This document shows, one piece after another, positions 1 through 35,403 of a DNA stretch of 35,403 nucleotides. Position 1 is the stretch's first letter. Every line of letters starts with the position of its first letter. The translations under genes were made by a program, and so were the position numbers. This DNA comes from a virus. Taxonomy: Duplodnaviria > Heunggongvirae > Uroviricota > Caudoviricetes. The notes beneath the pieces were generated by a model. The model ran no database searches and was not told where the DNA came from. It saw only the letters and a program-made list of their open reading frames with translations. The stretch is from IMG/VR virus record IMGVR_UViG_2648501437_000004; one strand, given 5' to 3'.

Positions 1-398
1 CCAGAGCCGCGCCACTGATGCAGTCACTGTATGACTGGATACAGCAACAGATGAAAACACTGTCGCGTCACTCAGATACGGCAAAAGCGTTCGCATACCT
101 GCTGAAACAGTGGGATGCACTGAACGTGTACTGCAGTAATGGCTGGGTGGAAATCGACAACAACATCGCAGAGAACGCCTTACGGGGAGTGGCCGTAGGC
201 CGGAAAAACTGGATGTTCGCGGGTTCCGACAGCGGTGGTGAACATGCGGCGGTGTTGTACTCGCTGATCGGCACATGCCGTCTGAACAATGTGGAGCCAG
301 AAAAGTGGCTGCGTTACGTCATTGAACATATCCAGGACTGGCCGGCAAACCGGGTACGCGATCTGTTGCCCTGGAAAGTTGATCTGAGCTCTCAGTAA
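1..398 (+). CDS. IS66-family transposase (TnpC-like), C-terminal portion, 5'-partial
   Basis: Translation ...[59 protein letters not shown]... matches the conserved IS66 transposase C-terminal region; the frame is open to the window start. Confidence 0.85.
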
Positions 399-428
399 AT
401 ATCAATACGGTTCTGACGAGTCGCTTAC
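1..428 (+). mobile_element. IS66-family insertion sequence, right-end fragment (continues upstream of window)
   Basis: Transposase ORF ends at 398. 421-428 tcgcttac is the reverse complement of GTAAGCGA, matching the GTAAGCG terminus recalled for IS66-family inverted repeats. Exact end and target-site duplication not verifiable here. Confidence 0.6.
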
Positions 429-463
429 GGTATTTAAATGACATAGGGTTTTTATTCCCAAAT

Positions 464-486
464 AAAAAACCCCGCGATGCAGGGTT
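464..486 (-). terminator. Putative intrinsic terminator downstream of the TIR-like gene
   Basis: Minus-strand RNA has a short GC-containing hairpin (aaccc / gggtt around loop tgcatcgcg) followed by UUUUUAUUU. Stem is short, so weak. Confidence 0.35.
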
Positions 487-507
487 GTAATCAACAATAA
501 GGGGTAA

Positions 508-1269
508 TTACGAGGAAGCGTTAGCTATTTGAGCTTGTGTAAATTCGAAACCAGAATTTTGTAACCGTTGCACTAGACGAGGAACTGTTTCACGTACATG
601 GTCGTTGAAATTCAGATACAAAATCCCGTTAGCATCAGAAGGCTGTTCTAGGTGCTGTTTCTGAAGGATTGCTACATTGCTGCGCCCTAAGGACGAAAGA
701 AGCATACCCATCTCGAGTACAACGTTCTGTCTTGCGCGGGGTTGGATTTCTGCTTCACCGGCGCGCTTTGAGTATCCCATATCATCAGGTGTCAAAAGAA
801 CAATCCCGAAACGGGTAGCAGTTTGTCCTTGCCCAATTTCACGTTCAAGCTCTTCAATAATGGTGAGTCCAGTCCCTCCCGTATTCTGCAAAATGAAATG
901 GTCTGGTAATCCAAGTTTATGAAGGATTAGCTCAAGTTGCTCCTTTGCAGTATGGTCATGGCCGTGAACAATGAATATCTTTTTGGGGAGCTCAGATGGC
1001 TGTTCTACGGCTAGTGGTGTTGCCGTGGGCGGCGTTCCTAAATGGGTCATTATTGCAGTTTCAACATTGGGACGTTCTTGAGGGTTACCTTGAAACTGAA
1101 TGGTCCGGGTGGTGTAAAGGTTAACAATTACGCCATTCGTTAAACGATAGCAGTCACAAGTCTCACGCTGTTCGTGGGAAAAATTGGTGAACCCACACTC
1201 CCTCAAAAAGTCAGGAAAAGTTTCTCTCGAGTATGGATAGGTGATCGGCATTTCAGTTAGTTCCTGCAT
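508..1269 (-). CDS. TIR-like domain protein (COG4271/PF10137-type predicted nucleotide-binding TIR-like domain) with an unknown ~90-aa N-terminal domain
   Basis: ATG at 1267-1269 with AAAGGA Shine-Dalgarno. C-terminal half KIFIVHGHDHTAKEQLELILHKLGLPDHFILQ...TIIEELE...FGIVLLTPDDMG matches the FIVHGHD...VLLTPDD signature recalled for this TIR-like family. GC is visibly lower than the adjacent polymerase gene. Confidence 0.55.
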   Translation of the reverse strand: MQELTEMPITYPYSRETFPDFLRECGFTNFSHEQRETCDCYRLTNGVIVNLYTTRTIQFQGNPQERPNVETAIMTHLGTPPTATPLAVEQPSELPKKIFIVHGHDHTAKEQLELILHKLGLPDHFILQNTGGTGLTIIEELEREIGQGQTATRFGIVLLTPDDMGYSKRAGEAEIQPRARQNVVLEMGMLLSSLGRSNVAILQKQHLEQPSDANGILYLNFNDHVRETVPRLVQRLQNSGFEFTQAQIANASS

Positions 1270-1333
1270 AAGTATTGTTCCTTTAATTTACTCGAATTCA
1301 GCATGTCGCCATAGCTCGATAAGGTGAGTTATA

Positions 1334-3397
1334 TCAATCTTTTTTGTAGTGGTACGCCTCAAAACCGCCAGCGTTCAGTAGGATATCGGGCGCCCATTCG
1401 GGGTCAGTGGAGAGAAGCGCGGAAAGCGCTTTATCGTTGAAATCTTCTGTGTCAGGTGCTTCGGTGATCACCTCGTCGTGTACCGTCAGCACAATGCTGT
1501 AACCGGCATCTTCGATAAGCGGCATGTTTCCGGCCAGAATGTCGCGGGCGGCCGCCTGGGTGATGTTCTCCACCAGCTTTCCGCCGTAGGTTTTGAGTCG
1601 TTGCCATTTACGCGAATAAGAGTTAACCCCCATGTAGGTGATATTCCCTTTTTCGATAACCGGAGACGGGTAGCATACAGCGCGTCCGGATGGTAGCTGT
1701 ATGCGCAGCCACGCGCCATCGCGGCGGATTTTAAGATAACCGCAATACAATGTTTTTTGCGGTGTGGCGATTGCAGTGCGGACGGTGCGCTCCAGTTCGT
1801 ACCAGAAATCACAGGTCGCGGGATGCGCCCGGCGCCAGAGACGTTTAAGTGAGTCGCAGGCGATAAATACCCGTTCAGAAAGCCCGTAGGTTGACTTGCG
1901 TTTAACCGATTCGTCGTACCAGCTTTTCGCCTCGCGGATAACATCGCGGGGAATGTTTGGTAGTGCGGCGTTCGCCAGCTCGTCGAGATCGAGACCGTAA
2001 ACCAGTGCAAAAGTGATGAAGGCCGACACACCACCACCATAACCCAGACCGAGTTCCATGACTTTACCGATCTGACGCATGTGTTTATCAACATCATCTG
2101 GTGCAATATCGAAAGCTTTTGCATACGCCAGTTTATATAAGTCCGGACCCGTTCCGGCGTCGTACTCTCTGAATGCATTCAGTTTCCATTCTTCTCCCGC
2201 CAGCCATGCCAGCATACGGCCTTCAATGTTCGACAAGTCACTTACCACCAGCTTTTTGCCTGTTGGCGCGATAATGCAGCCACGTAACGCTGAACTGGTT
2301 AGTTCCATGATATTGTCAAACAGCAGGTCTGCACATCCGGCTTTCAGTGCTTCGATGCCTTCGTCTATTTGTTCCTGTTTTAGTGAAGGGCGGGGAAGGT
2401 TCTGGGGCTGGAATAGCCGTCCGGCCCAACGACCGGTACGTGACGCCCCGCAGAACTGTAGCGTACCGCGTAAGCGCCCGTCGTGGCTTACGCCTTTCAT
2501 CAGTGCCTTGTATTTACTGGTGCTGGTAGTACTGGCCTGCAGGCGGATAGCCAGCAGTTCTTTCACGGCAGATGGTAAATCGGGGTCGGCAATACGACGT
2601 TCCAGAGTACTGCGTTGCATGTCTGGTAGCTCCACACCGTAGGATTCAACAATGTGCTTAATCAACGCGTCTCGTTGTGTGGCTGCCTGCACTTCGCCAT
2701 CAGTCATTTCCTGTGTACGCTTTGCCAGGCGCTTTTGCTCCTGGTCTACCGCTTCGATCGCAGCGCGCGCGAGTTGAATGTCCATGCAGACGCCCCGGTC
2801 GTTGATCTGCTGATCACGATGCCAGAGCGCCAGTTCTGTCCCCTGATAATTCCACTTCGGCAGACGTTTATAGACTTCGCGCATTGCCTCGATATCCAGT
2901 CCGGCGTAAGCAACAAAGCGCCGCCATTCTTCCGGGTGGGTTTTACTGGTGGCCCGACGCAGTTTGCTGTTTTTCGGGCGTGGCTTACAGAACAGCTGGA
3001 TCAGCGCTTTACCTTCTTTGTCCTTCGCTTTGTCTTGCGGGACGCCGAGTATTTCGCAGAGTTCCCCCAGAGACCCCGGGAGGCCGTGCGCCAGCGCCTG
3101 CACCATTGTGTCGCGCCAACGTTCGACTGGCGGTGCCAGGCGCGGCATTGCATAACGCAGAACGGTGCGGTCGAAGTGAGAGTTATGGAAATAAAGCAGG
3201 GTTTCAGGGTCTGCGATTGCTTCGTATAAGCCGTGTGGAATACCACCACCGGCAGTGATATCCCACACGTTTACTGGCCCGTCGTTGATAGCCCATGCGA
3301 AAAGCATCACTTCAACGCCTTCGGCATACGCATGGGTACCGTTCGTAATAGGGATTTCGCAATAGGTTTCCAGGTCGCCCCATAGTATATTGGACAT
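1334..3397 (-). CDS. Family A DNA polymerase (Pol I-like, phage type) with N-terminal 3'-5' exonuclease-like region
   Basis: 687 aa, ATG at 3395-3397 with AAGG Shine-Dalgarno. Motif A-like [21 protein letters not shown], motif B-like [16 protein letters not shown], motif C-like VHDE. Confidence 0.85.
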
Positions 3398-3443
3398 GTG
3401 TTTACCTTGGTTTTTATTCTATTAACTGATTAAAAGATTAATT

Positions 3444-4073
3444 ATGCATATGATCCAATACTTGATTGACCATACAGAGCATCTGGAGAAAATAGCTGGA
3501 TATATTTTTTCATGTTTGATTGTTATGGGAGTCTGGATAAGAAAGATTATTTTTAATTATAAGTATAAAGAGCCTAAATATGTTAAGAAGTTAATTTTAT
3601 ATTTAGTTAAGTATGAACGTTATCTGGATGAGGAGGATAAGAGTGCCATAGAAAAAAGAATAAATGATAAAATTATTCGTGATGCGCTGAAATTGCAATC
3701 ATCTTATAACCGAAGAGATGTTATTTACATTTGCAATAGATTAGAAAAAAGACAGTATATAAATCAGTTGATTAAGCTTCAGAATTATATAGAGAAAGAT
3801 AACGGAGTGTTTTTTATTAATGTTGATTTTTCAGGTTTTTTATTTATTATTAGTCGTCTGTTTTCCTTTCTGTGTTTTGTGCTGTTTACCCTTTTTTCTA
3901 TTATCTGCATTATTTCCATAGGGCAAAATGAAGGCCTTTTAAATTATCTTGTGTATATGGTTATGATAATAGTTTTAGAGACTGTTGGTTTTTGGATGTA
4001 TGATACTTTCCCGTCTAAGAAAAAGATCTGTGAACTAAATAAAGAATTGAGAAAGATTAAGATTCCTGAGTGA
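3444..4073 (+). CDS. AT-rich hypothetical membrane protein (accessory/moron gene)
   Basis: 209-aa ORF opposite to the flanking operon. GC roughly 25-35% by hand count versus about 50-55% around it. Hydrophobic segments IAGYIFSCLIVMGVWI, FLFIISRLFSFLCFVLFTLFSIICIISIG and LVYMVMIIVLETVGFWMY; Lys/Glu-rich soluble middle. Confidence 0.7.
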   Translation: MHMIQYLIDHTEHLEKIAGYIFSCLIVMGVWIRKIIFNYKYKEPKYVKKLILYLVKYERYLDEEDKSAIEKRINDKIIRDALKLQSSYNRRDVIYICNRLEKRQYINQLIKLQNYIEKDNGVFFINVDFSGFLFIISRLFSFLCFVLFTLFSIICIISIGQNEGLLNYLVYMVMIIVLETVGFWMYDTFPSKKKICELNKELRKIKIPE

Positions 4074-4125
4074 TTATACGCCTAATCAGTAGCCCGGTGT
4101 TTAACCGGGCGTCTATGAAGTAGGG

Positions 4126-4674
4126 TTAAATTAGTGCTTCAGCATCAGCACCTTCGCTGATATCGTCGAAATCGTCAGCGCTTGCCACTCCGCCGCCAGC
4201 GAGTGCATCGCCGTCTCGCAGGAACTGGACTCCGCCGAGTGAGGCATTAATGCGTTTACCGAAATTATTGTCCTGTGCCCAGATATCGATAACGGCGTTT
4301 ACATAGCACCCTGCATAGGGACGTCCGTCAGCCTGAATAAGTGGCGAACGATCGCGATCAAGAACAGCTGGGCGCGCTTTGTTAGCAGCATTCAGGAAGA
4401 AATTACCGGGGAAGCCTTCATACTCTGCTTTTTCATCACCATCATGCAGGCACAGATTGAGTTTTTTCTCCAGCTGGTTATAAATGGGCTCCCACTTCTC
4501 TCCCCATTTTTCCTTCGCTACCTGCTTCATAGCTTTACGGATTTCTTCCAGTTGTGGGTGTTTGGGAGACATTAAAAATACTGCGGAGAAACGCGGATCG
4601 CCTTCGCCGTTTACAGTTTTAGCTTCAAACAGAGACGGGAAGGCCAGACGAACATTGTTCAGCTTCAGTTTCAT
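4126..4674 (-). CDS. DUF2815-type phage protein (predicted ssDNA-binding, SSB-like) with acidic C-terminal tail
   Basis: N-terminus MKLKLNNVRLAFPSLFE typical of DUF2815 as recalled; lies in a DUF2800/DUF2815/PolA replication module; acidic C-terminus ADDFDDISEGADAEALI. Confidence 0.7.
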   Translation of the reverse strand: MKLKLNNVRLAFPSLFEAKTVNGEGDPRFSAVFLMSPKHPQLEEIRKAMKQVAKEKWGEKWEPIYNQLEKKLNLCLHDGDEKAEYEGFPGNFFLNAANKARPAVLDRDRSPLIQADGRPYAGCYVNAVIDIWAQDNNFGKRINASLGGVQFLRDGDALAGGGVASADDFDDISEGADAEALI

Positions 4675-4689
4675 GGGTATTTCCTTAAA

Positions 4690-5991
4690 TCAGATGAGGT
4701 CTGCGGTTAGCGTATCGTCGGATACGTCGTCGAAATCATTTACAGGGTTGATATTGAGTGCGGGGCGTGGGTCTGACTCGGGAACGACGGTGGGTTTTCC
4801 ATCAGCTCGTGTTATCAGTGCCTCGACTTTTGACCAACGGCGCGGACTGGCCTTTTTGATAAGTTTTTCGGCTTTTGTGGGACTAATAAGTTTAAAGTCG
4901 AATACTTCTTCAGTTTTGTACCTGAACTGGTCCTTCAGAAGTGCGCGAGCTGCCTCTTCATCACTCCAGGCCCGGTTACCTTGTTTTCCTGTTACCAGTT
5001 TAAACCCCGGTACCGGATGTCCGGCATTGAGTTCATCGTGAACCCGGTCCCGTACTGCCTTTAGCCAGGATTCAATAAAGTCGGCCTGGCTATAGATCTC
5101 TGCAAGCTGCTCAATGGTTAACAGAGGTACACGTGCGCTGGCATTGGTGATTATTTCGCTGACAGGCTTTGTCAGATCTTCAAAATCGCTGGCCGCTGTT
5201 TGTAAATGCTGCATTTTCTGGGCAGTGCAAATAGCTTTTGCTTTACAGAAGCGGCACTGTTTTTCTCCAGGTATGAAGTTTTCCAGCGGTAGTGTCTCAA
5301 TGCCTTCGCATTCAGCAATATTGAGAACAAGGATCGCACTGGTTGCGGCCTCCAGTGCCCGTTCACCGAAAGACTGAAGTTCCTGTACGGTTAACGACCA
5401 TTCTGAAACGTGGTTGAGCCTTGGCTGGTGAATAAATAATCTTACAGTCTCAAAGTCATACAGCATGCTGAATTGTTCGAGAGCACCCAGAGCATACAGT
5501 TGTAGTTGCTCATTTTGTTCTGCATCAATGCGGACGCCTTTGCCATATTTCAGGTCGTGGATTTGTAATTCGTTACCAGCGATGATTATGCCGTCGGCAG
5601 TTCCGAAAGATTCTTCCACACCCGTTATATGTGAGAAATCAACACGTTGTTCAACCAATAGTTCATTATTCTGTGCAAGAGTCCAGACCGTATCAACATA
5701 CCGGCCGACGGCTTCGACCATTTCATCATCCACCTGTGGGCCAGATGTATCATCAGGATTTTCGCGAAGGGGGTATGAGCCGAGAAACATAGAAACATTG
5801 CATCCGGCGTAGTGTTCCGGGTGGCTTTGCCTGTTTCGTAGAACTTTTTCAGCAAGCGCGTGCGCTGTAGTGCCCTCGATTGCAAAAGTTGTTTCTTTAT
5901 CCGGTTGTGTGGCCTCCAGCGCCAGACTTCCTGGGCAGCGCATCCATCGATGCGCTGATGATGGAGAAAGTTGTGCGTGAACGTCTGGCAT
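4690..5991 (-). CDS. DUF2800-type PD-(D/E)XK nuclease (Cas4/RecB-like) with C-terminal Cys cluster and acidic tail
   Basis: N-terminal [15 protein letters not shown] motif; cysteine cluster [10 protein letters not shown]; acidic C-terminus [16 protein letters not shown]; co-directional with polymerase. Confidence 0.75.
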
Positions 5992-5993
5992 GA

Positions 5994-6896
5994 TTAACCC
6001 TCCAGTGCTTTTTCAGCCAGGGTGATTACTTCAGCGAGATTTTCATCCGTTACTTCACCAAGTTTCCTGGCTCCCTGTTTTTCCAGAATTGCAATAGCTT
6101 CTGCCCGGTAGCCCCCTTTTGCTAACTGGAGGATCAACCCTTCAGCTTGTTTGCGTAGTGCCGCGAAATCAATTGTATGGTCATCTTTGGCGTCATTATT
6201 CTGGCTGGAATTTGCTGCGTCTCTGCGTGCAAATTCTTCCTGCAGCTGAAGGTACTCAACACGGTTGATCTCGATATGGCCTTTTTTAAGCATCTCGTTC
6301 AACTTGCGTAAGGTGTGGAGTTCACTGGCTGCTGTGCCGGATACATTTTTGACGTAAAACGGCCCCGTGCGTTCTCCATCTTTGTTACTGGCCTTTTTCG
6401 GCTTAACTTCATCACGCCCATCTGCAGGTGCATCAAGTAGCTGCTCGGCAAAAGCACGTCGCTCGCCGATGGTTGGCAGGTCGTCCCAGAACTTAAGGAT
6501 GTTACGGGACAGGTCCAGGAGAGCAGGTTTAAGCAGCGCCCTGGCTCGTTTGACGCCCTGCAATGCGCTGTCGAGAGCATCAATCTGAACTACTCGTTTA
6601 TCGCCTTCAGCATCACGGTAGGCAACAGCACGTTGCAGCATATCTTCTGTGATAGGGGTGGCTACCGGGTAGAAACCAGCCAGTGCGATAACGTCGCTGA
6701 ACTCCAGATCATCCAGTGTCATTGCCGCTGACATATTTTCAGTTTCAGTTGCTGTATCCCGACATTCCTGCACTCGTGAAATCGTGTCAGGATGCATAAC
6801 AATACCTGATGCCATTGTGCGGATAAGACGTTCAAGCAGCGCATTATGTTGTGCCAGAAGTTGATTATTAAGTTCTAGACTGGTTTCTAAACTCAT
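5994..6896 (-). CDS. Hypothetical phage early protein (300 aa)
   Basis: ATG at 6894-6896; stop-start overlap with upstream small ORF; tight coupling (2-nt gap) to the nuclease gene. No family recognised. Confidence 0.65.
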
Positions 6897-7042
6897 ACTG
6901 TGGTCCTCGCTACAAGGAGAATGAAAGTGATGATCAGACCGAGCGCAGTGGCAACGGCCAGACCGGTCATCAAATCGAAGTTTTTACGGCGATAACGGAG
7001 AACATCGCGCCCCGTCAGTCGATGGATGTGTTCAGGTTTCAT
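6893..7042 (-). CDS. Small protein with C-terminal transmembrane helix, first gene of leftward early operon
   Basis: ATG at 7040-7042 preceded by AAGGA; C-terminal hydrophobic helix LAVATALGLIITFILLV. Alternative starts at 7063 (ATG) and 7075 (GTG) lack a Shine-Dalgarno. Confidence 0.4.
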   Translation of the reverse strand: MKPEHIHRLTGRDVLRYRRKNFDLMTGLAVATALGLIITFILLVARTTV

Positions 7043-7101
7043 CGGTTGTATTCCTTTTTTCATATCGGGGAGCACGCTGTTGCGAGTGCGCTTTCAGACA
7101 T

Positions 7102-7126
7102 AAAAAAGCCCGTCACTTGCGGCGGG
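7102..7126 (-). terminator. Putative intrinsic terminator upstream of the leftward early operon
   Basis: Minus-strand RNA gcccg-ccgcaagtga-cgggc followed by UUUUUUA. It sits between the PL-like promoter region and the first early-left gene. Confidence 0.45.
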
Positions 7127-7201
7127 CAAAGACTACACACAGCAATTACATGGATATCATCGAGTGCCTGCTTTTAACCACATCAGGCGAGGTGGTTCTC
7201 C

Positions 7202-7250
7202 TTGTACCCCTACAGTGAGAAATCGTCTAATATCTCTTCACCCCTACAGT
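7202..7250 (+). promoter_or_regulatory. Putative promoter of gene 7267-7785 bracketed by CCCCTACAGT direct repeats
   Basis: -35-like TTGTAC (7202-7207), 18-nt spacer, -10-like TCTAAT (7226-7231). CCCCTACAGT at 7206-7215 and 7241-7250. Imperfect inverted repeat tctaatatctct / agagagattaga flanks the second copy. Confidence 0.35.
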
Positions 7251-7266
7251 TTGAGAGAGATTAGAT

Positions 7267-7785
7267 ATGTCTGAAGAAAAAGGAATTCTTTCCCGGATAA
7301 CTGAATCGTTATCCGGTGTGGGAGGAGCAATTAAAAGCGCGGTTGGAGCAGCAAGAGAGATTCAGAATCTGACTGTCGACTATGCAGTTAAAGAGAAGAC
7401 GCACATCTTACTCGATAAGCTAATGGATGTTCAGATGCAGCAAATGTCGCTTCAGGAGCTGCTGATTGCGGCTAAGGAGAAAATTGTTGAACTGGAAAAT
7501 GAGAAAGTAAAGCAAGAGAACTGGGCCGCTGAAGCGGCGAGCTATGAACTTTACCAGCCTATGCGGGGTACTCTGGTCTATCGCAGCAAGCTTTCTGCAG
7601 ATGCTGACCAATCTCCGGTTTATATTTGTCCCAATTGCTACGAGCAAAAGAGAAAATCTATATTGCAAGCGGAAGGTCTGGTTACTAAGCTAGGCCTTGG
7701 GCGAGTCGTTAATATGGTTTGTTCGTACTGTAGGGCTTCCTATCTGTTCAACCCGAAATGCTTTAGAGGCCCGACTGCCTTCTGA
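7267..7785 (+). CDS. Hypothetical protein with coiled-coil segment and C-terminal Cys4 zinc-ribbon-like motif
   Basis: 172 aa, ATG at 7267 with GAGAGAGA purine-rich Shine-Dalgarno. LQELLIAAKEKIVELENEKVKQE coiled-coil-like; CPNC...18 aa...CSYC. Convergent with CI and the PL-like transcript. Confidence 0.6.
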   Translation: MSEEKGILSRITESLSGVGGAIKSAVGAAREIQNLTVDYAVKEKTHILLDKLMDVQMQQMSLQELLIAAKEKIVELENEKVKQENWAAEAASYELYQPMRGTLVYRSKLSADADQSPVYICPNCYEQKRKSILQAEGLVTKLGLGRVVNMVCSYCRASYLFNPKCFRGPTAF

Positions 7786-7887
7786 AGATGAAAATCCGGG
7801 GAAGGCAATCACGGATTACGATCCTTACAACCAGTAATTTCTTTAAGCATGGGTACCCTTCCGGTCACCCAGAGTTAAAGGAACTAA

Positions 7888-7909
7888 GCGCCCCATCATC
7901 GGGGCGTTT
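7888..7909 (+). terminator. Possible weak terminator downstream of gene 7267-7785
   Basis: cgcccc-atcatc-ggggcg hairpin followed by only TTT. Confidence 0.3.
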
Positions 7910-8099
7910 CAACTTGCGTGACTTATCAGTTCGTCGCGGTGTTGTCCTCTACGCTTACCGTACGCATACGGACTCGGCGCTTACCTCGATCCCATCGGGT
8001 GCTATTTCGTTTTGCCAGGAGCACTGCGGCTTACCTGTCACGCGGTTCTGTTTGTTAAAGAGCTGGTATTAGAAAATGCATTAATTATGCGGTATCGTA

Positions 8100-8128
8100 T
8101 TTATATGCGTTATGGGATTTTGTGTCAA
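8100..8128 (-). promoter_or_regulatory. PL-like leftward promoter with near-consensus sigma70 elements
   Basis: Minus strand reads TTGACA (plus 8123-8128), 17-nt spacer, TATAAA (plus 8100-8105). Overlapped by two tandem copies of a 17-bp operator-like motif (8086-8102, 8104-8120). Lies just past the cI terminator. Confidence 0.6.
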
Positions 8129-8157
8129 TACGAAAATGAATTATTTTGCAAATAAGA

Positions 8158-8182
8158 AAACCGCCCTTGTGGAGAGCGGTTT
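8158..8182 (-). terminator. Intrinsic terminator downstream of cI
   Basis: Minus-strand RNA aaaccgc-tctccacaagg-gcggttt followed by UCUUAUUU; about 30 nt after the cI stop. Confidence 0.5.
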
Positions 8183-8212
8183 GATCAGAGGTAAGTTATC
8201 AGACTGTAAAGG

Positions 8213-8887
8213 TTAGTACATGCGTAGCGCGGATTTGGCGATCCCCGCCACGTAATGGATTTTTTCAATGTTTTCGCGTGGTACTCTGACTGGTGGATGA
8301 TCTTCATTTACAGACATTAGATGGAACAGGCCATCGCGTTCGAACAAGAAGGTTTTAACCATGACCTCACCGTCCCGGGTAACCACAAGTACTTCATCAC
8401 CAGGAGTGTAGTCGTGGTTGGGTTCGACGATTACGAACTCACCCTCTTTGATTCTAGGCATCATTGAATCACCAACACATTTCAGGGCGTATGCATCTTC
8501 ATCCTTTGTCGGCCAGTATATGAAACCATCACTGCTACCTACTGAATATTGGGTGTCGCTCCAAAGTCCTCCAACGCCTAGCTGAGTGTTTCCCAAAACA
8601 GGTACTTTATTAAACCTAAGAGAAATATACGTTTTTATACCTGTCGCGTCCTCTTTCTCCATTTCTTGAAGGCTCCTTTCTGCCAGGTCTATTGGTGACA
8701 CGTGGAAGTAGTCGGCGATCTGCTTTAACGTTGCGTATTTCGGATCTTTCACCTCTCCTGATACCAGCCTGTGTAGCGTTGGTTGGTTCAGCTGTAACCG
8801 ACGTGCCAGCTCAGTTATCGAGCTTATCTTGGTTTTGTCCATCAGGTACTTGATGTTTTGAGAAAGGATATCGGTAGTATCAATCAT
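8213..8887 (-). CDS. cI: CI-like repressor (N-terminal HTH, C-terminal S24 LexA-like autopeptidase domain)
   Basis: 224 aa; HTH-like TELARRLQLNQPTLHRLVSGE; C-terminal S24 signature CVGDSMMP ... VLVV ... KTF with conserved Ser and Lys. Confidence 0.9.
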   Translation of the reverse strand: MIDTTDILSQNIKYLMDKTKISSITELARRLQLNQPTLHRLVSGEVKDPKYATLKQIADYFHVSPIDLAERSLQEMEKEDATGIKTYISLRFNKVPVLGNTQLGVGGLWSDTQYSVGSSDGFIYWPTKDEDAYALKCVGDSMMPRIKEGEFVIVEPNHDYTPGDEVLVVTRDGEVMVKTFLFERDGLFHLMSVNEDHPPVRVPRENIEKIHYVAGIAKSALRMY

Positions 8888-9028
8888 TTGGATTCATCCA
8901 TGTTGTATACAGGGACGGTGATTATGCGTTATCGGATATTTTAATACAGGATGATATAGAATTGCCGTATTGCTGAATAATCCGTTTTCGTATAAATTTG
9001 CGCTATAGACGAAAGTGGAGACTTAAAT
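8888..9028. promoter_or_regulatory. Divergent PRM/PR-like promoter-operator region between cI and cro-like gene
   Basis: 140-bp intergenic between divergent genes. Contains one copy of the 17-bp motif TATGCGTTATCGGATAT (8923-8939) shared with the PL region, ATACAGG repeats (8906, 8944), and -10-like TATAAA (8991-8996) upstream of the cro-like gene. Confidence 0.5.
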
Positions 9029-9229
9029 ATGTCCGGACTAACACCACAAGAGATGGTCAAAAGCTTGATTGATTCAGGGTATACCCAAAACCAAATTGCC
9101 GAAATTGCAGGCGTGAAGCAGTCTTCTATTAGTCGGCTTCTCACCGGGGTTCATTCTGACCCTCGCTTTTCTACAGTACGTGCGATAGAAAAGCTTTTTC
9201 AGGAAGTGACAGCTAGACAAAAGGCGTAA
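9029..9229 (+). CDS. Cro/CII-like small HTH regulator
   Basis: 66 aa, GGAG Shine-Dalgarno; HTH-like QNQIAEIAGVKQSSISRLLTG; first gene rightward from the immunity region. Confidence 0.7.
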   Translation: MSGLTPQEMVKSLIDSGYTQNQIAEIAGVKQSSISRLLTGVHSDPRFSTVRAIEKLFQEVTARQKA

Positions 9230-9232
9230 CCC

Positions 9233-11494
9233 ATGTCTGATAACAAACCATGGGGAGCTACGCCCGATGAGTGGTTCCACTTCGATCTGGTGTTGGGGAT
9301 GACAGACAGGCTTTTACCTGTGGTGTCCAATCCCTGTGCAGAACTGTCGCCTAATAGCAAGCTGTCTCATAATTTCGGCAAAACCCCCAGTCGCTACAAT
9401 GGCCAACGTAAGGTTGTTGGTATCCCCGACTGGGCTAACTATGTTGTTACGGAAAACGATTTTGCCCGGTGGTCGAACGAACCCGATTACGGTATTTGCG
9501 TTCGTACTGGCGACGGGGTGGTGGCTCTGGACTGCGATATCAATGACGCCGGGATGCAGGAGATCGTACGCAATATTATCCTATCATGCCTGGGGGAACT
9601 TCCGCCACGTCGCTGGCGGGCTGACAGTCATAAATGCCTGTACCTGATTGCTGTTGATGGCGACTACCGTAAACGTGGTCACCGCCTGGAAGGCGAAAAC
9701 AAACAAATAGAGCTGCTCGCTAAGGGCCAGCAGTTTGTGGCTTGTGGTACCCATCCGGCAGGCGAACGTATTCAGTGGGACAGCGGTTTGCCCGGCGAAC
9801 CTCTGAAAATTACATCTGAACAGCTCGAAAGCCTGTGGCAGCGTCTGGCGGATAACTTACCCGTGAAAGACAGCTATACCGCAGGTGCAGGACGTCAGCG
9901 TGACCTTTCCTGTGTTGATCCTTCCGCGACAGATGATGTCGCCGACTGGCTTGACGCGAACGGGTGGACTCTGTCAGTCAGCTCTGATGGTTCCCGCAAT
10001 CTGAAACCGTTTCGGGATGAGTCAGAATACAGCAACGGTTGCAGCGAAACATCCATTAAGTATTTTCCAAAAGGGACGGGGGGATTTGAACAGGGACATT
10101 TTAAAAGCATGCACAACACCGATGCGGGGCTTACTGATGCCGACTGGCTGGAAGGCTACGGCTATACGCAATCCCTGTTCGAAGATCTCACGGTGGCTGA
10201 AGATGGCGATAAGCCTGAATTTACCGATATTAATACAGATATGACAGCTCATTTTCTGGAACGCTTTATCTACGTCATCGAGGGTGACCAGGTATGTGAT
10301 CTTAGCCGACCGCCATATCAGTGCATGATGGATATGAAGTCGTTCAAAAACCTGATGGCGCCTTACCAGTTCCCGCCAGAAGGGAAAGGACAACCAACTC
10401 CCGCAACCAAACGGTGGATAGAGCATCGGCATAAGAAGATTGCTGAGACGACAGGCTATAAGCCCGGTGCGGGACGTATTATCGAGCGTTTCGACGGGCG
10501 GTTTGAGATAAACGAATTTTATATGCCTGAGCATCCACGTACAGCGGATACAAGTAAGGTGTCCACGTTCCTTAATCATATGGCGTATCTGGTACCTGAT
10601 GCCTGGCAGCGCGAGTTTTTCATCGCCCGTCTGGGGTGGATGGTTCAGCGTCCGGAGCGTCGATGCCCGATTTCTATTCTGCATGTGGCTACCGCACATG
10701 GTACGGGCAGAGGATGGGTCAGTCAGTTAATGGAGCGCGTGCTTGGCCCGTGGAACTGTGCTCGTACTCGCATGAAGATCCTGTGCGATAACCAGTTCCA
10801 TGACTATCTGTACAATACACTTCTATGCACCATTGACGAGGTGCGCGAAAACGATAAGCGGTATGAGGTGAACGATAAGATCCGTGACGTGCTGACAGAA
10901 CCACGGTTTGAAGTGAACCGCAAATATGGCAGCAAAAAAACGATGGATATATACACCGGCTTTCTGTTCTACACCAACCACTTTGATGCGCTGGCGCTGC
11001 CAGAGGAAGACCGACGTATAGCTGTGCTGGGGGGCCCTGACTTCGCCGCAACTGAAGAGCATTACGCCAGCCTGTACGGTGCGCTAAGCGACAGCGACTT
11101 TATCGCCCAGGTGTACTGGTATCTAATGGGCGTTGACCTGTCTCGCTTTAACTGGCAGCGCGCCCCCGAGACGAAAGAACGCCTTCTGATGATTGAAAGC
11201 AATAAGAGCGATGTGGAGGCTGCTCTTATTGAAATCCTGGATAATCCGCCTGTGCCAGCAATGACTTATCAACAAATTGTTAACGCAATACTGGCAGAAG
11301 CAGGAATGGATGTAGAAATTAACCAGAAGCATATTACTCGCATTTTGAAAGAAAGAACAAAGCGGGAACCCGTACGCGTAAAAATTGACGGGTTTGTATA
11401 TAGGATTTGGATTCTTGTAAAAAATAACGATTTCAGCAACGAAGAATTGCGCGAAATATATAAATCTTGCGAAATTTTGCAATCTGGATTGTAA
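9233..11494 (+). CDS. Primase-polymerase (PrimPol-like) replication initiation protein with C-terminal P4/D5-like region
   Basis: 753 aa; N-terminal prim-pol-like motifs YGICVRTGDGVVALDCDIND and CGTHPAGERIQW; the P-loop-like stretch HGTGRGW lacks the canonical Lys. Immediately followed by the iteron region. Confidence 0.6.
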   Translation: MSDNKPWGATPDEWFHFDLVLGMTDRLLPVVSNPCAELSPNSKLSHNFGKTPSRYNGQRKVVGIPDWANYVVTENDFARWSNEPDYGICVRTGDGVVALDCDINDAGMQEIVRNIILSCLGELPPRRWRADSHKCLYLIAVDGDYRKRGHRLEGENKQIELLAKGQQFVACGTHPAGERIQWDSGLPGEPLKITSEQLESLWQRLADNLPVKDSYTAGAGRQRDLSCVDPSATDDVADWLDANGWTLSVSSDGSRNLKPFRDESEYSNGCSETSIKYFPKGTGGFEQGHFKSMHNTDAGLTDADWLEGYGYTQSLFEDLTVAEDGDKPEFTDINTDMTAHFLERFIYVIEGDQVCDLSRPPYQCMMDMKSFKNLMAPYQFPPEGKGQPTPATKRWIEHRHKKIAETTGYKPGAGRIIERFDGRFEINEFYMPEHPRTADTSKVSTFLNHMAYLVPDAWQREFFIARLGWMVQRPERRCPISILHVATAHGTGRGWVSQLMERVLGPWNCARTRMKILCDNQFHDYLYNTLLCTIDEVRENDKRYEVNDKIRDVLTEPRFEVNRKYGSKKTMDIYTGFLFYTNHFDALALPEEDRRIAVLGGPDFAATEEHYASLYGALSDSDFIAQVYWYLMGVDLSRFNWQRAPETKERLLMIESNKSDVEAALIEILDNPPVPAMTYQQIVNAILAEAGMDVEINQKHITRILKERTKREPVRVKIDGFVYRIWILVKNNDFSNEELREIYKSCEILQSGL

Positions 11495-11497
11495 AAA

Positions 11498-11762
11498 GGT
11501 GACGGCTAGGTGACGGCAAAACGCTTAAGCGTCACCTTAAAAAGTATATATAAAACAATGGGGAATGTGCTAAAGGTGACAGGTGACGGCAGAATTTAAA
11601 ACTATATACGCGAGAGTGTGTATTTTAGGTATTATACGATCGCTTATATATATATAGAACTAAAATCAACCGTCACCTGTCACCTAAAACATCTTCAGGC
11701 TTTATATGGCGCGCTTTGCAGCAGGTGACGGATATGTAATTACGCGTCACCTAGCCGTCACC
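11498..11762. repeat. Iteron cluster with AT-rich core: putative phage origin of replication
   Basis: Ten copies of core GGTGAC/GTCACC (mostly GGTGACGG/CCGTCACC): forward at 11498, 11509, 11575, 11582, 11724; reverse at 11531, 11672, 11679, 11746, 11757. They flank AT-rich tracts 11541-11560 and 11611-11668 (tatatatatatag). Confidence 0.6.
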
Positions 11763-11811
11763 CGGAAATTAACTTGCAAATATTTGCAAATAACTAGCTG
11801 GAGTAAACAAC

Positions 11812-12042
11812 ATGAAAGTTTCAGGATTAAAAAATCATATCGACGGAAATAACGAAATTACCTGCCCACGCTGCGCTAGTAACAGCGTGTTTATTCGCGA
11901 TGTCGCCATGCGAGCGCATAAACACGACAAAACGGTAGTTATTGACCTCGGCTGCTCTGTTTGCGACGACAATTTCCAGCTTGTGTTATCTGACGGGCCA
12001 AACGTCAGTGTTAGCGGCCACCTGACATTCAACGAGTATTGA
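11812..12042 (+). CDS. Small hypothetical protein with Cys4 zinc-ribbon-like motif
   Basis: 76 aa, GGAG Shine-Dalgarno; CPRC ... CSVC. Confidence 0.5.
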   Translation: MKVSGLKNHIDGNNEITCPRCASNSVFIRDVAMRAHKHDKTVVIDLGCSVCDDNFQLVLSDGPNVSVSGHLTFNEY

Positions 12043-12087
12043 GTAGTAGAAAATTTCCAAACGTAGCAAAACGTAGAGGTCAGAGCT

Positions 12088-12510
12088 ATGCGTAATATTC
12101 AACAGGTTTTAGAGCGCTGGGGTGGCTGGGCAGCGAGTGAAGGTGGTAGCGTCTACTTTCCTCCTGTTGCAGCCGGGTTTAAGAATCTGCTACCCGCGAC
12201 GCAGTCTGGAAGGCTGAAATGCAGTGACAATGACGGTCTTATCATCAACTCCGCTATGAGCTGCCTGAAGAAAAAAGATCCGTATCTGTGCACGCTCCTT
12301 GAGTGGCATTACGTCCAGGCCATGCCCGTGCGGGCGATGGGTGAGAAGCTCGGCGTATCTCACACCCACGTTCTGAAGAGGCTTCAGGCGGCAGAGGGAT
12401 TTATTGACGGTTGCTTAGCCATGCTGGATGTGGTGCTCGAAATGGATCAGTCGGTTCAGTCAAAGCCTCAGGCTATCAGGACTTTGCGTAGGAGCTGCTC
12501 GGCGGCATAA
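12088..12510 (+). CDS. Q: Late-gene antiterminator Q (phage 82 / PF06530-type)
   Basis: N-terminus MRNIQQVLERWGGWAASEGG and overall pattern match recalled phage-82-type Q proteins; positioned just upstream of the lysis cassette. Confidence 0.8.
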   Translation: MRNIQQVLERWGGWAASEGGSVYFPPVAAGFKNLLPATQSGRLKCSDNDGLIINSAMSCLKKKDPYLCTLLEWHYVQAMPVRAMGEKLGVSHTHVLKRLQAAEGFIDGCLAMLDVVLEMDQSVQSKPQAIRTLRRSCSAA

Positions 12511-12541
12511 TATCCAGCAATCAATCACGTAAGGGAACCAG

Positions 12542-12883
12542 ATGGCTCTGATCAGCGTTCGCAACAGATTTGAAAGCTTCATGGAACAGAGGTACCCAGA
12601 CCTGTCGTTGCAGGTCAAAGGTAATATTGGCGCATCAATGAAGGCTCAACTTGGCATCAGGATTGAACGAGAATTGTACAGTGAAGATGTTACTTACTGT
12701 GATTCAGCAGTTCAGTTGATGTGGACACTCTTTCAGGCAGGTGTTCTGGCCGAACGAAGAGCTACCAGCGTTACGCTTCCTGCGCTGAAGGCAAAGCCGG
12801 ATAGCTTCTACGATGCGGGTTATAACGAAGGTATTCAGGACTGTCGTAAACATCTGACGGCATCAGGCATCAAGGTAAGATAA
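12542..12883 (+). CDS. Hypothetical protein between Q and the lysis genes
   Basis: 113 aa, AAGGGA Shine-Dalgarno, normal composition; no family recognised. Confidence 0.5.
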   Translation: MALISVRNRFESFMEQRYPDLSLQVKGNIGASMKAQLGIRIERELYSEDVTYCDSAVQLMWTLFQAGVLAERRATSVTLPALKAKPDSFYDAGYNEGIQDCRKHLTASGIKVR

Positions 12884-12945
12884 AAAATAGTTGTGGAATT
12901 CCAAAAAGCCGATTAGCCTGATATCTGTTGAAAACAGTTCATCAC

Positions 12946-12972
12946 GAAGAGGCTTCCGCAAGGGGGCCTTTT
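12946..12972 (+). terminator. Possible intrinsic terminator after ORF 12542-12883
   Basis: aagaggc ... gcctttt imperfect stem (one G-U pair) with a 13-nt loop, followed by TTTTTT. Confidence 0.3.
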
Positions 12973-13204
12973 TTATTGCCCCATTCTGGGGAAAAGTTAA
13001 TAAAACAGGGCTTTCGCTGCGAAAAAACGCTATGCAGTTTTTGCCCTTTTTTATGCACCTTTTATTCACTCGAATTTCGTCATTCTGGACCACTTAAGTT
13101 GATTAAATAGGCCTTTCATCGCAAATCTATTGCGAGCGGGGATCGTGTGGTTCCTATAACGTACATTATGTTAAATAACCTCCTTTTTTAACAAATTTAA
13201 CAAG

Positions 13205-13227
13205 GTTCGCTATGGCGAACTTTTTTT
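13205..13227 (+). terminator. Intrinsic terminator upstream of holin (tR'-like)
   Basis: Perfect hairpin gttcgc-tatg-gcgaac followed by TTTTTTT. Confidence 0.7.
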
Positions 13228-13328
13228 GTATTCAGGGCCCACCGAAGGACGGCTCATAACCCAATCCTACGGGCGTATACGCAGGGCCCGCCTTTCAACA
13301 ACACCCCGTAATGGCGGAGGTGGGAAGT

Positions 13329-13670
13329 ATGAAAATGCACAATGCTCCTCATTCCTGGCCTGACTTACTGGAACTCTTACAAAGTTGGTGGCGTGGAGAT
13401 ACGCCGTTGGGCGCAGTGGTTATGTCAATTGTTATGGCTGGCTTGCGCATTGCCTATTTTGGCGGTGGCGGCGGCTGGAAACGAAAAACGCTTGAGATTT
13501 TGCTCTGTGGTGCTCTGACGCTGACTTTTGCATCCGCTCTTGAGTATGTCGGATGGCCTAAATCGCTTTCTGTTGCCATTGGTGGTGGTGTTGGGCTGAT
13601 CGGTGTCGATGCTATTCGTGGGGCTGCAATGCGAGTAATCGGTAACAAGTTTGGTGGCTCTAAGGAGTAA
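13329..13670 (+). CDS. Holin (lambda S-like, three predicted TM segments) with dual-start Met-Lys-Met motif
   Basis: GGAGGTG Shine-Dalgarno 7 nt before ATG 13329; the protein begins MKMHNAP; three hydrophobic segments; directly precedes the endolysin. The upstream ATG at 13311 has no Shine-Dalgarno. Confidence 0.7.
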   Translation: MKMHNAPHSWPDLLELLQSWWRGDTPLGAVVMSIVMAGLRIAYFGGGGGWKRKTLEILLCGALTLTFASALEYVGWPKSLSVAIGGGVGLIGVDAIRGAAMRVIGNKFGGSKE

Positions 13671-13673
13671 TTC

Positions 13674-14150
13674 ATGCAGACACTAAATTCCCAACGTAAA
13701 GCTTTCCTGGATATGGTGGCATGGTCAGAAGGAACGGATAACGGGCGACAACCGACACGTAATCACGGTTATGACGTTATCGTCGGAGGTGAGTTGTTCA
13801 CTGATTACTCCGATCACCCTCGCAAACTTGTCACGCTAAACCCGAAGCTTAAATCAACAGCCGCAGGCCGGTATCAGCTTCTTTCACGCTGGTGGGATGC
13901 CTACTGTAAGCAGCTTGGCCTGAAAGATTTTTCGCCAGAAAGTCAGGACGCTGTGGCGCTGCAGCAGATTAAAGAGCGTGGCGCTTTACCGATGATTGAC
14001 CGTGGCGATATTCGTCAGGCAATCGACCGTTGCAGCAATATCTGGGCGTCGTTACCTGGTGCAGGTTACGGTCAGTATGAACATAAAATCGGTGACCTGA
14101 TTTCCAGGTTTAAAGATGCTGGTGGGGTGGTAAATGAAGCTGACTTATAA
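13674..14150 (+). CDS. R: Endolysin, lambda R-type lytic transglycosylase
   Basis: 158 aa; near-identity over most of its length to the lambda R sequence as recalled (QRKAFLDM.AWSEGTDNGRQ.TRNHGYDVIVGGELFTDYSDHPRKLVTLNPKLKST...); AAGGAG Shine-Dalgarno. Confidence 0.9.
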   Translation: MQTLNSQRKAFLDMVAWSEGTDNGRQPTRNHGYDVIVGGELFTDYSDHPRKLVTLNPKLKSTAAGRYQLLSRWWDAYCKQLGLKDFSPESQDAVALQQIKERGALPMIDRGDIRQAIDRCSNIWASLPGAGYGQYEHKIGDLISRFKDAGGVVNEADL

Positions 14151-14658
14151 GATTGTCATCGCGGCATTTTTCTTCTCTGCCTTTGGGGCGCTCGTCTGGT
14201 CTGCAAACCATTACCACAGCAAGTATCAGGCAGAAAAGTTGCGGGCTGATAAAGCGGAAGGTGAAGCTGAATATCAAGGGAAAGTGATAGCTAATCAGGC
14301 ATTAAACTTCAATCGTTTTAACCAGATAGCAGAAAACGCAAGCCGATTAAATTCTCTGGTCGACATCGGTCACGAGAAGACAGTCATCAAATACCGTGAG
14401 GTTCTGCTCCGTGAAAAGAACTGTGATTTCCCTGTTCCTGTTGATATTGCTGTCGGGTTGCTCAACTACGCGAACCGTTTACGCGCCAGCGCATTGCACG
14501 CCGATTCCGGGGACATTGACTCAGCCGGTGATCGTGCCACTACCACCAGAACGTTGACATATTGCCAGGCTGTTCTGTGGATTAACCCATTGTTGGCTGC
14601 CATCGAGAAGGCGAATAACCAGTTGGCTGGTGTCCGACAAATAGAACAGTCCCGGTAA
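14134..14658 (+). CDS. Rz: Rz-like inner-membrane spanin (i-spanin)
   Basis: N-terminal TM helix IVIAAFFFSAFGALVWS then coiled-coil-like periplasmic domain; overlaps endolysin stop; contains embedded Rz1. Confidence 0.75.
   Translation: MKLTYKIVIAAFFFSAFGALVWSANHYHSKYQAEKLRADKAEGEAEYQGKVIANQALNFNRFNQIAENASRLNSLVDIGHEKTVIKYREVLLREKNCDFPVPVDIAVGLLNYANRLRASALHADSGDIDSAGDRATTTRTLTYCQAVLWINPLLAAIEKANNQLAGVRQIEQSR
14411..14557 (+). CDS. Rz1: Rz1-like outer-membrane lipoprotein spanin (o-spanin), embedded in +1 frame of Rz
   Basis: GTG start with GAGG 9 nt upstream; 48 aa VKRTVISLFLLILLSGCSTTRTVYAPAHCTPIPGTLTQPVIVPLPPER; lipobox LSGC; Pro-rich mature part. Confidence 0.6.
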   Translation: MKRTVISLFLLILLSGCSTTRTVYAPAHCTPIPGTLTQPVIVPLPPER

Positions 14659-14719
14659 TAGCATTACAGAAGCTCTTCCAGGAGGGGCTTCGATAATGAC
14701 CTGATAACTGGAAAATAAA

Positions 14720-15292
14720 ATGACTAAGAAGCTGAAAGCAAAACACGAGGTGTTTTGTCGCGAGTTTCTTGTCGATCTGAATGCTACACAAGCAGCTATT
14801 CGCGCAGGCTACGTCTCCAGTCGAGCACATGTTACGGGGGCTGAACTATACGGTAAACCTGAGATACGCGCCCGTATTAACGAGCTAAAGCAGGAGCGTA
14901 TTGATCAACTGGGCATTGATGCGAATTATGTGCTGATGCGACTGGTTGAGATCGACAGGCTCGATGTGGCTGACATCCTGGAGGACGATTTAAGTATTAA
15001 GCCTCTGTCTGCGTGGCCGGAATCGTGGCGTCGGTACCTGAGTGGATTTAACCTCGCTGAAATGTTTGAGGGGCGAGGAGATGACAGAGAAATGGTCGGG
15101 ATCCTTAAAAAGATTAAGTGGCCTGATAAGGTTAAAAACCTTGAGTTGCTTGGGCGTCATGTTTCTGTTCAGGCGTTTAAAGACAACGTCAAAAATGAAG
15201 TGACTGGCGCTGATGGAGGACCCGTCAGAACAGAAATTACCAACTTAACGCCGGAGCAGGCTGCAGAGGCGTATAGAAAAATGATGGGCTAA
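14720..15292 (+). CDS. Terminase small subunit
   Basis: N-terminus [31 protein letters not shown] matches small-terminase (Terminase_2) N-termini; immediately upstream of the large subunit. Confidence 0.8.
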
Positions 15293-15294
15293 GT

Positions 15295-16917
15295 ATGCCG
15301 TTACCATTCCCCTTCGATTTTAAACATCCTGATTACCAGATGGTTTTTGAATGGCGGATGGAACGCCTACAGCGCATTCGCCAGAATCCTGAAATATTGC
15401 CCGTATTGAAGCAGTTTTACCGAACCAATCCGGCTCAGTTCATCATCGACTGGGGCATGACAACGGACCCGCGTAATATTGATTATGGCCTGCCGGTGAC
15501 CATTCCGTTTTTACTCTTCCCTAAGCAGGAGGAGTGGATCCACTGGATTATGGAACGCTGGGGCAATCGGGAGAATGGTATTACCGAAAAATCCCGTGAA
15601 ATGGGGCTCAGTTGGACCGCGATCGGACTGGCCTGCTCGCTTTGTCTCTTCAACAAAGAAATGGTTATCGGTTTCGGCTCCCGTAAAGAGGAATACGTCG
15701 ACAGCACTGGTGACCCGAAAGCATTGTTCTGGAAGGCACGCAAGTTCGTGGAAACGCTACCTGTAGAGTTTCGCGGTTCGTGGAGTGAGAAGAAGCACGC
15801 GCCATATATGCGTGTTGAGTTTCCTGAAACTGGTGCCGTTATCAAAGGCGAGGCTGGCGATAATATTGGTCGTGGTGACCGTACCACGCTTTATCTGGTT
15901 GATGAGGCTGCATTCCTTCAGCGTCCTCTGCTGATTGATGCGGCGTTGTCACAAACGACGCGTTGCCGTATCGACCTGAGTTCAGTTAACGGCATGGCTA
16001 ACCCGTTCGCTCAGAAGCGTCATGGCGGGAAGATACCGGTATTCACATTCCACTGGCGGGATGATCCTCGCAAGGATGAAGAGTGGTATCGCAGGGAATG
16101 CGAGAAAATCGATAATCCGGTGGTGGTGGCACAGGAACTTGATCTGAACTACAGCGCATCAGCGGAAGGCGTTCTGATTCCATCCGAATGGGTACAGGCT
16201 GCCGTTGATGCGCATATCAAACTGGGTATCCAGCCAACAGGCAAACGACTTGGCGCGATGGATGTCGCCGACGAAGGCAGGGACAAAAATGCCTTTTCCA
16301 CCCGTCATGGCTTCCTCCTGGAAAATGTGCGGGAATGGTCCGGTGTGGGCAGCGACATTTATCAGTCCGTCGAGAAGGTTTTCGGCTTTTGCGAACAGGA
16401 CAACCTCGAAGAGTTTCGCTTTGACGAGGACGGGCTGGGCGCTGGCGTTCGCGGCGATGCACGCGCTATCAACGAACTGCGTAACGCTGCGCGTCGACCG
16501 TCAATACTTGCCACACCGTTTCGAGGTAGTGGCGCGGTATTTGATCCGGATGATGAAGCTGTTCGCGGGGACAACGGGCAAGCAGCACGTCTGAACAAGG
16601 ACTTCTTCGCTAACGCCAAAGCCCAGAGCTGGTGGCGGTTACGTAAACTTTTTCAGAATACCTGGCGCGCCGTGGTTGAAGGTATGGCTTACAACCCGGA
16701 CGAAATCATCTCAATCAGCAGTAGCATGGCACTCAAAGATAAACTCATCATCGAGCTTTCGCAGCCGACCTATTCCATTAATGGTGTGGGAAAAATCGTT
16801 ATTGATAAACAGCCTGATGGAACCCGATCGCCAAACCTTGCCGACTCGGTGATGATCAACTATGCCCCAATGAATTCAGCCCTGAACATCTGGGAGCTGC
16901 TAGGGAGACAGGCCTGA
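15295..16917 (+). CDS. Terminase large subunit
   Basis: 540 aa; Walker-B-like LYLVDEAAF; follows the small subunit and precedes portal. Confidence 0.8.
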
Positions 16918-18383
16918 TGGCACGAAACAAACAAGCCCTGCGGCGAACTGCGCAGGCTACAGCTGATGGTTATGAGAATTTTATTGCCCGCGTAGGGATG
17001 CAGACACCTAACCAGCACTCAGCATCCACCTACCGGGCTAATTTCACCAGTCGTAACCGCATGCTGGTGGAATGGTCCTATCGTTCATCCTGGATCATCG
17101 GCGAAGCAGTCGATGCTATCCCGGATGATATGACCCGCAAAGGCATTCGCATCACTTCGGAAATTGATGCAAAAGATCGCGGCATTCTCGAATCACAACT
17201 GGATGAGTTGCAAATCTGGGATGCGCTGAATGACGTGCTGAAATGGTCGCGCCTCTACGGCGGCGCGGTGGGTTTCATCATGATTGAGGGGCAGGCACCA
17301 ATGACCCCGCTGCGACCCGAAACCATCGGTAAGGGCAAGTTTAAGGGGATTCTCCCGCTCGACCGCTGGATGATTGACCCGGTACTGACCCGCCGCATTA
17401 AAGATATGGGGCCGGACCTGGGTAAACCTGAGTTTTACGATGTGGTGACCACAGCAACGGGAATTCCTGCCTGGCGCATTCATCACAGTCGACTGATTCG
17501 CTTTGATGGCGTCACGCTGCCATTTCAGCAGAAGATGACCGAGAACGAATGGGGAATGTCGGTTGTAGAGCGTATCTGGGATCGTCTTACCGCGTTCGAC
17601 AGCGCTACTGTCGGCGCGGCGCAGCTGGTCTACAAAGCGCATTTGCGTACCTACAGCGTGGAGAAGCTACGCGAGCTTATCGCACTTGGTGGTCCTGCGT
17701 ATGAAGCGTTGCTGAAGAATATCGACCTGATTCGACAGTTCCAGAGCAATGAAGGCATGACGCTCATGGACTCGCGGGATAAGTTTGAAACGCATCAGTA
17801 CAGCTTCAGTGGTCTGGATGACATCCTATCACAGTTTGCAGAACAGATTAGTGGCGCTGTTGGTATCCCACTGGTGCGGTTGTTCGGACAGTCCCCGAAA
17901 GGATTTTCTACCGGTGATGCAGACCTTGCCAACTATTACGACCGCATCAGTTCGTTGCAGGAGAGGCGTTTACGTCTTCCGGTGCGTCGGATACTGGACA
18001 TCATGCATCGTTCGGAACTTGGCAAGCCGCTCCCGGATGATTTCACGTTTGAGTTTAACCCGCTCTGGCAAATGTCTGATGTCGATCGCTCAACGGTGGC
18101 GTTAAACACCACCAACGCAATCAGTACAGCGCTGGGTGATGGTCTGATGACACTGAAAGCCGCTATGACCGATTTGCGCGAAAATTCTGACGTAACCGGC
18201 ATCGGGGCATCCATTACCGATGAGGACATCGAGAATGCCGAAGACGAAGCGCCGCCCGGCATCGGCGAACCTGATGACGAACCGCAGGAACCGTCAGGCG
18301 GAAATCCGCTATCGAACCAGCCTACGCAGGATAGCGCGGGCGGTCGGGGACATCGTAAATGGTCGCTACGATGGTTCAAATGA
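16917..18383 (+). CDS. Portal protein
   Basis: 488 aa after the large terminase (ATGA overlap); acidic low-complexity C-terminal tail; followed by a Mu F-like gene. Confidence 0.7.
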   Translation: MARNKQALRRTAQATADGYENFIARVGMQTPNQHSASTYRANFTSRNRMLVEWSYRSSWIIGEAVDAIPDDMTRKGIRITSEIDAKDRGILESQLDELQIWDALNDVLKWSRLYGGAVGFIMIEGQAPMTPLRPETIGKGKFKGILPLDRWMIDPVLTRRIKDMGPDLGKPEFYDVVTTATGIPAWRIHHSRLIRFDGVTLPFQQKMTENEWGMSVVERIWDRLTAFDSATVGAAQLVYKAHLRTYSVEKLRELIALGGPAYEALLKNIDLIRQFQSNEGMTLMDSRDKFETHQYSFSGLDDILSQFAEQISGAVGIPLVRLFGQSPKGFSTGDADLANYYDRISSLQERRLRLPVRRILDIMHRSELGKPLPDDFTFEFNPLWQMSDVDRSTVALNTTNAISTALGDGLMTLKAAMTDLRENSDVTGIGASITDEDIENAEDEAPPGIGEPDDEPQEPSGGNPLSNQPTQDSAGGRGHRKWSLRWFK

Positions 18384-19008
18384 CAGTATCACGGAAATTA
18401 TTGAGGCGCTGGAACGCTACAGTGAAATCATCACCCCCTGGGCGACAAAGGTCGCGGAAAACTTTACTGCCGACATTGTGCGCAAGAATGATGAGCAGTG
18501 GCGTAAACACAGCAAAACCATCAGCCGTGAGCTACGCAATCTGGTAAACAGTGCCCCTCCAGGGCAGGTGATGAAATCCATCGTTGCTGAACAGGTTAAG
18601 TACATCAAATCGCTCCCCCTCGAGGCGGCTGACAGGGTGTACGACATCCAGAATCGGGCGACAGAAGCTGTTGTGACCGGTGGGAGAGCGGAACATTTTG
18701 CTAAAGAAATAGCCGCATCGGGTGATATAGCAAAGTCCAGAGCTGACCTGATTGCCCGTACTGAACTTGGACGTGCAACCGGCGCGCTGGATCAGGCGCG
18801 TGCGCTGTCAATTGGTTCGAATGGTTATATCTGGCGTACAGCCGAAGATGGTGACGTCAGGCATTCTCATCGGGAAATGGAAGGTAAATTTGTCGAATGG
18901 GGCAAACCTCCAACGCTTGATGGCATGACCGGTCACGCTGGAGAGCTCCCGAATTGTCGCTGTTATAAAGAAATCGTTTTTCCCACCTCCCATTCTTATC
19001 CCGCCTGA
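18220..19008 (+). CDS. Head morphogenesis protein (Mu gpF / SPP1 gp7 family); start uncertain
   Basis: C-terminal signature RTELGRATG ... GYIWRT ... DVRHSHREMEG ... PNCRCY. The ORF overlaps the portal 3' end; candidate starts are ATG 18220, 18235, 18274 or GTG ~18478. Confidence 0.65.
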   Translation: MRTSRMPKTKRRPASANLMTNRRNRQAEIRYRTSLRRIARAVGDIVNGRYDGSNDSITEIIEALERYSEIITPWATKVAENFTADIVRKNDEQWRKHSKTISRELRNLVNSAPPGQVMKSIVAEQVKYIKSLPLEAADRVYDIQNRATEAVVTGGRAEHFAKEIAASGDIAKSRADLIARTELGRATGALDQARALSIGSNGYIWRTAEDGDVRHSHREMEGKFVEWGKPPTLDGMTGHAGELPNCRCYKEIVFPTSHSYPA

Positions 19009-19022
19009 ATCGCAGGTAACAC

Positions 19023-20243
19023 ATGAAATATTTTTTCAATACCCGGCTGGGGGAAACCCGCTATCAGCTGGCTGACGGCTCGTTGCTGTGCAAAGACGTG
19101 CCGATAGGACGAACAGGTAAGCAGCTCTATGGTGCTGATGACCTGCCAAAACTGAAACCCGATAAGTTCGGTGAAATAGTCGTCACGCGTTCTCCTGAGC
19201 AGGTATTCCATCCCGCCACGCTTGCCTCATTCGAAGGAATGAGTATCACGGTGTTGCATCCCGAGGATGAAAACGGGGATGTGCGGCTGGTGAATCCAGA
19301 GAACTGGAAAGAGCTCGCGGTCGGGCATCTTCAGAATGTCCGGCGCGGGGCGGGTGTGCAGTCTGATTTGATGCTGGCTGACCTTATCGTCAAAGACGAA
19401 AACGCCATTCAGCTGATCGAAGATGGCCTGCGCGAAGTGTCGTGTGGCTATGACGCGGAATATAAACAGGCTGAGCCGGGTAAGGCTCAGCAGGTCGATA
19501 TTACCGGAAACCATGTGGCTCTTGTCCCTAAAGGCAGAGCCGGAAATCGTTGTGCAATTGGAGACAGAGACACAATGGCAAATCAAAAGAAAAGCTGGTG
19601 GACCCGCATGCGCACGGCCATCAAAACGGGTGACGCTGACACCATGAACGAACTGGTGGAGTCGGCTCCCGCATCGGTTACAGGAGATGAGGGGGATTTG
19701 CCGCAGGGCGTTAATCTCAACATCAACCTGTCCCCGCAGCAACCGCTACCGGACAAAGCACCAGAGATGGGCGGAGGTCCAACCGGCGACAGTGATGATG
19801 ACCTCAAAACATTACTGAAAGCCCTGCTGGCTAAGCTGGAAGGAAATGCGACGGGCGATAACGACAATAAGCCTGACGATAATCCGACCGGTGACGGCGA
19901 GGACGATGAAGAGGAAACCACGATTACTGGTGACTCAGCCTGGCGTGCCGAAGTTATCGTTCCGGGTATCGATCTGAGCCGTAAGATGAAACCGACCGCG
20001 TTCAAACGTGAGGTTCTGGCTTCTGCTGACAAAACGCTGGTTCGCCAGATAGTCGGTGATGCGGATATCCGCAAATTACCGAAACAATCGGTCGACATGG
20101 CGTTTAATGCCGTGTCTGAGATTGCCAAAGGGCGAAACACCCGCGCCACCACCGGCGATGCACAGCGCCCAAACATGGGCATGACCAGTATCGCTTCCCT
20201 GAACAAACAAAACGCTGAATTCTGGGCAAACCGTAAAGGGTAA
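19023..20243 (+). CDS. Putative prohead protease/scaffold protein
   Basis: 406 aa; conserved-looking N-terminal ~190 aa, central acidic low-complexity stretch (GDSDDD ... EDDEEE), helical C-terminal part; head-module position. Confidence 0.45.
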   Translation: MKYFFNTRLGETRYQLADGSLLCKDVPIGRTGKQLYGADDLPKLKPDKFGEIVVTRSPEQVFHPATLASFEGMSITVLHPEDENGDVRLVNPENWKELAVGHLQNVRRGAGVQSDLMLADLIVKDENAIQLIEDGLREVSCGYDAEYKQAEPGKAQQVDITGNHVALVPKGRAGNRCAIGDRDTMANQKKSWWTRMRTAIKTGDADTMNELVESAPASVTGDEGDLPQGVNLNINLSPQQPLPDKAPEMGGGPTGDSDDDLKTLLKALLAKLEGNATGDNDNKPDDNPTGDGEDDEEETTITGDSAWRAEVIVPGIDLSRKMKPTAFKREVLASADKTLVRQIVGDADIRKLPKQSVDMAFNAVSEIAKGRNTRATTGDAQRPNMGMTSIASLNKQNAEFWANRKG

Positions 20244-20246
20244 AAA

Positions 20247-20753
20247 ATGAATAATGTATTTCTGTACCGGATGCCTGTTGGCATTGCCGGGGCTGTCTCT
20301 CGCCCGCAGGACTTAACCGTCGAACCGGTAGTCCTTAAATCCGATAACGCCTTCGCTGCTTATGGGCTGGCTGGTAAATACGATGATGACGGTTTTTTCG
20401 TGCCGCTGGCAGATGGTGATACCGCAGACAAGGTGAAGGGGATCTACGTGCGCCCTTATCCGACCACTTCGCAGCCGGACATGGTTCGCCAGGTGGGGAG
20501 TGGCAAGAACTTCCCGGGCGACGCCATGAAGCGTGGCTACGTGACCGTTAATCTCGGTTCTGATTTTGATGCCAGCACCATCAAAAAAGGCGACCCGGTA
20601 TACGTTGTCGTCTCCACTGATGAATCCATCAAAGTGCCGCTGGGTGGATTCATGTCCACGTCAGTCAGTGGCAAAAACGTGGTGCTGACCAACGCTGAAT
20701 TCACAGGTGCCGGTGATGCTGACGGCAATGCAGAAATTTCCTGGAAGATTTAA
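20247..20753 (+). CDS. Putative head structural protein (decoration/cement-like)
   Basis: 168 aa between scaffold-like and capsid genes. Confidence 0.4.
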   Translation: MNNVFLYRMPVGIAGAVSRPQDLTVEPVVLKSDNAFAAYGLAGKYDDDGFFVPLADGDTADKVKGIYVRPYPTTSQPDMVRQVGSGKNFPGDAMKRGYVTVNLGSDFDASTIKKGDPVYVVVSTDESIKVPLGGFMSTSVSGKNVVLTNAEFTGAGDADGNAEISWKI

Positions 20754-20764
20754 GGAACAGACGA

Positions 20765-21706
20765 ATGATTACTTTTGATCAGGCAACCGTTGACAGCTCT
20801 GGTGCCTTTCTCATCGGGGAGCTGGAGCGACTCGACCAGACGCTGAACCTGCCACTGGTGGGGTACACCTGGACCCGCGATATTCAGTTGCGTGAAGATG
20901 TCTCTATCGCAGATGACATTTCCAGCTGGACGAATACCAGCTTCGCCGCTGCGGGTACTGGTGCAAATCCGAATGGCAAAAACTGGGTAGGCAAAGACTC
21001 AACCGCTATTGCTGGCGTAAACGTGGATATCGGCAAATCCGGTAACCCGCTGAACCTGTGGGGGATGGAGCTTGGCTGGACGGTCATAGAATTGCAGGCT
21101 GCTCAGCAGGTCGGACGCCCGATCGATACGCAGAAGTATGACGGGATGCAACTGAAATGGCAGATGGATAACGATGAACAGGTGTATGTTGGCGATTCCG
21201 CATTAAACCTGAAAGGTCTTGTTACCCTGGACGGTGTTCCTGCCAACAACGCTGCCAAAACGTGGGCAACCTCAACACCGGACGAAATCCGCGCAAGCAT
21301 TAACCAGGTGCTGTCTGATGCGTGGGCCGCTTCCGGTTACTCTGTGGTTCCGCGTGATTTGCTGATCCCGCCTGAGCAGTTTGCTCTGTTGTCCAGCATC
21401 ATCGTTTCATCTGCGGGTAACCAGTCCCTGTTGACGTATCTTCAGACCAACACCATCAGCTATCACCAGAACGGTGTTCCGCTGAATATCCGCGCGGTTA
21501 AATGGCTGAAAGGCCGTGGTGTGGGGAAAAAGGATCGCATGGTTGCGTACACCAACGATAAAAAATACGTCCGCTACCCGCTGGTTCCGCTTCAGAGCGT
21601 GCCGGTGCAGTATCGCGGTCTGTATCAGATCGTCACTTACTACGGCAAGCTGGGTGCGGTTGAGCCAGTGTACAAAGAAACCATTTCGTACGTTGATGGC
21701 ATTTAA
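20765..21706 (+). CDS. Putative major capsid protein
   Basis: 313 aa, the largest head-module protein after scaffold; call is by synteny. Confidence 0.55.
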   Translation: MITFDQATVDSSGAFLIGELERLDQTLNLPLVGYTWTRDIQLREDVSIADDISSWTNTSFAAAGTGANPNGKNWVGKDSTAIAGVNVDIGKSGNPLNLWGMELGWTVIELQAAQQVGRPIDTQKYDGMQLKWQMDNDEQVYVGDSALNLKGLVTLDGVPANNAAKTWATSTPDEIRASINQVLSDAWAASGYSVVPRDLLIPPEQFALLSSIIVSSAGNQSLLTYLQTNTISYHQNGVPLNIRAVKWLKGRGVGKKDRMVAYTNDKKYVRYPLVPLQSVPVQYRGLYQIVTYYGKLGAVEPVYKETISYVDGI

Positions 21707-21746
21707 CAGCCACATGGCCCCTGGCGGGGTCATTAAGGATGACCTG

Positions 21747-21968
21747 ATGGCAAAAAATAATGCAGTAATACACGTACATACCCCGTTTGTGCTCACGCTT
21801 CCCGACGGTTCACGGCGCGAGTTTCTTAAAGGCCGTCATGCTGTGGAGGAAGACGTTGCCACGCACTGGTTCACTCGTGCGCACGCGGAGGTATCCGTTG
21901 GCAAAGCCACAGACGCGCGTAACGAGGTAAAAAATGCCAAAGAATCAAAGTCTGCCAGCGGTAAGTGA
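21747..21968 (+). CDS. Small hypothetical phage protein
   Basis: ATG 21747 preceded by AAGGA; in-frame upstream ATGs at 21696 and 21714 overlap the capsid stop. Confidence 0.4.
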
Positions 21969-22341
21969 TTTTCGCCGCGACTTCCCGCAGTTTGCTGACC
22001 CTGCCAAATATCCCGAAGCGCAAATCCAGTTTCGTCTGAATCTGGCCGATGAACTGCTGAGCGAAAACGTCACCGGAAAAAAGTTGTTTCCGTACTTTGC
22101 CGGGTTGTTCGTGGCTCACTACATGACGCTATGGGCGGCAGATAGTCGGGCAATGCTGGTTGGCGGCCCGGGCGGTTCAACCAATGGTGTTCAATCCTCC
22201 AAGTCCGTTGACAAGGTAAGCGTCAGCTATGACACCAGCGCGACGCTGAATCCTGATGCAGGTTTCTGGAATAACACCCGATATGGCGCTGAATTTTATC
22301 AGTTGATCACGATGTTCGGTGCAGGCGGTCGCCAGCTATGA
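21934..22341 (+). CDS. Putative head-tail connector/completion protein
   Basis: 135 aa, GAGG Shine-Dalgarno; between capsid and sheath. Confidence 0.5.
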
Positions 22342-22892
22342 GTTTCAAAAGCGGTGTAACAACGAGGGTGGATAACGCTAAGGCCATTCTGGATGCGCTC
22401 AGGTCGTTAACCAAAAAAGATGTGCTGGTCGGCATCCCTTCGGAAGACAGCGGGCGGGATGATGTTCCGTTTGGTAATGCGGGCATCGGTTACCTCAACG
22501 AATACGGCTCACCAGAGCAGAACATCCCGCCACGACCTCACCTGGTCCCCGGCGTTAAATCGGCAGAAGAGCAGACGGTGCCGCAGCTCAAAGCCGCGGC
22601 GCAGGCTGCACTTGATGGTAATGCTGCGGGAGCAGAACGCGCACTCAACCGTGCCGGAACGCTGGCCGCTAATGGCGTCAGGCGTTACATGACCATTACC
22701 GGCTTTACGCCGCTTGCTGACAGCACTGTTGAAGCCCGGGCTCGTCGGGGGCGCAAGGGGGCAACACTGGAACTTGCCCGGCGCGCTGCTGGCGAATCTC
22801 CCGGAACCGATCTGGCGAAACCATTAATTGACACCGGGCAATATCGCAGAGCTATTACCCATGTTGTGAGGGATAAAGATGCCGACTCTTGA
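22338..22892 (+). CDS. Hypothetical phage structural protein
   Basis: 184 aa, ATGA overlap with the upstream gene. Confidence 0.5.
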
Positions 22893-23268
22893 TGTAACAG
22901 ATGTGCTTTTTGACCCCGATTTTTGCGACTTCAATTTGTGGGTAACACGCCGTGTGCAAACGGTGGATGAGGACGGGATCGGTAGCGACAGTGAAGTTAA
23001 AAAGCAGTTTGCCGGAGTCGTAACTGTTGATCGCTCTCTGGAAAACCGCCGTATGCAGGCAGGGCAGGTAATCAGCGGTGCAATTCTGATTGTGACGACT
23101 GAGCGACTGACGCAGGGACAGACTGGGCGTGATGCCGATATCGTGACGTATCAGGGCCGTGATTATCGTGTGACCTTCGTCGACCCGTATACAGCTTATG
23201 GGGCCGGATTCGTTCAGGCGCATTGTGAGTTGATGCCGTTTGATGGGGGAACTCCGGTTGAGCAATAA
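22879..23268 (+). CDS. Putative head-tail joining protein
   Basis: 129 aa, overlapping neighbours. Confidence 0.5.
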   Translation: MPTLDVTDVLFDPDFCDFNLWVTRRVQTVDEDGIGSDSEVKKQFAGVVTVDRSLENRRMQAGQVISGAILIVTTERLTQGQTGRDADIVTYQGRDYRVTFVDPYTAYGAGFVQAHCELMPFDGGTPVEQ

Positions 23269-23806
23269 CACCAGTACAGAGCTCGGATGGCTGATACCAA
23301 CCAGTGGCGATCCGGATTATGACGAAGCGCTCGACAGGCTGTTAAGCCAGTGGATGCGTAACGTTTCCGGCCTGTCTGCCGGGATGGTTCTCCCGCGCTG
23401 GCAGAAAGAGCAGCCGCCACTGCTACCGGTTGAAACGAACTGGTGTGCGTTTGGGGTTATCGGATGGTCAGGTGATGACAGTCCGGCATTCACCAGACAG
23501 ACCGATGATGGCTCTCAGCTCTGGCGGCATGAAACGATTGAGTGTATGGCTTCGTTTTATGGACCGGCGGGGATGGTGTATGCGTCCCGGTTTCGTGACG
23601 GTATATCTGTGCCGCAGAACAATGCAGCACTGAATGCGCTGGGGCTGTCTCTTGGCGATTACACAGGTCTGACTCCCTTCCCTGAACTTATTAATCAGCA
23701 ATGGGTCCGCCGCTACGATATGACGGTGCGTCTGCGCCGGAAGGTTGTGCGCGAGTACGGTATTAAATCGCTGGTGGAAGCACCAGTCATCTTTTTCGGA
23801 GATTAA
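23243..23806 (+). CDS. Hypothetical tail-associated protein
   Basis: ATG at 23243 (the track start at 23240 is TTG); precedes the sheath gene. Confidence 0.5.
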   Translation: MGELRLSNNTSTELGWLIPTSGDPDYDEALDRLLSQWMRNVSGLSAGMVLPRWQKEQPPLLPVETNWCAFGVIGWSGDDSPAFTRQTDDGSQLWRHETIECMASFYGPAGMVYASRFRDGISVPQNNAALNALGLSLGDYTGLTPFPELINQQWVRRYDMTVRLRRKVVREYGIKSLVEAPVIFFGD

Positions 23807-23809
23807 GCT

Positions 23810-24955
23810 ATGGCACAGGGCTTGCCTGTATCAAACGTTGTTAATGTTGATGTGATCATGTCGCCGCGTGCAGCATCAGGGCGAAATTTTGGTGCATTAC
23901 TCATTCTCGGCCCGTCCACAATCATTCCGGTAAGTGAGCGCATTCGCCGTTATTCTGCCGCGGAAGATATTGGAAAAGATTTTGGCGTGGAATCACCAGA
24001 ATATAAGGCTGCGCAGGTGTTTTTCTCTCAATCACCGAAACCTCAGGAGGTTTTTGTTGGTCGTTGGGTGAAAACGAAGGGAGACAGCGAACAGGCCACG
24101 CCTGAGACGCTGGAGCAGGCTGTGAATGCCATGCTCGATTATACTTCATGGTATGGGCTGGGGATTGCAGACGATGAAGATATTCCGGATGCAGACTGGC
24201 TGAAAGTGGCTGCGGCGATCGAATCCTCTTCTGTAAGCCGTATTCTGGCGATTACGACAAGCGATGATAAATGCCTGCAGACTGCATCCAGCGATGATTT
24301 GGCATCAAAACTGAAAACCGCCGGATATTCACGCAGTTTTATTCAGTATTCATCGGGTAATAAATACGCTGCGTTATCTGCATTTGGCCGGGCATTCACG
24401 GTTAATTTCAATGGCAGTAATACCGCGATTACGCTCAAGTTTAAGCAGGAGCCGGGTGTCGGGTATGAAACACTGACAGTCAGCCAGGCATCGGCACTTG
24501 ATGCAAAAAACTGCAATGTGTTCGTGTACTACCAGAATGATACAGCTATCCTCCAGCAGGGAGTGATGGCTAACGGCGATTTCTTTGATGAACGCCACGG
24601 CCTGGACTGGTTACAGAATTATGTGCAGACCAACCTCTATAACCTGCTTTATACCAGCACCACGAAAGTTCCCCAGACTGAAGCCGGTATTACCCGACTG
24701 TTATCAAATGTTGAAAAATCACTGGATCAGGCCGTTCAGAATGGACTGATTGCTCCGGGCGTATGGAACGGGGGCGACCTTGGCCAGTTGTCATCAGGTG
24801 ACACGCTGCCCAAAGGTTATTACGTATACGCCCAGCCGCTGGATGAACAGGCACAATCAGAACGTGAAGCCCGTAAGGCTCCGGTGATTCAGGCTGCAAT
24901 AAAACTTGCAGGCGCGGTTCATTACGCTGACGTACAGATTAACGTTGTTCGCTAA
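23810..24955 (+). CDS. Putative tail sheath protein
   Basis: 381 aa followed by a ~146-aa tube-sized protein, a chaperone with frameshift and the tape measure; call is by synteny. Confidence 0.55.
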
Positions 24956-24965
24956 GGGGAAGTGA

Positions 24966-25406
24966 ATGTCTACCTATTCTTTTATGGATGTTACTGCGAC
25001 GCTGACCGGGCCGACCGGTTCGATTGACCTCGGGTACGGTTCTGCAAGTTCTGAAGAGGGGATTGTGGTTGCGATGGGCGGTCCTAAAAACACCATGACC
25101 ATCGGTGCTGATGGCGAAGTGATGCACAGTCTCCATGCAGATAAAAGCGGGACGATTACCGTTAACCTTCTGAAGACATCACCGACAAATAAAAAATTGT
25201 CGCTGGCGTATAACGCACAGAGCCAGTCTTCTGCCACATGGGGGAATAACGTTATTGTGATCCGAAACAAGGTCAGCGGCGACATCATCACGGCACGTAG
25301 TGTTGCGTTCCAGAAACAACCGGATAATGCCAACGCTAAAACCGGTAATACGATGCCGTGGGTGTTTGACTGCGGCAAGATTGACCAGGTTCTCGGGGAG
25401 TTTTAA
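24966..25406 (+). CDS. Putative tail tube protein
   Basis: 146 aa between sheath and chaperone; AAGGGGAAG Shine-Dalgarno. Confidence 0.55.
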   Translation: MSTYSFMDVTATLTGPTGSIDLGYGSASSEEGIVVAMGGPKNTMTIGADGEVMHSLHADKSGTITVNLLKTSPTNKKLSLAYNAQSQSSATWGNNVIVIRNKVSGDIITARSVAFQKQPDNANAKTGNTMPWVFDCGKIDQVLGEF

Positions 25407-25409
25407 TAC

Positions 25410-25862
25410 ATGGAATTCGAAATCAAAGGCGTGAAATATCGCGCGGCAAAACTCAGCGTTTTTGATCAGCTGAAAGTGACCCGCAAACTTCTGCCGGTGC
25501 TGGCAGGAATGATGTCAGATTTCGGGAGCATTCGCTCCCGTTTGCCTGCTGATGGCAAAATCGACACCGTGAAATTCGAGCAGTTAAAACCGGTGTTTGA
25601 AACCATGCTCCCGCGTATCGCTGAGGAACTGTCTTCCCTGACCGAAGATGACACCGATGCGATTATTCATCCCTGTCTTGCGGTGGTATCGCGGCGTCAT
25701 ATGGACGGATGGGTTCCGGTATTTACCCAGGGCGAACTGATGTTTGATGATATTGACTTGCTGGTCATGCTGCAGCTGGTGGCGCGGGTGGTCGCCGATT
25801 CGCTGGGAAATTTTTTGCCTACACCCCTTACCAGCACGACGCAGAGCCTGCAACATGGCTGA
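25410..25862 (+). CDS. Tail assembly chaperone (short form)
   Basis: 150 aa immediately upstream of tape measure; contains slippery heptamer T_TTT_TTG at 25811-25817. Confidence 0.65.
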   Translation: MEFEIKGVKYRAAKLSVFDQLKVTRKLLPVLAGMMSDFGSIRSRLPADGKIDTVKFEQLKPVFETMLPRIAEELSSLTEDDTDAIIHPCLAVVSRRHMDGWVPVFTQGELMFDDIDLLVMLQLVARVVADSLGNFLPTPLTSTTQSLQHG

Positions 25863-26050
25863 CGTTTAACAGCCTGCCGGACGGGCTGTCCTACCTTCTC
25901 AATCCGGTTGACGCCGGGTTAATTCCTTATACAGCACTTAAAGATGGCTCTGTCGATTTGTACGATATTGCTCTTTTGAATGACCATCTGGCGGTAAAAG
26001 CGGATAACCAGCGGCGCATTGAGAAATGGAGAGAGGATAATGAACGCTGA
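25410..26050 (+). CDS. Tail assembly chaperone, predicted -1 frameshift-extended form
   Basis: From the slip site at 25811-25817 the -1 frame stays open to TGA 26048-26050, adding about 78 aa and overlapping the tape-measure start. Confidence 0.45.
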
Positions 26051-28025
26051 AACTATTAAAGATTTCCTCGTCTCGCTTGGCTTCAGTGTGGATGATGCAG
26101 GAGCGAAAAAGTTCGGTTCTGTCCTCGCCGGTACAACTGCAAATGTCATCAAAATGGGGCTGGCTGTTGAAGGAGCTGCGCTGTCCGTGGTGGCCTTTAC
26201 GGCTAAGATCGCCTCCGGTCTGGATAATCTTTACTGGGCGTCACAGCGCACCGGCGCGACAGTCCAGGGAATTCAGTCTATTGGCTATGCGGTTTCGCAG
26301 GTTGGCGGCAGCGTGGACGCTGCGCGATCTTCTCTGGAAAGCCTCTCCCGGTTTATTCGTAACAATCCCGGGGCGGAAGGCTTCCTGAATCGCCTGGGCG
26401 TACAGACCCGTGATGCCAGCGGCAACATGCGTGACATGGCCGCTATTTTTACAGGTGTAGGCCAGAAGCTCAGCGGTATGCCGTATTACCGGGCTAACCA
26501 GTATGCGCAGATGCTGGGCATTGACGAAAATACCCTGATGGCTATGCGTCGCGGAGTGGGGCAGTTCAGCGCTCAGTATTCAGAAATGGTGAAAGCGATC
26601 GGATTTAATGCCGATCAGGCTGCCTTATCGTCAAACCGGTTTATGACCTCGCTGAAATCGCTCGGTGAAATGGCCGGGATGGCGCGGGACAAAATCGGAT
26701 CGAATCTTGCGGGCGGACTGGCGGGGCAGATTGATAACCTGCGCAAAAAGATAATTGAAAATTTTCCCAAAATTGAAGTCACCATCACAAAGGTCATAAA
26801 GGGGATCCTCTGGCTGGGTGAGATAGTCGGGCGGGTAGCATTTCGGATAGTCGATGGTGTCGGAGATATCATCGAGTGGTGGGGGAAACTGGATGCCGAA
26901 ACGAAAACCCTGATAGAGGTTATCGGCGGTCTGGTTGTCGCCATGCGGATACTTAACTCTACTTTCTGGATGTCACCTATAGGGCTGATTACCGGTCTGA
27001 TCGTGGCTCTCGGTCTCTTGTGGGAAGACTACAAAACATGGAAAGAAGGCGGTAACAGTCTTATCGACTGGGAAAAATGGCAACCGGCAATAGATAAAGC
27101 GAAGGATGCGATCACCTGGCTTCGTGATCACCTTCTGGAACTAAAAGATGGTGTTGGCGGCTGGCAAAATGCACTGGAAATCCTCGGTACATTCATCGCG
27201 GGTGTCTGGGTATCCAGGGTTCTGGGGGCTTTCGGGAAAATATCTGGTTTGCCGGTACCTCCATGGTTAAAAGGCTGGATGGCTTATGCTGCTTATTTGT
27301 ACTCCGATCGCGAAAATATTGGTGCCAGTGCGAAGTCATCCTGGGATTACACGAAACAAAATATTGGAGATTCATTGCGCTGGCTTGGCATTGATACCGA
27401 TTTTGGTCGTAATCCTCATACCGTAAAAGGCGCAAATATTCAGTCAGATATTCCAGGTGCTGAGCCGGAACAACATGCACAGGCTACGAAGCGAGGAGAA
27501 CGGAATAACAATCCGGGAAACCTTAATTTTGCTGGTCAGGCGGGGGCTTCTCTTGAACGACCGGGCGGGCGATTTGCCAGATTTGAAACCGCTTTTGATG
27601 GATTACGGGCTCTTGCTCGTCAGTTAATGCTGTACGCCGGACGGGGAATAAACAGTGTGGAGAAAATTATCTCTACCTGGGCACCTGCGTCTGATAATAA
27701 CAACACAACCGCGTATATCAGGGCTGTATCGCAACGACTGGGAGTGGATCCCCGGGCTGCCCTGAATATGAGCGATCCGCAAACCATGTCAGCATTGATG
27801 AGCAGCATTATCCAGCATGAGAATGGAAGAAATATCTATTCTCGAGAGCTGATTAATAAGGCTGCCGTGGCGGGAATTAGTGGCAAAGTGACAGAGGTTA
27901 ACCAGCAAAATACCTACCATATTTACGGTGGCGGAGATCCGCACGCTGTCGGTAATGAGGTTGCACGTCGGCAACAGTCTGCAAATGCTCAGGTCATGCG
28001 AAGTAATCAGGTGAGGGTGGGTTAG
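26040..28025 (+). CDS. Tail tape measure protein
   Basis: ATG 26040 with GAGAGG Shine-Dalgarno (track start 26019 is TTG). Large protein with helical N-terminal region and central hydrophobic segments, after the chaperone. Confidence 0.7.
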   Translation: MNAETIKDFLVSLGFSVDDAGAKKFGSVLAGTTANVIKMGLAVEGAALSVVAFTAKIASGLDNLYWASQRTGATVQGIQSIGYAVSQVGGSVDAARSSLESLSRFIRNNPGAEGFLNRLGVQTRDASGNMRDMAAIFTGVGQKLSGMPYYRANQYAQMLGIDENTLMAMRRGVGQFSAQYSEMVKAIGFNADQAALSSNRFMTSLKSLGEMAGMARDKIGSNLAGGLAGQIDNLRKKIIENFPKIEVTITKVIKGILWLGEIVGRVAFRIVDGVGDIIEWWGKLDAETKTLIEVIGGLVVAMRILNSTFWMSPIGLITGLIVALGLLWEDYKTWKEGGNSLIDWEKWQPAIDKAKDAITWLRDHLLELKDGVGGWQNALEILGTFIAGVWVSRVLGAFGKISGLPVPPWLKGWMAYAAYLYSDRENIGASAKSSWDYTKQNIGDSLRWLGIDTDFGRNPHTVKGANIQSDIPGAEPEQHAQATKRGERNNNPGNLNFAGQAGASLERPGGRFARFETAFDGLRALARQLMLYAGRGINSVEKIISTWAPASDNNNTTAYIRAVSQRLGVDPRAALNMSDPQTMSALMSSIIQHENGRNIYSRELINKAAVAGISGKVTEVNQQNTYHIYGGGDPHAVGNEVARRQQSANAQVMRSNQVRVG

Positions 28026-28612
28026 TGGATATTCTCTCTACACTTTTTCATCAGCAGAGCAGAAAAATAGGAATGATTGTTCCCAGTGTTGTTATTTCAG
28101 AGAAGCATACAGATATGCTTGAAATAACAGAGCATCCGGTAGAGGTCGGGGCCGCTGTCGCTGATCATGCCTATAAAAAACCGTCAGAAGTGGTGATGGA
28201 GGTTGGTTTCGCCGGTGGCGGCGCATTGCTGGATTTTGCCAGTAACCTGACGGCTACCAGCCTGCTCGGCCTGAGTCCTCAGCAGACGTATCAGGAGCTA
28301 CTGGATCTGCAGGAAAGCCGTATCCCCTTCGATGTGGTAACCGGTAAACGGCTGTACAGCAACATGTTGATCCGGGCGCTGGAAGTGACGACGGACAAGA
28401 CAACCGAAAACGTCCTGTCCGCCGTCCTCACCCTGAGGGAGGTCATTATCTCCCGGACACAGCAGATTACCGTCGCGGATAAAACCAACATGAAGGAAGG
28501 GGCCAGCACGTCGGCGGTACAGAACAGCGGCAACAAAACCACAAAACCTCCAGATACTTCACTGCTGAAAAGCATCACGGGTAACGTGGCGTCATTACTG
28601 GGGGGCGGCTAA
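28025..28612 (+). CDS. Hypothetical tail/baseplate-associated protein
   Basis: GTG 28025 overlapping the tape-measure stop (alternative ATG at 28073); 195 aa. Confidence 0.45.
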   Translation: MDILSTLFHQQSRKIGMIVPSVVISEKHTDMLEITEHPVEVGAAVADHAYKKPSEVVMEVGFAGGGALLDFASNLTATSLLGLSPQQTYQELLDLQESRIPFDVVTGKRLYSNMLIRALEVTTDKTTENVLSAVLTLREVIISRTQQITVADKTNMKEGASTSAVQNSGNKTTKPPDTSLLKSITGNVASLLGGG

Positions 28613-28914
28613 TGACAATTCAGGAAATTCCGCTGACAGCGGACAACCAGCAGTTCAGCATCGTCCTGGGTGGTGTCACCTGGCGGATTAGCATCATATG
28701 GCGCGATCTGTACTGGATTATGGACCTGCAGAACGACAGAGGGGAGCCGGTAATCTCCGGTATTCCTCTCGTCACTGGTGCTGACCTGCTGGCGCAGTAC
28801 GCCTGTATGGGGCTTGGTTTTAAGCTGGTGGTGGTCTGTGATGACAACACACAGGATTACCCCACAAAAACTGACCTGGGCGGTCGCAGCCATTTACTGG
28901 TATCAACGGAGTAA
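28612..28914 (+). CDS. Hypothetical tail/baseplate-associated protein
   Basis: 100 aa, tightly packed in the tail operon. Confidence 0.45.
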   Translation: MTIQEIPLTADNQQFSIVLGGVTWRISIIWRDLYWIMDLQNDRGEPVISGIPLVTGADLLAQYACMGLGFKLVVVCDDNTQDYPTKTDLGGRSHLLVSTE

Positions 28915-28916
28915 GC

Positions 28917-29978
28917 ATGTCACAGAACTGGATGAGACATTTCGAGCTGCAGCTTGTGGACGGGAACGGTCAGGGAATTGAGCTAAGTGATTTTAAAGTC
29001 ACCTTTACGATCGACTGGTTCAACATCAGCAGCGCGTCCCGGGTAGGGACTATCAAAATTTATAACCTCTCGGCAGATACTGTGAACCGAATCACCGGGC
29101 AGGAGTTTTCGAAAGTGCGTCTGATTGCCGGTTACGACGGTATCGCGCCGGAGGTGTCGGCAAGCGACGTCGGGACCGTGCGGGAAGTTGACGCGGCGGA
29201 CGTGGGTCAGAGTGATGGCCGCAACTACGGACTGATTTTCAGCGGTGAAATTCGCTACTCGGTCACAGGAAAAGACAGTCCGGTTGATTCCTACGTCCTG
29301 ATTCAGGCAGCAGATACTGATCTGGCTTTTGCCACCAGTATAACCTCACAGACGCTGGCTGCCGGTTACACGGTCGCTGATGTAAACCGTGCGCTGATGA
29401 AAGACTTCGAAGCCAAAGGCGCGACCGAAGGCCTGACGCCTGAAATGCCTGCTACTGTATTCCCCCGGGGGCGGGTACTCTTTGGCATGACGCGGCATCT
29501 AATGGATAACGTAGCCGGGCAATGTGGCACAACATGGCAATTCGTGGACGGTCAGCGCCAGATGGTGGCGAATAACGAATATGTTCATGAAGCGATTGTG
29601 CTCAACAGCGCTACCGGGCTTATTGGCATGCCGCAGCAGACTATCGGTAACGGCGTAAACGTCCGCGCGCTTATTAATCCGAACATCCGGGTTAACGGAC
29701 TTATTCAGCTGGATCAGGCTTCCGTGTATCGTACCGCCTTGTCGAACAACGATATTGCGATGGCTGGTGGTCAGATCACCGACCAGAACACGGATGGAAA
29801 TATCACGCTAAGCGGCACCACATCGCAGCCTGCCAGCATCGCAACGGATGGCGTTTATATTGTGCGCGGGATTATGTACACTGGCGACACAAGGGGCCAG
29901 GCGTGGTACATGGATATGATGTGCGAAGCGCGTGGCGCGGCGGATCTGTATACGCGATCGGCTTTGCAAAGGGGATGA
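28917..29978 (+). CDS. Putative baseplate hub / tail protein (Mu gpP / P2 gpD-like by position)
   Basis: 353 aa between the tape-measure-proximal genes and the baseplate spike genes. Confidence 0.5.
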   Translation: MSQNWMRHFELQLVDGNGQGIELSDFKVTFTIDWFNISSASRVGTIKIYNLSADTVNRITGQEFSKVRLIAGYDGIAPEVSASDVGTVREVDAADVGQSDGRNYGLIFSGEIRYSVTGKDSPVDSYVLIQAADTDLAFATSITSQTLAAGYTVADVNRALMKDFEAKGATEGLTPEMPATVFPRGRVLFGMTRHLMDNVAGQCGTTWQFVDGQRQMVANNEYVHEAIVLNSATGLIGMPQQTIGNGVNVRALINPNIRVNGLIQLDQASVYRTALSNNDIAMAGGQITDQNTDGNITLSGTTSQPASIATDGVYIVRGIMYTGDTRGQAWYMDMMCEARGAADLYTRSALQRG

Positions 29979-29981
29979 GCA

Positions 29982-30323
29982 ATGAGGGGTATTATTTTTC
30001 TGTTAGCTGTCTTTTCTGCGTGCAGCGCGTGGGCGGATGGCTTCACGGTTAAATGCGGTGGCTACACTATGGTTGCAAACCAGGGCGAGTTATCGACTAT
30101 CAACGGTGAAAGAGTTACCTCTCAAAAAATCACCGAACTGGGTACCAATGGTTTGAAAGTAGACATGGGGCTTATGCCTGCCAAAGACGGTAACAACTAC
30201 GGCTTTGAATACATTCGTCGCCCTGGTACCGAAACGCGATTCCTGAATGTCCAGCTTCTGCAGAACAGCATGGATGCGCCGAAAATCATCGGATCTTTCC
30301 CTTGTAAAAAAGTGGCTGGGTGA
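29982..30323 (+). CDS. Small secreted protein or lipoprotein (accessory gene in tail operon)
   Basis: Signal peptide MRGIIFLLAVFSACSAWA (signal peptidase I site AWA|DG, or weak lipobox FSAC); GGGGA Shine-Dalgarno; starts 4 nt after the hub stop. Confidence 0.6.
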   Translation: MRGIIFLLAVFSACSAWADGFTVKCGGYTMVANQGELSTINGERVTSQKITELGTNGLKVDMGLMPAKDGNNYGFEYIRRPGTETRFLNVQLLQNSMDAPKIIGSFPCKKVAG

Positions 30324-30349
30324 AGGTAACCTGAAATTCGTAACGCCTG

Positions 30350-30387
30350 AAAAACAACAAAATGTGCTCTAAAAACTGTTGTTTTTT
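30350..30387 (+). terminator. Possible weak terminator after the secreted-protein gene
   Basis: aaaaacaaca ... tgttgttttt inverted repeat followed by a T run; AT-rich stem and 17-nt loop, so weak. Confidence 0.3.
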
Positions 30388-30472
30388 GAGACGAGCGATT
30401 ACACTGCACTGACTTTTTGATGGTGGATTGCCATCGATATGCTACTTCATTAAAGCCAGGAATAACTAAAAC

Positions 30473-31204
30473 ATGAGCTTAGCGCAGCCAAAATCAGGAG
30501 AACTGTTAGATCTTCTGACTCCTTCATTAACTAAGGGTGAAAACCTTCTGAGTGAGTTTGAAATCCATCGAATCATTCGTGAAGCGAAGAAACTACCTGA
30601 ACGTTATCAGGGGCTATCAATTGAAGGCTTAGCTAAGCTTGTTCTTGGTGAAATAGATGAAGGATGTTCACTCTGTGAGCGGGGGTTGAGAATAGCGCCT
30701 AACGATCCAGTTTCTTTTTGTAACTATACGATTGCGCTGCGTAACTTAGGTTTGCATGCTCGCCAGTATGTGATGATTCAGAAAGCATCTGATTCACTTA
30801 ATCCAACGATATTGGCTGAGGTTGCTACAATTTCTGCATACTGGGTTGATATCGATTTGCTTGAAAAGGTGATGCCGATGCTAACTGCAATGGAAGTGCC
30901 GCGCCCTGAAGATATGGGCAAATGGTATGACACGCTCAATTATCTGCATACCCAAAAAGATCATGCTCAGGAGCTAAAAACTATTGGGCGGCTCATGATG
31001 AACGTTGCAGAAAAGTACCGCGCTCGTCTTGCTGGCGCTCATGCTTTTTATGTAATGTCAGAACTTGATACGCTGTTCGTTGAAGTCAAAACAGACGATC
31101 CAGTGCTTCTTTCGCAGATGAATAATGCCTTGGCTGATGAGATTATTATTGCGGGGCTTGCGGATTCAGAATGCGTCGGATGCTTTGAAGCCGGGGAACT
31201 CTAA
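30473..31204 (+). CDS. Hypothetical protein A of inserted two-gene cassette (243 aa, predicted largely helical)
   Basis: ATG 30473 with AGGA upstream; GC about 40-45% by hand count versus about 55% in flanking tail genes; no family recognised. Confidence 0.65.
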   Translation: MSLAQPKSGELLDLLTPSLTKGENLLSEFEIHRIIREAKKLPERYQGLSIEGLAKLVLGEIDEGCSLCERGLRIAPNDPVSFCNYTIALRNLGLHARQYVMIQKASDSLNPTILAEVATISAYWVDIDLLEKVMPMLTAMEVPRPEDMGKWYDTLNYLHTQKDHAQELKTIGRLMMNVAEKYRARLAGAHAFYVMSELDTLFVEVKTDDPVLLSQMNNALADEIIIAGLADSECVGCFEAGEL

Positions 31205-31632
31205 TGTCGGTTGAGCATACCTGTTTTCTTGAATTGGCTAAGCATTCCCTGGCTCTAAACGGTGAGATGTGGACGAGAAATGCTATTAGCCGAGCATACT
31301 ATGGTATGTACCATTCCGCCTTACGGATCACCAACAATCTGGTACCGACCGCTACACAAGATGGTGAAAAACTAAAAGGTGGAGTTCACATGCGAGTCTA
31401 TACGGCCTTTTGTAGTGGTGAGGCAGCTGCACTTAACGATGTTGATGTTAACGCAGTAAAGAAAATCGGCGTTAAACTGAAAATGACGCATGCCCAACGT
31501 GTTAATTCTGATTACAAGCTTGAGCGGAAAATCAACCGGATTACCGCGAGAAGTGTAATTCTGGATGCGGAAGAGGTCGATGCAATCGTTAATCAATTAC
31601 TGAAGATTGGTGATGACTCGTTAACTGCATAA
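31204..31632 (+). CDS. Hypothetical protein B of inserted two-gene cassette (142 aa); tentatively HEPN-like helical protein
   Basis: TAATG start/stop overlap with gene A; GGGGA Shine-Dalgarno. N-terminal helix with RAYYGMYH (R-x6-H) is reminiscent of HEPN nucleases; not verified. Confidence 0.6.
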   Translation: MSVEHTCFLELAKHSLALNGEMWTRNAISRAYYGMYHSALRITNNLVPTATQDGEKLKGGVHMRVYTAFCSGEAAALNDVDVNAVKKIGVKLKMTHAQRVNSDYKLERKINRITARSVILDAEEVDAIVNQLLKIGDDSLTA

Positions 31633-31652
31633 GCTGAAATTTCTCAAAATTC

Positions 31653-31677
31653 AAACCCGCCACTTGGCGGGTTTTTT
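31653..31677 (+). terminator. Strong intrinsic terminator after the two-gene cassette
   Basis: aaacccgcc-actt-ggcgggttt hairpin with a TTTTTT run, 20 nt before the baseplate spike gene. Confidence 0.8.
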
Positions 31678-31696
31678 GCTTTCTGGAGCCTACTAA

Positions 31697-32449
31697 ATGG
31701 CAGTATCTGACCAGACCCGCAGCGGCGACCTTGCCGAAACATTTAAATCTGAACGGGAAACAACAAAGAACCAGATCCGTGTCGCCTTGCCTGGCATTGT
31801 TCAGTCATTCGCTCCTGATGCGGTGACGGCGGTTGTACAGCCTGCTATCCGTTACGTTGAAATTGATAACGACGGCAACCGCATTACCAAAAATTACCCA
31901 TTGCTGGTGGATGTGCCAGTGGTATTCCCGCGTGGCGGAGGCTGTACGCTAACGTTTCCAGTTAAAGCCGGTGATGAATGTTTGGTGATTTTTGCCGATC
32001 GTTGTATTGATTTCTGGTGGCAGAGTGGCGGGATACAGGAGCCGGTCGATGACAGAATGCATGATTTATCGGATGCGTTTTGTATTGTCGGTCCCCAGTC
32101 GCAGGCAAGGAAGATTAGCGGTATTAATACCAGTGCCACACAGTTGCGTAGTGATGACGGCAGCACCTATTTTGAGCTTAATCCTGATACCAGGAAAATT
32201 AAAATTGTCGCTCCGGGGGGCCTTGATGTGGTTGCCCCTCTGGCTGATTTTTCTGAGAAAGTAACCATTCATGGCCTGTTAACCTGGATGGGAGGCATGG
32301 TGGGGTCTGTTGTTTCTGGTGTGGCTTCAAAAATCACTGGTGCTGTTGAGTTTTTGGGTAGCGTGAAGGCTAACGGCAAGCCAATCGATGATACGCACAC
32401 TCATGGTGGTGTTCAGCGCGGTGGAAGCAATACCGACGGAGTAAACTGA
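31697..32449 (+). CDS. Baseplate assembly protein V-like (spike) with His-rich apex motif
   Basis: 250 aa; GGAG Shine-Dalgarno; C-terminal DDTHTHGG motif resembling metal-binding spike apices; first of the V/W/J/I-like baseplate set. Confidence 0.6.
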   Translation: MAVSDQTRSGDLAETFKSERETTKNQIRVALPGIVQSFAPDAVTAVVQPAIRYVEIDNDGNRITKNYPLLVDVPVVFPRGGGCTLTFPVKAGDECLVIFADRCIDFWWQSGGIQEPVDDRMHDLSDAFCIVGPQSQARKISGINTSATQLRSDDGSTYFELNPDTRKIKIVAPGGLDVVAPLADFSEKVTIHGLLTWMGGMVGSVVSGVASKITGAVEFLGSVKANGKPIDDTHTHGGVQRGGSNTDGVN

Positions 32450-32802
32450 TGCGATACAGACGTGAAGACGCCGATGGCGATTACACCTTTGGCAGCGGTG
32501 ATGACACTTGGCTGATTAACTCACCGGAGGCCGTGGCGCAGGCGGTAAAAACTCGATTCGAATTGTGGTATGGGCAATGGTTTCTCGACACCACCGAGGG
32601 GACTCCGTGGATCCAGTCCGTACTCGGTAAGCAGAAGCCGGAAACCTACAACCTGGCGATCCGTAAGCGCATTCTGGAAACGCAGGGCGTTAAATCAATC
32701 CTCTCTTTCAATACGACGGTGGATACCACGACCCGACGTGTCATGTTTTCCGCTGAAATCGACACTCTCTATGGAATAACGACTGTTACATCGGAGGCGT
32801 AA
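32449..32802 (+). CDS. Putative baseplate protein (W/gp25-like by position)
   Basis: 117 aa, ATGA overlap with the spike gene and the J-like gene. Confidence 0.45.
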   Translation: MRYRREDADGDYTFGSGDDTWLINSPEAVAQAVKTRFELWYGQWFLDTTEGTPWIQSVLGKQKPETYNLAIRKRILETQGVKSILSFNTTVDTTTRRVMFSAEIDTLYGITTVTSEA

Positions 32803-34001
32803 TGGCTCTGAACCTTGATTCTCTCGGTTTATCTGCAAAGGTAACCGCGGAGGGGATCAGTGCGCCTGATTATCAGACGATACTCAGCACCCTGATTAGC
32901 TATTTTCAGCAGATTTATGGCAGTGATGCCTACCTCGAACCGGACAGCAAAGACGGCCAGATGGTGGCTCTGATGGCGCTGGCGATTCATGATGTCAATA
33001 ATATGGCGATAACTGTCTACAACTGTTTTTCACCGGCAACCGGCTATGGGGCTGCACTGACCAGTAACGTGAAAATAAATGGTATTTCACGTAAAGGCGC
33101 GACGAATTCTACGGTTGATTTGCTTCTTACAGGAACTGCCGGAACAACCATCATTAATGGCAGCGTGAAAGACAGTAATAATGTGATATGGCGTTTGCCT
33201 GCTTCAGTGGTGGTCGGCGTGGATGGTACAGTGATGGTGACCGCAAAATGTTCCGTCAGTGGTGCAGTGGCGGCGCTGGCTGGAACTATCACTGAAATTA
33301 ATACGCCAACCCGTGGCTGGGTTTCGGTAACCAATCCTGCTGCAGCTACTGTAGGCACTCCAGCAGAAACTGATGCGGAGTTACGTATCCGCCAGTCGCA
33401 AAGTGTTGCGTTGCCATCAATAACCCCATTTGAAGCACTGGATGGTGCTGTTTCTAATGTTACCGGTGTAACCCGCCACAAACTCTATGAAAACGATACT
33501 GGTTCGGAGGACGGTAACGGGTTACCGCCACACTCTGTTGCTGTAATTGTGGATGGCGGTGATGTAACGGATATTGCTCAGGCTATCAGAGGAAATAAAG
33601 GCCAGGGGACAGCCACTCACGGTACAACATCCGTTACGGTTCCGGATAAATACGGCAATCCCCATGTAATCAAATTCTCGCGTTCCAGTGATGTGCCTGT
33701 TTATGCCCGGATTAAATTAAAAGTTTTTACGGGTTATACCTCACAGATAGGGCAGCAGATCCAGCAGGCTATTTCCGACTATATCAATAGTCTTACGATC
33801 GGTGATTCGGTCCTTTTAAGTCGCATTTACTCACCGGCGAATCTTGGCGTGGTGAGTGGCGGGAATGCACGCTATTACGATATTCAGGAACTGACGATTG
33901 GGAAATCCCCGGGGGCTTTGTCGTCATCAAACATTGATATCAGATACAACGAATCTGCGTCCTGTACCCCGGAAAATATCGTTATAACGGTGGAGTCATG
34001 A
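32802..34001 (+). CDS. Baseplate J-like protein
   Basis: 399 aa; size and position typical of Baseplate_J proteins; overlaps neighbours. Confidence 0.6.
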   Translation: MALNLDSLGLSAKVTAEGISAPDYQTILSTLISYFQQIYGSDAYLEPDSKDGQMVALMALAIHDVNNMAITVYNCFSPATGYGAALTSNVKINGISRKGATNSTVDLLLTGTAGTTIINGSVKDSNNVIWRLPASVVVGVDGTVMVTAKCSVSGAVAALAGTITEINTPTRGWVSVTNPAAATVGTPAETDAELRIRQSQSVALPSITPFEALDGAVSNVTGVTRHKLYENDTGSEDGNGLPPHSVAVIVDGGDVTDIAQAIRGNKGQGTATHGTTSVTVPDKYGNPHVIKFSRSSDVPVYARIKLKVFTGYTSQIGQQIQQAISDYINSLTIGDSVLLSRIYSPANLGVVSGGNARYYDIQELTIGKSPGALSSSNIDIRYNESASCTPENIVITVES

Positions 34002-34678
34002 GCAAATACACCGAACTAATCACAAACTACCACGCCACCAAACCTAAATTTCTTGCACATGTTGATCTGATGACCCGGCCGCTTATTGATGTTGCGGCTG
34101 CCACCAGAGGGCTGATTACTGCATTTGATATTGACTCTGCGGTTGGTGTGCAACTTGACATTCTGGGATTGTGGATCGGACGTAGCCGTGTTGTCAGCCA
34201 GCCTATTTCAGGTGTCTATTTCAGCTGGGATACCGACGGGCTTGGATATGATCAGGGTGTATGGCAGGGGCCATACGATCCTGATTCCGGATACATGTAC
34301 CTCAGCGATGAAACTTATCGTGTCATCCTTAAAGCGAAGATTGCGATTAATAACTGGGACGGACGGAATGATTCGCTTCCGGCAATTCTTGACGCGGCAA
34401 CAGCAGGATCCGGACTGCGAATGCAGATAGTCGATAACCATGACATGACGATATCGGTCTGGGTCTTTCCTGATACTGATATTTCAGATGTATCGCGTGA
34501 GTTAATTGCGGCAATTAAACAGGGGTATCTCACAGTAAAAGCCGCCGGGGTATGGGCGGGTGGCATTGAAACACCTTCGGTGGAAACCCCATCGGAAGGT
34601 TCAAAATTTTTTGGTTTTGATATGGATAACGAATTCATCAGTGGTTTTGATGTAGGGGCATGGGGAGTATTACTCTGA
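33998..34678 (+). CDS. Putative tail protein I-like (baseplate/tail fibre attachment)
   Basis: 226 aa between the J-like gene and the tail fibre. Confidence 0.5.
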
Positions 34679-35403
34679 TGGCGAAAAATGACTTTAAAGC
34701 GTTTGCAACTGATCGGAATGCCAATGTTATGTCGCAGGAGGAATGGGAAGCGTTGCCTGCGCTTTTATCCGGATTTACAGCAGGGAAAGCATCCAGTGCG
34801 CAAGTCAATAAGGTTATTCGGCAGGCCAGCTTTATTGCTGCAGCTCTGGCCCAGTTTGTAAGTGACAAAACGCAACGGGATGTGCTTGATAATGGTGATC
34901 TGCCCGGTTTTGTTGAATTGCTGGGATCGGGGTTTGCTGTTGAATACCTGAGCCGCAAGAATCCGTTTGGTGATATCAAATCGGATGGCACGGTGGAAAC
35001 GGCTCTCGAAAACCTTGGTTTGGGAGAAGGAGCTCCAGCTATTGGCGTTCCGTTCTTCTGGCCGTCCGCTGCAATGCCAGATACCGTAATCGATAGCTGG
35101 TCCGGTATGGTGTTTTTGAAGTTCAACGGCGCGAAATTCTCTGCCACTGATTACCCTGTGCTGGCGAAAGTGTTTCCGGCTCTGGCATTACCTGACGCAC
35201 GCGGTGATTTCATTCGTATCTGGGATGACGGGCGCGGGATTGATGTCGGACGTACCCTACTTTCAGGGCAATCACACACAATTATGGATCATGCACACAA
35301 TATGGGTAAGCGTGCAGCAAGAACCGTATTGACGGGGATGTGTTATTCAGTCGGCAGTGCTACGCGCCAGGGGAGCAGTTCGCCGACCCGGTTTATCGGC
35401 CAG
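34678..35403 (+). CDS. Tail fibre protein, 3'-partial, with phage tail collar domain
   Basis: ATG 34678 (ATGA overlap); frame open to the window end. Collar-like [63 protein letters not shown]. Confidence 0.7.

Follow-up and report, generated by a model that had tools for sequence, protein, structure and literature searches.

Organization of the locus

The window analysed here (the whole stretch of 35,403 nucleotides) belongs to a temperate myophage of E. coli that has integrated at yfhL, and it carries, in the early replication region of this phage, a gene for a protein that joins an N-terminal TBP-like domain to a C-terminal TIR domain. The following features lie at this locus:

1 to 428, plus strand: end of an IS66-family element, with the transposase C-terminus at 18 to 398 (DDE_Tnp_IS66, IS66_C) and a terminal repeat ending at about 428
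455 to 507, minus strand: intrinsic-terminator-like hairpin and T-run (stem 486 to 468), 22 nt past the stop codon, part of the cassette
508 to 1,269, minus strand: complete gene of the TBP-like/TIR protein (open reading frame with ATG start, 253 aa; PADLOC PDC-S35, phrog_16442)
511 to 981, minus strand: C-terminal PF10137 (CAP12/Pycsar-type) TIR domain, aa 97-253, with R180, N182, E186 and D212
991 to 1,032, minus strand: variable linker, predicted to be disordered, aa 80-93 (pLDDT <50), differing in length and sequence across the alignment
1,039 to 1,245, minus strand: N-terminal TBP-like domain, putative sensor, aa 9-77
1,270 to 1,333, minus strand: 64-nt spacer between the PolA stop codon and the TIR gene start, containing AAAGGAA as a Shine-Dalgarno-like sequence; the cassette is bounded here on its upstream side

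A preliminary description made from the letters of the DNA had placed a TIR-like gene at positions 508 to 1,269, and we indeed find a complete reading frame of 253 codons with an ATG start there on the minus strand. Its remark that the gene is lower in GC than the adjacent polymerase gene (45.5% versus 54.2%, with 50.0% for the window) is likewise borne out, and the neighbour that it called an IS66 remnant is recognized by Pfam as the C-terminus of an IS66-family transposase. The leftward replication operon does not, as had been proposed, end with this gene: In intact prophages (E. coli IAI1, phage vB_EcoM-689R2), the operon goes on with genes for an ANR regulator, a VRR-NUC protein, an SNF2/DEAD helicase, an HTH protein, and the integrase, and it is the IS66 insertion that truncates it here. 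The element sits in the ANR regulator gene, the usual next gene after the TIR cassette, which is cut after ca. 5 codons by the element's end at about 428, as seen at the junction in the alignment; homology of the window to intact prophages begins at 428. The IS66-family element is not part of the TIR system; as the window begins inside it, it may or may not be a remnant.

Homology to prophages lacking the TIR gene ends within the last 12 nt of polA on one side of the cassette, and the terminator hairpin on the other (found by terminator scan; folding energy -13.4 kcal/mol) is missing wherever the TIR gene is missing, while a divergent allele in E. coli L6-21 keeps the hairpin and T-run with another stem sequence (z = -5.4). 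Among related prophages, the slot is empty, filled by another small gene, or occupied by a 71%-identical allele. The polymerase is found in 159 E. coli genomes, of which only 37 to 57 have the TIR gene and more than 100 do not, so that the phage can do without it. From these comparisons of sequences, we regard the TIR gene with its own terminator as accessory cargo in the form of a moron-like cassette. A scan of the minus strand from 350 to 4200 at consensus thresholds yielded no sigma70-like promoter, and inspection of the spacer by eye gives weak promoter candidates only. If the cassette has no promoter, it may depend for its transcription on the lytic early operon, and a function in the life cycle of the phage itself would then be a better fit than one in protecting the lysogen.

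Membership in a catalogued defence candidate family

E. coli genomes as well as three temperate phages have copies with 98% to 99.9% identity, annotated as "TIR domain-containing protein", and the protein (WP_001157067) is present in ca. 1% of E. coli genomes. The PADLOC model of PDC-S35 (PDLC05003; PADLOC-DB v2.0.0) matches aa 10-253 with profile positions 3-245 of 245 (E=4.3e-109), and phrog_16442 is matched over the whole protein. By this full-length profile match, the gene belongs to PDC-S35, a family already catalogued as a single-gene "phage defence candidate". PDC-S35 is itself a bioinformatic candidate, and its entry comes with no mechanism, N-domain assignment, or link to RNase HI. 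In the literature that we searched for PDC-S35, COG4271, and PF10137, we found no experiments on TIR proteins of the PDC-S35 type, no functional study of a TBP-like/TIR architecture, and no mention of PDC-S35. Single-gene TIR NADases of prophages are a known kind of system, and the presence of such a gene is in itself no surprise.

The family spans at least 237 species-representative genomes in more than ten phyla. Homologues stand alone in varied surroundings: integrative and conjugative elements (ICEs), type I R-M operons, an integrase islet that also holds Mrr and PemK, an integron-like cassette array, a T4SS element, an island with DUF4062, RT, and toxin-antitoxin genes, and other prophages. 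It had been considered that orthologues might uniformly be part of the phage replication module, yet a PolA/DUF2800 replication module surrounds the gene at only 1 of 80 species-level loci. Enterobacterial relatives do recur in this module (E. coli, Serratia, and Salmonella, where the gene occupies a different slot of the same module), a Liberibacter locus has PolA and DUF2800 genes nearby, and the neighbouring slots of related prophages hold nucleotide-modification genes (Nmad5, DUF4406, methyltransferases). Two distant homologues have a small open reading frame (70-86 aa) upstream, which we weighed as a partner and dismissed, as it is absent from the window and does not recur in the neighbour clustering of 79 loci.

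The C-terminal TIR domain

The preliminary description had recognized FIVHGHD and VLLTPDD motifs and associated them with PF10137, for which it suggested a Pfam profile search. Both motifs are present, with FIVHGHD (aa 99-105) and LLTPDD (aa 158-163) invariant in 113 family members. The PF10137 profile aligns with aa 97-222 from its position 1 to position 118 of 119 (E=2.9e-31) and scores 108.4 bits, above the curated gathering cut-off of 24.7. At E<=1, Pfam returned this family and a weak RnlA_toxin match and nothing else; in particular, neither PF05014 nor related deoxyribosyltransferase or LOG families were found at this threshold, and on this ground we reject the nucleoside deoxyribosyltransferase alternative that had been named earlier.

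The domain adopts a flavodoxin-like fold nearest to Cap12, though the TIR half of the full-length model is of moderate confidence only (pLDDT 52-87), and Cap12 NADases are its nearest relatives in both structure and sequence. Alignment to the TIR-STING protein SfSTING, in which E84 is the catalytic glutamate, R78 and N80 line the NAD+ pocket, and D110 is the trans-acting aspartate of the DD loop (PMC9402430), pairs E84, R78, N80, and D110 in this order with E186, R180, N182, and D212 of the TIR protein, all kept in 112 to 113 of 113 homologues. The catalytic glutamate, whose location had been named as a point to check, thus corresponds to E186 in helix C and the trans-acting aspartate to D212 in the DD loop. 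By analogy with SfSTING, the C-terminal domain is probably an NAD+ glycohydrolase.

No sign of a cyclase

The earlier statement that no cyclase or other signalling partner lies in the window agrees with our search, as none of the 39 other open reading frames matches a PADLOC defence gene at E<=1e-5. Contexts outside the window do not change this picture: No cyclase is annotated in the intact IAI1 prophage, none was seen in ca. 15 sampled contexts of homologues, and no cyclase-like family figures among the recurrent neighbours of 79 loci. The NCBIfam Cap12 equivalogs reach only 34.8 and 30.5 bits versus a cut-off of 450, and they cover just the TIR core, as do the partial matches of PADLOC models for CBASS and Pycsar TIR effectors (E 1e-8 to 1e-12).

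Taken with the full-length match to PDC-S35 and the varied stand-alone contexts of the family, the absence of a cyclase points to single-gene defence. Of the two roles offered previously, a self-contained NAD-depleting abortive-infection protein therefore fits, given the retained active-site residues, the PDC-S35 match, and the stand-alone homologues. The other, a CBASS or Pycsar effector with partners outside the window, finds no support, given a cyclase-free intact prophage, Cap12 scores of 30-35 bits against 450, and an N-terminal domain of TBP-like fold.

A TBP-like N-terminal domain related to RNase H3 and RnlA

The N-terminal part had been described as a ca. 90-aa domain of unknown function. 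It is indeed a separate domain, of ca. 80 aa, but its fold can now be recognized with confidence as TBP-like, with the topology beta-alpha-beta4-alpha. This assignment is new in our analysis. The TBP-like domain is the only domain besides TIR: STING, SAVED, and cNMP-binding domains are absent. Its nearest folds are the hybrid-binding N-domain of RNase H3 and RnlA. In sequence, the window protein stays below the curated cut-off of PF15935 (RnlA_toxin), with 13.4-16 bits versus 27, and a profile search of PDB gives E values of 0.07 for entry 3vn5 and 0.21 for LsoA. Across the family, PF15935 matches 9 of 28 members (best E 8.9e-5), DUF3378 (PF11858) gives sub-threshold matches to 4 of 28 (best E 0.004), and one homologue (P0113) has a precomputed PF15935 match.

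The N-domain diverges fast (median identity 26%) around a conserved motif, Y52-x-T54-x-T56-x3-Q60-G61. Y52, T54, T56, and G61 are spaced identically to the hybrid-contact residues Tyr43, Ser45, Ser47, and Gly52 of Ta-RNase H3, an equivalence that comes from alignment of the motifs and not from a printed superposition. All of 113 sequences have an aromatic residue at position 52; T or S stands at position 54 in 101 of them and at position 56 in 108, and G stands at position 61 in 111. The best-conserved positions of the N-domain are the counterparts of nucleic-acid contacts in RNase H3. The motif written as a regular expression hits 55 of 80 loci, which is a rough lower bound affected by the choice of start codon and to which we give no weight. 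The same N-domain is also fused to other C-termini, among them a dCTP-deaminase defence enzyme of PADLOC (E=7e-173) and a polytopic membrane protein.

A coupled RNase HI gene at some loci

Among the 79 loci, each neighbour family is present at 10 at most, and the most frequent one, adjacent in 9, is RNase HI. In all nine, the RNase HI gene lies downstream and overlaps or abuts the stop codon of the TIR gene, i.e., the two are translationally coupled, and the encoded RNase HI is intact (PF00075, E=2e-43). These nine loci come from three or more phyla and ca. 8 unrelated contexts. The RNase HI gene is missing from the other 70 loci and from the E. coli locus, where the best tblastn match in the window has an E of 0.09. 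RNase HI is known to bind the NRD of RnlA and to control this toxin, which makes the TIR-RNase HI gene pairs a parallel to RnlA. A candidate RNase HI gene beside the dCTP-deaminase fusion (L109) was rejected, as the start of the overlapping downstream reading frame is unlike RNase HI; the membrane-protein fusion lies on short contigs.

Proposed mechanism

We think it probable, if well short of certain, that the TIR protein is an NADase acting on its own in abortive infection, with a sensor for RNA/DNA hybrids or RNase HI. A single polypeptide carried as prophage cargo would then make up the whole abortive-infection system and, if expressed in the lysogen, defend it. Judging from homology to TIR-STING/Cap12, the TIR domain would be the effector, an NAD+ glycohydrolase with no activity as a lone unit. 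Its activation would be driven by oligomerization, with TIR-TIR packing bringing D212 of one subunit to complete the E186 active site of the next, and the resulting depletion of NAD+ would stop growth of the infected cell. The N-domain might bind RNA/DNA hybrids arising from phage replication or transcription, or monitor RNase HI as the NRD of RnlA does, and several copies bound side by side could then allow the TIR domains to pack. This idea of the trigger builds on the kinship to RNase H3, the retained contact residues, the re-use of the N-domain, and the coupled RNase HI genes, and we infer the sensing step from these. Weighing against the proposed mechanism are the lack of an RNase HI gene at the E. 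coli locus and at 70 of 79 loci, the portal and tail-fibre triggers of comparable E. coli systems (see below), the moderate confidence of the TIR half of the model, and the promoter scan that gave none for the cassette.

What is gained is a concrete and testable idea of the trigger for this TIR family. If it is right, bacterial immunity would directly sense RNA/DNA hybrids or the status of RNase HI as a pattern associated with phages, the family would be mechanistically tied to the puzzle of RnlA and RNase HI, and it would be among the few one-protein TIR systems with an understood input.

Alternative explanations

The trigger might instead be a phage protein such as a portal or tail fibre recognized by the N-domain, and the gene could then be one of the known systems TIR-V, TIR-VI, or TIR-IX. 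These single-protein systems of E. coli (PMC11350192) resemble the TIR protein in host and in the combination of a short C-terminal TIR with a distinct N-terminus; they have superimposable TIRs and dissimilar N-termini, give an abortive-infection phenotype that needs the TIR active site, and respond to portal (TIR-V, TIR-IX) and tail-fibre (TIR-VI) proteins, not to nucleic acid. With the protein in ca. 1% of E. coli genomes, it probably falls into a cluster tested there, and a median identity of 26% is what one would expect of a protein-recognizing sensor in an arms race. We nevertheless judge a phage-protein trigger unlikely, because the N-domain positions conserved best match nucleic-acid contacts of RNase H3, RNase HI is translationally coupled in 9 of 79 loci, and a sensor kept from E. 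coli to Chloroflexota and Acidobacteriota would hardly be the reader of one structural protein. As a side observation, the TIR protein may equal one of the 20 candidates that were inactive when tested in that study. More improbable still is a role in lytic growth, with expression from the early operon, be it as a weapon against co-infecting phages or satellites, as a counter-defence enzyme, or as a replication-linked factor acting on hybrids or primers. The gene follows polA in the same orientation after 64 nt, with no promoter-like site called, and both its recurrence in enterobacterial replication modules and the nucleotide-modification genes in neighbouring slots would agree with such a role. 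Against this, 79 of 80 species-level loci lie outside such a module, the phage can evidently spare the gene (see above), the family has the kind of neighbours that defence islands typically have (type I R-M, toxin-antitoxin, Mrr), and a known defence effector carries the same N-domain.

Two further readings seem very improbable to us, and to about the same degree. One is an orphan CBASS or Pycsar effector, in which a cyclic (oligo)nucleotide from a cyclase encoded elsewhere in the host genome would switch on the TIR domain. The TIR domains of Cap12 and PycTIR belong to PF10137, the partial PADLOC matches are of this kind, and stand-alone CBASS effectors with other signals have been proposed (bioRxiv 10.1101/2025.06.19.660554), but the protein has no domain that would be expected to bind such a signal (STING, SAVED, or cNMP-binding), its Cap12 scores stay confined to the TIR core, and cyclases are absent from all contexts surveyed, from the window to the recurrent neighbours. 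The systems in question, i.e., CBASS Cap12 (TIR-STING; SfSTING, PDB 7un8/9lmq), TIR-SAVED, and Pycsar PycTIR, also have the opposite domain order, whereas here the sensor is N-terminal, the TIR domain C-terminal, and the sensor TBP-like in place of STING, SAVED, or cNMP-binding; the cyclase gene that lies adjacent in Cap12 and PycTIR systems has no counterpart here, and the protein falls more than 400 bits short of the Cap12 equivalog cut-off. The other reading is that the domain is not an NADase and acts as another N-glycosidase or nucleotide-processing enzyme (kin of nucleoside 2-deoxyribosyltransferase, MilB, or LOG), or as a signal-producing TIR with an unknown effector. It is opposed by the lack of matches to deoxyribosyltransferase or LOG families, by the nearness of Cap12 NADases, by the retention of the NAD+ pocket residues (R78 and N80 in SfSTING numbering) along with the trans-acting D110, and by neighbour clustering of 79 loci that yields no conserved effector partner.

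A sensor module shared among effectors?

Beyond a self-contained NADase with a hybrid or RNase HI sensor, we tentatively raise a broader and rather doubtful idea, namely that the N-domain is a widespread, undescribed immune sensor module for RNA/DNA hybrids, a signature of phage replication, or a guard of RNase HI. It would be swapped among TIR (NAD+), deaminase (dCTP), membrane-disrupting, and HEPN effectors (RnlA/LsoA), with a dedicated RNase HI serving as off-switch in some lineages. If true, such an interchangeable sensor would account for the fact, long a puzzle, that RnlA depends on RNase HI, and it would constitute a new bacterial nucleic-acid pattern receptor.

The relatives of the N-domain differ in what it is attached to. 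In RNase H3, the N-terminal substrate-binding domain (DUF3378; PDB 4py5, 3vn5), which shares fold and contact positions with the TIR protein, precedes an RNase H2-like catalytic domain rather than a TIR domain, and hybrid binding in the TIR protein is putative. RnlA and LsoA, the toxins of the E. coli anti-phage toxin-antitoxin systems RnlAB and LsoAB, resemble the TIR protein in having homologous TBP-like domains N-terminal to a toxic effector. [quoted passage not shown] Some members of the anti-phage dCTP deaminase (PADLOC "dCTPase", PDLC02373), i.e., P0246 and the fragments P0181 and P0229, carry the same N-domain in place of their usual N-terminus, so that the putative sensor module is common to two metabolite-depleting effectors, one that depletes dCTP and one predicted to deplete NAD+.

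Prophage setting and accessory nature of the TIR gene

The window is an E. coli temperate myophage integrated at yfhL, as in strain IAI1, and its left end carries the following features:

1-444 region, IS66-family element end (transposase C-terminus, 18..398; terminal repeat up to ~428) and first ~5 codons of the ANR gene
486..468, minus strand, hairpin with T-run after the TIR stop codon
508..1269, minus strand, TIR gene (ATG start, 253 aa)
1334..3397, family-A DNA polymerase gene (PolA), adjoining the TIR gene

Both the TIR open reading frame and its lower GC content (45.5%) compared to the polymerase neighbor (54.2%; window 50.0%) agree with the preliminary description. In intact copies, the leftward early operon comprises DUF2800 nuclease, Enc34-type SSB (DUF2815), PolA, TIR, ANR, a small gene, VRR-NUC, SNF2/DEAD helicase, HTH, and integrase genes, so the TIR gene, which had been placed at the operon's end, is followed by an ANR-family regulator gene in intact prophages. 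The window start falls inside the IS66-family element, whose terminal repeat interrupts this regulator gene after ~5 codons (ANR start codon at ~444, minus strand) and whose insertion separates the early operon from VRR-NUC, helicase, and integrase. The IS66/ANR junction is absent from all 25 best E. coli matches.

The phage carries the TIR gene as accessory cargo. While the polymerase is found at ≥95% identity in 159 of 5,426 complete E. coli genomes, only 37 of these 159 match the TIR query over nearly its full length, and 57 match it in any part. In TIR-less O111:H11 strain 8D, the polA stop codon directly joins the ANR ribosome-binding site; in the likewise TIR-less Ecol_542, a 67-aa gene occupies the slot, and L6-21 carries a 71%-identical TIR allele there. 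The Serratia TIR gene sits in the same slot as in the window, that of a Salmonella relative in another variable slot of this module, and three sequenced phages (vB_EcoM-689R2, 611R5, and 606R2) encode the protein with 98% identity. A divergent TIR allele keeps the hairpin with a different stem sequence, and prophages that lack the TIR gene also lack the hairpin.

A widespread family of stand-alone TIR proteins

The FIVHGHD and LLTPDD motifs from which a TIR-like domain had been proposed are present and invariant across the family, and aa 97-222 match the whole PF10137 profile (CAP12/Pycsar effector TIR domain; 108.4 bits, cut-off 24.7); no nucleoside-deoxyribosyltransferase-type family in Pfam matches the window protein at E≤1. 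Together with the equivalents of the catalytic Glu (E186) and the trans-acting Asp (D212) in an alignment to TIR-STING (Cap12), this supports without proving that the TIR domain is an NADase requiring TIR-TIR packing for activity, and a non-NADase chemistry appears unlikely. The suspicion that the gene might be an orphan CBASS/Pycsar effector fared less well. As had been described, the window holds no cyclase or other partner (none of its 39 other open reading frames matches a PADLOC model at E≤1e-5), the intact IAI1 prophage, which extends beyond the site of the IS66 copy, has no annotated cyclase either, and the NCBIfam Cap12 equivalog models reach 30-35 bits, where 450 are required, with the match confined to the TIR core. 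An orphan effector is therefore unsupported and unlikely.

PADLOC candidate PDC-S35 matches the whole protein including its N-terminal domain (E=4.3e-109), as does phrog_16442. The same architecture recurs in >2,700 homologs of ~250 aa, and at least 237 species-representative genomes, spread over many phyla, encode a member. The contexts sampled include a Vibrio cholerae ICE, an integrase islet with Mrr nuclease and PemK, a T4SS element, and an islet in which two TIR_2 genes immediately precede the TIR homolog (locus L026). At a Vreelandella locus that is a dense defense island (L015, 8863-11622), a DUF4062 gene, a small open reading frame, and a reverse transcriptase gene come after the homolog, and ParDE and YoeB/Phd pairs lie close by; DUF4062 proteins are named TIR-like NADases of the "Swarozyc" defense system in a 2026 preprint. 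In Vibrio parahaemolyticus (L023-L025), homolog P0119 lies in a long one-strand array of short genes with acetyltransferase and LysE genes that looks like a chromosomal integron cassette array. Type I R-M operons also occur among 79 loci (HsdM in 5, HsdS in 4, HsdR in 4), with an R-M subunit gene 0-9 nt from the TIR gene in three of them. Immediately 3' of the TIR homolog, two unrelated loci encode a SEC-C-motif protein (PF02810; L012, 8781-9743; L026, 5877-8222).

The N-terminal domain and its partners

Modeled alone, aa 9-77 form a beta-alpha-beta4-alpha unit with high confidence (pLDDT 87.5). Profile searches against the PDB point weakly in the same direction as this fold (3vn5, E 0.07; LsoA NRD, E 0.21), and Pfam returned RnlA_toxin for 9 and DUF3378 for 4 of 28 members, all under the curated cut-offs. 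The N-domain of T. ammonificans RNase H3 alone binds only RNA/DNA hybrids, through stacking of Tyr43 on a deoxyribose and contacts from Ser45 and Ser47 to a DNA phosphate and from the Gly52 amide to an RNA 2'-OH (PMC4132731). The window protein has identically spaced Y52, T54, T56, and G61. Among 113 homologs, position 52 is always aromatic, 54 is T/S in 101, 56 is T/S in 108, Q60 never varies, and 111 keep G61, although median identity is just 26% for the N-domain compared to 70% for the TIR domain.

An N-domain-only profile retrieved 835 proteins, TIR proteins among them, out of 1.84 billion representatives. The domain is fused to a known anti-phage dCTP deaminase in P0246 (PADLOC dCTPase, E=7e-173; Pfam dCMP_cyt_deam_1; P0181 and P0229 are fragments of such fusions), to a polytopic membrane protein in P0242, and to an unknown 200-aa domain in P0245, and also occurs in tandem copies. 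Recurrent proteins of 150-165 aa (P0157, P0170, P0182, P0192, P0193, P0220, P0226, P0244, and P0254) join it to a conserved C-terminal domain of ~75 aa (consensus LLKRVK.AL...GLTV..V.DS...V......D.YCSLVQ.GSEIYIRKL). Attachment of a small N-terminal module to growth-arresting effectors of different kinds typically marks a defense sensor. At its locus (L109, 1576-5809), the P0246 gene lies directly 3' of a DEAD/Helicase_C/MZB helicase gene, and its stop codon is overlapped by another gene that is cut by the contig end and whose start is unlike RNase HI.

Clustering the neighbors of the 79 loci revealed no universal partner. The commonest neighbor is a full-length RNase HI (PF00075, E=2.2e-43) with intact catalytic D-E-D-D, whose gene directly follows the TIR gene in the same orientation in 9 of the 79 loci, with TIR stop and RNase HI start overlapping or abutting (TGATG or TAATG). 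The nine loci belong to Verrucomicrobiota, Dehalococcoidia, and Vicinamibacterales and, one pair apart, have unrelated flanking genes; between lineages, their RNase HI copies show 45-87% identity. Since RNase HI genes are normally single-copy, the pairing is far from chance and, together with the re-use of the N-domain, provides two independent comparative lines. It recalls E. coli RnlA, whose second TBP-like domain (NRD) is bound by RNase HI, which is needed for RnlA activation and stimulates RnlA activity (PMC5308261). The window encodes no RNase HI, so any such role in E. coli would fall to host rnhA.

Proposed mechanism and alternatives

From the domains, conserved residues, cargo behavior, stand-alone state, N-domain re-use, and RNase HI pairing, we infer that the N-domain may bind RNA/DNA hybrids accumulating during phage replication or transcription, or monitor RNase HI. 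Copies clustered on the ligand would have their TIR domains brought into contact, with D212 completing the E186 site of a neighboring subunit, and hydrolysis of NAD+ would arrest the infected cell; in two-gene variants, RNase HI may keep the system off by removing the ligand. That the gene is a self-contained TIR NADase carried as abortive-infection cargo seems reasonably probable to us, while the specific hybrid or RNase HI sensing step is a tentative proposal.

The main rival is a different trigger: the protein may be one of the portal- or tail-fiber-triggered single-protein TIR systems surveyed by Wang et al. (PMC11350192), or be among the 20 candidates without activity. A role in the phage's own lytic cycle is possible given that the gene sits in the early operon and that no sigma70-like promoter was found for it on the minus strand from 350 to 4200, but it agrees poorly with the gene being dispensable and with PolA and DUF2800 homologs lying nearby in only 1 of 80 species-level loci. 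Orthologs are thus not uniformly part of a phage replication module, the arrangement that the preliminary description had set against a defense function.

The gene in itself is ordinary, since its candidate family is already catalogued and its kind, one-protein TIR defense on a prophage, is known. In the searchable literature, neither the RNase H3/RnlA TBP-like class of the N-domain, nor its sharing between TIR and dCTP-deaminase defense enzymes, nor the coupled RNase HI gene has been described, and the main value of the finding lies in a sharp and cheap experimental hypothesis.

Other variable slots of the replication module

Between the PolA and SSB genes, and antisense to them, lies a 209-aa open reading frame (3444-4073, plus strand) of 28.7% GC (window 50%) with three hydrophobic segments. 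A match is given by phrog_10579 (unknown function), while hits in Pfam, PADLOC, and NCBIfam are all at chance level, far below curated cut-offs. Elsewhere, this slot holds a DUF4145 gene (Serratia), a hypothetical gene and Nmad5 (other E. coli), or the TIR gene (Salmonella), and the open reading frame is probably a second, membrane-protein moron. In intact prophage relatives, a third variable slot between VRR-NUC and SNF2/DEAD helicase (L001, 10555-11352; L018, 4496-5083; L019, 3470-4815; L020, 3988-4632) contains unrelated plus-strand hypothetical genes or a DNA cytosine methyltransferase, which, with the two PolA-flanking slots, makes the replication module a hotspot for cargo.

Follow-up and report, generated by a model that had tools for sequence, protein, structure and literature searches.

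ORF209, an AT-rich gene for a predicted three-helix membrane protein, is an accessory allele in a variable SSB–polymerase slot of Escherichia coli temperate myophages

A variable slot in the replication operon

An accessory "moron" cassette occupies the slot between the genes for a ssDNA-binding protein (SSB) and a DNA polymerase; ORF209, one of its alleles, is demonstrably dispensable for the phage. The cassette and its surroundings are arranged as follows in the window, i.e., the whole stretch of 35,403 nt that was analysed.

508-1269: TIR gene (PDC-S35, E 4e-109; PF10137), in an adjacent slot, one gene away
1334..3397, minus strand: left flank, family A DNA polymerase (PF00476, E 5e-14)
~3398..4091, no strand: swappable cassette, the segment from the polymerase start codon to the backbone hairpin
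3398..3443, no strand: divergent intergenic region of 46 bp, supplied by the cassette
3444..4073, plus strand: ORF209 coding sequence, 209 aa and a stop codon (ATG start, TGA stop), founding member of an unannotated family of predicted three-TM proteins
4092..4110, no strand: backbone hairpin GCCCGG-TGTTTAA-CCGGGC between the convergent ORF209 and SSB genes, the right boundary of the cassette
4126..4674, minus strand: right flank, Enc34-type ssDNA-binding protein (SSB/DUF2815; PF10991, E 4e-44)
4690..5991, minus strand: DUF2800 PD-(D/E)XK nuclease
8213-8887: CI-type repressor

The slot was measured from the SSB stop codon to the polymerase start codon in 78 related prophage loci from IMG/VR. 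Its length varies from 74 bp, when empty, to 2,556 bp, with approximately 20 size classes; 12 loci have the empty slot, and 10 carry ORF209, whose allele is 728 bp long. ORF209 is also present in 67 of the 159 E. coli genomes having this backbone, and E. coli genomes without it match the query only up to position 3397 on the left and from position 4092 on the right. Irrespective of the slot allele, the polymerase N-terminus is 95–100% identical in E. coli-type loci, and SSB is 91–99% identical over 80 surveyed loci. Conserved core flanks enclosing highly diverse cargo are characteristic of a hotspot, and presence or absence at one position among close relatives, as well as deviant composition (GC 0.287 in ORF209 vs 0.49–0.54 in the flanks), is characteristic of a moron; all of these were observed. 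A moron had been proposed in the first-pass annotation, a view that conservation of the gene at this position in all related phages would contradict. The opposite was found: in most close relatives, the slot is empty or contains unrelated genes.

The host backbone represents a temperate E. coli myophage family; the prophage adjoins yfhL in IAI1, and vB_EcoM-606R2, 689R2, and 611R5 are isolated phages of the same family. A description of this hotspot was not found in the searchable literature, and a search on the accession or phage names returned nothing.

The cargo of the slot is mixed and not demonstrably enriched for validated defence systems. On the one hand, the slot in strain Rb-50 is occupied by a SIR2 protein (PDC-S25, E 4e-157), and a DUF4145 protein, a defence candidate, is also among the cargo. 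On the other hand, Nmad5, an SPFH lipoprotein, an AntA antirepressor, and a NUMOD4-HNH homing endonuclease are encoded in the hotspot as well, none of them a defence gene. The cargo is therefore only weak evidence for a defence role of ORF209, and the PDC models denote candidates.

The TIR gene located one gene away raises another reading, in which ORF209 is the membrane effector of a split Thoeris-like system: signalling falls to the TIR protein and execution to the slot gene. The Rb-50 slot is consistent with it, as the SIR2 protein there has ThsA-like matches (E 5e-18) and lies beside a TIR gene. However, the ORF209 allele occurs with TIR in six loci and without it in four, TIR accompanies the empty slot as well as nine or more further slot classes, and members of the ORF209 family in other elements have no TIR neighbor. 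Besides, PDC-S35 and PDC-S25 each have a catalogue entry as a single-gene candidate. This independent assortment of the two genes largely refutes a partnership, which we regard as very improbable.

ORF209 is a constrained gene of deviant composition

The GC content of ORF209 is 28.7% (GC3 0.305), compared to 0.542 in the polymerase gene, 0.494 in the SSB gene, 0.487 in the DUF2800 nuclease gene, and 0.50 in the entire window. Sliding-window values are 0.255–0.33 over 3401-4100 vs 0.51–0.60 to the left and 0.45–0.53 to the right, in agreement with the earlier claim of an AT-rich gene. The gene had also been described as lying on the opposite strand inside the replication operon, and indeed ORF209 is on the plus strand, whereas the neighboring polymerase, SSB, and DUF2800 genes are all on the minus strand.

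ORF209 lacks annotation and recognized domains, its promoter and terminator signals do not exceed chance, and a convincing Shine-Dalgarno sequence ahead of its ATG was not found, all of which might point to a chance ORF or a decaying remnant in AT-rich junk with no functional gene. The probability of this is negligible. A 630-nt frame at 29% GC is very unlikely to occur by chance; moreover, the frame is unbroken in 10/10 surveyed copies, where substitutions are mostly synonymous, falling mainly in third codon positions (dN/dS ~0.2–0.5). Full-length homologues were found at 23–43% identity, sharing topology and motifs, and the AF2 model derived from an alignment of 20 sequences has a pLDDT of 82.5 (a single-sequence model was poor, with a pLDDT of 55, and was set aside). 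Thus, ORF209 is a real, constrained gene, and, judged from the sequences, the junk explanation is already refuted by conservation.

The family phrog_10579, annotated as having unknown function, matches ORF209, and its PHROG profile implies a start at Met28. We favor the start at 3444 because residues 1–27 align with the homologues P0004 and P0005.

Predicted structure of the protein

The ORF209 product is predicted to be an inner-membrane protein with three TM helices in the N-out/C-in topology. The model comprises four segments.

3492..3554, plus strand: predicted TM1 (aa 17-37), from hydropathy and an AF2 helix at 11-37
3555..3824, plus strand: predicted basic cytoplasmic domain (aa 38-127), four helices followed by a beta-hairpin
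3825..4007, plus strand: predicted C-terminal TM hairpin, with TM2 (aa 128-160), the periplasmic loop QNEG, and TM3 (aa 165-188)
4008..4070, plus strand: conserved, predicted basic cytoplasmic tail (aa 189-209), FPxxxxIxxxNxELxK

Hydropathy and the AF2 model thus bear out the several hydrophobic helices and the charged soluble region noted at first pass. Residues 38-127 include 20 K/R and 13 D/E in 90 residues, and this charge pattern is common to 12/12 family members, consistent with the positive-inside rule. The elements predicted for the soluble domain are H43-56, H63-82, H90-99, H103-111, E116-119, and E122-125, with pLDDT mostly 74–93, and those for the TM hairpin are H132-160 and H165-188. 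The order of the last four soluble elements is compatible with a winged helix-turn-helix (wHTH), in which a beta-hairpin wing follows the helix-turn-helix. A match to the Rex N-terminal region in NCBIfam was sub-threshold (E 0.005, 16.8 bits vs a cut-off of 198), and no wHTH proteins were among the results of whole-protein fold searches with ORF209.

The most conserved region of the family is the tail (mean pairwise identity 38%), in which N199 and L202 are invariant and K204 and P190 nearly so. It is followed by aa 62-100 (mean pairwise identity 29%); the conserved motif of the soluble domain is YL(S/D)xxDKxxIxxxINxEIMR...NRxxLIYI. A glutamate in the middle of TM3 (E179) is invariant in ORF209, P0004, P0005, and P0006, but not throughout the family.

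A small and deeply diverged family

Three further alleles of the same family (199, 208, and 223 aa; <25% identical) occupy the same slot in the same orientation. Hence, four family alleles that are <25% identical are situated between backbone genes that are 95–99% identical. The family is tiny, with 10 representatives among 1.84 billion proteins, all from Enterobacterales, and its members are always solitary, AT-rich genes in the cargo of mobile elements. Apart from the slot, five contexts were observed: an ICE near TraG (TraG_N), with conjugation genes ~750 bp away; the gpS|gpV slot of a P2-like prophage, holding P0005 (38% identical to ORF209); the position upstream of the antiterminator Q gene in a lambdoid prophage; the end of a prophage; and a Serratia integrase island beside an AAA_21/AAA_15 ATPase block. 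The members from these contexts are <30% mutually identical and have GC of 28–40% vs 42–56% in the flanks. Low GC is therefore a trait of the whole family and no sign of recent acquisition, and the suggestion that the gene was recently acquired is not supported. Since low GC is family-wide and four deeply diverged alleles share the slot, the family is a long-standing resident of the hotspot rather than a new arrival.

No matches to ORF209 were found in Pfam, NCBIfam, PADLOC, PDB, or among viral folds, and no model of PADLOC-DB v2 matches it. Across the family, the SieB, RexB, Imm, holin, and TraS Pfam models gave no match at E<=0.01; noise-level Pfam matches were Phage_holin_3_6 (E 0.25) and TraS (E 0.1). 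Several candidates were rejected. PADLOC PDC-S47 matched one distant member (E 4e-4; 1/22 members) and did not recur, and the SLATT-DRT and REase PADLOC models gave single or noise-level matches that did not recur in the family. DUF2207_C matched nine members with E values of at least 0.005, all below the cut-off, and was treated as compositional similarity of the TM hairpin; one NCBI record labels a family member "DUF2207 domain-containing." Foldseek searches against PDB and BFVD yielded nothing below E 0.5, and fold searches with ORF209 returned generic helical bundles only. A profile of aa 38-127 alone, compared with PDB sequences and Pfam, found nothing.

Junctions of the cassette

The 46-bp region supplied by the cassette contains the Shine-Dalgarno-like AAGG of the polymerase gene at 3405-3408 on the minus strand, and the sequence directly upstream of the polymerase ATG differs with each slot allele. 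It also contains the -10-like hexamer of the candidate ORF209 promoter:

3391..3420, plus strand: candidate sigma-70 promoter for ORF209, TGGACA-18-TATTCT, a weak 9/12 match

The -35 element of this candidate overlaps the first codons of the polymerase gene. The region has 5 promoter-like sites vs 4.3 +/- 2.1 in shuffles, i.e., no excess, and promoter and terminator consensus scans of ORF209 and three homologues performed no better than shuffles. An intrinsic terminator of ORF209 was not found, nor did Rfam and tRNA scans find anything.

The first-pass annotation had placed a palindrome after the ORF209 stop codon at 4095-4111. The palindrome exists, although at 4093-4109, with the stem spanning 4092-4110. 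The hairpin has dG of -20.7 and -18.5 (61-nt context), with z-scores of -2.8 and -3.8 vs shuffles, and a T-tract beside it is absent on both strands. In most slot alleles, the SSB stop is directly followed by a CCCGG-N5-7-CCGGG hairpin, the empty slot being among them. Because it is kept even there, the hairpin belongs to the backbone and is not the cassette's own terminator. A role as general punctuation between genes was rejected, as it occurs only once in the window.

Comparison with known systems

The closest likeness is to P22 SieA, an inner-membrane protein of 162–164 aa with three TM segments, which exists as three types <30% identical at one locus and, past its last TM segment, carries a conserved motif facing the cytoplasm (Leavitt et al., mBio 2024, PMC10883804). 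Both proteins are prophage-encoded and share, in the case of ORF209 by prediction only, a SieA-like architecture: a single N-terminal TM helix, then a charged segment in the cytoplasm, two TM helices at the C-terminus, and, directly beyond the last of these, a conserved basic motif on the cytoplasmic face (FGRYPGEAxxFNKEFIK in SieA vs FPSKKKICELNKELRK in ORF209). Both genes have GC below that of the phage (0.337 in sieA vs 0.287 in ORF209) and run against the neighboring phage gene (gene 16, which precedes sieA in P22), and in both cases several types <30% identical are found at one fixed locus. At that, the cytoplasmic domain is 90 aa in ORF209 vs ~45 aa in SieA and is predicted to consist of four helices and a beta-hairpin; ORF209 resides in a replication-gene slot of a myophage, whereas sieA is in the immI region of a podophage; and the exclusion role of ORF209 is putative. 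Homology was rejected: the hmmsearch score is -5, the hhalign profile-profile probability is 0.3%, and PF26849 is unmatched by all 20 family members at E<=1. The similar C-terminal NKE[FL]xK carries no weight, given its shortness and AT bias.

The slot itself resembles described moron loci and the P2/P4 hotspots (Cumby et al., 2012, PMC3594210; Rousset et al., 2022, PMC9122126) in its fixed position between core genes and in its many unrelated, compositionally deviant, dispensable cassettes, some of them defence candidates. It differs from them in that it belongs to another phage group, one with a pol A / DUF2815 / DUF2800 replication module. Moreover, it interrupts the early replication operon midway, so that each cassette provides the translation-initiation region of the polymerase. 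P2 Orf30 is likewise non-essential and AT-rich (0.34 vs 0.525), with three predicted TM helices, in the fixed gpS|gpV slot, and the family member P0005 occupies exactly this slot in a P2-like prophage; homology between ORF209 and Orf30 was rejected.

Possible functions

By analogy, ORF209 may act against phages at the membrane level, the prophage-expressed protein excluding other phages at the inner membrane; we regard this as the likeliest role, if somewhat short of an even chance. We infer it from architecture, allelic diversification, and context. Because ORF209 is antisense to the lytic operon, it would be transcribed on its own in the lysogen, while the CI-type repressor silences the early operon. 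The protein would insert into the inner membrane and shield the lysogen and the prophage from other phages, the likeliest mechanism being a block of genome delivery across the inner membrane, as in the case of P22 SieA. The working surface would be the conserved cytoplasmic face, formed by the central domain and the tail; an arms race, or a different range of targets for each allele, may underlie the allelic series. Several observations count against exclusion. Judging from the searches described above, ORF209 shares no homology with validated exclusion or abortive-infection factors, and its fold matches are generic helical bundles only. Its promoter and terminator signals do not exceed chance, and the hotspot also carries non-defence genes. 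In addition, nearly all of the protein mass is predicted to be cytoplasmic, with little in the periplasm, where phage machinery first arrives.

More doubtful, and offered tentatively, is the proposal that the ORF209 family constitutes a new single-gene anti-phage system. Here, the tethered, possibly winged-helix-like domain and the basic tail would recognize, at the membrane, the DNA of an incoming phage or its ejection machinery, the alleles would set target ranges, and the SSB|polymerase, TIR, and helicase|VRR-NUC slots would be undescribed defence hotspots in the replication operon of widespread E. coli temperate myophages.

ORF209 might instead be a non-defence accessory gene, e.g., a lysogenic-conversion factor (envelope, transport, stress), a helper of the phage cycle (replication anchoring, lysis timing), or a conjugation entry-exclusion factor, which seems unlikely on the whole. 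Entry-exclusion genes lie near conjugation genes in some elements (SXT/R391 eex, F traS), and one family member is indeed found ~750 bp from the TraG_N conjugation genes of an ICE. One member has a very weak TraS match, but this similarity is noise-level and absent in 21/22 members. The non-defence genes among the slot cargo fit this explanation, as does P2 Orf30, in an equivalent slot of P2, to which no function has been assigned since the genome annotation. Nevertheless, deep allelic diversity at a fixed locus in near-identical backbones as a rule characterizes conflict genes, not housekeeping helpers, and the antisense position in the early operon speaks against a lytic role. We rate somewhat lower an abortive-infection effector that would be inert in the inner membrane of the lysogen until its cytoplasmic domain sensed a component of an infecting phage, whereupon the TM helices would oligomerise into a depolarising pore and the cell would die with the phage cycle still incomplete. 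A single polypeptide would then combine the sensor and the effector of a RexB/SLATT-like scheme. Lambda RexB and SLATT-type effectors are likewise helical proteins of small size in the inner membrane; prophages or defence loci encode them, and they act on infection. However, a significant sequence or fold match between them and ORF209 was not found, and RexB needs RexA and SLATT is fused to or paired with a sensor, whereas ORF209 has no conserved partner.

Implications

If ORF209 lacks an anti-phage role, it is one more orphan prophage membrane moron, a common kind. If the role is true, the family would be a new and very compact single-protein addition to the inner-membrane exclusion and abortive factors, for which mechanistic knowledge rests on very few examples (SieA, Imm, RexB). 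Four alleles <25% identical in an otherwise isogenic backbone, along with the empty slot, offer a ready system for specificity mapping, and the slot is a practical place for mining more accessory or defence genes. Since the slot lies inside an essential early operon, its cassettes must keep read-through to the polymerase gene and provide the ribosome-binding site for it, a constraint that is unusual among hotspots.

Genomic context and coding potential of ORF209

The first-pass annotation had placed a strongly AT-rich membrane-protein gene on the opposite strand inside the replication operon, and an ORF of 209 codons (ATG to TGA; hereafter ORF209) lies exactly at that position. Its neighbours, all encoded on the − strand, form the replication module:

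1334–3397, −, family A DNA polymerase
3444–4073, +, ORF209
4126–4674, −, Enc34-type ssDNA-binding protein (SSB)/DUF2815
4690–5991, −, DUF2800 PD-(D/E)XK nuclease

The compositional contrast is also confirmed. The GC content of ORF209 is 28.7% (GC3 30.5%), compared with 54.2% for the polymerase, 49.4% for the SSB, and 48.7% for the nuclease genes, and 50% for the whole window; in a 200-nt sliding window it is 0.255–0.33 over 3401–4100, against 0.51–0.60 to the left and 0.45–0.53 to the right.

Sequence conservation indicates that ORF209 is a real gene, and there is very little probability that it is not one. All ten copies among the surveyed loci are intact, their differences fall mostly at third codon positions (pairwise dN/dS mostly 0.2–0.5), and the topology and motifs are kept in full-length homologues of 23–43% identity. 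A PHROG profile covers residues 28–209, implying a start at Met28; since full-length homologues align from residue 1, the start at 3444 is favoured.

The sequence of the window is that of a temperate myophage of E. coli, integrated as a prophage. The same element in E. coli IAI1 adjoins yfhL and contains, in order, genes for an integrase, DEAD helicase, VRR-NUC, TIR, polymerase, SSB, DUF2800, a cI-like repressor, and VapE. The ORF209 gene is also found at 99% identity in three isolated phages (vB_EcoM-606R2, 689R2, and 611R5). Homology to the intact IAI1 prophage begins only at 428, inside an ANR-family regulator gene, so that in the window strain the left arm is interrupted by an IS; positions 1–427 (ORF 18–398, +) encode the C-terminal part of a transposase of the IS66 family (PF03050, PF13817).

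A hypervariable slot between the SSB and polymerase genes

A 901-nt query was matched in 159 of 5426 complete E. coli genomes. The match spans ORF209 in only 67 of them, while in the other 92 it ends at the polymerase start codon (3397), starts at 4092, or both. The cassette thus extends over approximately 3398–4091, and the sequence directly upstream of the polymerase ATG, including a Shine-Dalgarno-like element, is supplied by each cassette. The slot encodes an opposite-strand protein of 199 aa in 13E0725, a 493-aa SIR2 protein in Rb-50, and a 229-aa protein plus Nmad5 in M-17 and EH2252.

With the SSB protein, 80 related IMG/VR loci were gathered, and in 78 of them the interval between SSB stop and polymerase start was measured. 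It ranges from 74–80 bp (empty slot, 12 loci) to 2556 bp and falls into some 20 size classes; the ORF209 class (728 bp) comprises nine loci and one truncated contig. Other occupants include Nmad5, SIR2 (matching the PADLOC candidate defence model PDC-S25, E = 4e-157), an SPFH/Band-7 lipoprotein, a DUF4145 protein, an AntA-type antirepressor, a NUMOD4-HNH endonuclease, single-TM proteins of 166–174 aa, and small proteins of 60–89 aa. The cargo of this hotspot is mixed, not purely defensive. The phage can dispense with ORF209, which occupies a hypervariable slot as a cassette antisense to the early operon; the earlier description of the gene as a moron-type accessory is supported by the partial occupancy and the empty slots.

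In five loci of the ~1667-bp class (L025, L026, L031, L032, and L048), the SIR2 cassette consists of two ORFs (230 and 237 aa), possibly a frameshifted or inactivated copy when compared with the intact 493-aa protein of Rb-50 (L003, 3442–4923). The polymerase N-terminus is divergent in these loci (65–72% identity).

The palindrome reported after the ORF209 stop exists but lies at 4093–4109, not at 4095–4111. Its stem can be extended to 4092–4110, and the hairpin folds better than shuffled sequences on both strands (z = −2.8 and −3.8); lacking a T-tract, it does not qualify as a canonical intrinsic terminator. Most slot alleles, the empty one among them, have a CCCGG-N5-7-CCGGG hairpin after the SSB stop, and that at 4092–4110 is the first backbone element to the right of the cassette. 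Four loci (L047, L052, L067, and L068) have co-directional Nmad5 or SPFH lipoprotein cassettes with the hairpin at both ends, the downstream copy being followed by the 'TGTTTTGCAAAGAG...CGCAAAGCACCCGCGAGGA' leader, as in the empty slot. This arrangement suggests that the hairpin region serves as the boundary at which cassettes recombine or insert.

Other apparent variable slots of the prophage

The window contains one further variable feature and an apparent second one:

508–1269, −, TIR-domain protein (PF10137, CAP12/Pycsar-effector TIR; PADLOC candidate PDC-S35, E = 4e-109; GC 0.455)
7267–7785, +, ORF172 (phrog_1244; coiled coil and C-terminal CxxC...CxxC)

The TIR gene, downstream of that for the polymerase, is itself a presence/absence cassette, found in 22 of the 78 related loci as two allele groups (91–99.6% and ~72% identical). 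ORF172, on the opposite strand, separates the early operon from the cI-like repressor gene; the segment 7285–7876 does not align to the IAI1 prophage, where a different gene (174 aa) is present, so this position looks like another variable slot. Related prophages have one more slot, bounded by the DEAD/SNF2 helicase and VRR-NUC genes (L001, 3683–4480; L004/L005, 1542–2129), in a part lying beyond the IS in the window; it contains opposite-strand, AT-rich (0.32–0.34) genes for multi-TM proteins of 265 and 195 aa, for which no Pfam or PADLOC match was found.

The ORF209 protein family

A word-seeded search of 5.8 billion clusters returned a single full-length cluster (456 members, Enterobacteriaceae), and ten family proteins emerged when 1.84 billion representatives were scanned exhaustively with phmmer. 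Among 185,579 species, with one genome per species, only two further loci were found, one in Serratia and one in an Enterobacterales MAG. ORF209 represents an orphan family, unannotated and without detectable relatives. A profile of ORF209 and its relatives matches three alternative slot occupants, including proteins of 223 aa (E = 1.5e-17) and 208 aa (E = 2.8e-16). These are only 17–20% identical to ORF209 and occupy the same slot in the same antisense orientation, with backbone genes on either side 95–99% identical; 13 complete E. coli genomes carry the 199-aa allele and 7 the 208-aa allele. The family has diversified deeply at a fixed locus.

Outside the slot, family members are solitary in every context examined: near TraG in an ICE-like region; between gpS and gpV in a P2-like prophage (L089/L090); directly upstream of Q, the antiterminator gene of a lambdoid prophage; at a prophage end (the Xenorhabdus-type homologue P0010); in isolation between SLT and thrS; and in an integrase-associated island of Serratia sp. 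Ag1 (L098, 2805–8575). Family genes are AT-rich in all contexts (28–40% vs. 42–56% GC in the surroundings), and hence the low GC content is a lasting family trait and not, as the first-pass annotation had supposed, a mark of recent acquisition.

The Serratia sp. Ag1 neighbourhood looks like a defence island, with genes for a DUF6338 membrane protein and, as a block of three, an AAA_21/AAA_15 (AbiEii/OLD-like) ATPase and an unannotated protein on either side of it. A few kb from P0010 (L092/L093, 2404–3150), a Tad2-like (anti-Thoeris) domain protein and a HicA toxin are encoded. In P2 itself, orf30 (L097, 440–1225; 261 aa, 34% GC, annotated as non-essential) resembles ORF209 in its AT-richness and three predicted TM segments and is replaced by the ORF209 homologue in the gpS–gpV slot, but is unrelated to it in sequence.

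Predicted structure and topology

The several hydrophobic helices and charged soluble region noted initially correspond to three hydrophobic segments (approximately 17–37, 128–160, and 165–188) with a highly charged 90-residue stretch between the first two, followed by a basic tail. A confident AlphaFold2 model (pLDDT 82.5, pTM 0.62; 20-sequence alignment) comprises a short N-terminal helix, TM1 (11–37), a cytoplasmic part with helices 43–56, 63–82, 90–99, and 103–111 and then a β-hairpin (116–125), a TM hairpin (132–160, 165–188), and a C-terminal helix (192–202). The K/R pattern is the same in all 12 aligned members: 14–21 in the central domain, 3–8 in the tail, 0–1 in the TM2–TM3 loop, and 0–3 in the N-terminal stub, except for a count of 8 in one member whose N-terminus is extended by 61 residues. 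By the positive-inside rule, the predicted topology is N-out/C-in, with nearly all of the mass cytoplasmic. Conservation is highest in the tail (mean pairwise identity 38%, with N199 and L202 invariant), lower in the centre of the cytoplasmic domain (29%), and lowest in the TM and periplasmic parts (16–22%). The helix-helix-β-hairpin order and a sub-threshold match to the Rex winged-helix region hint that the cytoplasmic domain may be winged-helix-like.

Functional assignment

ORF209 encodes a constrained protein with three predicted TM segments and is solitary wherever found. We propose that it would be transcribed independently in the lysogen while a CI-type repressor (8213–8887; S24 peptidase and HTH) keeps the antisense early operon off, and that the protein would act in the inner membrane against other phages. 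Promoter and terminator consensus scans of ORF209 and three homologues performed no better than chance.

The closest functional analogue would be SieA of P22, an inner-membrane protein of 162–164 aa with three TM segments, three types less than 30% identical at one locus, and a conserved motif that follows the last TM at the cytoplasmic face (PMC10883804). The P22 sieA gene is AT-rich (33.7%) and transcribed against the preceding phage gene. The two are alike in their three TM segments, AT-richness, opposite-strand transcription, diverged types at a fixed locus, and cytoplasmic C-terminal motif. Membership in the SieA family is rejected: PF26849 has no match, and neither hmmsearch nor hhalign profile–profile comparison finds a relationship (probability 0.3%). 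The claim is therefore limited to ORF209 possibly working like SieA.

By this analogy, membrane-level exclusion of phage genome entry is the likeliest single function, although less likely than not, and against it stands the very small periplasmic exposure of the protein. An abortive-infection pore, with the cytoplasmic domain as its built-in sensor, is unlikely. An accessory role other than defence is somewhat unlikely; for any defence reading, the PDC models matching neighbouring cassettes are candidates only (Payne et al., bioRxiv 10.1101/2024.01.29.577857). Partnership with the TIR gene has very little probability, since this gene and the slot alleles assort independently of one another.

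Variable hotspots flanked by conserved phage genes are well known, as are prophage morons that code for small membrane proteins (PMC3594210, PMC9122126); no description of the SSB–polymerase hotspot was found in the literature searched. Current understanding would be challenged only if the winged-helix or DNA-sensing reading were true. ORF209 is an experimentally tractable and clean candidate, and its alleles form a natural series.

Follow-up and report, generated by a model that had tools for sequence, protein, structure and literature searches.

The stretch of DNA analysed here (the window, 35,403 nt) belongs to a phage or prophage with repressor, cro, terminase and portal genes. Next to the immunity region, its plus strand carries a single gene with no operon partner, preceded by two direct copies of ACCCCTACAGT and followed by a probable terminator that falls below the T-run criterion of our terminator scan. 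Beyond this gene lies a near-consensus minus-strand promoter, the probable PL, located just past the terminator of the repressor gene cI (8213-8887, minus strand). On its other side, the minus strand carries a block homologous to the sas antisense RNA of phage P22 and a module resembling the 3' end of RprA. The features of the locus are collected in Table 1.

Table 1 Features of the locus, in window coordinates, with the basis on which each was assigned.
Feature	Position	Strand	Basis or remark
rip1 homologue, open reading frame	7267-7785	+	ATG start, 172 codons, 172 aa
C-run, one C longer than in the 189-aa allele	7752-7754	+	DNA alignment with phage vB_EcoM-611R5
Repeat 1, ACCCCTACAGT	7206-7216	+	Exact 11-mer; overlaps the -35 region
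Repeat 2, ACCCCTACAGT	7240-7250	+	Exact 11-mer; first 11 bases of the predicted mRNA
sieB-type promoter (predicted)	7203-7233	+	Base-for-base alignment with NC_002371 29690-29720
-35 region, TGTACC	7203-7208	+	Alignment with the P22 sieB promoter; followed by a 19-nt spacer
-10 element, TAATAT	7228-7233	+	Aligns with the P22 sieB -10; lies between the repeat copies
Predicted transcription start, A	7240	+	Homology to the P22 start site 29727
Probable rip1 terminator, CGCCCC-ATCATC-GGGGCG, then TTTCAACTT	7889-7915	+	Read from the sequence
Probable PL: TTGACA 8128-8123, 17-nt spacer, TATAAA 8105-8100	8100-8128	-	Sequence
Operator-like repeats near PL and cI-cro	8086-8103, 8104-8121, 8923-8940		Sequence
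boxA-like GCTCTTTAACAA	8063-8052	-	Roughly 30 nt past the PL start
RprA-like 3' module: AAUUGCUGUGUGUAGUCUUUGCCC 7147-7124, terminator hairpin and U-run 7127-7102	7098-7150	-	Rfam RF00034
sas-like antisense RNA block	7164-7269	-	Homology to P22 sas RNA and to the lambda sieB upstream region
Module GCCTG / AACCAC / CAGGC / GTGGTT	7166-7170 / 7176-7181 / 7184-7188 / 7192-7197		Within the sas-like block
Hairpin around repeat 1	7196-7221		Apical stem-loop TGTA-CCCC-TACA
Parts of this hairpin: TTCTC, TGTA, loop CCCC, TACA, GAGAA	7196-7200, 7203-7206, 7207-7210, 7211-7214, 7217-7221
Inverted repeat around repeat 2, TCTAATATCTCTTC / GAGAGAGATTAGA	7226-7239 / 7253-7265		13-bp, imperfect; repeat 2 in the loop

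A preliminary description of this DNA had proposed that the gene encodes a coiled-coil protein with CPNC and CSYC motifs that matches nothing recognised. The frame and its layout were borne out: an amphipathic N-terminal helix and a long coiled-coil helix make up a long, helical N-terminal half, and a C-terminal zinc ribbon carries the four cysteines (CPNC at residues 121-124, CSYC at residues 152-155). The supposed lack of relatives was not, since homology and structure searches led to Rip1 of phage HK446, solved as structure 9oox. The window protein aligned over residues 3-166 with residues 3-162 of 9oox chain L (phmmer, E 1.9e-46); this chain is identical in sequence to HK446 gp37, which shares 51% identity with the window protein over its full length (BLASTP, E 5e-58). 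A word-indexed search with the window protein yielded 16 relatives, and when a profile built from 55 family members was run against solved structures, 9oox was the only match (E 6e-47). When 1.84 billion cluster representatives were searched with a profile, with membership set at E <= 0.001, 3401 relatives were recovered, nearly all of 150-175 aa and aligned end to end, so that the Rip1-like family comprises about 3400 clusters at 50% identity. Six residues (W86, Y93, C121, C124, C152 and C155) are invariant in the 55 family representatives, and all six are present in the window protein. The computed maximum of the hydrophobic moment falls at residues 7-24, with values of 0.44 for the window protein and 0.42 for HK446 Rip1, and the window protein contains no hydrophobic stretch. 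Its predicted fold follows the order of Rip1, namely N-terminal helix, long coiled-coil helix and C-terminal beta-rich zinc-ribbon domain. We conclude that the gene product is a clear homologue of HK446 Rip1 along its entire length, a relationship established by sequence comparison. Scans of the window protein and 55 relatives against Pfam, PADLOC (2023) and NCBIfam gave nothing except weak coiled-coil and zinc-ribbon noise, in PHROGs the protein falls into phrog_1244, a family without a name, and among 5426 complete E. coli genomes, 155 carry the gene under the RefSeq label "hypothetical". The link to Rip1 thus gives a tested function to a family that is unnamed in all four resources.

[quoted passage not shown] 2026, Nature 651:1060), is described in summaries of that work, a 2026 review and a meeting report (PMC13434031; PMC12908700), as a single prophage protein that is harmless when alone. 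According to the same summaries, a 12-mer ring of Rip1 assembles around the 11-mer small-terminase ring of the infecting phage, and in Pseudomonas, escapers map to the portal; the amphipathic N-terminus then forms a pore in the inner membrane, and the cell dies before progeny are made (PMC13434031; PMC12908700). The altered C-terminus (below) apart, every feature of Rip1 that can be addressed computationally is found in the window protein, for which pore formation and activation are predicted by homology. The window phage's own small terminase, of the Terminase_2 type, showed no sequence match to the partner chain in 9oox, from which nothing firm follows as to whether the phage could trigger its own Rip1. 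A truncated product analogous to Esc, made from an internal start, was considered and rejected, the internal methionine not being conserved in Rip1 relatives: both the 174-aa group and the wider family have another residue in place of M53 of the window protein.

The window copy differs from the commoner allele of the gene, which encodes 189 aa and whose cluster (P0001) holds 102 members. The extra C shifts the frame by +1 after residue 162, so that 10 other residues stand in for the last 27 (...RNALEARLPSEDENPGKAITDYDPYNQ); the tail lost in this way ends ...ITDYDPYNQ, and the pre-shift frame runs on to a stop at 7835-7837. Among the best 15 E. coli genome matches, three have the length of the window gene and 12 are one base shorter, and one genome contains an IS element whose end coincides with the rip1 ATG and which has removed the upstream cassette. 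These observations might suggest that the 3' frameshift has inactivated the window copy and that the locus has no present function. However, the shift falls past the second CxxC and past the part that aligns with the 164-aa HK446 Rip1; neither HK446 Rip1 nor most family members have the lost tail, for which disorder is predicted (pLDDT 44-48); and the exact 172-aa protein persists on 21 contigs from several independent samples. Hence, a pseudogene strikes us as decidedly unlikely. Since the tail is missing from most relatives and the shorter form recurs on these contigs, with three of the 15 best E. coli genomes sharing the length of the window gene, we think that the 172-aa form is a living allele, although the altered C-terminus might impair the window copy.

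For P22 and lambda, the sieB-esc-sas locus of superinfection exclusion was reportedly described by Ranade and Poteete in 1993 (J Bacteriol 175:4712; Genes Dev 7:1498), and the sieB promoter was reportedly mapped in the same year. The 105 bp upstream of the window gene (7164-7269) are 81-86% identical to the region 5' of sieB: the lambda match covers 34395-34499 (81.3% identity), directly upstream of sieB (34482-35036), and the P22 match covers 29651-29736 (86.2% identity over 86 nt). When 50,697 phage records were searched by BLAST with the region, four near-identical phages emerged, together with more than 120 lambdoid phages that match the window only at 7164-7269; the 7164-7269 block matched 136 phage records. 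The P22 record NC_002371 annotates the sieB promoter at 29690-29720 and a "sieB RNA start site" at 29727, and both positions can be carried over to the window, the start lying 6 nt past the -10 element in the two phages alike. The rip1 promoter is therefore a homologue of the P22 and lambda sieB promoter, as predicted from its alignment with P22. It was missed by our consensus promoter scan because of its long spacer (19 nt). The -10 element of a dedicated promoter had indeed been placed between the two repeats from the outset, and the gene had been assigned to the position beside the repressor where accessory genes such as sieB or rex are carried; both points hold, the slot being that of sieB in lambda and P22.

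The same description had proposed that PL transcription converges on the gene and runs antisense to it, which agrees with the minus-strand promoter at 8128-8100. This promoter is probably PL, and its transcript would pass antisense through rip1. Motifs of 16-24 nt flanking it recur in the intergenic region between repressor and cro, and a 24-nt inverted match (8128-8151 / 8970-8993) links it to the cI-cro region; a boxA-like element, which we take to resemble the rrn boxA consensus, lies downstream of its start. No ORF of the size of N was found between PL and rip1, and the promoter scan detected no minus-strand consensus promoter inside rip1. The opposite-strand orientation had been presented as a departure from sieB. 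This proved mistaken: sieB of lambda and P22 likewise lies opposite PL and N, so that convergence with PL is the sieB arrangement itself.

On the minus strand, the window aligns with the 127-nt P22 sas RNA, whose sequence is given in a 2026 small-RNA sequencing study (PMC13397905). In P22, sas is described by secondary sources as an antisense RNA that shifts sieB translation toward the in-frame inhibitor Esc, by which the phage escapes its own exclusion. We infer the existence and the ends of a corresponding RNA in the window phage, like the start site of rip1, from P22. The 5' end of the sequenced P22 sas lies 35 nt inside the sieB mRNA, in cargo-specific sequence, and the RNA covers the start codon; PL transcripts of the window phage would cover the ribosome-binding site and start codon region of rip1 regardless. 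The first intrinsic terminator that minus-strand transcripts from PL meet after the sas-like block is that of the RprA-like module, behind which the early-left genes sit (from 7075 leftwards). RprA is a small RNA of the enterobacterial host, and the 3' 50 nt of this module (7147-7098, minus strand) agree with its consensus at 24 of 24 core bases and in the terminator; the RF00034 model scores 47.5 bits (E 3.3e-5), below its gathering score of 70, with confident alignment of its 3' half only. At gathering thresholds, Rfam has no match in the window, and a sas family is absent from Rfam. Outside the lineage of the window phage, the RprA-like module was found only weakly, in some Erwinia phages.

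How widely the sieB-type block is distributed was defined by scanning IMG/VR for its most conserved part and then for variants. The loci obtained are chosen by pattern and come from prophages of related enterobacteria, so the counts below, which refer to the matches listed, do not represent independent events. Among these matches, the same cassette precedes SieB, Rip1 or another cargo in 138 phage loci. A cargo was called in 108 loci, comprising 81 SieB-family membrane proteins and 27 Rip1-family proteins, some of the latter very divergent, and BLAST detected no link between the SieB and Rip1 clusters in the 108 loci among the matches listed. The further cargoes behind variant cassettes are a Rip1-like protein of 136 aa with CPNC...CGSC and three other proteins, of 70, 148 and 167-174 aa. 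HK446 rip1 is itself preceded by the block and is located between a ral-like gene and N. Rip1 and SieB are alternative cargoes of a single conserved promoter and antisense cassette.

The two repeats, which had been noticed as copies of the 10-mer CCCCTACAGT, are real; the copy given at 7241-7250 was placed correctly, and the other lies at 7207-7216, one base off the original assignment. Both extend to the 11-mer and are spaced 34 bp apart. In the 35.4-kb window, CCCCTACAG occurs exactly only at these two sites; with one mismatch it occurs eight times, not above shuffled sequences (4.7 +/- 2.0). That the pair is more than chance follows from its conservation across related phages: among the matches listed, two motifs led by CCCC stand 32-34 bp apart in 130 of the 138 places, and at least the first 8 bases are common to both copies in 117 of these 130, again among the matches listed. 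Conservation in relatives had been named as a check on the repeats, and it came out in their favor. Five variants carry the same change in both copies (TACAG, AACATA, AACGCA/AATGCA, AACAAC/AACACA and AGCAAC/AGCAAA). The paired motifs include CCCCAACATA in both positions, CCCCAACGCA with CCCCAATGCA or CCCCAACGTA, CCCCAACAAC with CCCCAACACA, and CCCCAGCAAC with CCCCAGCAAA, repeat 1 being given first. Since the copies share their changes and the spacer between them has diverged while they stay alike, the two repeats are coupled. A by-eye inspection of the repeats revealed no LexA, CRP or IHF-like boxes and no extended -10. An inverted third copy inside the gene (CCCTACAG at 7728-7736) was dismissed; it has one mismatch, encodes the second CxxC and lies within the count expected by chance.

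One way to account for such a pair is an old tandem duplication of a promoter unit of about 34 bp, whose copies would be functionless relics conserved only as the -35 region and the initial transcribed sequence. The sequences that follow the two copies are similar, in the window (GAGAAATCGTCTAATATCTC versus GAGAGAGATTAGATATGTC) as in P22 (GAGAAATCGGATAAAC versus GAGAATCGCCGATGAAC), as such an origin would predict. Yet the spacer has diverged freely while two 9-11-mers stayed identical, and the copies were replaced together at least four times, which drift after duplication does not predict; gene conversion between tracts of 10 nt is itself unlikely. We therefore regard a relic as very improbable.

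The sequence around repeat 1 can form a hairpin with the CCCC of the repeat in its loop. In an alignment of 25 distinct cassettes, this hairpin displayed compensatory changes in four of its 10 pairs, and 95% of cells were paired, compared with 31-48% in controls with slid partners. The test used a structure that we specified, and the helices outside this hairpin are invariant since the search pattern fixed them. Read in the sas orientation, the cells included 10 G-U against 4 A-C combinations, and the most divergent lineage (L023-type) forms a continuous 10-bp stem with two G-U pairs in the sas strand only. This bias points modestly to the antisense RNA as the molecule that folds. From the 25 cassette sequences, RNAalifold derived a different consensus that did not covary and lacked both the repeat-1 and the repeat-2 helices, and the 178-nt minus-strand RNA, folded as a single sequence, was no better than shuffles (z -0.26); the structural claim is accordingly confined to the hairpin around repeat 1. 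The inverted repeat around repeat 2 has both of its arms in the antisense transcript only, and its register differs between the window and P22.

These observations bear on the operator-like role first suggested for the repeats, in which a regulator would bind the ACCCCTACAGT copies on the -35 region and the start site to switch the gene off or on. The placement stood: direct repeats over -35 and +1 whose 34-bp spacing corresponds to about three helical turns form a classic repressor geometry, and the copies change together in variant lineages as if read by one protein. The operator role itself gained no positive support: repeat 2 is predicted to be the first 11 bases of the transcript, repeat 1 is the apex of the hairpin, and the co-variation of the two copies is explained more simply by RNA-RNA recognition. 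The same motif is found across phages of different immunity (lambda, P22, HK446 and the non-lambdoid phage of the window) and with different cargo, which makes a co-varying phage regulator hard to name, while a host regulator would leave the five motif variants unexplained. Furthermore, copy 1 lies within a hairpin whose compensatory changes are a feature of RNA, and the CI operator-like repeats of the window phage differ in sequence. We know of no protein that binds the repeats. Control by a protein at these sites is thus unlikely, and we favor a role of the repeats at the RNA level, in the antisense silencing that would operate on rip1 when PL fires.

Taken together, these results are best explained by a prophage abortive-infection gene of the Rip1 type that sits in the sieB slot, is run by the sieB regulatory cassette and is silenced by antisense transcription from PL, a reading to which we assign a probability of roughly three in four. 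In a lysogen, rip1 would be transcribed from its sieB-type promoter, starting at A7240; as this promoter is independent of the repressor-controlled PL, a lysogen could make Rip1. Upon entry of another phage, Rip1 would form rings around that phage's ring-shaped proteins, the small terminase or the portal, and kill the cell through a pore in the inner membrane. During the phage's own lytic growth, or when a phage with the same cassette is active, leftward transcription from PL would run antisense through rip1 and produce a sas-like RNA with complementarity to the rip1 mRNA at its 5' end, Shine-Dalgarno sequence and start codon. By analogy with sas and sieB in P22, this RNA would block translation of the suicide protein, so that the phage would spare its own growth. 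The ACCCCTACAGT copies would then be parts of an RNA circuit rather than operators. Copy 2 would be the 5' end of the mRNA, and the complement of copy 1 would be displayed on the 5' arm and the GGGG loop of the conserved antisense hairpin, a second site matching the mRNA 5' end that could act as the first contact. The antisense RNA would thereby show the complement of the mRNA 5' end twice, in cis and in the repeat-1 hairpin, hence the copies would have to stay alike. In the window lineage, the antisense transcript would end at the RprA-like terminator (7127-7102).

The protein family and the cassette have both been described already, and most of the locus is explained by them. What may be new is the modular nature of the cassette, the co-varying repeats and the junction with an RprA-like 3' end in the window lineage. 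From these we tentatively draw a more general picture, which we consider possible though short of even odds, in which the sieB promoter and sas block form a portable self-silencing cassette for prophage suicide-defence genes, carrying SieB, Rip1 and at least three other types of cargo. Its antisense RNA would recognise the 5' end of the cargo mRNA through a co-evolving motif written twice, once in the mRNA 5' end and once in the antisense hairpin, and PL transcription would disarm the defence during the phage's own lytic growth; in the window lineage, the antisense RNA would in addition have acquired the 3' end of the host RprA, which might recruit Hfq. The shared cassette suggests how a prophage could harbor a lethal sensor of phage assembly proteins and yet not kill itself when induced, and the two co-varying 10-mers, together with one hairpin, offer a concrete and mutable element with which to address self-silencing.

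Among known systems, RprA resembles the window locus over the terminator hairpin, the U-run and the core of the 3' 50 nt. The window element differs from it by its score below the gathering level, by its unmatched 5' half and by its position on a phage directly after a sas-like block, and would represent at most a borrowed 3' end. The unmatched half of RprA presumably includes the part that pairs with rpoS. With the sieB-esc-sas locus of P22 and lambda, the window shares a homologous promoter, start and antisense block, a position next to the immunity region and convergent to PL, and prophage-encoded abortive exclusion as a class of function. It differs in its cargo, Rip1 being unrelated to SieB in sequence, free of membrane-spanning segments and placed in a separate BLAST cluster; in the missing conserved in-frame internal start, and with it the Esc half of the P22 mechanism; and in the RprA-like terminator that follows the antisense block in place of ral. 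A further close counterpart is the Rip1 locus of HK446. The window phage is set apart from HK446 by a different replication and early-left module with DNA polymerase A, DUF2800 nuclease, Enc34-type SSB and prim-pol/helicase genes, by the lack of an N gene between PL and rip1, and by the frameshifted C-terminal end of its allele. By contrast, the two proteins share about half of their residues along their whole length, the same length class, the amphipathic helix, the coiled coil, the four-cysteine zinc ribbon and the predicted fold, and in both phages rip1 is a single prophage gene that has a sieB-type cassette upstream and is oriented against PL.

Cassettes related to the one that drives rip1 (a sieB-type promoter whose -10 element lies between two repeats, with an opposite-strand, sas-like antisense block) occur with altered parts and with other cargo. 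Variant cassettes with changed repeat motifs (L023, L052, L109 and L129-L141, IMG/VR prophages) drive other small genes, encoding proteins of 70-71 aa, 148 aa or 167-174 aa, or a short Rip1-like form of 136-137 aa with an amphipathic N-terminus, a coiled coil and CPNC...CGSC. At five loci (L007, L009, L078, L102 and L108), the module GCCTG-CTTTTAACCACATCAGGC-GCGGTGGTTCT is present without the repeats or the sieB-type promoter and is followed by unrelated sequence. The module may thus be an element in its own right, and a pseudoknot or alternative hairpins could arise from its two overlapping helices. Seven further loci (L011, L014, L028, L033, L058, L079 and L110) keep repeat 1 and the -10 element, with the hairpin ACCCCCTTATTTTGTCAGGGGGAT in place of repeat 2. 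Since no plus-strand ORF follows this hairpin in any of the seven, their cargo may have been deleted or replaced. Finally, in E. coli GCA_001265595.1 (L126 300-460), the promoter/antisense cassette is replaced by an insertion sequence, carrying a transposase ORF with an rve domain and the terminal ...TGGAAATATAGGGGCAAATCCA, that stops precisely at the start codon (ATG) of the 172-aa rip1 allele.

The 189-aa Rip1 allele ends in ...ITDYDPYNQ (window 7815-7837, in the old rip1 reading frame), and two further long Rip1 relatives end in ...TDYDPYK and ...TDYDPYD. Lambda SieB (L001), an unrelated protein occupying the same slot, carries ...ASYDPYNIEIK near its C-terminus; the YDPY-containing tails may represent a common short motif or a coincidence.

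Immediately downstream of the sas-like block lies an RprA-like module, which scores 47.5 bits against Rfam, below the gathering score, with no match to the 5' half of RprA. It was observed only in this phage's lineage (phages 611R5, 606R2 and 689R2, and locus L070) and, weakly, in Erwinia N4-like phages. Further upstream on the early-left side, the region of the probable leftward promoter PL shares operator-like repeats with the cI-cro region (8923-8993). An intrinsic terminator precedes the early-left genes, despite the absence of any N-like ORF between PL and rip1. The peptide of a 32-codon ORF located 3' of boxA recalls the arginine-rich motif of N proteins, a resemblance that may be due to chance.

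Features of the early-left side and of the TIR-domain gene
Feature	Position	Strand	Description
Probable PL	within 8052-8151	minus	TTGACA-17-TATAAA, from sequence
rrn-type boxA	8063-8052	minus	GCTCTTTAACAA, ~30 nt past PL start
32-codon ORF	7926-8024	minus	GTG start; arginine-rich peptide MLLAKRNSTRWDRGKRRVRMRTVSVEDNTATN
RprA-like module	7098-7150	minus	AAUUGCUGUGUGUAGUCUUUGCCC + terminator; resembles 3' half of host small RNA RprA
253-aa protein	508-1269	minus	CAP12/Pycsar-effector TIR domain (PF10137, E 2.9e-31)

The prophage carrying rip1 likely possesses a second defence gene, encoding the TIR-domain protein, which is weakly similar to the Cap12 NAD+ hydrolases of CBASS.

Follow-up and report, generated by a model that had tools for sequence, protein, structure and literature searches.

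To our knowledge, no phage RNA other than put renders RNA polymerase resistant to termination by itself. In HK022, put acts in cis on the polymerase through the β′ zinc-binding domain and does so without phage proteins. The nut sites of lambda contain boxA and, about 8–10 nt after it, boxB, which is a short hairpin with a purine-rich pentaloop. The leaders of rrn operons are organized as boxB-boxA-boxC and are associated with NusA, NusB, NusE, NusG, SuhB and S4; complexes on rrn-type boxA are best documented against Rho and less so against intrinsic terminators. The put RNA is approximately 70 nt in length, forms two stem-loops and works without Nus factors (PMC9378689), and it is found in two copies, putL and putR, one for each early operon. 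A boxA outside rRNA operons has also been described before CRISPR arrays, where it shields non-coding transcripts against Rho (Stringer et al., 2020; PMC7665894).

The window investigated here (the whole stretch of 35,403 nt of IMG/VR record IMGVR_UViG_2648501437_000004) is an E. coli prophage; over the region, identity is 100% with O55:H7 strain DEC5E and 97% with phage vB_EcoM-689R2. Downstream of its PL-like promoter lies a sharply bounded, conserved module of 175 nt (7889–8063, minus strand). Like putL and putR of HK022 and the putL-like RNA of HK639, it is a non-coding RNA whose position in a temperate enterobacterial phage is right behind an early promoter and ahead of terminators, and it uses the same slot, the two being mutually exclusive in two backbones. 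However, it has no sequence or covariance-model similarity to put, as evidenced by our covariance model R1 and an nhmmer profile, which find nothing in the putL of O276 (L179), in HK639 or in the putL siblings described below. Unlike put, the module has a 150–175-nt multi-branch fold and a perfect rrn-type boxA, and it is present once, with no copy on the PR side. It shares with lambda nut a 5′ boxA, a helix after about 8 nt and a position between PL and the first terminator, but it has no 15-nt boxB hairpin, no nutR partner and, in the window or in most carriers, no N-like protein; a large junction domain takes the place of boxB. With the rrn leader it has in common the identical 12-nt boxA, a long untranslated transcript and no need for a phage protein, whereas the module conserves no boxB hairpin before boxA and contains no GU-rich boxC, the conserved elements after boxA being P1 and the junction domain; this domain has no rrn counterpart, and the promoter of the module is a repressor-controlled phage promoter. 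There is no conserved boxB-like hairpin 5′ of boxA because the sequence there differs between immunity types. Finally, before CRISPR arrays boxA stands alone, while in the module it is held at a fixed spacing to a covarying RNA with an intrinsic terminator downstream. From these sequence comparisons, we consider the module to be probably a cis-acting processive antitermination cassette of the early leftward operon that uses boxA and Nus factors.

Location, limits and distribution of the module

The near-consensus minus-strand promoter (TTGACA-17-TATAAA) pointed out in the initial annotation can be read directly from the sequence (Table 1); a consensus promoter scan missed it solely because it demanded a T as the final base of the −10 element. 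The promoter adjoins the repressor (cI) terminator, as had been proposed, and this terminator was found at 8158–8182. An 18-nt operator-like motif, TATGCG(T/G)TAT(C/G)G.., has two copies at the promoter (8086 and 8104) and a third between cI and cro (8923–8940), and a 24-nt inverted repeat is common to both regions. These elements make a repressor-controlled PL credible and fit the earlier description of the promoter as PL-like. Loci L002, L003, L152/L159 and L161 and Yersinia phage YeP4 each possess their own promoter and operator-like repeats at the same position relative to boxA; operator-flanked promoters of at least six immunity types are situated 15–70 nt upstream of boxA, facing in the minus-strand sense. 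The early left replication operon of the window also encodes a 253-aa protein (508–1269, minus strand) with a TIR domain of the CAP12/Pycsar-effector type (Pfam PF10137, E 3e-31).

Table 1. Features of the early region of the window, with coordinates in the window
Feature	Position	Strand	Remarks
Leftward operon	7042..6893 (49-aa membrane protein)		49-aa membrane protein, 300-aa protein, DUF2800, DUF2815, DNA polymerase, TIR-domain protein
RprA-like sRNA sequence and intrinsic terminator	7098..7211	−	Rfam RF00034, 47.5 bits, E 1.5e-4; gathering score of 70 not reached
Optional opposite-strand gene	7267..7785	+	172 aa; coiled N-terminal part, C-terminal CxxC..CxxC; phrog_1244
3′ hairpin, CGCCCC-GAUGAU-GGGGCG	7889..7906	−	9 nt after P1; no U tract on the minus strand
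Structured domain	7913..8051	−	R1 match 7913–8063 (−)
Hairpin c	7951–7980	−	Inner stem 7958–7971; dispensable
Three GGUAAGC in RNA	7953..8035	−	Each: helix end (GG), unpaired UAA, start of next helix (GC)
Hairpin b	7983–8000	−	
Conserved single-stranded CCUGGCAAAACGAAAUAGC	8001–8019	−	
P3	8017–8020 with 7945–7948	−	
P2	8022–8030 with 7933–7941	−	
Internal loop AGGUAA	Between P1 and P2	−	
P1	8037–8043 with 7916–7922	−	
Spacer, 8 nt	8044–8051	−	Between boxA and P1
boxA, GCUCUUUAACAA in RNA	8052..8063	−	About +31 from inferred start; 5′ edge of module
Two operator-like 18-mers, TATGCGGTATCGTATTTA and TATGCGTTATGGGATTTT	8086..8121		Overlap −10 and spacer; from repeat search
PL-like sigma-70 promoter	8100..8128	−	TTGACA 8128..8123, 17-nt spacer, TATAAA 8105..8100; inferred start near A8093
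S24/HTH repressor	8213–8887	−	
Cro-like gene	9029–9229	+	
Primase/DUF5906 protein	9233–11494	+	Q further right

A structured leader had been claimed without any limits being set. A conserved structured unit does exist, but it is confined to 7889–8063, and the boxA at 8052–8063 had been overlooked. In plus coordinates, the right-hand edge of the module always reads TTGTTAAAGAGC, the minus strand of which is GCUCUUUAACAA, and the sole exact copy of CTCTTTAACAA in the window is this boxA. All 12 of its nucleotides are identical to the boxA of the E. coli rrn leader, which lies about 95 nt upstream of 16S and was found in every E. coli genome (5426/5426; median of 7 per genome). The exact boxA core CTTTAACAA is present within 70 nt upstream of the conserved loop motif in 124 of 130 instances of the latter, and a variant boxA in three more; the remainder are two chance matches within coding sequence and one truncated copy (L177). 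Sequences 5′ of boxA diverge at once, and those flanks differ among immunity types, while the spacing between boxA and P1 is constant at 8–9 nt in all types. With the single exception of L177, boxA and the domain are never separated by a recombination edge. The G+C richness ascribed to the leader is real at a local scale (54% vs 38–50% in the surroundings).

A blastn search located the region in 104 of 5426 complete E. coli genomes, with the core of about 175 nt (7889–8063) at 87–100% identity and both flanks varying. Across these genomes and about 90 IMG/VR contigs, the flanks of the conserved block belong to unrelated classes; one E. coli carrier is an unrelated lambdoid prophage. Searching with an 18-nt core word yielded 87 IMG/VR contigs with 52 distinct versions, and further types emerged when boxA was searched for together with the conserved loop motif: A (the window), A′ (lambdoid carriers), B, C and D (Yersinia YeP4-6). 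The four or five divergent types occur in prophages of Escherichia, Citrobacter, Trabulsiella, Pluralibacter and Yersinia, each with a single copy that invariably follows an early promoter directly, and the module is present in the cultured phages vB_EcoM-689R2 (ON470582) and Yersinia YeP4 (MK733262). As sampled, the family is limited to phages of Enterobacterales. A scan of species-representative genomes gave four loci, all near type A or A′; in a metagenome scan with the loop motif, 10 of 11 matches were due to chance. The module is an RNA family new to Rfam 15: no match over it was obtained at gathering scores with the whole window, nor at E values up to 10 with 7000–8250, and ARAGORN reported nothing over the module.

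A conserved multi-branched fold

P1 is the helix nearest to boxA on its 3′ side and closes a domain of about 130 nt. Common to all types are boxA, the 8–9-nt spacer, a P1 of 6–7 bp, an internal loop A/GGG(U/C)AA, P2, a short P3 (UCCU/AGGA) and the invariant single-stranded CCUGGCAAAACGAAAUAGC. The sequences of the helices change with type: one strand of P1 reads GCGUGAC, GAGUGAC, GUGUGAC, GCAUGAC or GCACUG, each accompanied by its complement, and the 4-bp stem of hairpin b is CGAU/AUCG, GCGA/UCGC or GGUA/UACC. Model R1 matches the window at 7913–8063 (minus strand) with 183.7 bits and finds exactly one copy per locus; no second R1 copy was detected on the PR side, either in the window or in any locus. 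Both hairpins of the initial annotation exist. The one given as 7888–7906 is located at 7889–7906 (−12.9 kcal/mol, z −2.4) and delimits the module on the 3′ side in types A, A′ and B; in the Yersinia type D a different hairpin takes its place, and in type C it is variable. For the inner hairpin, the coordinates 7961–7974 were incorrect and should read 7958–7971.

Comparison with relatives revealed a conserved multi-branched fold with strong covariation. Among 56 distinct sequences, 89.3% of the cells can pair, compared with 83.5% after shuffling (a value of 89.3% was reached in 0 of 500 shuffles) and 21–49% when the partners were slid. In a model-aligned set of 35 distinct sequences that includes Yersinia, 26 of 36 pairs have changed on both sides (0/500 shuffles), and the covariation score is 0.288 vs 0.116. 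Although the Yersinia YeP4 RNA has diverged strongly, its minimum-energy fold and that of the window RNA independently show the same architecture. The folding energy of the single RNA-strand sequence is unexceptional (z −0.29); the support for the structure comes from covariation and not from thermodynamics. Since there is little divergence inside the types, much of this covariation stems from a few between-type events.

All three GCTTACC copies reported for the leader (7953, 7979 and 8029) are present, and they represent three of the seven copies in the window, where 3.4 are expected over the whole 35 kb. The importance that had been attached to these GGUAAGC repeats and to the 7958–7971 hairpin was not borne out. 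The heptamer is conserved in type A only, being replaced elsewhere by AGGCAA, AGGCCAA or GGGUAA, and hairpin c is deleted in two natural variants: IMG/VR loci L052 and L089 lack precisely 26 nt between the first two GCTTACC copies (equivalent to 7954–7979 of the window), a loss that looks like a repeat-mediated deletion. The absence of hairpin c from these loci indicates that this arm is dispensable.

Two other assignments for the region were examined and rejected. Our first RNAalifold structure favoured a plus-strand RNA (322 vs 45 G.U cells), an effect of spurious pairs that disappeared on the refined structure, where both strands do equally well (89.3% vs 90.0% pairing). G.U counts being neutral with respect to strand, the strand was called from boxA and the promoters. 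Coding was excluded for the ORFs at 7788–8072, 7918–8058 and 8012–8155 on the plus strand, the last of which is annotated in some records, and for an Arg-rich 32-aa ORF at 7926–8024 on the minus strand, because of indels of 26, 2 and 1 nt and because types A and B run through the conserved motif in different frames.

Exchange with put RNAs and competing explanations

Relatives of the prophage were fetched via its 300-aa protein, and 45 full-length siblings were compared. Twenty-four carry the module and 21 carry putL; none has both and none has neither. The promoter/operator region of L134 is that of L152 and L159 up to ...TTGTAGATTTAACCCCAAGT, after which the sequence is 82.5% identical to HK022 putL, a homolog of which is annotated as antiterminator RNA (putL) in HK75 and O276. 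In L096, putL alone is followed by the same downstream sequence as in the module-bearing L003. Thus L134 and L096 have the promoter region of L152/L159 and the downstream sequence of L003, but a homolog of HK022 putL inside. A second backbone is provided by HK639, whose GenBank record annotates a putL-like antiterminator RNA; L002 and L160 have the 5′ leader of HK639, and L002 has its downstream gene as well, but both loci carry the boxA module where HK639 carries putL. In 16 of the 21 putL siblings, putL alone replaces the whole block of boxA plus domain and the downstream sequence is identical. Swaps at one junction in two unrelated backbones indicate that put and the module are interchangeable alleles of one slot, and since this is the slot of a known put antiterminator RNA, the module is probably a new kind of readthrough RNA switch. 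The initial annotation had considered an HK022 put-like cis antitermination element. Its functional part agrees with the shared junction and the mutual exclusion, while identity with put RNA is contradicted by the lack of similarity, the other fold, the single copy and the boxA.

The remaining five putL siblings contain a non-coding element of about 190 nt, here called element X, after putL (2918–3107 in L134). Its sequence recurs with 86% identity at the early left end of T7-like Klebsiella phages (Przondovirus; 684–874 in phage Oda, L182), where two perfect boxA sequences (GCTCTTTAACAA) flank it. The closing helix of element X shows two compensatory changes. Neither a covariance model nor nhmmer detected homology of the module to element X or to put. 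The occurrence of element X beside putL or boxA implies that such domains may be modules by themselves.

Protection from Rho may be accounted for by boxA alone, in which case the folded domain could have a separate job. According to this explanation, which we regard as possible though rather unlikely, boxA is the anti-Rho or antitermination signal and the domain is an independent early ncRNA, either acting in leader processing or stability or serving in trans as a decoy or sponge of a host factor or a defence system. Signals and domains can evidently combine freely, as illustrated by element X beside putL in five siblings and between two boxA in phage Oda; hairpin c, a part of the domain, is dispensable, and boxA by itself is able to shield long non-coding transcripts from Rho (PMC7665894). 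However, several observations favour one unit: putL alone stands for the whole block in the 16 siblings mentioned, not one of the 45 has boxA alone or putL with the module domain, the 8–9-nt spacing of boxA and P1 is held across types with strongly diverged domains, and no recombination edge separates the two save in the truncated L177.

The absence of an N-like gene, asserted earlier, was confirmed by Pfam and PHROGs searches of the left-operon proteins and by an Arg-rich scan of all ORFs of at least 30 aa. There is no credible N candidate in the window, though a divergent N might still be encoded, and no protein family was found within 3 kb of the module that is common to the different phage backbones. 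One lambdoid carrier, L160 (IMGVR_UViG_2924896205_000007), does possess an N gene, located some 600 nt past the module, whose product has a near lambda-identical arginine-rich motif (MDARARRRERRAEKQAEWKAAN), yet a search allowing up to three mismatches detected no lambda-type boxB within its 6.8-kb locus. After cro, L160 also has a boxA-like CTCTTTAAAAA followed by a different G+C-rich hairpin. The Gp17/N system of the mEp021 type was set aside, as it belongs to another phage group and uses classical boxA-boxB sites (PMC11893012). L160 would suit an atypical nutL, in which a large insertion closed by P1 places boxA beside the 3′ hairpin (7889–7906) or hairpin b, either of which would act as boxB for an unrecognised phage protein. 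The geometry is that of nut, with a helix about 8 nt after boxA, and P1 brings the 3′ hairpin within some 17 unpaired nt of boxA. Still, we consider such a nutL improbable, given that the window encodes no N-like or arginine-rich-motif protein, that the frame of the Arg-rich 32-aa ORF inside the domain (7926–8024) is not conserved and that the element resides in at least four unrelated phage backbones with no nearby protein family in common. The exchange with put RNAs, which need no phage protein, the lack of a second (nutR) copy and the unconserved 3′ hairpin in types C and D point in the same direction.

A plus-strand or DNA element, be it a terminator or 3′ structure of gene 7267–7785 or an origin or iteron made of the three direct GCTTACC repeats, is very improbable despite the slightly better folding of the plus strand of the window (z −1.96 vs +0.34) and a hairpin at 7889–7906 that, followed by TTTCAACTT, could terminate a plus-strand gene, for the module is kept where no plus-strand gene precedes it (L003 and L096-type contexts), both strands pair equally well on the refined structure, boxA marks the module edge on the minus strand only with the promoters always facing in that sense, the heptamers are unconserved outside type A, and the compensatory changes maintain base pairs, for which a double-stranded DNA site would have no need.

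The downstream leader and the proposed role of the module

It had been stated that no minus-strand ORF of 60 aa or more exists for about 1 kb downstream of the promoter. Strictly, this is incorrect, as an 82-aa ORF with a TTG start is present at 7420–7668, antisense to gene 7267–7785; this ORF is not credible and the leader contains no credible sense ORF. The terminator placed at 7102–7126 was recovered with its stem at 7108–7127 and a U tract at 7102–7107, and it constitutes the 3′ end of an RprA-like sRNA that had been missed. It is the first strong stop for PL transcription ahead of the 49-aa gene and the replication genes. The module is followed by RprA-like sequence in 66 of 87 loci, and such sequence is found in nearly all siblings, including those of the putL type; its 3′ half (AAUUGCUGUGUGUAGUCUUUGCCC plus the terminator) is identical to the RprA consensus and its 5′ half is unrelated. 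The RprA-like RNA may be a phage mimic of the host RpoS-activating sRNA, derived from terminated PL transcripts. In L003 and L096, a 64-aa zinc-ribbon ORF (MKTYKPLKGECPACQ...CPECG...; 3735–3929 on the minus strand of L003 and 3545–3739 on the plus strand of L096) has the RprA-like sequence as its 3′ UTR. In phages without the opposite-strand insert, this ORF, unannotated in RefSeq, is the first one in the sense direction that follows the module or putL.

The insert itself, gene 7267–7785, is present in 19 of about 90 loci and absent from L003 and L096. It sits convergently between the module and the RprA-like terminator, where its position relates it to the 'ECs_2282 family zinc-binding protein', and has two copies of ACTGTAGGGGT (7195–7260) directly upstream, on the other strand; it is probably a moron expressed in the lysogen. 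As a result of its insertion, the PL leader is about 1,050 nt long, untranslated and antisense to the gene. A long untranslated antisense leader is a likely substrate for Rho. Antisense control of gene 7267–7785 had been suggested as the purpose of the element; this idea finds no support, since the gene is optional and the module is retained without it, for example in L003.

A terminator before the first sense gene, together with an untranslated leader of about 1 kb, means that antitermination is needed. For the cis-acting cassette that we favour, PL transcription would begin upon inactivation of the repressor, with the module RNA leading the transcript. The presence of boxA argues for the involvement of Nus factors: at the 5′ end of the module it would recruit host NusB-S10 and thereby the Nus machinery, as in rrn operons and at lambda nut sites. 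The multi-branch domain, which begins 8 nt downstream, where lambda has boxB, would then do the job of N or of a put RNA by gripping the elongating polymerase or NusA. Polymerase modified in such a manner could withstand Rho over the untranslated antisense leader and pass the RprA-like terminator (7102–7127) into the genes for the 49-aa protein, the 300-aa protein, DUF2800, DUF2815 and DNA polymerase. More tentatively, the module might represent a third route that relies on RNA only, in which the junction domain replaces N and boxB and assembles Nus factors with the rrn-identical boxA; it would be a hybrid of put and nut/rrn that is mobile among unrelated Enterobacterales phages and freely swapped with put.

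Our literature searches found no boxA-linked, N-independent phage antiterminator RNA. The best reading of the sequence data is that the module is analogous to put and nut and a member of neither; it constitutes an RNA family of its own and adds a variant to the cis-acting signals known for processive antitermination. If this is true, the existence of a second, unrelated RNA in the put slot, with a perfect boxA, would mean that phages have evolved more than one protein-free solution. At about 150 nt and self-contained, the module could serve as a portable antitermination part. It would also provide a natural system to learn what, besides boxA, makes the host Nus machinery a full antiterminator that passes intrinsic terminators, which is also a question for rrn operons.

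Follow-up and report, generated by a model that had tools for sequence, protein, structure and literature searches.

The Rep proteins of SaPI elements, self-loading helicase-initiators of the SF3 clade, bind 6–12 iterons located immediately downstream of rep by means of a C-terminal winged-helix domain, and these iterons are split into halves of opposite orientation, one on each side of an AT-rich region; in SaPI5, a primase is fused to the helicase (PMC9371898). We analyzed a 35,403-bp stretch of phage DNA (hereafter, the window) that contains a comparable locus. The layout shared by SaPI and PICI replicons, that is, 6–12 iterons past the rep open reading frame with at least two, oppositely oriented, on each side of an AT-rich centre, is found here with ten iterons, five per side, next to the gene of a putative SF3-clade helicase-initiator with a predicted C-terminal winged helix. 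The element would replicate in the manner of a SaPI without being a PICI. Those satellites lack virion genes, whereas the element studied here is a complete temperate phage. No sequence-level similarity to the SaPI systems was detected, and the iterons are 8–9 bp long here versus 5–6 bp in SaPI. The phage also differs in the alternating purine–pyrimidine character of its core and in the replacement of the P-loop Lys by Arg.

The alpha protein of satellite phage P4 combines a primase, an SF3 helicase and a C-terminal winged-helix origin binder in one polypeptide. Its primase is of the TOPRIM/DnaG type (PMC4234260), whereas the phage protein carries an AEP primase-polymerase (prim-pol). Immediately 3' of the alpha gene lies crr, where ten 8-bp type-1 repeats (GGTGAACA/TGTTCACC) occur in both orientations within 300 bp. 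The phage array matches crr in count and position and is similar in sequence: the P4 repeat GGTGAACA resembles the phage repeat GGTGACAG, including a tandem pair led by AAAGG. The proteins themselves showed no such similarity (E=0.33 in BLASTP against alpha, and a probability of 0.1% in hhalign for the C-terminal-domain profile against alpha aa 644–777).

The match to crr raises the alternative that the array is a cis-acting replication enhancer or a handcuffing/copy-control site, to which the initiator binds while synthesis starts elsewhere. Because crr, which is nearly identically placed, is an enhancer with initiation 4.5 kb away, the location of the array alone is no proof that replication initiates within it. 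However, P4 depends in cis on both ori and crr, which are separated by 4.5 kb, and we found a single cluster. The window has no second GGTGAC cluster, and neither does the 40-kb prophage region of strain DEC5E (E. coli O55:H7), whose DNA is 99.7% identical here; the best other 300-bp interval contains at most two sites. Moreover, crr consists of two direct 120-bp repeats, whereas the phage array is palindromic around a conserved, melt-prone core of dyad symmetry that crr lacks. We regard a crr-like role as decidedly unlikely.

In pRN1 ORF904 and in Bordetella phage BIP-1/BPP-1, as in our phage, an AEP prim-pol, an SF3 helicase and a C-terminal winged helix are joined in one protein, and an origin with strong dyad symmetry lies just downstream of the gene (PMC4234260). 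The pRN1 origin is described as free of iterons, and it is its stem-loop structure that is conserved, not its sequence (PMC4234260). The phage differs from pRN1 in both respects: its iterons are conserved and covarying, whereas the pairing of its spacers is not conserved (see below).

In ori-lambda, the target of O, and in iteron plasmids (with initiators such as RepA, pi and TrfA), initiator-specific iterons lie by an AT-rich unwinding region, and the specificities of initiator and origin covary among relatives. In lambda, the O gene itself contains the iterons, and the host DnaB is brought in by O through P. The plasmid iterons are direct repeats of 17–22 bp that usually work with DnaA boxes. 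The phage sites, in contrast, are 8 bp long and inverted, and the predicted initiator has its own helicase and primase. A search of the region found no match to the DnaA box TTATCCACA at up to two mismatches and none to the IHF consensus at up to one mismatch.

[quoted passage not shown] 2022, PMC8951638). That study catalogues the Eru10 genes only, and the terms 'iteron' and 'origin of replication' are absent from its main text. The gene module itself is already catalogued, but the paper does not describe the putative origin, the iteron classes or the exchangeable cassette. In the literature we found the analogous systems and the Eru10 gene catalogue, and no description of an Eru10-type origin.

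The phage and its iteron array

The host element is a complete temperate E. coli phage of the myovirus type. Its prophage has genes for terminase, portal, head, tail and baseplate proteins, for lysis and for Q, and near-identical DNA is present in deposited phage genome records. An S24 repressor gene (cI, 8213–8887, minus strand) is followed by cro (9029–9229), the PF09250 prim-pol gene and Q (12088–12510), and there are no O/P genes between them.

An exact search of both strands of the window retrieved 31 GGTGAC sites, versus 15.4 ± 4.4 in dinucleotide-preserving shuffles. Ten of the 31 fall within the 265 bp from 11498 to 11762, on the plus strand at 11498, 11509, 11575, 11582 and 11724 and on the minus strand at 11531, 11672, 11679, 11746 and 11757. 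With the background rate taken from the 21 sites outside this interval, only 0.16 sites would be expected (P(≥10) = 2.4e-15; about 8e-11 once multiplied by all possible start positions). The preliminary description of the locus had reported ten copies in both orientations within 265 bp, beginning 4 nt past the prim-pol stop, and both statements are confirmed: the stop codon occupies 11492–11494, and the first iteron begins at the fourth nucleotide past it. Read as 8-mers, the sites are GGTGACGG (six copies), GGTGACAG (two) and GGTGACGC (two), and the same 8-mers occur only three times elsewhere in the window. The 8-bp iteron consensus is (A)GGTGAC(G/A)(G/C).

The same description had arranged the repeats as pairs flanking AT-rich tracts. 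The repeats stand but the grouping needs refining, as the sites form a palindromic array of mirror-image groups (3+2 / 2+3) with dyad symmetry centred near 11630. Five iterons lie on each side of a core at 11590–11669, and the two halves are oppositely oriented. The left outer triplet (11498–11536; + + −) comprises GGTGACGG at 11498 (+), GGTGACGG at 11509 (+) and GGTGACGC at 11529–11536 (−), with spacings of 11 and 22 bp, and its columns are invariant in 14 loci apart from two class-specific bases. It is mirrored by the right outer triplet (11724–11762; + − −), which comprises GGTGACGG at 11724 (+), GCGTCACC at 11744–11751 (−) and CCGTCACC at 11755–11762 (−); together the triplets form inverted repeat I2, with 40-nt arms that are 78% complementary. 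The left inner doublet (11575–11589; + +; GGTGACAGGTGACGG) consists of two sites 7 bp apart that have one G in common; relatives keep it, 81+ and 88+ being its offsets relative to the stop codon. The right inner doublet (11670–11684; − −; CCGTCACCTGTCACC) mirrors it (inverted repeat I1).

The core (11590–11669), the presumed unwinding region, is 69–74% AT, with 28–37% GC in 60-bp windows. The 80-bp segment starting at 11591 reaches 74% AT versus 50% overall, and is the fourth most AT-rich in the window. The core is composed of alternating purine–pyrimidine runs (TATATACGCG, GTGTGTAT and (TA)6), among which are one short inverted repeat, TATATAC...GTATATA, and one GATC, at 11638. The core segment TATATACGCGAGA is invariant in seven E. 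coli loci. What is conserved in the core is its alternating purine–pyrimidine runs and not only its AT-richness. The mention of AT-rich tracts fits the core and the left spacer only, because the spacer at 11685–11723 is not AT-rich (about 52% GC).

The array is framed by two further palindromes, TTGCGAAATTTTGCAA at 11467–11482, inside the last codons of the prim-pol gene, and TTGCAAATATTTGCAA at 11774–11789, 12 bp past the last iteron. They are the only matches to TTGCAA-N4-TTGCAA in the window (up to one mismatch) and are symmetric about position ~11628 (inverted repeat I3). The first may be an accessory site. Relatives in E. coli, Izhakiella and Serratia partly keep the second in the corresponding position, and it is absent from Xenorhabdus.

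Taken as a whole, the region 11495–11765 is very probably the replication origin of the phage, with ten mirror-image 8-bp iterons around an 80-bp, easily opened core. No other origin candidate was found in the phage. An Rfam scan of the region returned only sub-threshold matches to miRNA-like hairpins (32 bits versus a gathering score of 76). Three weak matches to 13-mer-like unwinding repeats, each with three mismatches, were also seen and were not treated as meaningful.

The putative initiator and a model of initiation

The gene at 9233–11494 (plus strand) encodes a putative initiator of 753 aa. Its N-terminal AEP prim-pol domain (PF09250, E=2.3e-7, Pfam) has the catalytic residues D100, D102 and H174, which are invariant in homologues, and an SF3 helicase of the DUF5906/NrS-1 type spans aa ~418–662 (PF19263, E=9.6e-14, Pfam). 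A sequence search of the PDB matched only NrS-1, in its C-terminal region (6k9c/6k9e, E=1e-19). For the fold search we used a full-length AF2 model built with a 36-sequence alignment (pLDDT 82); a single-sequence AF2 model of aa 600–753 reached a pLDDT of 45 and was left out. Foldseek matched the full-length model to NrS-1, to MPXV E5, to the pRN1 ORF904 prim-pol (1rni) and to SaPI PriRep1 and PriRep5 (7pds, PriRep1–dsDNA; 7ola, the SaPI5 primase-helicase).

The C-terminal domain (aa ~648–753) is predicted to be a winged helix. In the AF2 model, aa 660–727 (pLDDT 82–90) have the topology H-S-H-H-S-S, with a helix at 698–709 and strands at 714–718 and 721–727. The predicted recognition helix (aa 698–709) and beta-hairpin wing (aa 714–727), encoded at 11324–11413 (plus strand), are the putative specificity determinant, as suggested by the AF2 secondary structure and by covariation with the iteron class. 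No sequence similarity was detected between this domain and the P4 alpha origin-binding domain or any PDB chain. A tblastn search of the domain against deposited phage genomes matched only four vB_EcoM records, so no characterized phage carries it.

By analogy with the systems named below, we infer a course of initiator binding at the iterons, hexamer loading, melting, priming and bidirectional replication. The 9233–11494 product would act as a one-polypeptide initiator, uniting an AEP primase-polymerase, an SF3 helicase and an origin-binding domain, and its C-terminal winged-helix domain would read the iterons. Initiator monomers would dock on the iterons, and two hexamers would self-assemble, one per half-array (compare SaPI Rep/PriRep, P4 alpha, SV40 T-antigen and MPXV E5). 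The alternating purine–pyrimidine, AT-rich core would then melt, the prim-pol domain would make the first primers, and these would be extended bidirectionally by the phage DNA polymerase, which is encoded in the leftward early operon (window ~1334–3397). The origin model predicts that the C-terminal domain (aa ~640–753) prefers GGTGACGG over GGTGGCAG or GGTAACAG duplexes. In the helicase P-loop, the Walker A Lys of NrS-1 is replaced by an Arg (R493) that is invariant in 36 homologues, and unwinding driven by ATP is therefore not certain. Together with the alternating purine–pyrimidine core, this substitution could mean that the origin opens by supercoil-driven structural transitions and not by ATP-powered melting.

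Iteron classes and the predicted wing in related phages

Our comparison covered some 45 related loci that range from E. coli to Xenorhabdus and have 55–100% protein identity. All intact relatives of the prim-pol gene have 5–10 copies of an 8-mer directly past the stop codon. The offsets of the sites from the stop (4+, 15+, 37−, 81+, 88+, ~176−, ~183−, ~228+, ~250− and ~261−) are kept in most relatives, down to 55–58% protein identity. When 14 loci from E. coli, Izhakiella, Serratia and Xenorhabdus are aligned, invariance is essentially confined to the iteron positions (GGT..C.G), whereas the spacers diverge. All ten sites switch in concert by locus, to GGTGAC, GGTGGC, GGTAAC, GGTGTC or GGTTGC (five classes), and in more distant relatives the arrays consist of TGACACAG or AGTGGGACA.

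These alignments bear on the alternative that the functional element is a large hairpin or cruciform formed by the DNA, with the iterons only as its paired arms. Stem-loop origins of ~100 nt have been proposed for pRN1 and BIP-1, whose proteins have the same prim-pol, SF3 and winged-helix architecture with the stem-loop 3' of the gene (PMC4234260). As single-stranded DNA, the 271-nt phage region folds into one long hairpin (−55.6 kcal/mol versus −26.8 ± 3.3 for shuffles, z=−8.65), and the iteron-on-iteron helices are 91–95% paired across the 14 loci, with changes on both sides. However, pairing is kept only for iteron against iteron and for the short TATATA repeats of the core (helix 5, 90% paired across 14 loci), whereas the non-iteron helices of the spacers are 39–60% paired (48%, 60% and 39%), and for this reason the hairpin was rejected as the conserved element. 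A hairpin would also need only partner-by-partner compensation. Here, in each lineage, the sequence is the same in all five partner pairs and in the direct repeats of either arm, and these switch together, which requires a common trans-acting reader. In addition, the iteron class tracks residues of the protein. We consider a hairpin origin very improbable; the strong fold z-score is a by-product of the mirrored arrangement of the iteron sites.

The part of the putative initiator that tracks the iteron class is residues 714–725, the predicted wing. E. coli initiator proteins are 97–100% identical over aa 1–702, and their class-specific differences lie only in aa 703–746. The columns with the highest mutual information to the iteron class are 714, 722, 715, 725 and 723, and in a second analysis they were 723, 714, 715 and 721. 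The wing signatures are PVR-VK..G(F/I)(V/A)(Y/Q)R in the GA class, (V/A)K-(L/V)K..G.T(V/L)R in the GG class, PVR-VK..G.T(N/Q)RFW in the GT class, and T(D/E/K)LVK..G.(G/A)YRFW, which includes a one-residue insertion, in the AA class. The same wing signature accompanies the same iteron class in gene bodies that are 100%, ~80% and ~69% identical. The GGTGGC loci of Xenorhabdus have the wing KKERPW, unlike the other GGTGGC lineages.

The iteron class does not track with cI, cro, orf76 or Q. For instance, orf76 is 100% and 99% identical across iteron classes, the Q of the window is 100% identical to that of a GGTGGC-class locus (L005), and cI/cro types are common to different classes. As these proteins are identical or common across classes, cI/Cro, orf76 and Q were rejected as readers of the sites, and among these genes and the prim-pol gene only the prim-pol wing covaries. 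The same comparison speaks against assigning the repeats to another DNA-handling system, such as terminase (pac/cos), integrase arm (attP), partition centromere or cI/Cro operator sites, which are likewise short repeats in both orientations. The terminase genes start at 14720, 3 kb from the array, the integrase gene adjoins the host junction at the left extreme of the prophage, no ParB-like gene is present among the prophage annotations, and the early-promoter region (8888–9028) contains no GGTGAC. An assignment of this kind is exceedingly improbable.

A comparison of the window with a GGTGGC-class relative (L002) delimits the unit of exchange. All ~110 differences within 11126–12124 are confined to 11342–11758, with none in either flank. 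Because these differences fall in the wing codons and the array, both are swapped as one sharply bounded specificity cassette of 417 bp (11342–11758), which is 60–80% identical, versus 97–100% for the gene body. The recombination unit in these phages is thus a sub-genic cassette of wing and origin, and not the gene. Co-inheritance of wing and array could partly result from this physical linkage and not from recognition. The proposal that the locus is an initiator with its cognate origin is strongly supported by sequence comparison, through the conserved geometry, the concerted switching of sites, the covariation of the wing and the exchange of the cassette.

Implications and position within the early transcript

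The region is a concrete candidate origin for the Eru10 type of replication module, which is widespread in enterobacterial prophages and uncharacterized. Some Stx2b phages, in which the toxin gene dosage is set by phage replication, also replicate by this module. Five or more initiator/origin pairs occur naturally among the relatives as a series that differs at two base pairs of the 8-bp site and at a few wing residues, with up to 100% identity in the remainder of the 700-aa enzyme. The series is a dataset for the recognition code of winged helices, and mutually orthogonal, host-factor-light replicons could be constructed from it.

What appears to be one transcription unit, cro / prim-pol / orf76 / Q, includes the array; our scan found no terminator-like site between the prim-pol gene and orf76, and Q begins at 12088. 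One may thus ask whether the array is mainly a transcriptional control, at which the prim-pol protein blocks or times early rightward read-through into orf76, Q and the late genes (including stx in Stx-carrying relatives). Ten sites with a melt-prone core and two-fold symmetry far exceed the needs of a roadblock, and the layout matches that of known SF3-initiator origins in a phage with no rival candidate for that function. We give a mainly transcriptional role only a slight probability; such control could also exist beside origin function, as a side effect, and would then be no alternative to it.

Because the early rightward transcript runs through the putative origin, which is flanked by the initiator gene and Q, a further reading, which we find unlikely, is that occupancy of the ten iterons by the initiator, and its release when the origin fires, gate read-through into Q and that the iteron classes are orthogonal replication-and-timing modules. 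If so, replication would be coupled to the expression of late genes and, in relatives that carry Stx, of Stx2b, and the five or more wing/iteron classes would have diversified against cross-talk between co-resident prophages and satellites. The promoter and terminator scan detected one weak minus-strand promoter-like site in the end of the prim-pol gene and one terminator-like site in orf76, and neither count in the region exceeds that of shuffles. In one relative (L007), stx2b lies directly after Q.

Layout of the iteron array and its core

An exact search of both strands of the window found 31 GGTGAC sites, against 15.4 ± 4.4 in dinucleotide-preserving shuffles, and 10 of the 31 lie inside 11498–11762. 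At the rate of the other 21 sites, 0.16 would be expected per 265 bp (P(≥10) = 2.4e-15, or about 8e-11 once multiplied by every start position), confirming the preliminary description of ten copies in both orientations within 265 bp. That description had also placed the array directly after the primase-polymerase (prim-pol) gene, and the TAA stop of this gene (9233–11494) does occupy 11492–11494, with the first iteron starting at 11498. As 8-mers, the sites read GGTGACGG (six sites), GGTGACAG (two) and GGTGACGC (two); only three such 8-mers occur in the rest of the window.

The clustering proposed earlier stands, and the actual arrangement is more regular than the one proposed. The array is two-fold symmetric about a centre near 11630: a left triplet (11498–11536; + + −, spacings 11 bp and 22 bp) and a left doublet (11575–11589; + +, spacing 7 bp) are followed by a core (11590–11669), a right doublet (11670–11684; − −) and a right triplet (11724–11762; + − −). 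The palindromes TTGCGAAATTTTGCAA (11467–11482) and TTGCAAATATTTGCAA (11774–11789) symmetrically flank the array and are the only matches in the window to TTGCAA-N4-TTGCAA with at most one mismatch. Izhakiella and Serratia relatives keep part of the right one, which Xenorhabdus lacks; the pair may be a site for an accessory factor.

The GC content of the core is 28–37% (60-bp windows), and the 80-bp window from 11591 is 74% AT, the fourth most AT-rich in the whole stretch. The core also contains alternating purine-pyrimidine runs of 12, 10 and 8 nt. At the same position in relatives (loci L008–L016, L035, L038 and L057), such runs measure 10–50 nt, and only two runs of ≥13 nt occur in the rest of the 35-kb window. 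Because two Xenorhabdus relatives (L013 and L014) combine 44- and 50-nt runs with cores that are only 57–60% AT, the comparison suggests that YR alternation, as in flexible or Z-DNA-prone DNA, is what the core conserves, not plain AT-richness. Searches for the DnaA-box and IHF consensus sequences found neither. A single GATC lies in the core, at 11638.

Iteron classes and the wing of the putative initiator

Four deposited genomes of E. coli phages (vB_EcoM-689R2 and relatives) match the window DNA at 97.5% identity and are the only deposited phage genomes with the C-terminal domain of the prim-pol protein. A 391-bp query around the array matched 45 complete E. coli chromosomes, in 15 of which the intergenic region is only 60–80% identical. 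We fetched six of these 15 divergent loci and aligned them with the window. All six have the same array geometry, with every one of the ten sites reading GGTGGC in three loci and GGTAAC in the other three. Remoter relatives of the protein were taken from 13 species-representative genomes and 78 viral contigs, and every intact full-length relative has 5–10 copies of an 8-mer directly 3' of the stop codon. Most of those ranging from E. coli to Xenorhabdus (55–100% protein identity) share the same offsets after the stop (4+, 15+, 37−, 81+, 88+, ~176−, ~183−, ~228+, ~250− and ~261−), and the sites fall into five classes, GGT-NN-C(A/G)G, with NN = GA, GG, AA, GT or TG. Across 14 aligned loci, invariance is essentially confined to the fixed positions of the iterons, and the spacers have diverged. 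Among the remoter relatives, Limnobaculum has another repeat, TGACACAG, and Testudinibacter has AGTGGGACA with a different geometry.

As single-stranded DNA, the array region folds into a single extended hairpin (z = −8.65), reminiscent of the stem-loops put forward as origins of pRN1 and BIP-1; the proteins of both have the same architecture as the window protein: prim-pol, SF3 helicase and winged helix (PMC4234260). Base-pair counts on the 14-locus alignment gave 91–95% of cells paired for iteron-on-iteron helices, 90% for a short TATATAC/GTATATA repeat, and 48%, 60% and 39% for the spacer helices. A conserved hairpin is unlikely to be the element itself: partner-wise compensation would suffice to maintain it, yet one common sequence is found in all five partner pairs, as well as in the direct repeats of each arm, and it switches in all of them together. 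Such concerted switching needs a common reader, and the symmetry of the array is therefore that of binding sites.

The likely reader is the 753-aa prim-pol protein itself, in which Pfam identifies Prim-Pol (PF09250) and DUF5906 (PF19263). Among PDB sequences, a profile search matched only the C-terminal (helicase) region of NrS-1 polymerase (profile positions 418–662, E = 1e-19), while Foldseek against the PDB matched NrS-1, MPXV E5, vaccinia D5, ASFV PrimPol, the pRN1 ORF904 prim-pol domain (1rni), SaPI PriRep1 with dsDNA (7pds) and the SaPI5 primase-helicase (7ola). D100, D102 and H174, the catalytic residues of the AEP domain, do not vary, and the helicase domain retains Walker B (IDEV, D535/E536) and EDRRI (R594/R595). 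The P-loop, AHGTGRGW (aa 488–495, window 10694–10717), aligns its GTGRG with GTGKG of NrS-1; the arginine that replaces the Walker-A lysine in this alignment is invariant in 36/36 homologues, and the ATPase may not be canonical. An AlphaFold2 model (36-sequence alignment, mean pLDDT 82) predicts a C-terminus with winged-helix topology (pLDDT 82–90): helices 660–670, 679–690, 698–709 and 736–752, with strands 676–678, 714–718 and 721–727.

Seven E. coli proteins are 97–100% identical over aa 1–702, and nearly all their differences lie in aa 703–746 and are class-specific. In the model, the class-specific residues map to the tail of the third helix and to the beta-hairpin wing. Mutual information with iteron class peaked at columns 714, 722, 715, 725 and 723 across 15 loci, and at 723, 714, 715 and 721 across 19 non-redundant haplotypes. 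The wing reads PVR-VK..G(F/I)(V/A)(Y/Q)R in the GGTGAC class, T(D/E/K)LVK..G.(G/A)YRFW, with a one-residue insertion, in the GGTAAC class, (V/A)K-(L/V)K..G.T(V/L)R in the GGTGGC class and PVR-VK..G.T(N/Q)RFW in the GGTGTC class. These signatures go with iteron class across gene bodies that share ~100%, ~80% and ~69% identity with the window protein, each background containing three or four classes. The exception is Xenorhabdus, in which the GGTGGC loci have KKERPW and their GGTTGC sisters KTERPW.

Neighbouring genes were rejected as readers. The 76-aa ORF downstream of the array is 100% and 99% identical between iteron classes, and Q of the window and of a GGTGGC-class relative (L005) are 100% identical. 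The cI/cro type of the window also occurs in a GGTAAC-class locus (L003), and other types are common to the GG and AA classes.

Between 11126 and 12124, all ~110 differences between the window and another GGTGGC-class E. coli relative (L002) lie within 11342–11758, with zero differences in the 216 bp to the left and the 366 bp to the right. The left edge of this cassette is within the predicted recognition helix, and the right edge coincides with the variable bases of the final iteron. The alignments indicate that wing codons and array move jointly as a sub-genic unit, with a history separate from and older than that of the gene body, because the gene body is 97–100% identical and the cassette 60–80%.

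Some homologous genes are interrupted. In one contig (L028, IMGVR_UViG_2654587792_000007), the prim-pol frame ends at aa 731, within the C-terminal region that includes the wing, and an intact GGTGAC array lies 67 nt beyond the premature stop; this may reflect a decaying provirus or a sequencing frameshift. Early in-frame stops mark the genes of Erwinia tracheiphila and an Arsenophonus endosymbiont (L017, L019 and L020) as pseudogenes, and no iteron enrichment was found in the stretch scanned after the premature stop, which is not the true 3' flank.

A candidate origin of replication

The array is best read as an origin of the type used by SF3 self-loading initiators. That binding, loading, melting and priming take place at the array is inferred from the SaPI model, in which Rep binds 6–12 iterons directly downstream of rep via a C-terminal winged-helix domain, the iterons are split about an AT-rich centre in opposite orientations, and the loading of two hexamers is presumed (PMC9371898). 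By analogy, the winged-helix domains of the initiator would dock onto the iterons, each of the mirrored half-arrays would be the base for assembly, giving two hexamers, and the core would then open, to be primed by the prim-pol domain and extended by the phage polymerase.

The main rival is that the array is an enhancer like crr of phage P4, in which ten octamers, GGTGAACA, follow the alpha gene directly on its 3' side. In P4 (X51522, 4291–4590), these ten 8-bp repeats (GGTGAACA/TGTTCACC) include an AAAGG-led tandem pair, and both repeats and layout resemble GGTGACAG and the window array (11498–11762). However, the prophage lacks a second cluster of sites, the array surrounds a conserved core of its own, and despite the like repeats, P4 alpha has no detectable sequence similarity to the prim-pol protein.

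SaPI/PICI origins, P4, lambda O/ori and SV40-type origins are familiar examples of this kind of element. In the literature searched, the origin of this prim-pol (Eru10/DUF5906) family is not described. What is new is the assignment of a putative origin to the module, at least five specificity classes differing at two base pairs, a wing signature accompanying each class, and a wing-plus-origin cassette with sharp boundaries.

Several IMG/VR contigs (L053, L055, L056 and L059–L099) carry the same prim-pol N-terminal half (60–98% identical) joined to a VapE-type C-terminal half. They have 4–10 iterons directly after the stop, in a region of ~270–330 bp, with the sequences GTTGAGTA, TGGAACCAC, GTGGTAACA, TGGATACA, TGGTTACA and CTGTCCCA. 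The downstream-iteron design thus reaches a second helicase family.

Phage context

The prim-pol gene follows genes for an S24/HTH cI-like repressor (8213–8887, minus strand) and a Cro-like HTH protein (9029–9229), and the array is followed by the 76-aa ORF (11812–12042) and antiterminator Q (12088–12510). This cI / prim-pol / Q order matches the "Eru10" type in a catalogue for Stx phages; neither iterons nor an origin come up in the main text of that paper (PMC8951638). An 18-bp tandem repeat, TATGCGGTATCGGATTTA (1.9 copies, 8086–8120), lies left of the repressor gene and resembles TATGCGTTATCGGATAT in the cI–cro intergenic region (8923–8941); the two probably serve this immunity type as its OL- and OR-type operators.

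The best-matching prophage, in O55:H7 DEC5E, encodes DNA polymerase, DUF2815, DUF2800, VRR-NUC and SNF2 proteins in its left arm, and lysis, terminase, head and contractile-tail genes in its right arm. Judged by gene content, the element is a complete temperate phage that itself supplies much of the machinery for its replication. Carried over from this prophage locus (L021) by a fixed offset based on the prim-pol gene, the window coordinates are ~534–827 for VRR-NUC, ~1334–3397 for DNA polymerase, ~4126–4674 for DUF2815 and ~4690–5991 for DUF2800. This leftward early operon (~534–5991, minus strand, with SNF2 outside the window) and the prim-pol/helicase make up a largely self-contained replication set.

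In STEC435 (L007, 4946–6181), a GGTGGC-class module lies ~340 bp upstream of stx2b, and Q is followed by a methyltransferase-gene fragment, tRNA-Arg and then stxA2b. In O121 strain 201805972 (L002, 4477–5174), an IS1 is inserted just past a shortened Q gene.

Follow-up and report, generated by a model that had tools for sequence, protein, structure and literature searches.

An exported, exchangeable accessory gene behind the baseplate hub of SEN34-like prophages and its possible part in phage exclusion

Why does a phage tail operon, between the genes for its baseplate hub and its spike, contain a gene for a small protein with a signal peptide? The question was raised by a stretch of 35,403 nucleotides (IMG/VR record IMGVR_UViG_2648501437_000004), referred to below as the window, which is an Escherichia coli temperate myovirus prophage of the SEN34-like type (Brunovirus). 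Positions 29700-31700, which contain the gene, recur with 100% identity in E. coli chromosomes, O55:H7 DEC5E among them; a match to this region was found in 336 of 5426 complete E. coli genomes, with up to 3 copies per genome. We conclude that the 113-aa product is very probably an exported, non-structural accessory protein. By analogy with known systems, phage exclusion or entry blocking is proposed as its role, a proposal that we regard as plausible but tentative.

The reading frame of 113 codons was confirmed, and the gene was found embedded in a tail-tip module of the myovirus type (Table 1). Its upstream neighbor is annotated as 'baseplate hub' in Yersinia phage YP3 and in SEN34. The hub stop codon (TGA, 29976-29978) is followed by 3 nt and then by the ATG of the 113-aa gene, leaving no room for an intergenic promoter. 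A scan of 28500-32500 for sigma-70-like sites on the + strand returned none at the scan threshold; the best candidate found by eye upstream of the gene was an 8/12 match at ~29855-29885, and a promoter within the hub coding sequence may exist. Downstream lie the genes for a 243-aa and a 142-aa protein, then the gpV-type spike gene, and after it those for a protein of 117 aa (its equivalents at related loci have a Pfam Sheath_initiator match), for baseplate J and for DUF2612. The phage also encodes its own holin, with the lysis cassette elsewhere. In the tape measure protein, the C-terminal region (27369-28025, residues ~450-668) carries an NNPGN-type motif and has no Pfam match, and no lysin domain was recognized in the window tape measure; in a related locus (L087), an SLT lytic transglycosylase domain (PF01464) was recognized in the equivalent protein. 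The C-terminal region of the window protein may perhaps be an unrecognized muralytic domain.

Table 1 Coordinates of the features discussed (positions in the window unless a locus is named).
Feature	Position	Strand	Remarks
Lambda-type Q antiterminator gene	12088-12510	+	Pfam Phage_antitermQ, E = 5e-42
Tape measure gene	26019-28025		Tail-tip module, in the order listed
Dit-like protein gene	28025-28612		Tail-tip module, in the order listed
Pam3-gp18-type plug gene	28612-28914		Tail-tip module, in the order listed
Baseplate hub gene	28917-29978	+	353 aa; Pfam E217_GP41; upstream anchor of the slot
Shine-Dalgarno of the 113-aa gene	29970-29975	+	AGGGGA, within the last hub codons; read from the sequence
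113-aa gene	29982-30323	+	ATG start, 113 codons
Signal peptide	29982-30035	+	aa 1-18, MRGIIFLLAVFSACSAWA; predicted SPase I cleavage after A18
Mature domain and stop codon	30036-30323	+	95 aa, predicted all-beta (alignments, AlphaFold2)
Invariant Cys25	30054-30056
Invariant Cys108	30303-30305
3' remnant of the 113-aa gene	30269-30320	+	52-58 nt, 91-98% identity, directly behind the 'type X' gene in L142, L145, L151, L167
Slot 2, separate variable cargo	30324-31652	+	Here the 243-aa + 142-aa cassette
Intrinsic terminator	31653-31680	+	9-bp GC-rich stem and T-run, -17.9 kcal/mol; directly before the spike Shine-Dalgarno
Membrane-puncturing gpV-type spike gene	31697-32449	+	Pfam N-terminal spike domain, E = 3.6e-43, and Apex motif; downstream anchor
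Chromosomal homologs	L090 6001-6357; L091 5001-5327; L098 3953-4300; L099

The N-terminus, MRGIIFLLAVFSACSAWA followed by DG, has a positive n-region (MRG), a 10-residue hydrophobic core (IIFLLAVFSA) and a cleavage region with an A-x-A site (CSAWA, then D). Across 121 homologs, A16 is kept in 98% and A18 in 100%, and the hydrophobic core is free to vary. Judged by a positive n-region, a hydrophobic core of 7-15 residues and small residues at -3 and -1 of the cleavage site, the protein would be a Sec-exported SPase I substrate. The call is based on the motif, on its conservation and on a home-made heuristic that flagged 53 of 1189 control ORFs (4.5%); all full-length family members in the hub-selected loci described below pass it. 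The signal peptide and the position between the hub and the two-gene cassette, both pointed out in an earlier reading of the DNA (hereafter the sequence-only reading), are thus borne out. That reading had left a choice between a secreted protein and a lipoprotein, of which the first agrees with the conserved A-x-A site and the second does not hold for the family. Under the lipobox criterion applied ([LVI][ASTVI][GAS]C, with Cys conserved as the first mature residue), the FSAC of the window protein is non-canonical in its residue at -3, and its cysteine (Cys14) is present in only 8 of the 121 homologs, most of which have F or S there. Lipidation was therefore rejected as a family trait. A canonical lipobox (LSGC) together with this domain was found only in a fused relative, P0144, a true lipoprotein of 292 aa that has the domain at its C-terminus and is encoded directly after the hub.

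Annotations of two family members begin late. SEN34_20 (L003, NC_028699, 3588-3929) is annotated as 77 aa from an internal ATG, 36 codons late; an in-frame TTG 108 nt upstream gives 113 aa, the signal peptide KALAILIVSFMSFGASA and a family match. The annotation of the ST340-VIM1phi10.1 homolog is truncated in a similar way.

In the mature part, C25 and C108 are invariant in the alignments even in relatives of 25-30% identity, which is consistent with a periplasmic disulfide; a C25-C108 bond is probably formed in that compartment. The protein matches phrog_3443, a family without annotated function, over its full length (E = 8.4e-48; residues 2-112 against positions 2-114 of the 115 in the profile). 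Relatives fall into ~396 clusters at 90% identity, all labeled 'hypothetical' and all from Enterobacterales, and an exhaustive HMMER search of 1.84 billion representatives gave only 41 clusters at 50% identity. In Pfam, NCBIfam and PADLOC no family matched the 113-aa protein at E <= 0.1-1, and a profile search of the PDB sequences gave no match. The homology search thus yielded a PHROG match and neither a characterized family nor an exclusion protein. In the literature searched, we found no mention of the gene, of its PHROG family or of virion proteomics of SEN34, Mulock, GZ7 or 689R2.

An AlphaFold2 model of the mature 95 residues, based on a 42-sequence alignment, predicted seven long antiparallel strands (pLDDT 92.5, pTM 0.81). 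With its wider alignment it superseded a first AlphaFold model, which included the signal peptide and was poor (pLDDT 67). When the PDB was searched by Foldseek with the pLDDT 92.5 model, every match had an E value of 0.26 or more; the closest in shape, all non-significant, were avidin-like small up-and-down barrels (TM 0.5-0.6), CRABP and DUF4251. Among the predicted viral structures in BFVD, searched with the weaker first model, nothing was significant; of the named matches, just one, to a 'lipoprotein' of a Serratia phage (TM 0.50, E = 0.017), deserves mention. Two candidate relationships were rejected. An inhibitor fold of the MliC/PliC/Ivy or Spackle kind had been suspected from an 8-strand prediction and was absent from the Foldseek PDB matches of both models; giant repeat proteins (P0125, P0148, P0145, P0159) that had appeared as homologs proved to be an artefact of ~20 summed ~5-bit matches to Ig-like repeats.

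How firmly the gene belongs to its site was assessed in a survey for which loci were picked by the hub alone and the first gene after the hub was scored. The family stood directly after the hub in 134 of 160 enterobacterial relatives (84%); an unrelated exported protein came first in 20, and 6 were without a gene of at least 70 aa within 150 nt of the hub. Among 80 loci with a window-like hub (96-100% identical), 69 carried this family and 11 another gene, a ~153-aa secreted protein in 5 and a ~241-aa lipoprotein in 6, and none was without an adjacent gene. Thus, in backbones with hubs 96-97% identical, unrelated exported proteins had been swapped in for the 113-aa gene in 11/80 loci. The 80 loci with a Klebsiella-type hub comprised 65 with this family, 9 with another gene (an 80-aa Thr/Gly-rich four-Cys secreted peptide in 8, a 233-aa lipoprotein in 1) and all 6 of the loci without one. 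By the heuristic, an export signal was present in 20/20 alternative first genes, compared with the 4.5% (53/1189) of the controls. Behind the replacing 'type X' gene, four loci retain a 3' remnant of the 113-aa gene, which was therefore displaced there. We take the corresponding segment, 30269-30320, to mark where recombination bounds the variable region on its left. A recombination signal in the form of additional conservation of synonymous sites was sought at the 3' end and not seen.

Marine relatives are arranged differently. Of 17 loci with a marine hub, 14 had the order plug-terminator-hub-spike without an insert, 1 had this family, between plug and hub, none had another gene, and the 2 most distant were arranged otherwise. 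In the marine lineage the gene was found only in L096, L097 and L180, between the plug stop codon and the terminator that the empty sites share. Elsewhere, homologs lie directly after the hub in phages YP3, E. coli phage vB_EcoM-689R2, Klebsiella phage Mulock and SEN34, and relatives of 28% identity occupy the same place in Klebsiella phages ST340-VIM1phi10.1 and P18-100. In the 86 loci retrieved by the protein itself, a sample selected for the gene and hence biased, it always begins 6-22 nt after the hub (86/86). The view that this is a conserved backbone gene rather than an accessory one was rejected, since with hub-only choice the site was without it in 26/160 enterobacterial and 14/17 marine relatives. 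From its replacement, its absence and its occurrence at a different junction we conclude that the gene is dispensable for the virion: an exchangeable accessory gene that has become quasi-fixed, and the ancestral and commonest occupant of the post-hub slot in SEN34-like phages.

The hub-spike junction consists of two nested slots upstream of a backbone terminator, slot 1 for an exported protein and slot 2 for variable cargo or none. From the end of the exported gene to the start of the spike gene, the 86 protein-retrieved loci span 65 nt (no cargo) to 1851 nt. Slot 2 is empty in L056 and L075; the order in L056 is stop codon, 25 nt, terminator (6360-6385), Shine-Dalgarno and spike. DNA homology to YP3, 689R2, SEN34 and Mulock is unbroken from the tape measure gene to 30304-30314 and resumes only at 31653-31697. 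The GC content of the 113-aa gene is ~50-52%, like that of the hub and the spike/tail genes, and differs from the 40-46% of the cassette. Moreover, one and the same cassette is found combined with various alleles of the exported gene, and a given allele with various cargo.

The terminator itself is conserved in 689R2, SEN34, Mulock and the cargo-free loci, and accessory genes always lie upstream of it, immediately adjoining; in marine relatives (L181, L182, L190) it is found just upstream of the hub instead. Because a lambda-type Q is present, late transcripts should ignore the terminator at 31653 and read through it, so that only non-antiterminated transcription would be stopped there. A terminator behind the slot is the arrangement expected if the slot has some non-antiterminated transcription in the lysogen. 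Given the Q antiterminator, terminators seem to mark moron insertion sites in these phages.

Slot 2 holds a varied cargo. The window cassette (30473-31632) encodes a 243-aa protein with a weak TPR match and a 142-aa protein with a weak PADLOC HEPN_IX match (E = 0.009), and looks like a defense or toxin-antitoxin-type module. It belongs to a diversified two-gene family (~243-276 aa and ~123-142 aa) that occupies slot 2 of many relatives at 30-100% identity (variants in L102, L106, L113, L120, L149 and L265, for example). Membrane or exported proteins are frequent in slot 2, and cargo directed to the envelope is enriched across the junction as a whole. Examples are a small membrane protein of 79 aa in L108 and L222; an SEN34_21-like family of 107-175 aa (...YYFTLH.SG.NAFN...ECYGTIGD) in L003 (3951-4367), L204, L248 and L269; and a 113-aa secreted family (...DFF..HP.L...) of 113-119 aa in L218, L232, L276 and L172. 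At the left cargo end, just after the 113-aa gene, an A/U-rich hairpin (30347-30388; 13-bp stem, 17-nt loop, six U, -14.1 kcal/mol, z = -2.4) may act as a weak terminator or be the scar of a recombination event.

These results bear on what the sequence-only reading had made of the locus. It had seen in the gene an exported accessory function rather than a component of the virion, and the survey agrees: 11/80 loci have other exported proteins in its place, 4 keep remnants, most marine relatives are without it, and conservation at this position in all relatives was not found (26/160 enterobacterial and 14/17 marine relatives lack the gene at the site). The same reading had joined gene and cassette into one three-gene island. 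This part has to be given up, since homology is continuous only to the 3' end of the gene, GC differs, and cassette and allele assort independently. As for its moron label, the accessory nature, the insertion and the exchangeability are confirmed, and the sporadic distribution and deviant GC are not. Classic morons have their own promoter, a deviant base composition and a sporadic occurrence. The 113-aa gene does lie between genes that are adjacent in relatives (the marine plug-hub junction), but its base composition is like that of its backbone neighbors, and it is present in 134/160 enterobacterial relatives and sporadic only in the marine lineage. A terminator lies downstream and belongs to the backbone, being kept at empty sites; a sigma-70-like site was not detected on the + strand, and a promoter may lie within the hub gene. 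An exclusion factor that blocks receptors, which the sequence-only reading had named as an example, is a putative role.

Alleles of the gene are under purifying selection (dN/dS ~0.09-0.17) and are exchanged between backbones. In L002, L060 and L062, whose tail modules are near-identical, dS is 0.01-0.12 for Dit, plug, hub, the 117-aa gene and baseplate J and ~1.4 for the mature part of the 113-aa gene (dN 0.13-0.24); old alleles have thus been brought in by recombination. No co-variation was seen between allele and tape measure C-terminus, spike C-terminus or cargo type. The mature sequence is ~70-80% identical across Escherichia, Salmonella, Klebsiella and Yersinia phages with differing fibers, and its conservation across host genera equals that of the hub. 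Two further recombination hot spots of the tail tip were observed in backbones 96-100% identical: the C-terminal 100 residues of the spike (32147-32449) come in discrete types of ~100%, ~86% and ~35% identity, and the C-terminal domain of the tape measure (27369-28025) switches type too.

Homologs also occur on chromosomes outside prophages, at 25-30% identity and with the signal peptide and both cysteines kept. Two metagenomic Enterobacterales contigs have one between yciY and yciI-tonB, in Kalamiella one adjoins an aroD-like gene and dsbB, and a further homolog was found in a Pantoea contig. In one decayed prophage (L277, GCA_022602195.1) tape measure, Dit, plug and hub are lost and the spike is truncated; a homolog of 45% identity (P0126, 5001-5342) is intact there, beside RelE/MqsA-type toxin-antitoxin genes.

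The family is probably one of those uncharacterized accessory proteins that phages encode within their tail operons and that act on the envelope. The analysis shows that it has export signals, is dispensable, can be displaced by other exported proteins, exchanges its alleles and is under purifying selection, and it is on these results that the proposed role in exclusion builds. The prophage would produce a Sec-exported, probably disulfide-bonded, 95-residue all-beta protein, for which we infer a periplasmic location, and SEN34-like phages would carry one of several such interchangeable exported proteins in the post-hub slot. Acting in the cell envelope, the protein would block incoming phage after adsorption, through periplasmic interference with tail-tip penetration or DNA transfer or, alternatively, by inactivating an envelope component required for entry. 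Where a protein meets hosts or other phages, allele exchange of this kind, unlinked to cargo, spike or tape measure C-terminus, would be expected; the gene also has a moron-like architecture, lying shortly before a terminator in a phage with a Q antiterminator. No similarity to known exclusion proteins (Sim, Sp, Imm, Llp, Cor, SieA/B, Ltp, gp15) was found in Pfam, NCBIfam, PADLOC, the PDB sequences or the Foldseek searches of the PDB and BFVD, so that the likeness is one of kind and not of family membership. The ~70-80% identity of the mature part across phages with different fibers makes it less likely that a variable receptor at the cell surface is what the protein blocks. Against exclusion, the lack of a promoter-like site upstream and the 3-nt gap to the hub may mean that expression is confined to the late lytic phase, which would fit poorly with protection of a lysogen.

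A wider version of the exclusion proposal would make the post-hub site a dedicated 'exported-protein slot', in which at least 5 unrelated periplasmic or lipoprotein families serve as interchangeable, tail-type-specific entry-immunity modules against the hub, spike or tape measure of incoming phages of the same tail family, with the 113-aa family as the default and specificity set by allele swapping. In this full form we consider the idea unlikely.

The existence of chromosomal homologs outside prophages makes a role in host physiology possible, and the protein might be a factor of lysogenic conversion or host fitness, a periplasmic beta-meander that binds a ligand or an envelope component and is unrelated to exclusion. 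It would then benefit the lysogen, for example by raising its tolerance of stress, serum or antimicrobials, comparable to lambda Bor/Lom. We hold this to be rather unlikely, although the homologs sit at fixed loci (yciY/yciI-tonB; Kalamiella, Pantoea), a copy stays intact in a decayed prophage without a hub, and the best, if weak, structural likeness is to up-and-down beta-barrel ligand binders (avidins at TM 0.5-0.6, CRABP, DUF4251). The structural matches are all non-significant (E >= 0.26), however, ~400 clusters are tied to one tail-module type, no promoter of the gene's own was detected, and displacement by exported proteins at the same site together with allele swapping is more typical of conflict systems.

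Expression is at the center of another alternative, in which the protein is an envelope helper of the late lytic cycle, made together with the tail proteins from the Q-antiterminated transcript and exported to the periplasm of a dying cell. Its task there could be to adjust lysis; alternatively, by disabling a receptor or a component needed for entry, it could keep released progeny from being lost to debris. The tight coupling to the hub (3-nt gap, Shine-Dalgarno region shared with it, no promoter found upstream), a GC content identical to that of the late genes, and a phage that has both a Q antiterminator and a separate holin would suit such a helper. But the lysis cassette lies elsewhere, some relatives do without the gene, surface receptors of the LPS type cannot be masked by a protein dissolved in the periplasm, and no similarity to antiholins, spanins or Llp was found; a late helper is therefore an improbable answer in our view.

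Less probable still is a Spackle-like inhibitor directed at the muralytic or penetration activity that such tails carry in the spike or in the C-terminal domain of the tape measure; it would give immunity specifically against phages with the same tail tip. No co-variation of the allele with tape measure or spike C-terminus types was seen; nor was there any Foldseek likeness to Spackle or to the MliC/PliC/Ivy lysozyme inhibitors, and the window tape measure has no recognized lysin domain. What speaks for such an inhibitor is the near-exclusive association of the family with a single tail type, next to its hub, plug and spike genes, the SLT lytic transglycosylase domain in the tape measure proteins of relatives, and a mature sequence as conserved as the hub across host genera. 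Finally, it is extremely improbable that the gene encodes a virion or tail-assembly component with a hydrophobic N-terminus that is not a cleaved signal peptide, for which its place inside the tail module, translationally near the hub, and its presence in 84% of enterobacterial relatives could be cited, given the canonical conserved export signal and invariant Cys pair, the replacement by unrelated exported proteins in 96-97% identical backbones, the lack of the gene in 14/17 marine relatives with the same plug-hub-spike set, the tiny family (41 clusters among 1.84 billion representatives), and the expectation that a virion protein of an E217/Pam3-type baseplate is cytoplasmic and present in all phages sharing the tail module, whereas 26/160 and 14/17 relatives are without this one.

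Exclusion or entry blocking is the likeliest of these roles in our view, though a tentative one. Related prophages occur in Salmonella, Klebsiella, Yersinia and their relatives, and the commonest gene at their hub-spike junction encodes this exported protein, which has no known domain or structural neighbor. If it does block phage entry, it would represent a new exclusion family affecting the host range of phage therapy in Enterobacteriaceae, and the slot would be a place to mine for more envelope-acting factors. Separating the 113-aa gene from the adjacent cassette slot also matters for any reading of the cassette as a defense island.

Among known systems, P1 Sim comes nearest to the way in which we propose the protein to act. 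Sim, made by a temperate myovirus, is processed by the Sec pathway into a soluble protein of the periplasm and stops infection once the incoming phage has adsorbed. It is roughly twice as large, its gene lies outside the tail module, and no sequence or fold similarity between it and the 113-aa protein was detected. T4 Spackle (Sp, gp61.3) is likewise a small periplasmic protein with a signal peptide and stops superinfection by inhibiting the tail-tip lysozyme of the incoming phage. However, Spackle is alpha-helical, whereas the 113-aa protein is modeled as all-beta and gave no Foldseek match to it; T4 is lytic and has sp outside the tail operon, and the 113-aa gene lies in the tail module of a prophage.

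Two further groups are encoded in or near tail modules. T5 Llp and Cor of phi80, N15 and T1 are small exported proteins whose genes adjoin those for tail or receptor-binding proteins; working from within the envelope, they inactivate the receptor and so protect progeny; Llp has been proposed to stop released progeny from being wasted on debris. Both are lipoproteins of the outer membrane with FhuA as their specific target, whereas the family described here has the lipobox Cys in only 8/121 members, is conserved across phages with different fibers and has no homology to them that we could find; as with Llp and Cor, some of the relatives at the post-hub slot are true lipoproteins. HK97 gp15 and lambda Lom/Bor are envelope-located accessory morons in or near the tail operon, and with these the 113-aa gene shares a Q-antiterminated late operon, a place just upstream of a terminator and dispensability for virion formation. 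Exported exclusion proteins encoded in or near tail modules are an established precedent for the role proposed here.

Follow-up and report, generated by a model that had tools for sequence, protein, structure and literature searches.

A variable tail-operon cassette of a SEN34-like prophage encodes a predicted HEPN-fold protein and a TPR-like partner, a candidate conflict module

The window analysed here is the whole 35,403-nucleotide stretch of IMG/VR record IMGVR_UViG_2648501437_000004, a virus of the Caudoviricetes, in which two small genes, designated A and B, lie in the interval between the baseplate hub gene and the spike gene (Table 1). The stop codon of A (TAA, 31202–31204) and the start codon of B (ATG, 31204–31206) have one base in common, giving the junction TAATG; the gene coordinates and this overlap, as given in a preliminary description made from the letters alone, were confirmed in the sequence. 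Both are real genes under purifying selection, with dN/dS of 0.09–0.16 for A and 0.06–0.07 for B (0.045 for the hub gene), and both are uninterrupted in 33 of the 33 cassette-bearing E. coli genomes. Two minus-strand open reading frames within the cassette (53 and 74 aa) were rejected as being without support. Gene A has a GC content of 0.443 and gene B one of 0.441 (0.385 and 0.413 at third codon positions), as compared with 0.544 for the hub gene, 0.501 for the spike gene, 0.526 for the structural module, and 0.500 for the whole window. The initially reported contrast between a GC-poor pair and surroundings of about 55% GC consequently exists on the hub side, but is smaller downstream, on the side of the spike gene.

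Table 1. Features of the A-B cassette and of the prophage around it (positions in the window).
Feature	Position	Strand	Remarks
Q-family antiterminator gene, same prophage	12088..12510	+	annotated by RefSeq in an identical prophage, that of E. coli DEC5E
113-aa secreted/lipoprotein-like gene (phrog_3443)	29982..30323	+	semi-core; homologues in 47 related loci
Variable (cargo) segment: intergenic leader, A and B	30315..31652	+	blastn breakpoints; GC 0.434
TACACT, -10-like hexamer	30400..30405	+	67 nt before the start codon of A; poor -35 in the window
TTGATG-15 nt-TATGCT promoter-like pair	30417..30443 (TTGATG 30417-30422, TATGCT 30438-30443)	+	
AGGA Shine-Dalgarno of A	30458..30461	+	block CCAGGAATAAC conserved in L005, L006, L054, L061
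Gene A	30473..31204	+	243 aa, WP_000050470.1
Gene B	31204..31632	+	142 aa, WP_000110002.1
H62 codon of B	31387..31389	+	invariant His at helix 3 start; aligns with a His of 9xbd
R99-V-N-S-D103-Y104 codons of B	31498..31515	+	HEPN motif position in helix 4; invariant in the wide family
Intrinsic terminator AAACCCGCC-ACTT-GGCGGGTTT and U tract	31653..31680 (hairpin 31653-31674)	+	right border of the slot
Membrane-puncturing spike gene	31697..32449	+	first backbone gene past the slot; Pfam PF18352 (3.6e-43) and Apex motif; RefSeq

The limits of the variable segment were set by blastn breakpoints against 15 related loci (L001, L003, L004, L007–L012, L015–L018, L037, and L048). DNA homology with relatives that carry other cargo stops at about 30313–30324, the 3' end of the 113-aa gene, which marks the left border of the slot. 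Insertion between the hub and spike genes had been proposed from the start, and the slot does lie there, but the exact point is between the 113-aa gene and the terminator and not immediately downstream of the hub gene. The hub gene is found in 306 complete E. coli genomes and the cassette in 33 of these, so that about 90% of the related E. coli prophages are without A-B. The hub–spike gap is between 86 and 5014 bp long across relatives from many Enterobacterales species in which both genes were located, and the slot contents comprise more than 20 other cargo clusters as well as several empty slots; the relatives vB_EcoM-689R2, SEN34, and YP3, for example, have different cargo there. This comparison of the hub–spike junction bears out the proposal that A-B is variable cargo, being missing from most related E. 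coli prophages, where many other cargoes stand in for it, and present in other phage types, with homologues far from universal at this position. From these sequence comparisons, 30315–31652 appears to be a mobile accessory ('moron') cassette in a recombination-prone slot of a SEN34/Brunovirus-like myovirus prophage, and it combines the presence/absence pattern (33/306) and the deviant base composition (GC 0.44 vs 0.53 for the structural module) by which morons are recognised. A 12-nt direct repeat bracketing the cassette (TAACCTGAAATT at 30327 and TAAGCTGAAATT at 31630) was considered as an insertion signature and rejected, being no better than nine other chance repeats of the region and not conserved in L005.

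Several of the other cargoes are known defence genes. The slot of L029 carries a PD-Lambda-1-like gene (2.8e-82), that of L030 a PDC-S42 gene (1.7e-36), and that of L021 an Mrr-like nuclease (PDC-S02/mREase_IV), and Pfam matches in the slot cargo of relatives also include the YafO toxin and T5orf172. With known defence genes at the same place in related elements, the hub–spike slot qualifies as a phage defence hotspot. The slot also takes up non-defence cargo, namely an IS transposase and many genes of no assigned function, and for A-B itself the location is no more than suggestive of a defence role.

The right border of the slot is a strong intrinsic terminator, whose hairpin (-17.9 kcal/mol) is built on a stem of 9 bp, 6 of them GC pairs, and lies about 20 nt 5' of the spike ATG. 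The preliminary description had assigned this terminator to the cassette; it exists where described, but the breakpoint analysis rejects it as a cassette part. It is present in nearly all relatives whatever their cargo, including those with empty slots (L037, L044, L046, and L048), and is a conserved element of the phage backbone. In Rfam searches, sub-threshold terminator-like leader matches alone were obtained, at 31602–31680. Since a gene for a Q-family antiterminator lies upstream in the same prophage, read-through of the terminator in lytic growth is plausible, as had been suggested.

Upstream of A, the promoter-like hexamers TTGATG and TATGCT pointed out earlier are at their reported positions, but they are separated by a spacer of only 15 nt, do not exceed chance, and are not conserved as a promoter: the consensus scan called no plus-strand promoter at 30417–30443, and its 3 sites in 5 kb are fewer than the 6.1 expected by shuffling. 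The pair encloses an inverted repeat (GATGG, 30419–30423, and CCATC, 30431–30435) and resembles the TTGAAG-17-TATGCT of the Klebsiella cassette L050, being partly kept in L054 and L061. In 9 of 10 cassettes a TACACT-type -10 hexamer is conserved at 51–98 nt before A. In distant cassettes it forms part of a shared TTGAA(G/A)-17 nt-TA(C/A)ACT block whose spacer holds the palindrome TTACC-N5-GGTAA, an arrangement that is promoter/operator-like. As the promoter signals in the window are weak, the cassette may here be expressed mainly within the late operon.

Further searches showed that the pair is not confined to this type of prophage. A-B or co-diverged versions of it are found in six or more further phage backbones, which makes at least seven overall: in a Klebsiella siphovirus-type prophage between the tube/chaperone and tape measure genes, in an Enterobacter prophage, at a lambdoid lysis–terminase junction, in the early region of Klebsiella phage Chronis, in the replication region of a Vibrio P2-like phage, and in an Aeromonas Mu-like prophage. 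The gene order is A to B in every cassette, with translationally coupled junctions (TAATG, TGATG, ATGA, or abutting), and conservation of the pair reaches down to about 25% identity. The two genes diverge together, as hhalign matches the A partners of L012 and L027 with probabilities of 95 and 72 and the B partners with 97.7. An orphan A-like gene without B is found in phage YP3, while in the loci examined B never occurred without an A-like gene, which is the pattern expected if B were the harmful partner. Coupled small genes, carriage of the pair on mobile elements, and, in the loci examined, an A-like gene alone but never B alone together make up a generic type II-like toxin–antitoxin layout.

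The AlphaFold2 (AF2) models of both proteins are of high confidence. Protein A consists of N-terminal TPR-like helical repeats (about residues 7–181) followed by a small beta-beta-alpha-beta C-terminal domain (186–240). Its helical hairpin repeats match TPR structures and profiles, and on this modelled fold we assign A as a TPR protein. The C-terminal domain is of unassigned fold, there is no recognisable DNA-binding or enzymatic domain in A, and no match to A above threshold was found in Pfam or NCBIfam; the A family is narrow and never fused to other domains.

Protein B is modelled as a four-helix up-down bundle (pLDDT 91.4) whose top Foldseek matches are all HEPN proteins (2hsb, 2q00, and 1ufb; probability 1.00, TM 0.54–0.69), with further matches to the sacsin HEPN, 1wty, 4nqf, HepT (6m6u), and AbiV. 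A single-sequence search of the PDB with B gave no match, and HEPN structures were reached only by a profile of the widened B family, which matched 9xbd, a 'HEPN domain-containing protein' (E 1.6e-5), 9xbc (7.8e-5), and 2hsb (UPF0332; 1.7e-3); no publication was found for the entries 9xbd and 9xbc. In the alignment of this profile with these entries both signature motifs line up. Homologues of B are named 'UPF0332 family' at JGI and 'HEPN domain-containing protein' at NCBI. By hmmscan, B matched nothing in Pfam even at E<=1, and nothing above threshold in NCBIfam. The structure and profile matches thus support the HEPN-reminiscent character first noted for B, and we place it, on the basis of its modelled fold, as a HEPN-fold member of the UPF0332/PF05168-like branch and as a putative RNase effector or toxin. 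Neither protein had been recognised initially as a member of any family, and this no longer holds, B being assigned to HEPN and A to TPR, although the PHROG families to which they belong are both of unknown function.

Among the residues of B that are invariant over 24–100% identity are R99, D103, Y104, H62, R25, and R30. R99-x3-D103-Y104 aligns with the R-x3-D-Y of 2hsb and 9xbd, and the canonical Rx4-6H is not present at the last core helix, D/Y taking the place of H throughout the wide family. This lack of the canonical His counts against reading B as an RNase effector. In PF05168-type HEPNs, D often replaces H, together with 'a conserved H elsewhere' (Anantharaman 2013, Table 1, PMC3710099), and the invariant R99, D103, Y104, and H62 of B fit this published exception, with H62 a candidate for the His in question. 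The R-x6-H helix singled out in the preliminary description, RAYYGMYH (R30 to H37), is there and is conserved, R30 being invariant and H37 nearly so, but it corresponds to the 'SRAYYxMxH' helix 2 signature of UPF0332-type HEPNs and not to the catalytic Rx4-6H. B also has an extra insert at about residues 44–60, with invariant P48, G54, and G59-G60.

The closest resemblance of B is to the HEPN-T/UPF0332 proteins (PF05168-type; AF0298 2hsb, TT1696 1ufb, and 9xbd), with which it shares the four-helix fold, the 'SRAYYAMxH' helix 2, the R-x3-D-Y helix 4, a His elsewhere, and a length of about 125–140 aa. It differs from them in falling under the Pfam threshold, in its insert, and in having a partner that is not a minimal nucleotidyltransferase; moreover, B is phage-borne in Enterobacterales, whereas the UPF0332 members are archaeal or thermophile-chromosomal. 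The type VII HepT/MntA pairs likewise have a non-HEPN partner upstream, a small HEPN downstream, a conserved Tyr beside the motif, and an association with mobile elements (PMC3710099, PMC13000451), but A combines TPR repeats with a small extra domain and has neither a nucleotidyltransferase fold nor a GS...DxD motif, and B is without the Rx4HxY His, so that neutralisation of the AMPylation type would not be expected.

Two prophage proteins provide precedents. HepS of Gifsy-1 is a solo HEPN abortive-infection protein with R100-x4-H105 that is triggered by tail proteins (PMC13043305), and Tha of S. aureus prophages is likewise reported as a HEPN abortive-infection protein with tail proteins as triggers (PMC11087260). 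These proteins, inactive until infection, resemble B as small HEPNs carried as temperate-phage accessory cargo, and they give a model for a protein trigger and for RNA/tRNA cleavage. B, unlike the partnerless HepS, always comes with a TPR partner and has its His replaced; no sequence relation between HepS and B was detected, and HepS is absent from the PDB matches of B. Operons combining HEPN with TPR or Sel1 repeats are also known, in the LA2681 family and in AbiU2 with Sel1-repeat genes (Anantharaman 2013, PMC3710099). These too couple a HEPN effector to an alpha-solenoid repeat protein with a predicted conflict role, but their HEPNs keep Rx4-6H and belong to other clades, the pairs are likewise predicted only, and homology of either family to A or B was not detected. 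The slot itself is comparable to the defence hotspots of temperate phages (P2, P4, and lambdoid moron sites), where unrelated defence cargo is exchanged at a fixed place (Rousset 2022, PMC9122126), except that it lies within the baseplate section of the late operon of SEN34-like myoviruses, right before a conserved terminator; no description of it was found in the literature searched.

Against PADLOC-DB v2.0.0 there was no significant system match, the only hits being PDC-M71B for A (E 0.037) and HEPN_IX for B (E 0.0094). The sequences and accessions of A and B were not found in the portions of the DefensePredictor supplementary tables searched, WP_000050470 and WP_000110002 were not found mentioned in the literature searched, and the domain-centric NAR 2026 paper mentions neither HEPN nor TPR. 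No known system among those searched matches A-B, which looks like a pair of a familiar general kind, toxin–antitoxin or anti-phage defence.

We suggest that A-B is a mobile HEPN-effector conflict module, toxin–antitoxin-like or abortive-infection, with a new TPR partner, and from the modelled folds and the genomic context we put the probability of this at roughly 0.55. A defence or toxin–immunity function is proposed for it on the grounds of context and fold. In such a module B would be a dimerising RNase effector or toxin with a site built from R99, D103, Y104, and H62 instead of the canonical Rx4-6H, and A, translated first off the shared mRNA, would bind B and keep it inactive. The TPR surface of A might detect some protein of the phage that infects, or A might be lost upon infection, and the freed B would then cut RNA, leading to aborted infection or cell arrest. 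In the lysogen, a promoter carried by the cassette could drive A and B with transcription stopping at the backbone terminator, and in lytic growth Q-modified polymerase would pass through it.

The same layout could be that of a plain addiction or stabilisation pair, which would secure persistence of the prophage or cassette by post-segregational killing or selfish upkeep and have no anti-phage role. Several features would suit such a pair: the cassette is small and coupled and is led by the presumed antitoxin, its promoter region contains palindromes, it has spread over many mobile backbones, and the A-like gene, but not B, was seen on its own. The known defence genes occupying the same slot, and the size of A, a 243-aa TPR protein large and unlike the classic labile antitoxins, make it unlikely. 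Many prophage toxin–antitoxin modules have proved to act in defence, so that the two readings overlap. Alternatively, B could be a non-catalytic HEPN that binds nucleotide, RNA, or protein, with A-B serving the phage in counter-defence, in host regulation, or as a decoy for HEPN/MNT-type systems. This would account for the missing catalytic His, and the HEPN branch does include non-catalytic binders of nucleotides or proteins (PMC3710099), such as the sacsin HEPN and NTase-associated subunits; the A-like gene standing alone in YP3 could inhibit such systems, and the carriers of the pair include two functional phage isolates, namely Chronis and the Vibrio phage. Yet six residues invariant down to 24% identity are harder to reconcile with a scaffold than with a site for catalysis or ligand binding, and the other cargo of the slot is of defence rather than anti-defence type, for which reasons we give this explanation a low probability.

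The position of A-B within tail gene clusters in several backbones, on the strand of the late operon, could also be taken to mean that the proteins help as accessory factors to assemble the tail or baseplate, or are minor constituents of the virion, and are specific to some hosts. We regard this as very improbable, given that so many related E. coli prophages do without the pair, that several relatives have an empty slot, that A-B also occurs outside tail modules (at the lysis–terminase junction, in the early region, and in the P2-like replication region), and that its GC looks foreign; to our knowledge, HEPN and TPR are not virion folds. That the genes are functionless hitch-hiking DNA or mis-called reading frames would agree with the lack of an annotated function anywhere and of Pfam matches above threshold, but is effectively refuted by dN/dS of 0.06–0.16, by the intact copies in all 33 E. 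coli genomes, by the high-confidence AF2 models, and by the retention of the pair down to about 25% identity.

Returning to the conflict module, a more specific version of it can be proposed only tentatively, and we hold it to be possible but on balance doubtful. A-B would found a family of prophage abortive-infection systems in which a TPR 'guard' restrains a non-canonical HEPN RNase (R-x3-D-Y and a remote His) and frees it when an infecting phage brings in a protein that the guard recognises; as with HepS and Tha, this could be a tail protein or another structural one. The pair would have its own operator-controlled promoter, move among the seven or more temperate backbones, and occupy in SEN34-like prophages a defence hotspot new to the literature, insulated by the conserved terminator within the baseplate operon.

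If confirmed, the module would add a new type of partner to HEPN immunity, a TPR protein as opposed to an MNT, an ATPase, or none. It would also be a test case for RNase activity of HEPNs that lack the canonical His and have R-x3-D-Y with a remote His, a question dating from the 2013 HEPN census. The slot would be a new cargo hotspot in the tail operon of one common group of Enterobacterales prophages, whose more than 20 cargo families could be mined for defence genes, and a conserved terminator in the middle of the late operon offers a simple account of how such cargo could be expressed in a lysogen without activation of the tail genes.

Genes A and B, which encode a TPR-like and a HEPN-fold protein in the prophage, are genuine genes. 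Both the ORF list and the sequence bear out the coordinates given for them in the preliminary description and their TAATG junction, where one base is common to the A stop and the B start. Measured against the Pseudocitrobacter and Citrobacter orthologues, dN/dS of A lies at 0.09-0.16 and that of B at 0.06-0.07, near the hub gene's 0.045. The lower GC content noted earlier also stands (0.443 in A and 0.441 in B; GC3 0.385 and 0.413), as does the value of about 55% for the hub gene (0.544), but the downstream spike gene reaches only 0.501 (structural module 0.526, whole window 0.500).

The prophage is a SEN34/Brunovirus-like myovirus of E. coli, identical to that in the O55:H7 strain DEC5E. The cassette had been placed simply between the hub and spike genes; blastn breakpoints instead locate the slot after a 113-aa gene that follows the hub gene and before a backbone terminator. 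Homology to relatives with other cargo ends at about 30313-30324, at the 3' end of the 113-aa gene, and restarts at 31652-31656, exactly where the terminator stem begins, so that the variable segment spans about 30315-31652. The terminator reads ACCCGCC-N4-GGCGGGTTTTTT, is followed by the spike ribosome-binding site (31653-31696), and ends about 20 nt 5' of the spike ATG. Together with the adjoining gctttctGGAGcctaccaaATG it is kept in nearly all SEN34-like relatives, whatever their cargo; it lies directly 5' of the spike gene in loci L001, L003, L007-L012, L015-L019, L021, L024, L027, L029 and L030, as well as in four loci with an empty slot (L037, L044, L046 and L048), and is absent from the same site in Yersinia phage YP3. 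Because it is conserved even at empty slots, the terminator belongs to the backbone and marks the slot's right-hand border; its strength and position had been described correctly, its assignment to the cassette had not. A 12-nt direct repeat at the cassette ends (TAACCTGAAATT / TAAGCTGAAATT; 30327-30338 and 31630-31641) was rejected as an insertion signature, being equalled by other chance repeats nearby and lost in L005, another cassette-bearing locus. The 113-aa protein carries a signal peptide, and FSAC may be its lipobox. Its gene is semi-core, with 47 copies across related loci (26-97% identity), missing from some and tandemly multiplied to about eight copies in Serratia aquatilis (L033, 7092-11980), and may be a surface-acting accessory gene in its own right.

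Comparison of the hub-spike junction among relatives upheld the suggestion of variable cargo. Among complete E. coli genomes the cassette is far from universal, occurring in only 33 as against 306 with the hub gene; all 33 copies are full length with both ORFs annotated. In phages vB_EcoM-689R2, 606R2, 611R5 and 683R1, SEN34 and YP3, this position is taken by other genes. With the hub protein, 45 loci were fetched, each species being represented by a single genome; wherever hub and spike genes could both be placed, they lay 86 to 5014 bp apart, and the 113-aa gene, present in most, preceded either nothing or one of more than 20 cargo clusters that are unrelated to each other. Besides the cargo listed in the table, Pfam identified a YafO toxin, a T5orf172 protein, a ClpP-like protein and an IS transposase, and about 20 families have no assigned function (170, 246, 193+139, 379 and 149 aa, among others); these cargo families are candidates for defence-gene mining. 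The slot is thus a newly delineated hotspot that behaves like a defence hotspot in the usual working sense, and A-B is almost certainly accessory mobile cargo.

Coordinates and occurrence of the cassette, its neighbours and related features (window positions unless a locus is named)
Feature	Location	Strand	Details
Gene A	30473-31204	+	243 aa; ORF list and sequence; WP_000050470.1
Gene B	31204-31632	+	142 aa; ORF list and sequence; WP_000110002.1
113-aa secreted-protein gene	29982-30323	+	phrog_3443; left border of slot
Intrinsic terminator	31653-31674	+	9-bp stem, 6 GC pairs, U tract, -17.9 kcal/mol
Q-family antiterminator gene	12088-12510	+	upstream in same prophage (RefSeq annotation)
Conserved promoter/operator-like block	L050 5889-5919; L052 ~5890-5920; L057/L059 ~5905-5935; L073 ~2685-2715		
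A-B, hub-spike slot	L005, L006, L052-L056, L061		Salmonella, Ewingella, Pseudocitrobacter, Citrobacter, metagenomes
A-B, Klebsiella siphovirus-type prophage	L050, L051		between tail tube/chaperone and tape measure
A-B, Enterobacter prophage	L057-L060		3' of Phage_tail_S-like gene
A-B, lambdoid contig	L063		between LysC and terminase genes
A-B, Klebsiella phage Chronis	gp57/gp58		early region
Distant pairs, hub-spike slot	L012, L023, L027, L065-L071		
Distant pair, Aeromonas Mu-like prophage			between tape measure and DNA-circulation gene
Distant pair, Vibrio P2-like phage			
Slot cargo	L029 2830-4059		PD-Lambda-1-like protein; 2.8e-82
Slot cargo	L030 7503-8372		PDC-S42; 1.7e-36
Slot cargo	L021 7480-8328		Mrr-like nuclease; matches PDC-S02, mREase_IV, ZorD nuclease domain
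More slot cargo	L001, L007, L009, L017, L022, L024, L042		

Homologues of A (38-100% identity) always have a B homologue next downstream, and the A/B junction is coupled in every cassette (TAATG, TGATG, ATGA or TAAATG). More distant, co-diverged pairs (257+126, 261+131, 273+127, 260+131 and 262+138 aa) were linked to the family by profile comparison: profile A2 matched the A-type partners at L012 and L027 with probabilities of 95 and 72, and profile A1 matched the L012 HEPN protein with 97.7. Among the loci examined, every B-like gene seen had an A-like neighbour. YP3 (L002, 3094-3894) holds an orphan A-like gene of 266 aa, nearest the L027 type, without a HEPN partner. It is bracketed by a direct repeat of about 120 bp (2974-3096 and 3899-4021) that includes the spike ribosome-binding region; the arrangement looks like a recombination product and is possibly antitoxin-only, perhaps with an anti-defence role.

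The AlphaFold model of B (pLDDT 91.4, 24-sequence alignment) folds as a helical bundle, and its best matches in the PDB are without exception HEPN domains (AF0298 2hsb, 2q00, TT1696 1ufb, sacsin HEPN 3o10, 1wty, 4nqf, HepT 6m6u and AbiV 9bj7). A narrow B profile matched only 2hsb, weakly, and B fell below the family threshold of Pfam PF05168; the profile widened with distant pairs matched 9xbd and 9xbc (both 'HEPN domain-containing protein'; E 1.6e-5 and 7.8e-5) and 2hsb (1.7e-3), with SRAYYAM, His62 and R-x3-D-Y in register with the HEPN structures. Some homologues are labelled 'UPF0332 family' or 'HEPN domain-containing protein' (JGI, NCBI). B very probably has a HEPN fold; judged from the model and the widened profile, it belongs to the HEPN superfamily. 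Residues E21, R25, S29, R30, Y32, Y33, H62, L92, K93, R99, D103, Y104 and L106 are invariant across the family, and H37 nearly so. No histidine was found at the catalytic-motif position of B, where the canonical Rx4-6H test failed and R99-x3-D103-Y104 stands instead. In PF05168-type HEPNs, D often replaces the conserved H and a conserved H lies elsewhere (HEPN census, PMC3710099), a pattern that H62 would fit. Given the family invariance and alignment register, R30..H37 is the helix-2 signature of this HEPN branch; the R-x6-H helix had correctly pointed to HEPN kinship and is not the Rx4-6H motif. The closest solved relatives by sequence (profile A5) are 9xbd, of 125 aa, and 9xbc, its Tyr->Phe variant in R-x3-D-Y; the two suggest that this tyrosine is under study somewhere, and a literature search found no publication on either entry.

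Protein A was modelled with pLDDT 90.5 (24-sequence alignment). A profile search run exhaustively over 1.84 billion representatives returned about 55 full-length clusters (236-276 aa) and no fusion to another domain, the remaining matches being generic TPR proteins aligned over residues ~40-110 only; in BFVD, gut siphovirus contigs supplied another two structural relatives that match over the full length. Residues 1-60 and 226-240 are the most conserved and 136-195 the least.

The best-supported reading of A-B is a mobile two-gene conflict module, and we put the probability of a toxin-antitoxin-like or defence role at roughly 55%. B would be the HEPN effector, predicted to be an RNase probably acting as a dimer, and A the upstream, co-translated partner that would neutralise it; the TPR surface of A may link B to a signal from an infecting phage, a specific guard-and-release mechanism that we advance only tentatively. 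The likening to a toxin-antitoxin or abortive-infection module in a hotspot draws on resemblance and context. Precedents for such a role of prophage-borne HEPN proteins are the abortive-infection proteins HepS of Gifsy-1, which responds to tail-tip proteins of siphoviruses and cleaves tRNAs in the anticodon loop (PMC13043305), and Tha of S. aureus, activated by tail proteins (PMC11087260); HEPN-TPR/Sel1 operons are recorded in the HEPN census (PMC3710099). A-B lacks a nucleotidyltransferase and so falls outside the type VII HEPN-MNT systems. It matched no PADLOC system, did not appear in the DefensePredictor tables examined, and an accession search found no mention of A or B in the papers it covered. 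Many comparable HEPN candidates exist; what appears new here, as read from sequence, is that the HEPN effector of a prophage module is paired with a TPR protein and has a non-canonical motif. Cargo status and HEPN kinship thus survive from the preliminary description, with terminator ownership, insertion point and motif corrected.

As to expression, the hexamers TTGATG (30417-30422) and TATGCT (30438-30443) are present as described, 15 nt apart and 29 nt from the A ATG, and a consensus scan called no promoter on the + strand upstream of A (its 3 sites over 5 kb compare with a chance expectation of 6.1). The two hexamers enclose an inverted repeat (GATGG/CCATC) and resemble the TTGAAG-17-TATGCT of a Klebsiella cassette. 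A non-coding block 51-98 nt 5' of A is common to six divergent cassettes on five backbones and consists of ATTCAAC ... (G/A)TTGAA(G/A), a 17-nt stretch containing TTACC-N5-GGTAA, a perfect palindrome, and TA(C/A)ACT; the sequence on either side of the block is not conserved among the cassettes. The block resembles a sigma-70 promoter whose spacer holds an operator, as is usual in autoregulated toxin-antitoxin operons. The window subgroup keeps only TACACT (30400-30405, 67 nt from the A ATG), with a poor -35, and neither this nor TTGATG/TATGCT seems compelling alone. An AT-rich hairpin (30344-30392; AAAAACAACA ... TGTTGTTTTT, -10.1 kcal/mol), directly 3' of the 113-aa gene in the cassette-specific leader, may be a weak terminator; its structural conservation is doubtful because a mismatch in L005 is uncompensated.

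A conserved terminator in mid-operon implies either that transcription is antiterminated or that the spike and baseplate genes have a promoter of their own. In lambda, Q-modified polymerase ignores downstream terminators, and by analogy Q-type read-through would be a reasonable account of how a strong terminator is tolerable inside the late operon and of how cargo just 5' of it could be expressed in the lysogen without turning on the spike and baseplate genes. In the RefSeq annotation of the DEC5E copy (L064), pinE is frameshifted (26689-27245) and the DUF2612 baseplate gene (23669-24349) is a pseudogene with an internal stop; its counterpart in the window, the ORF at 33998-34678, is intact.
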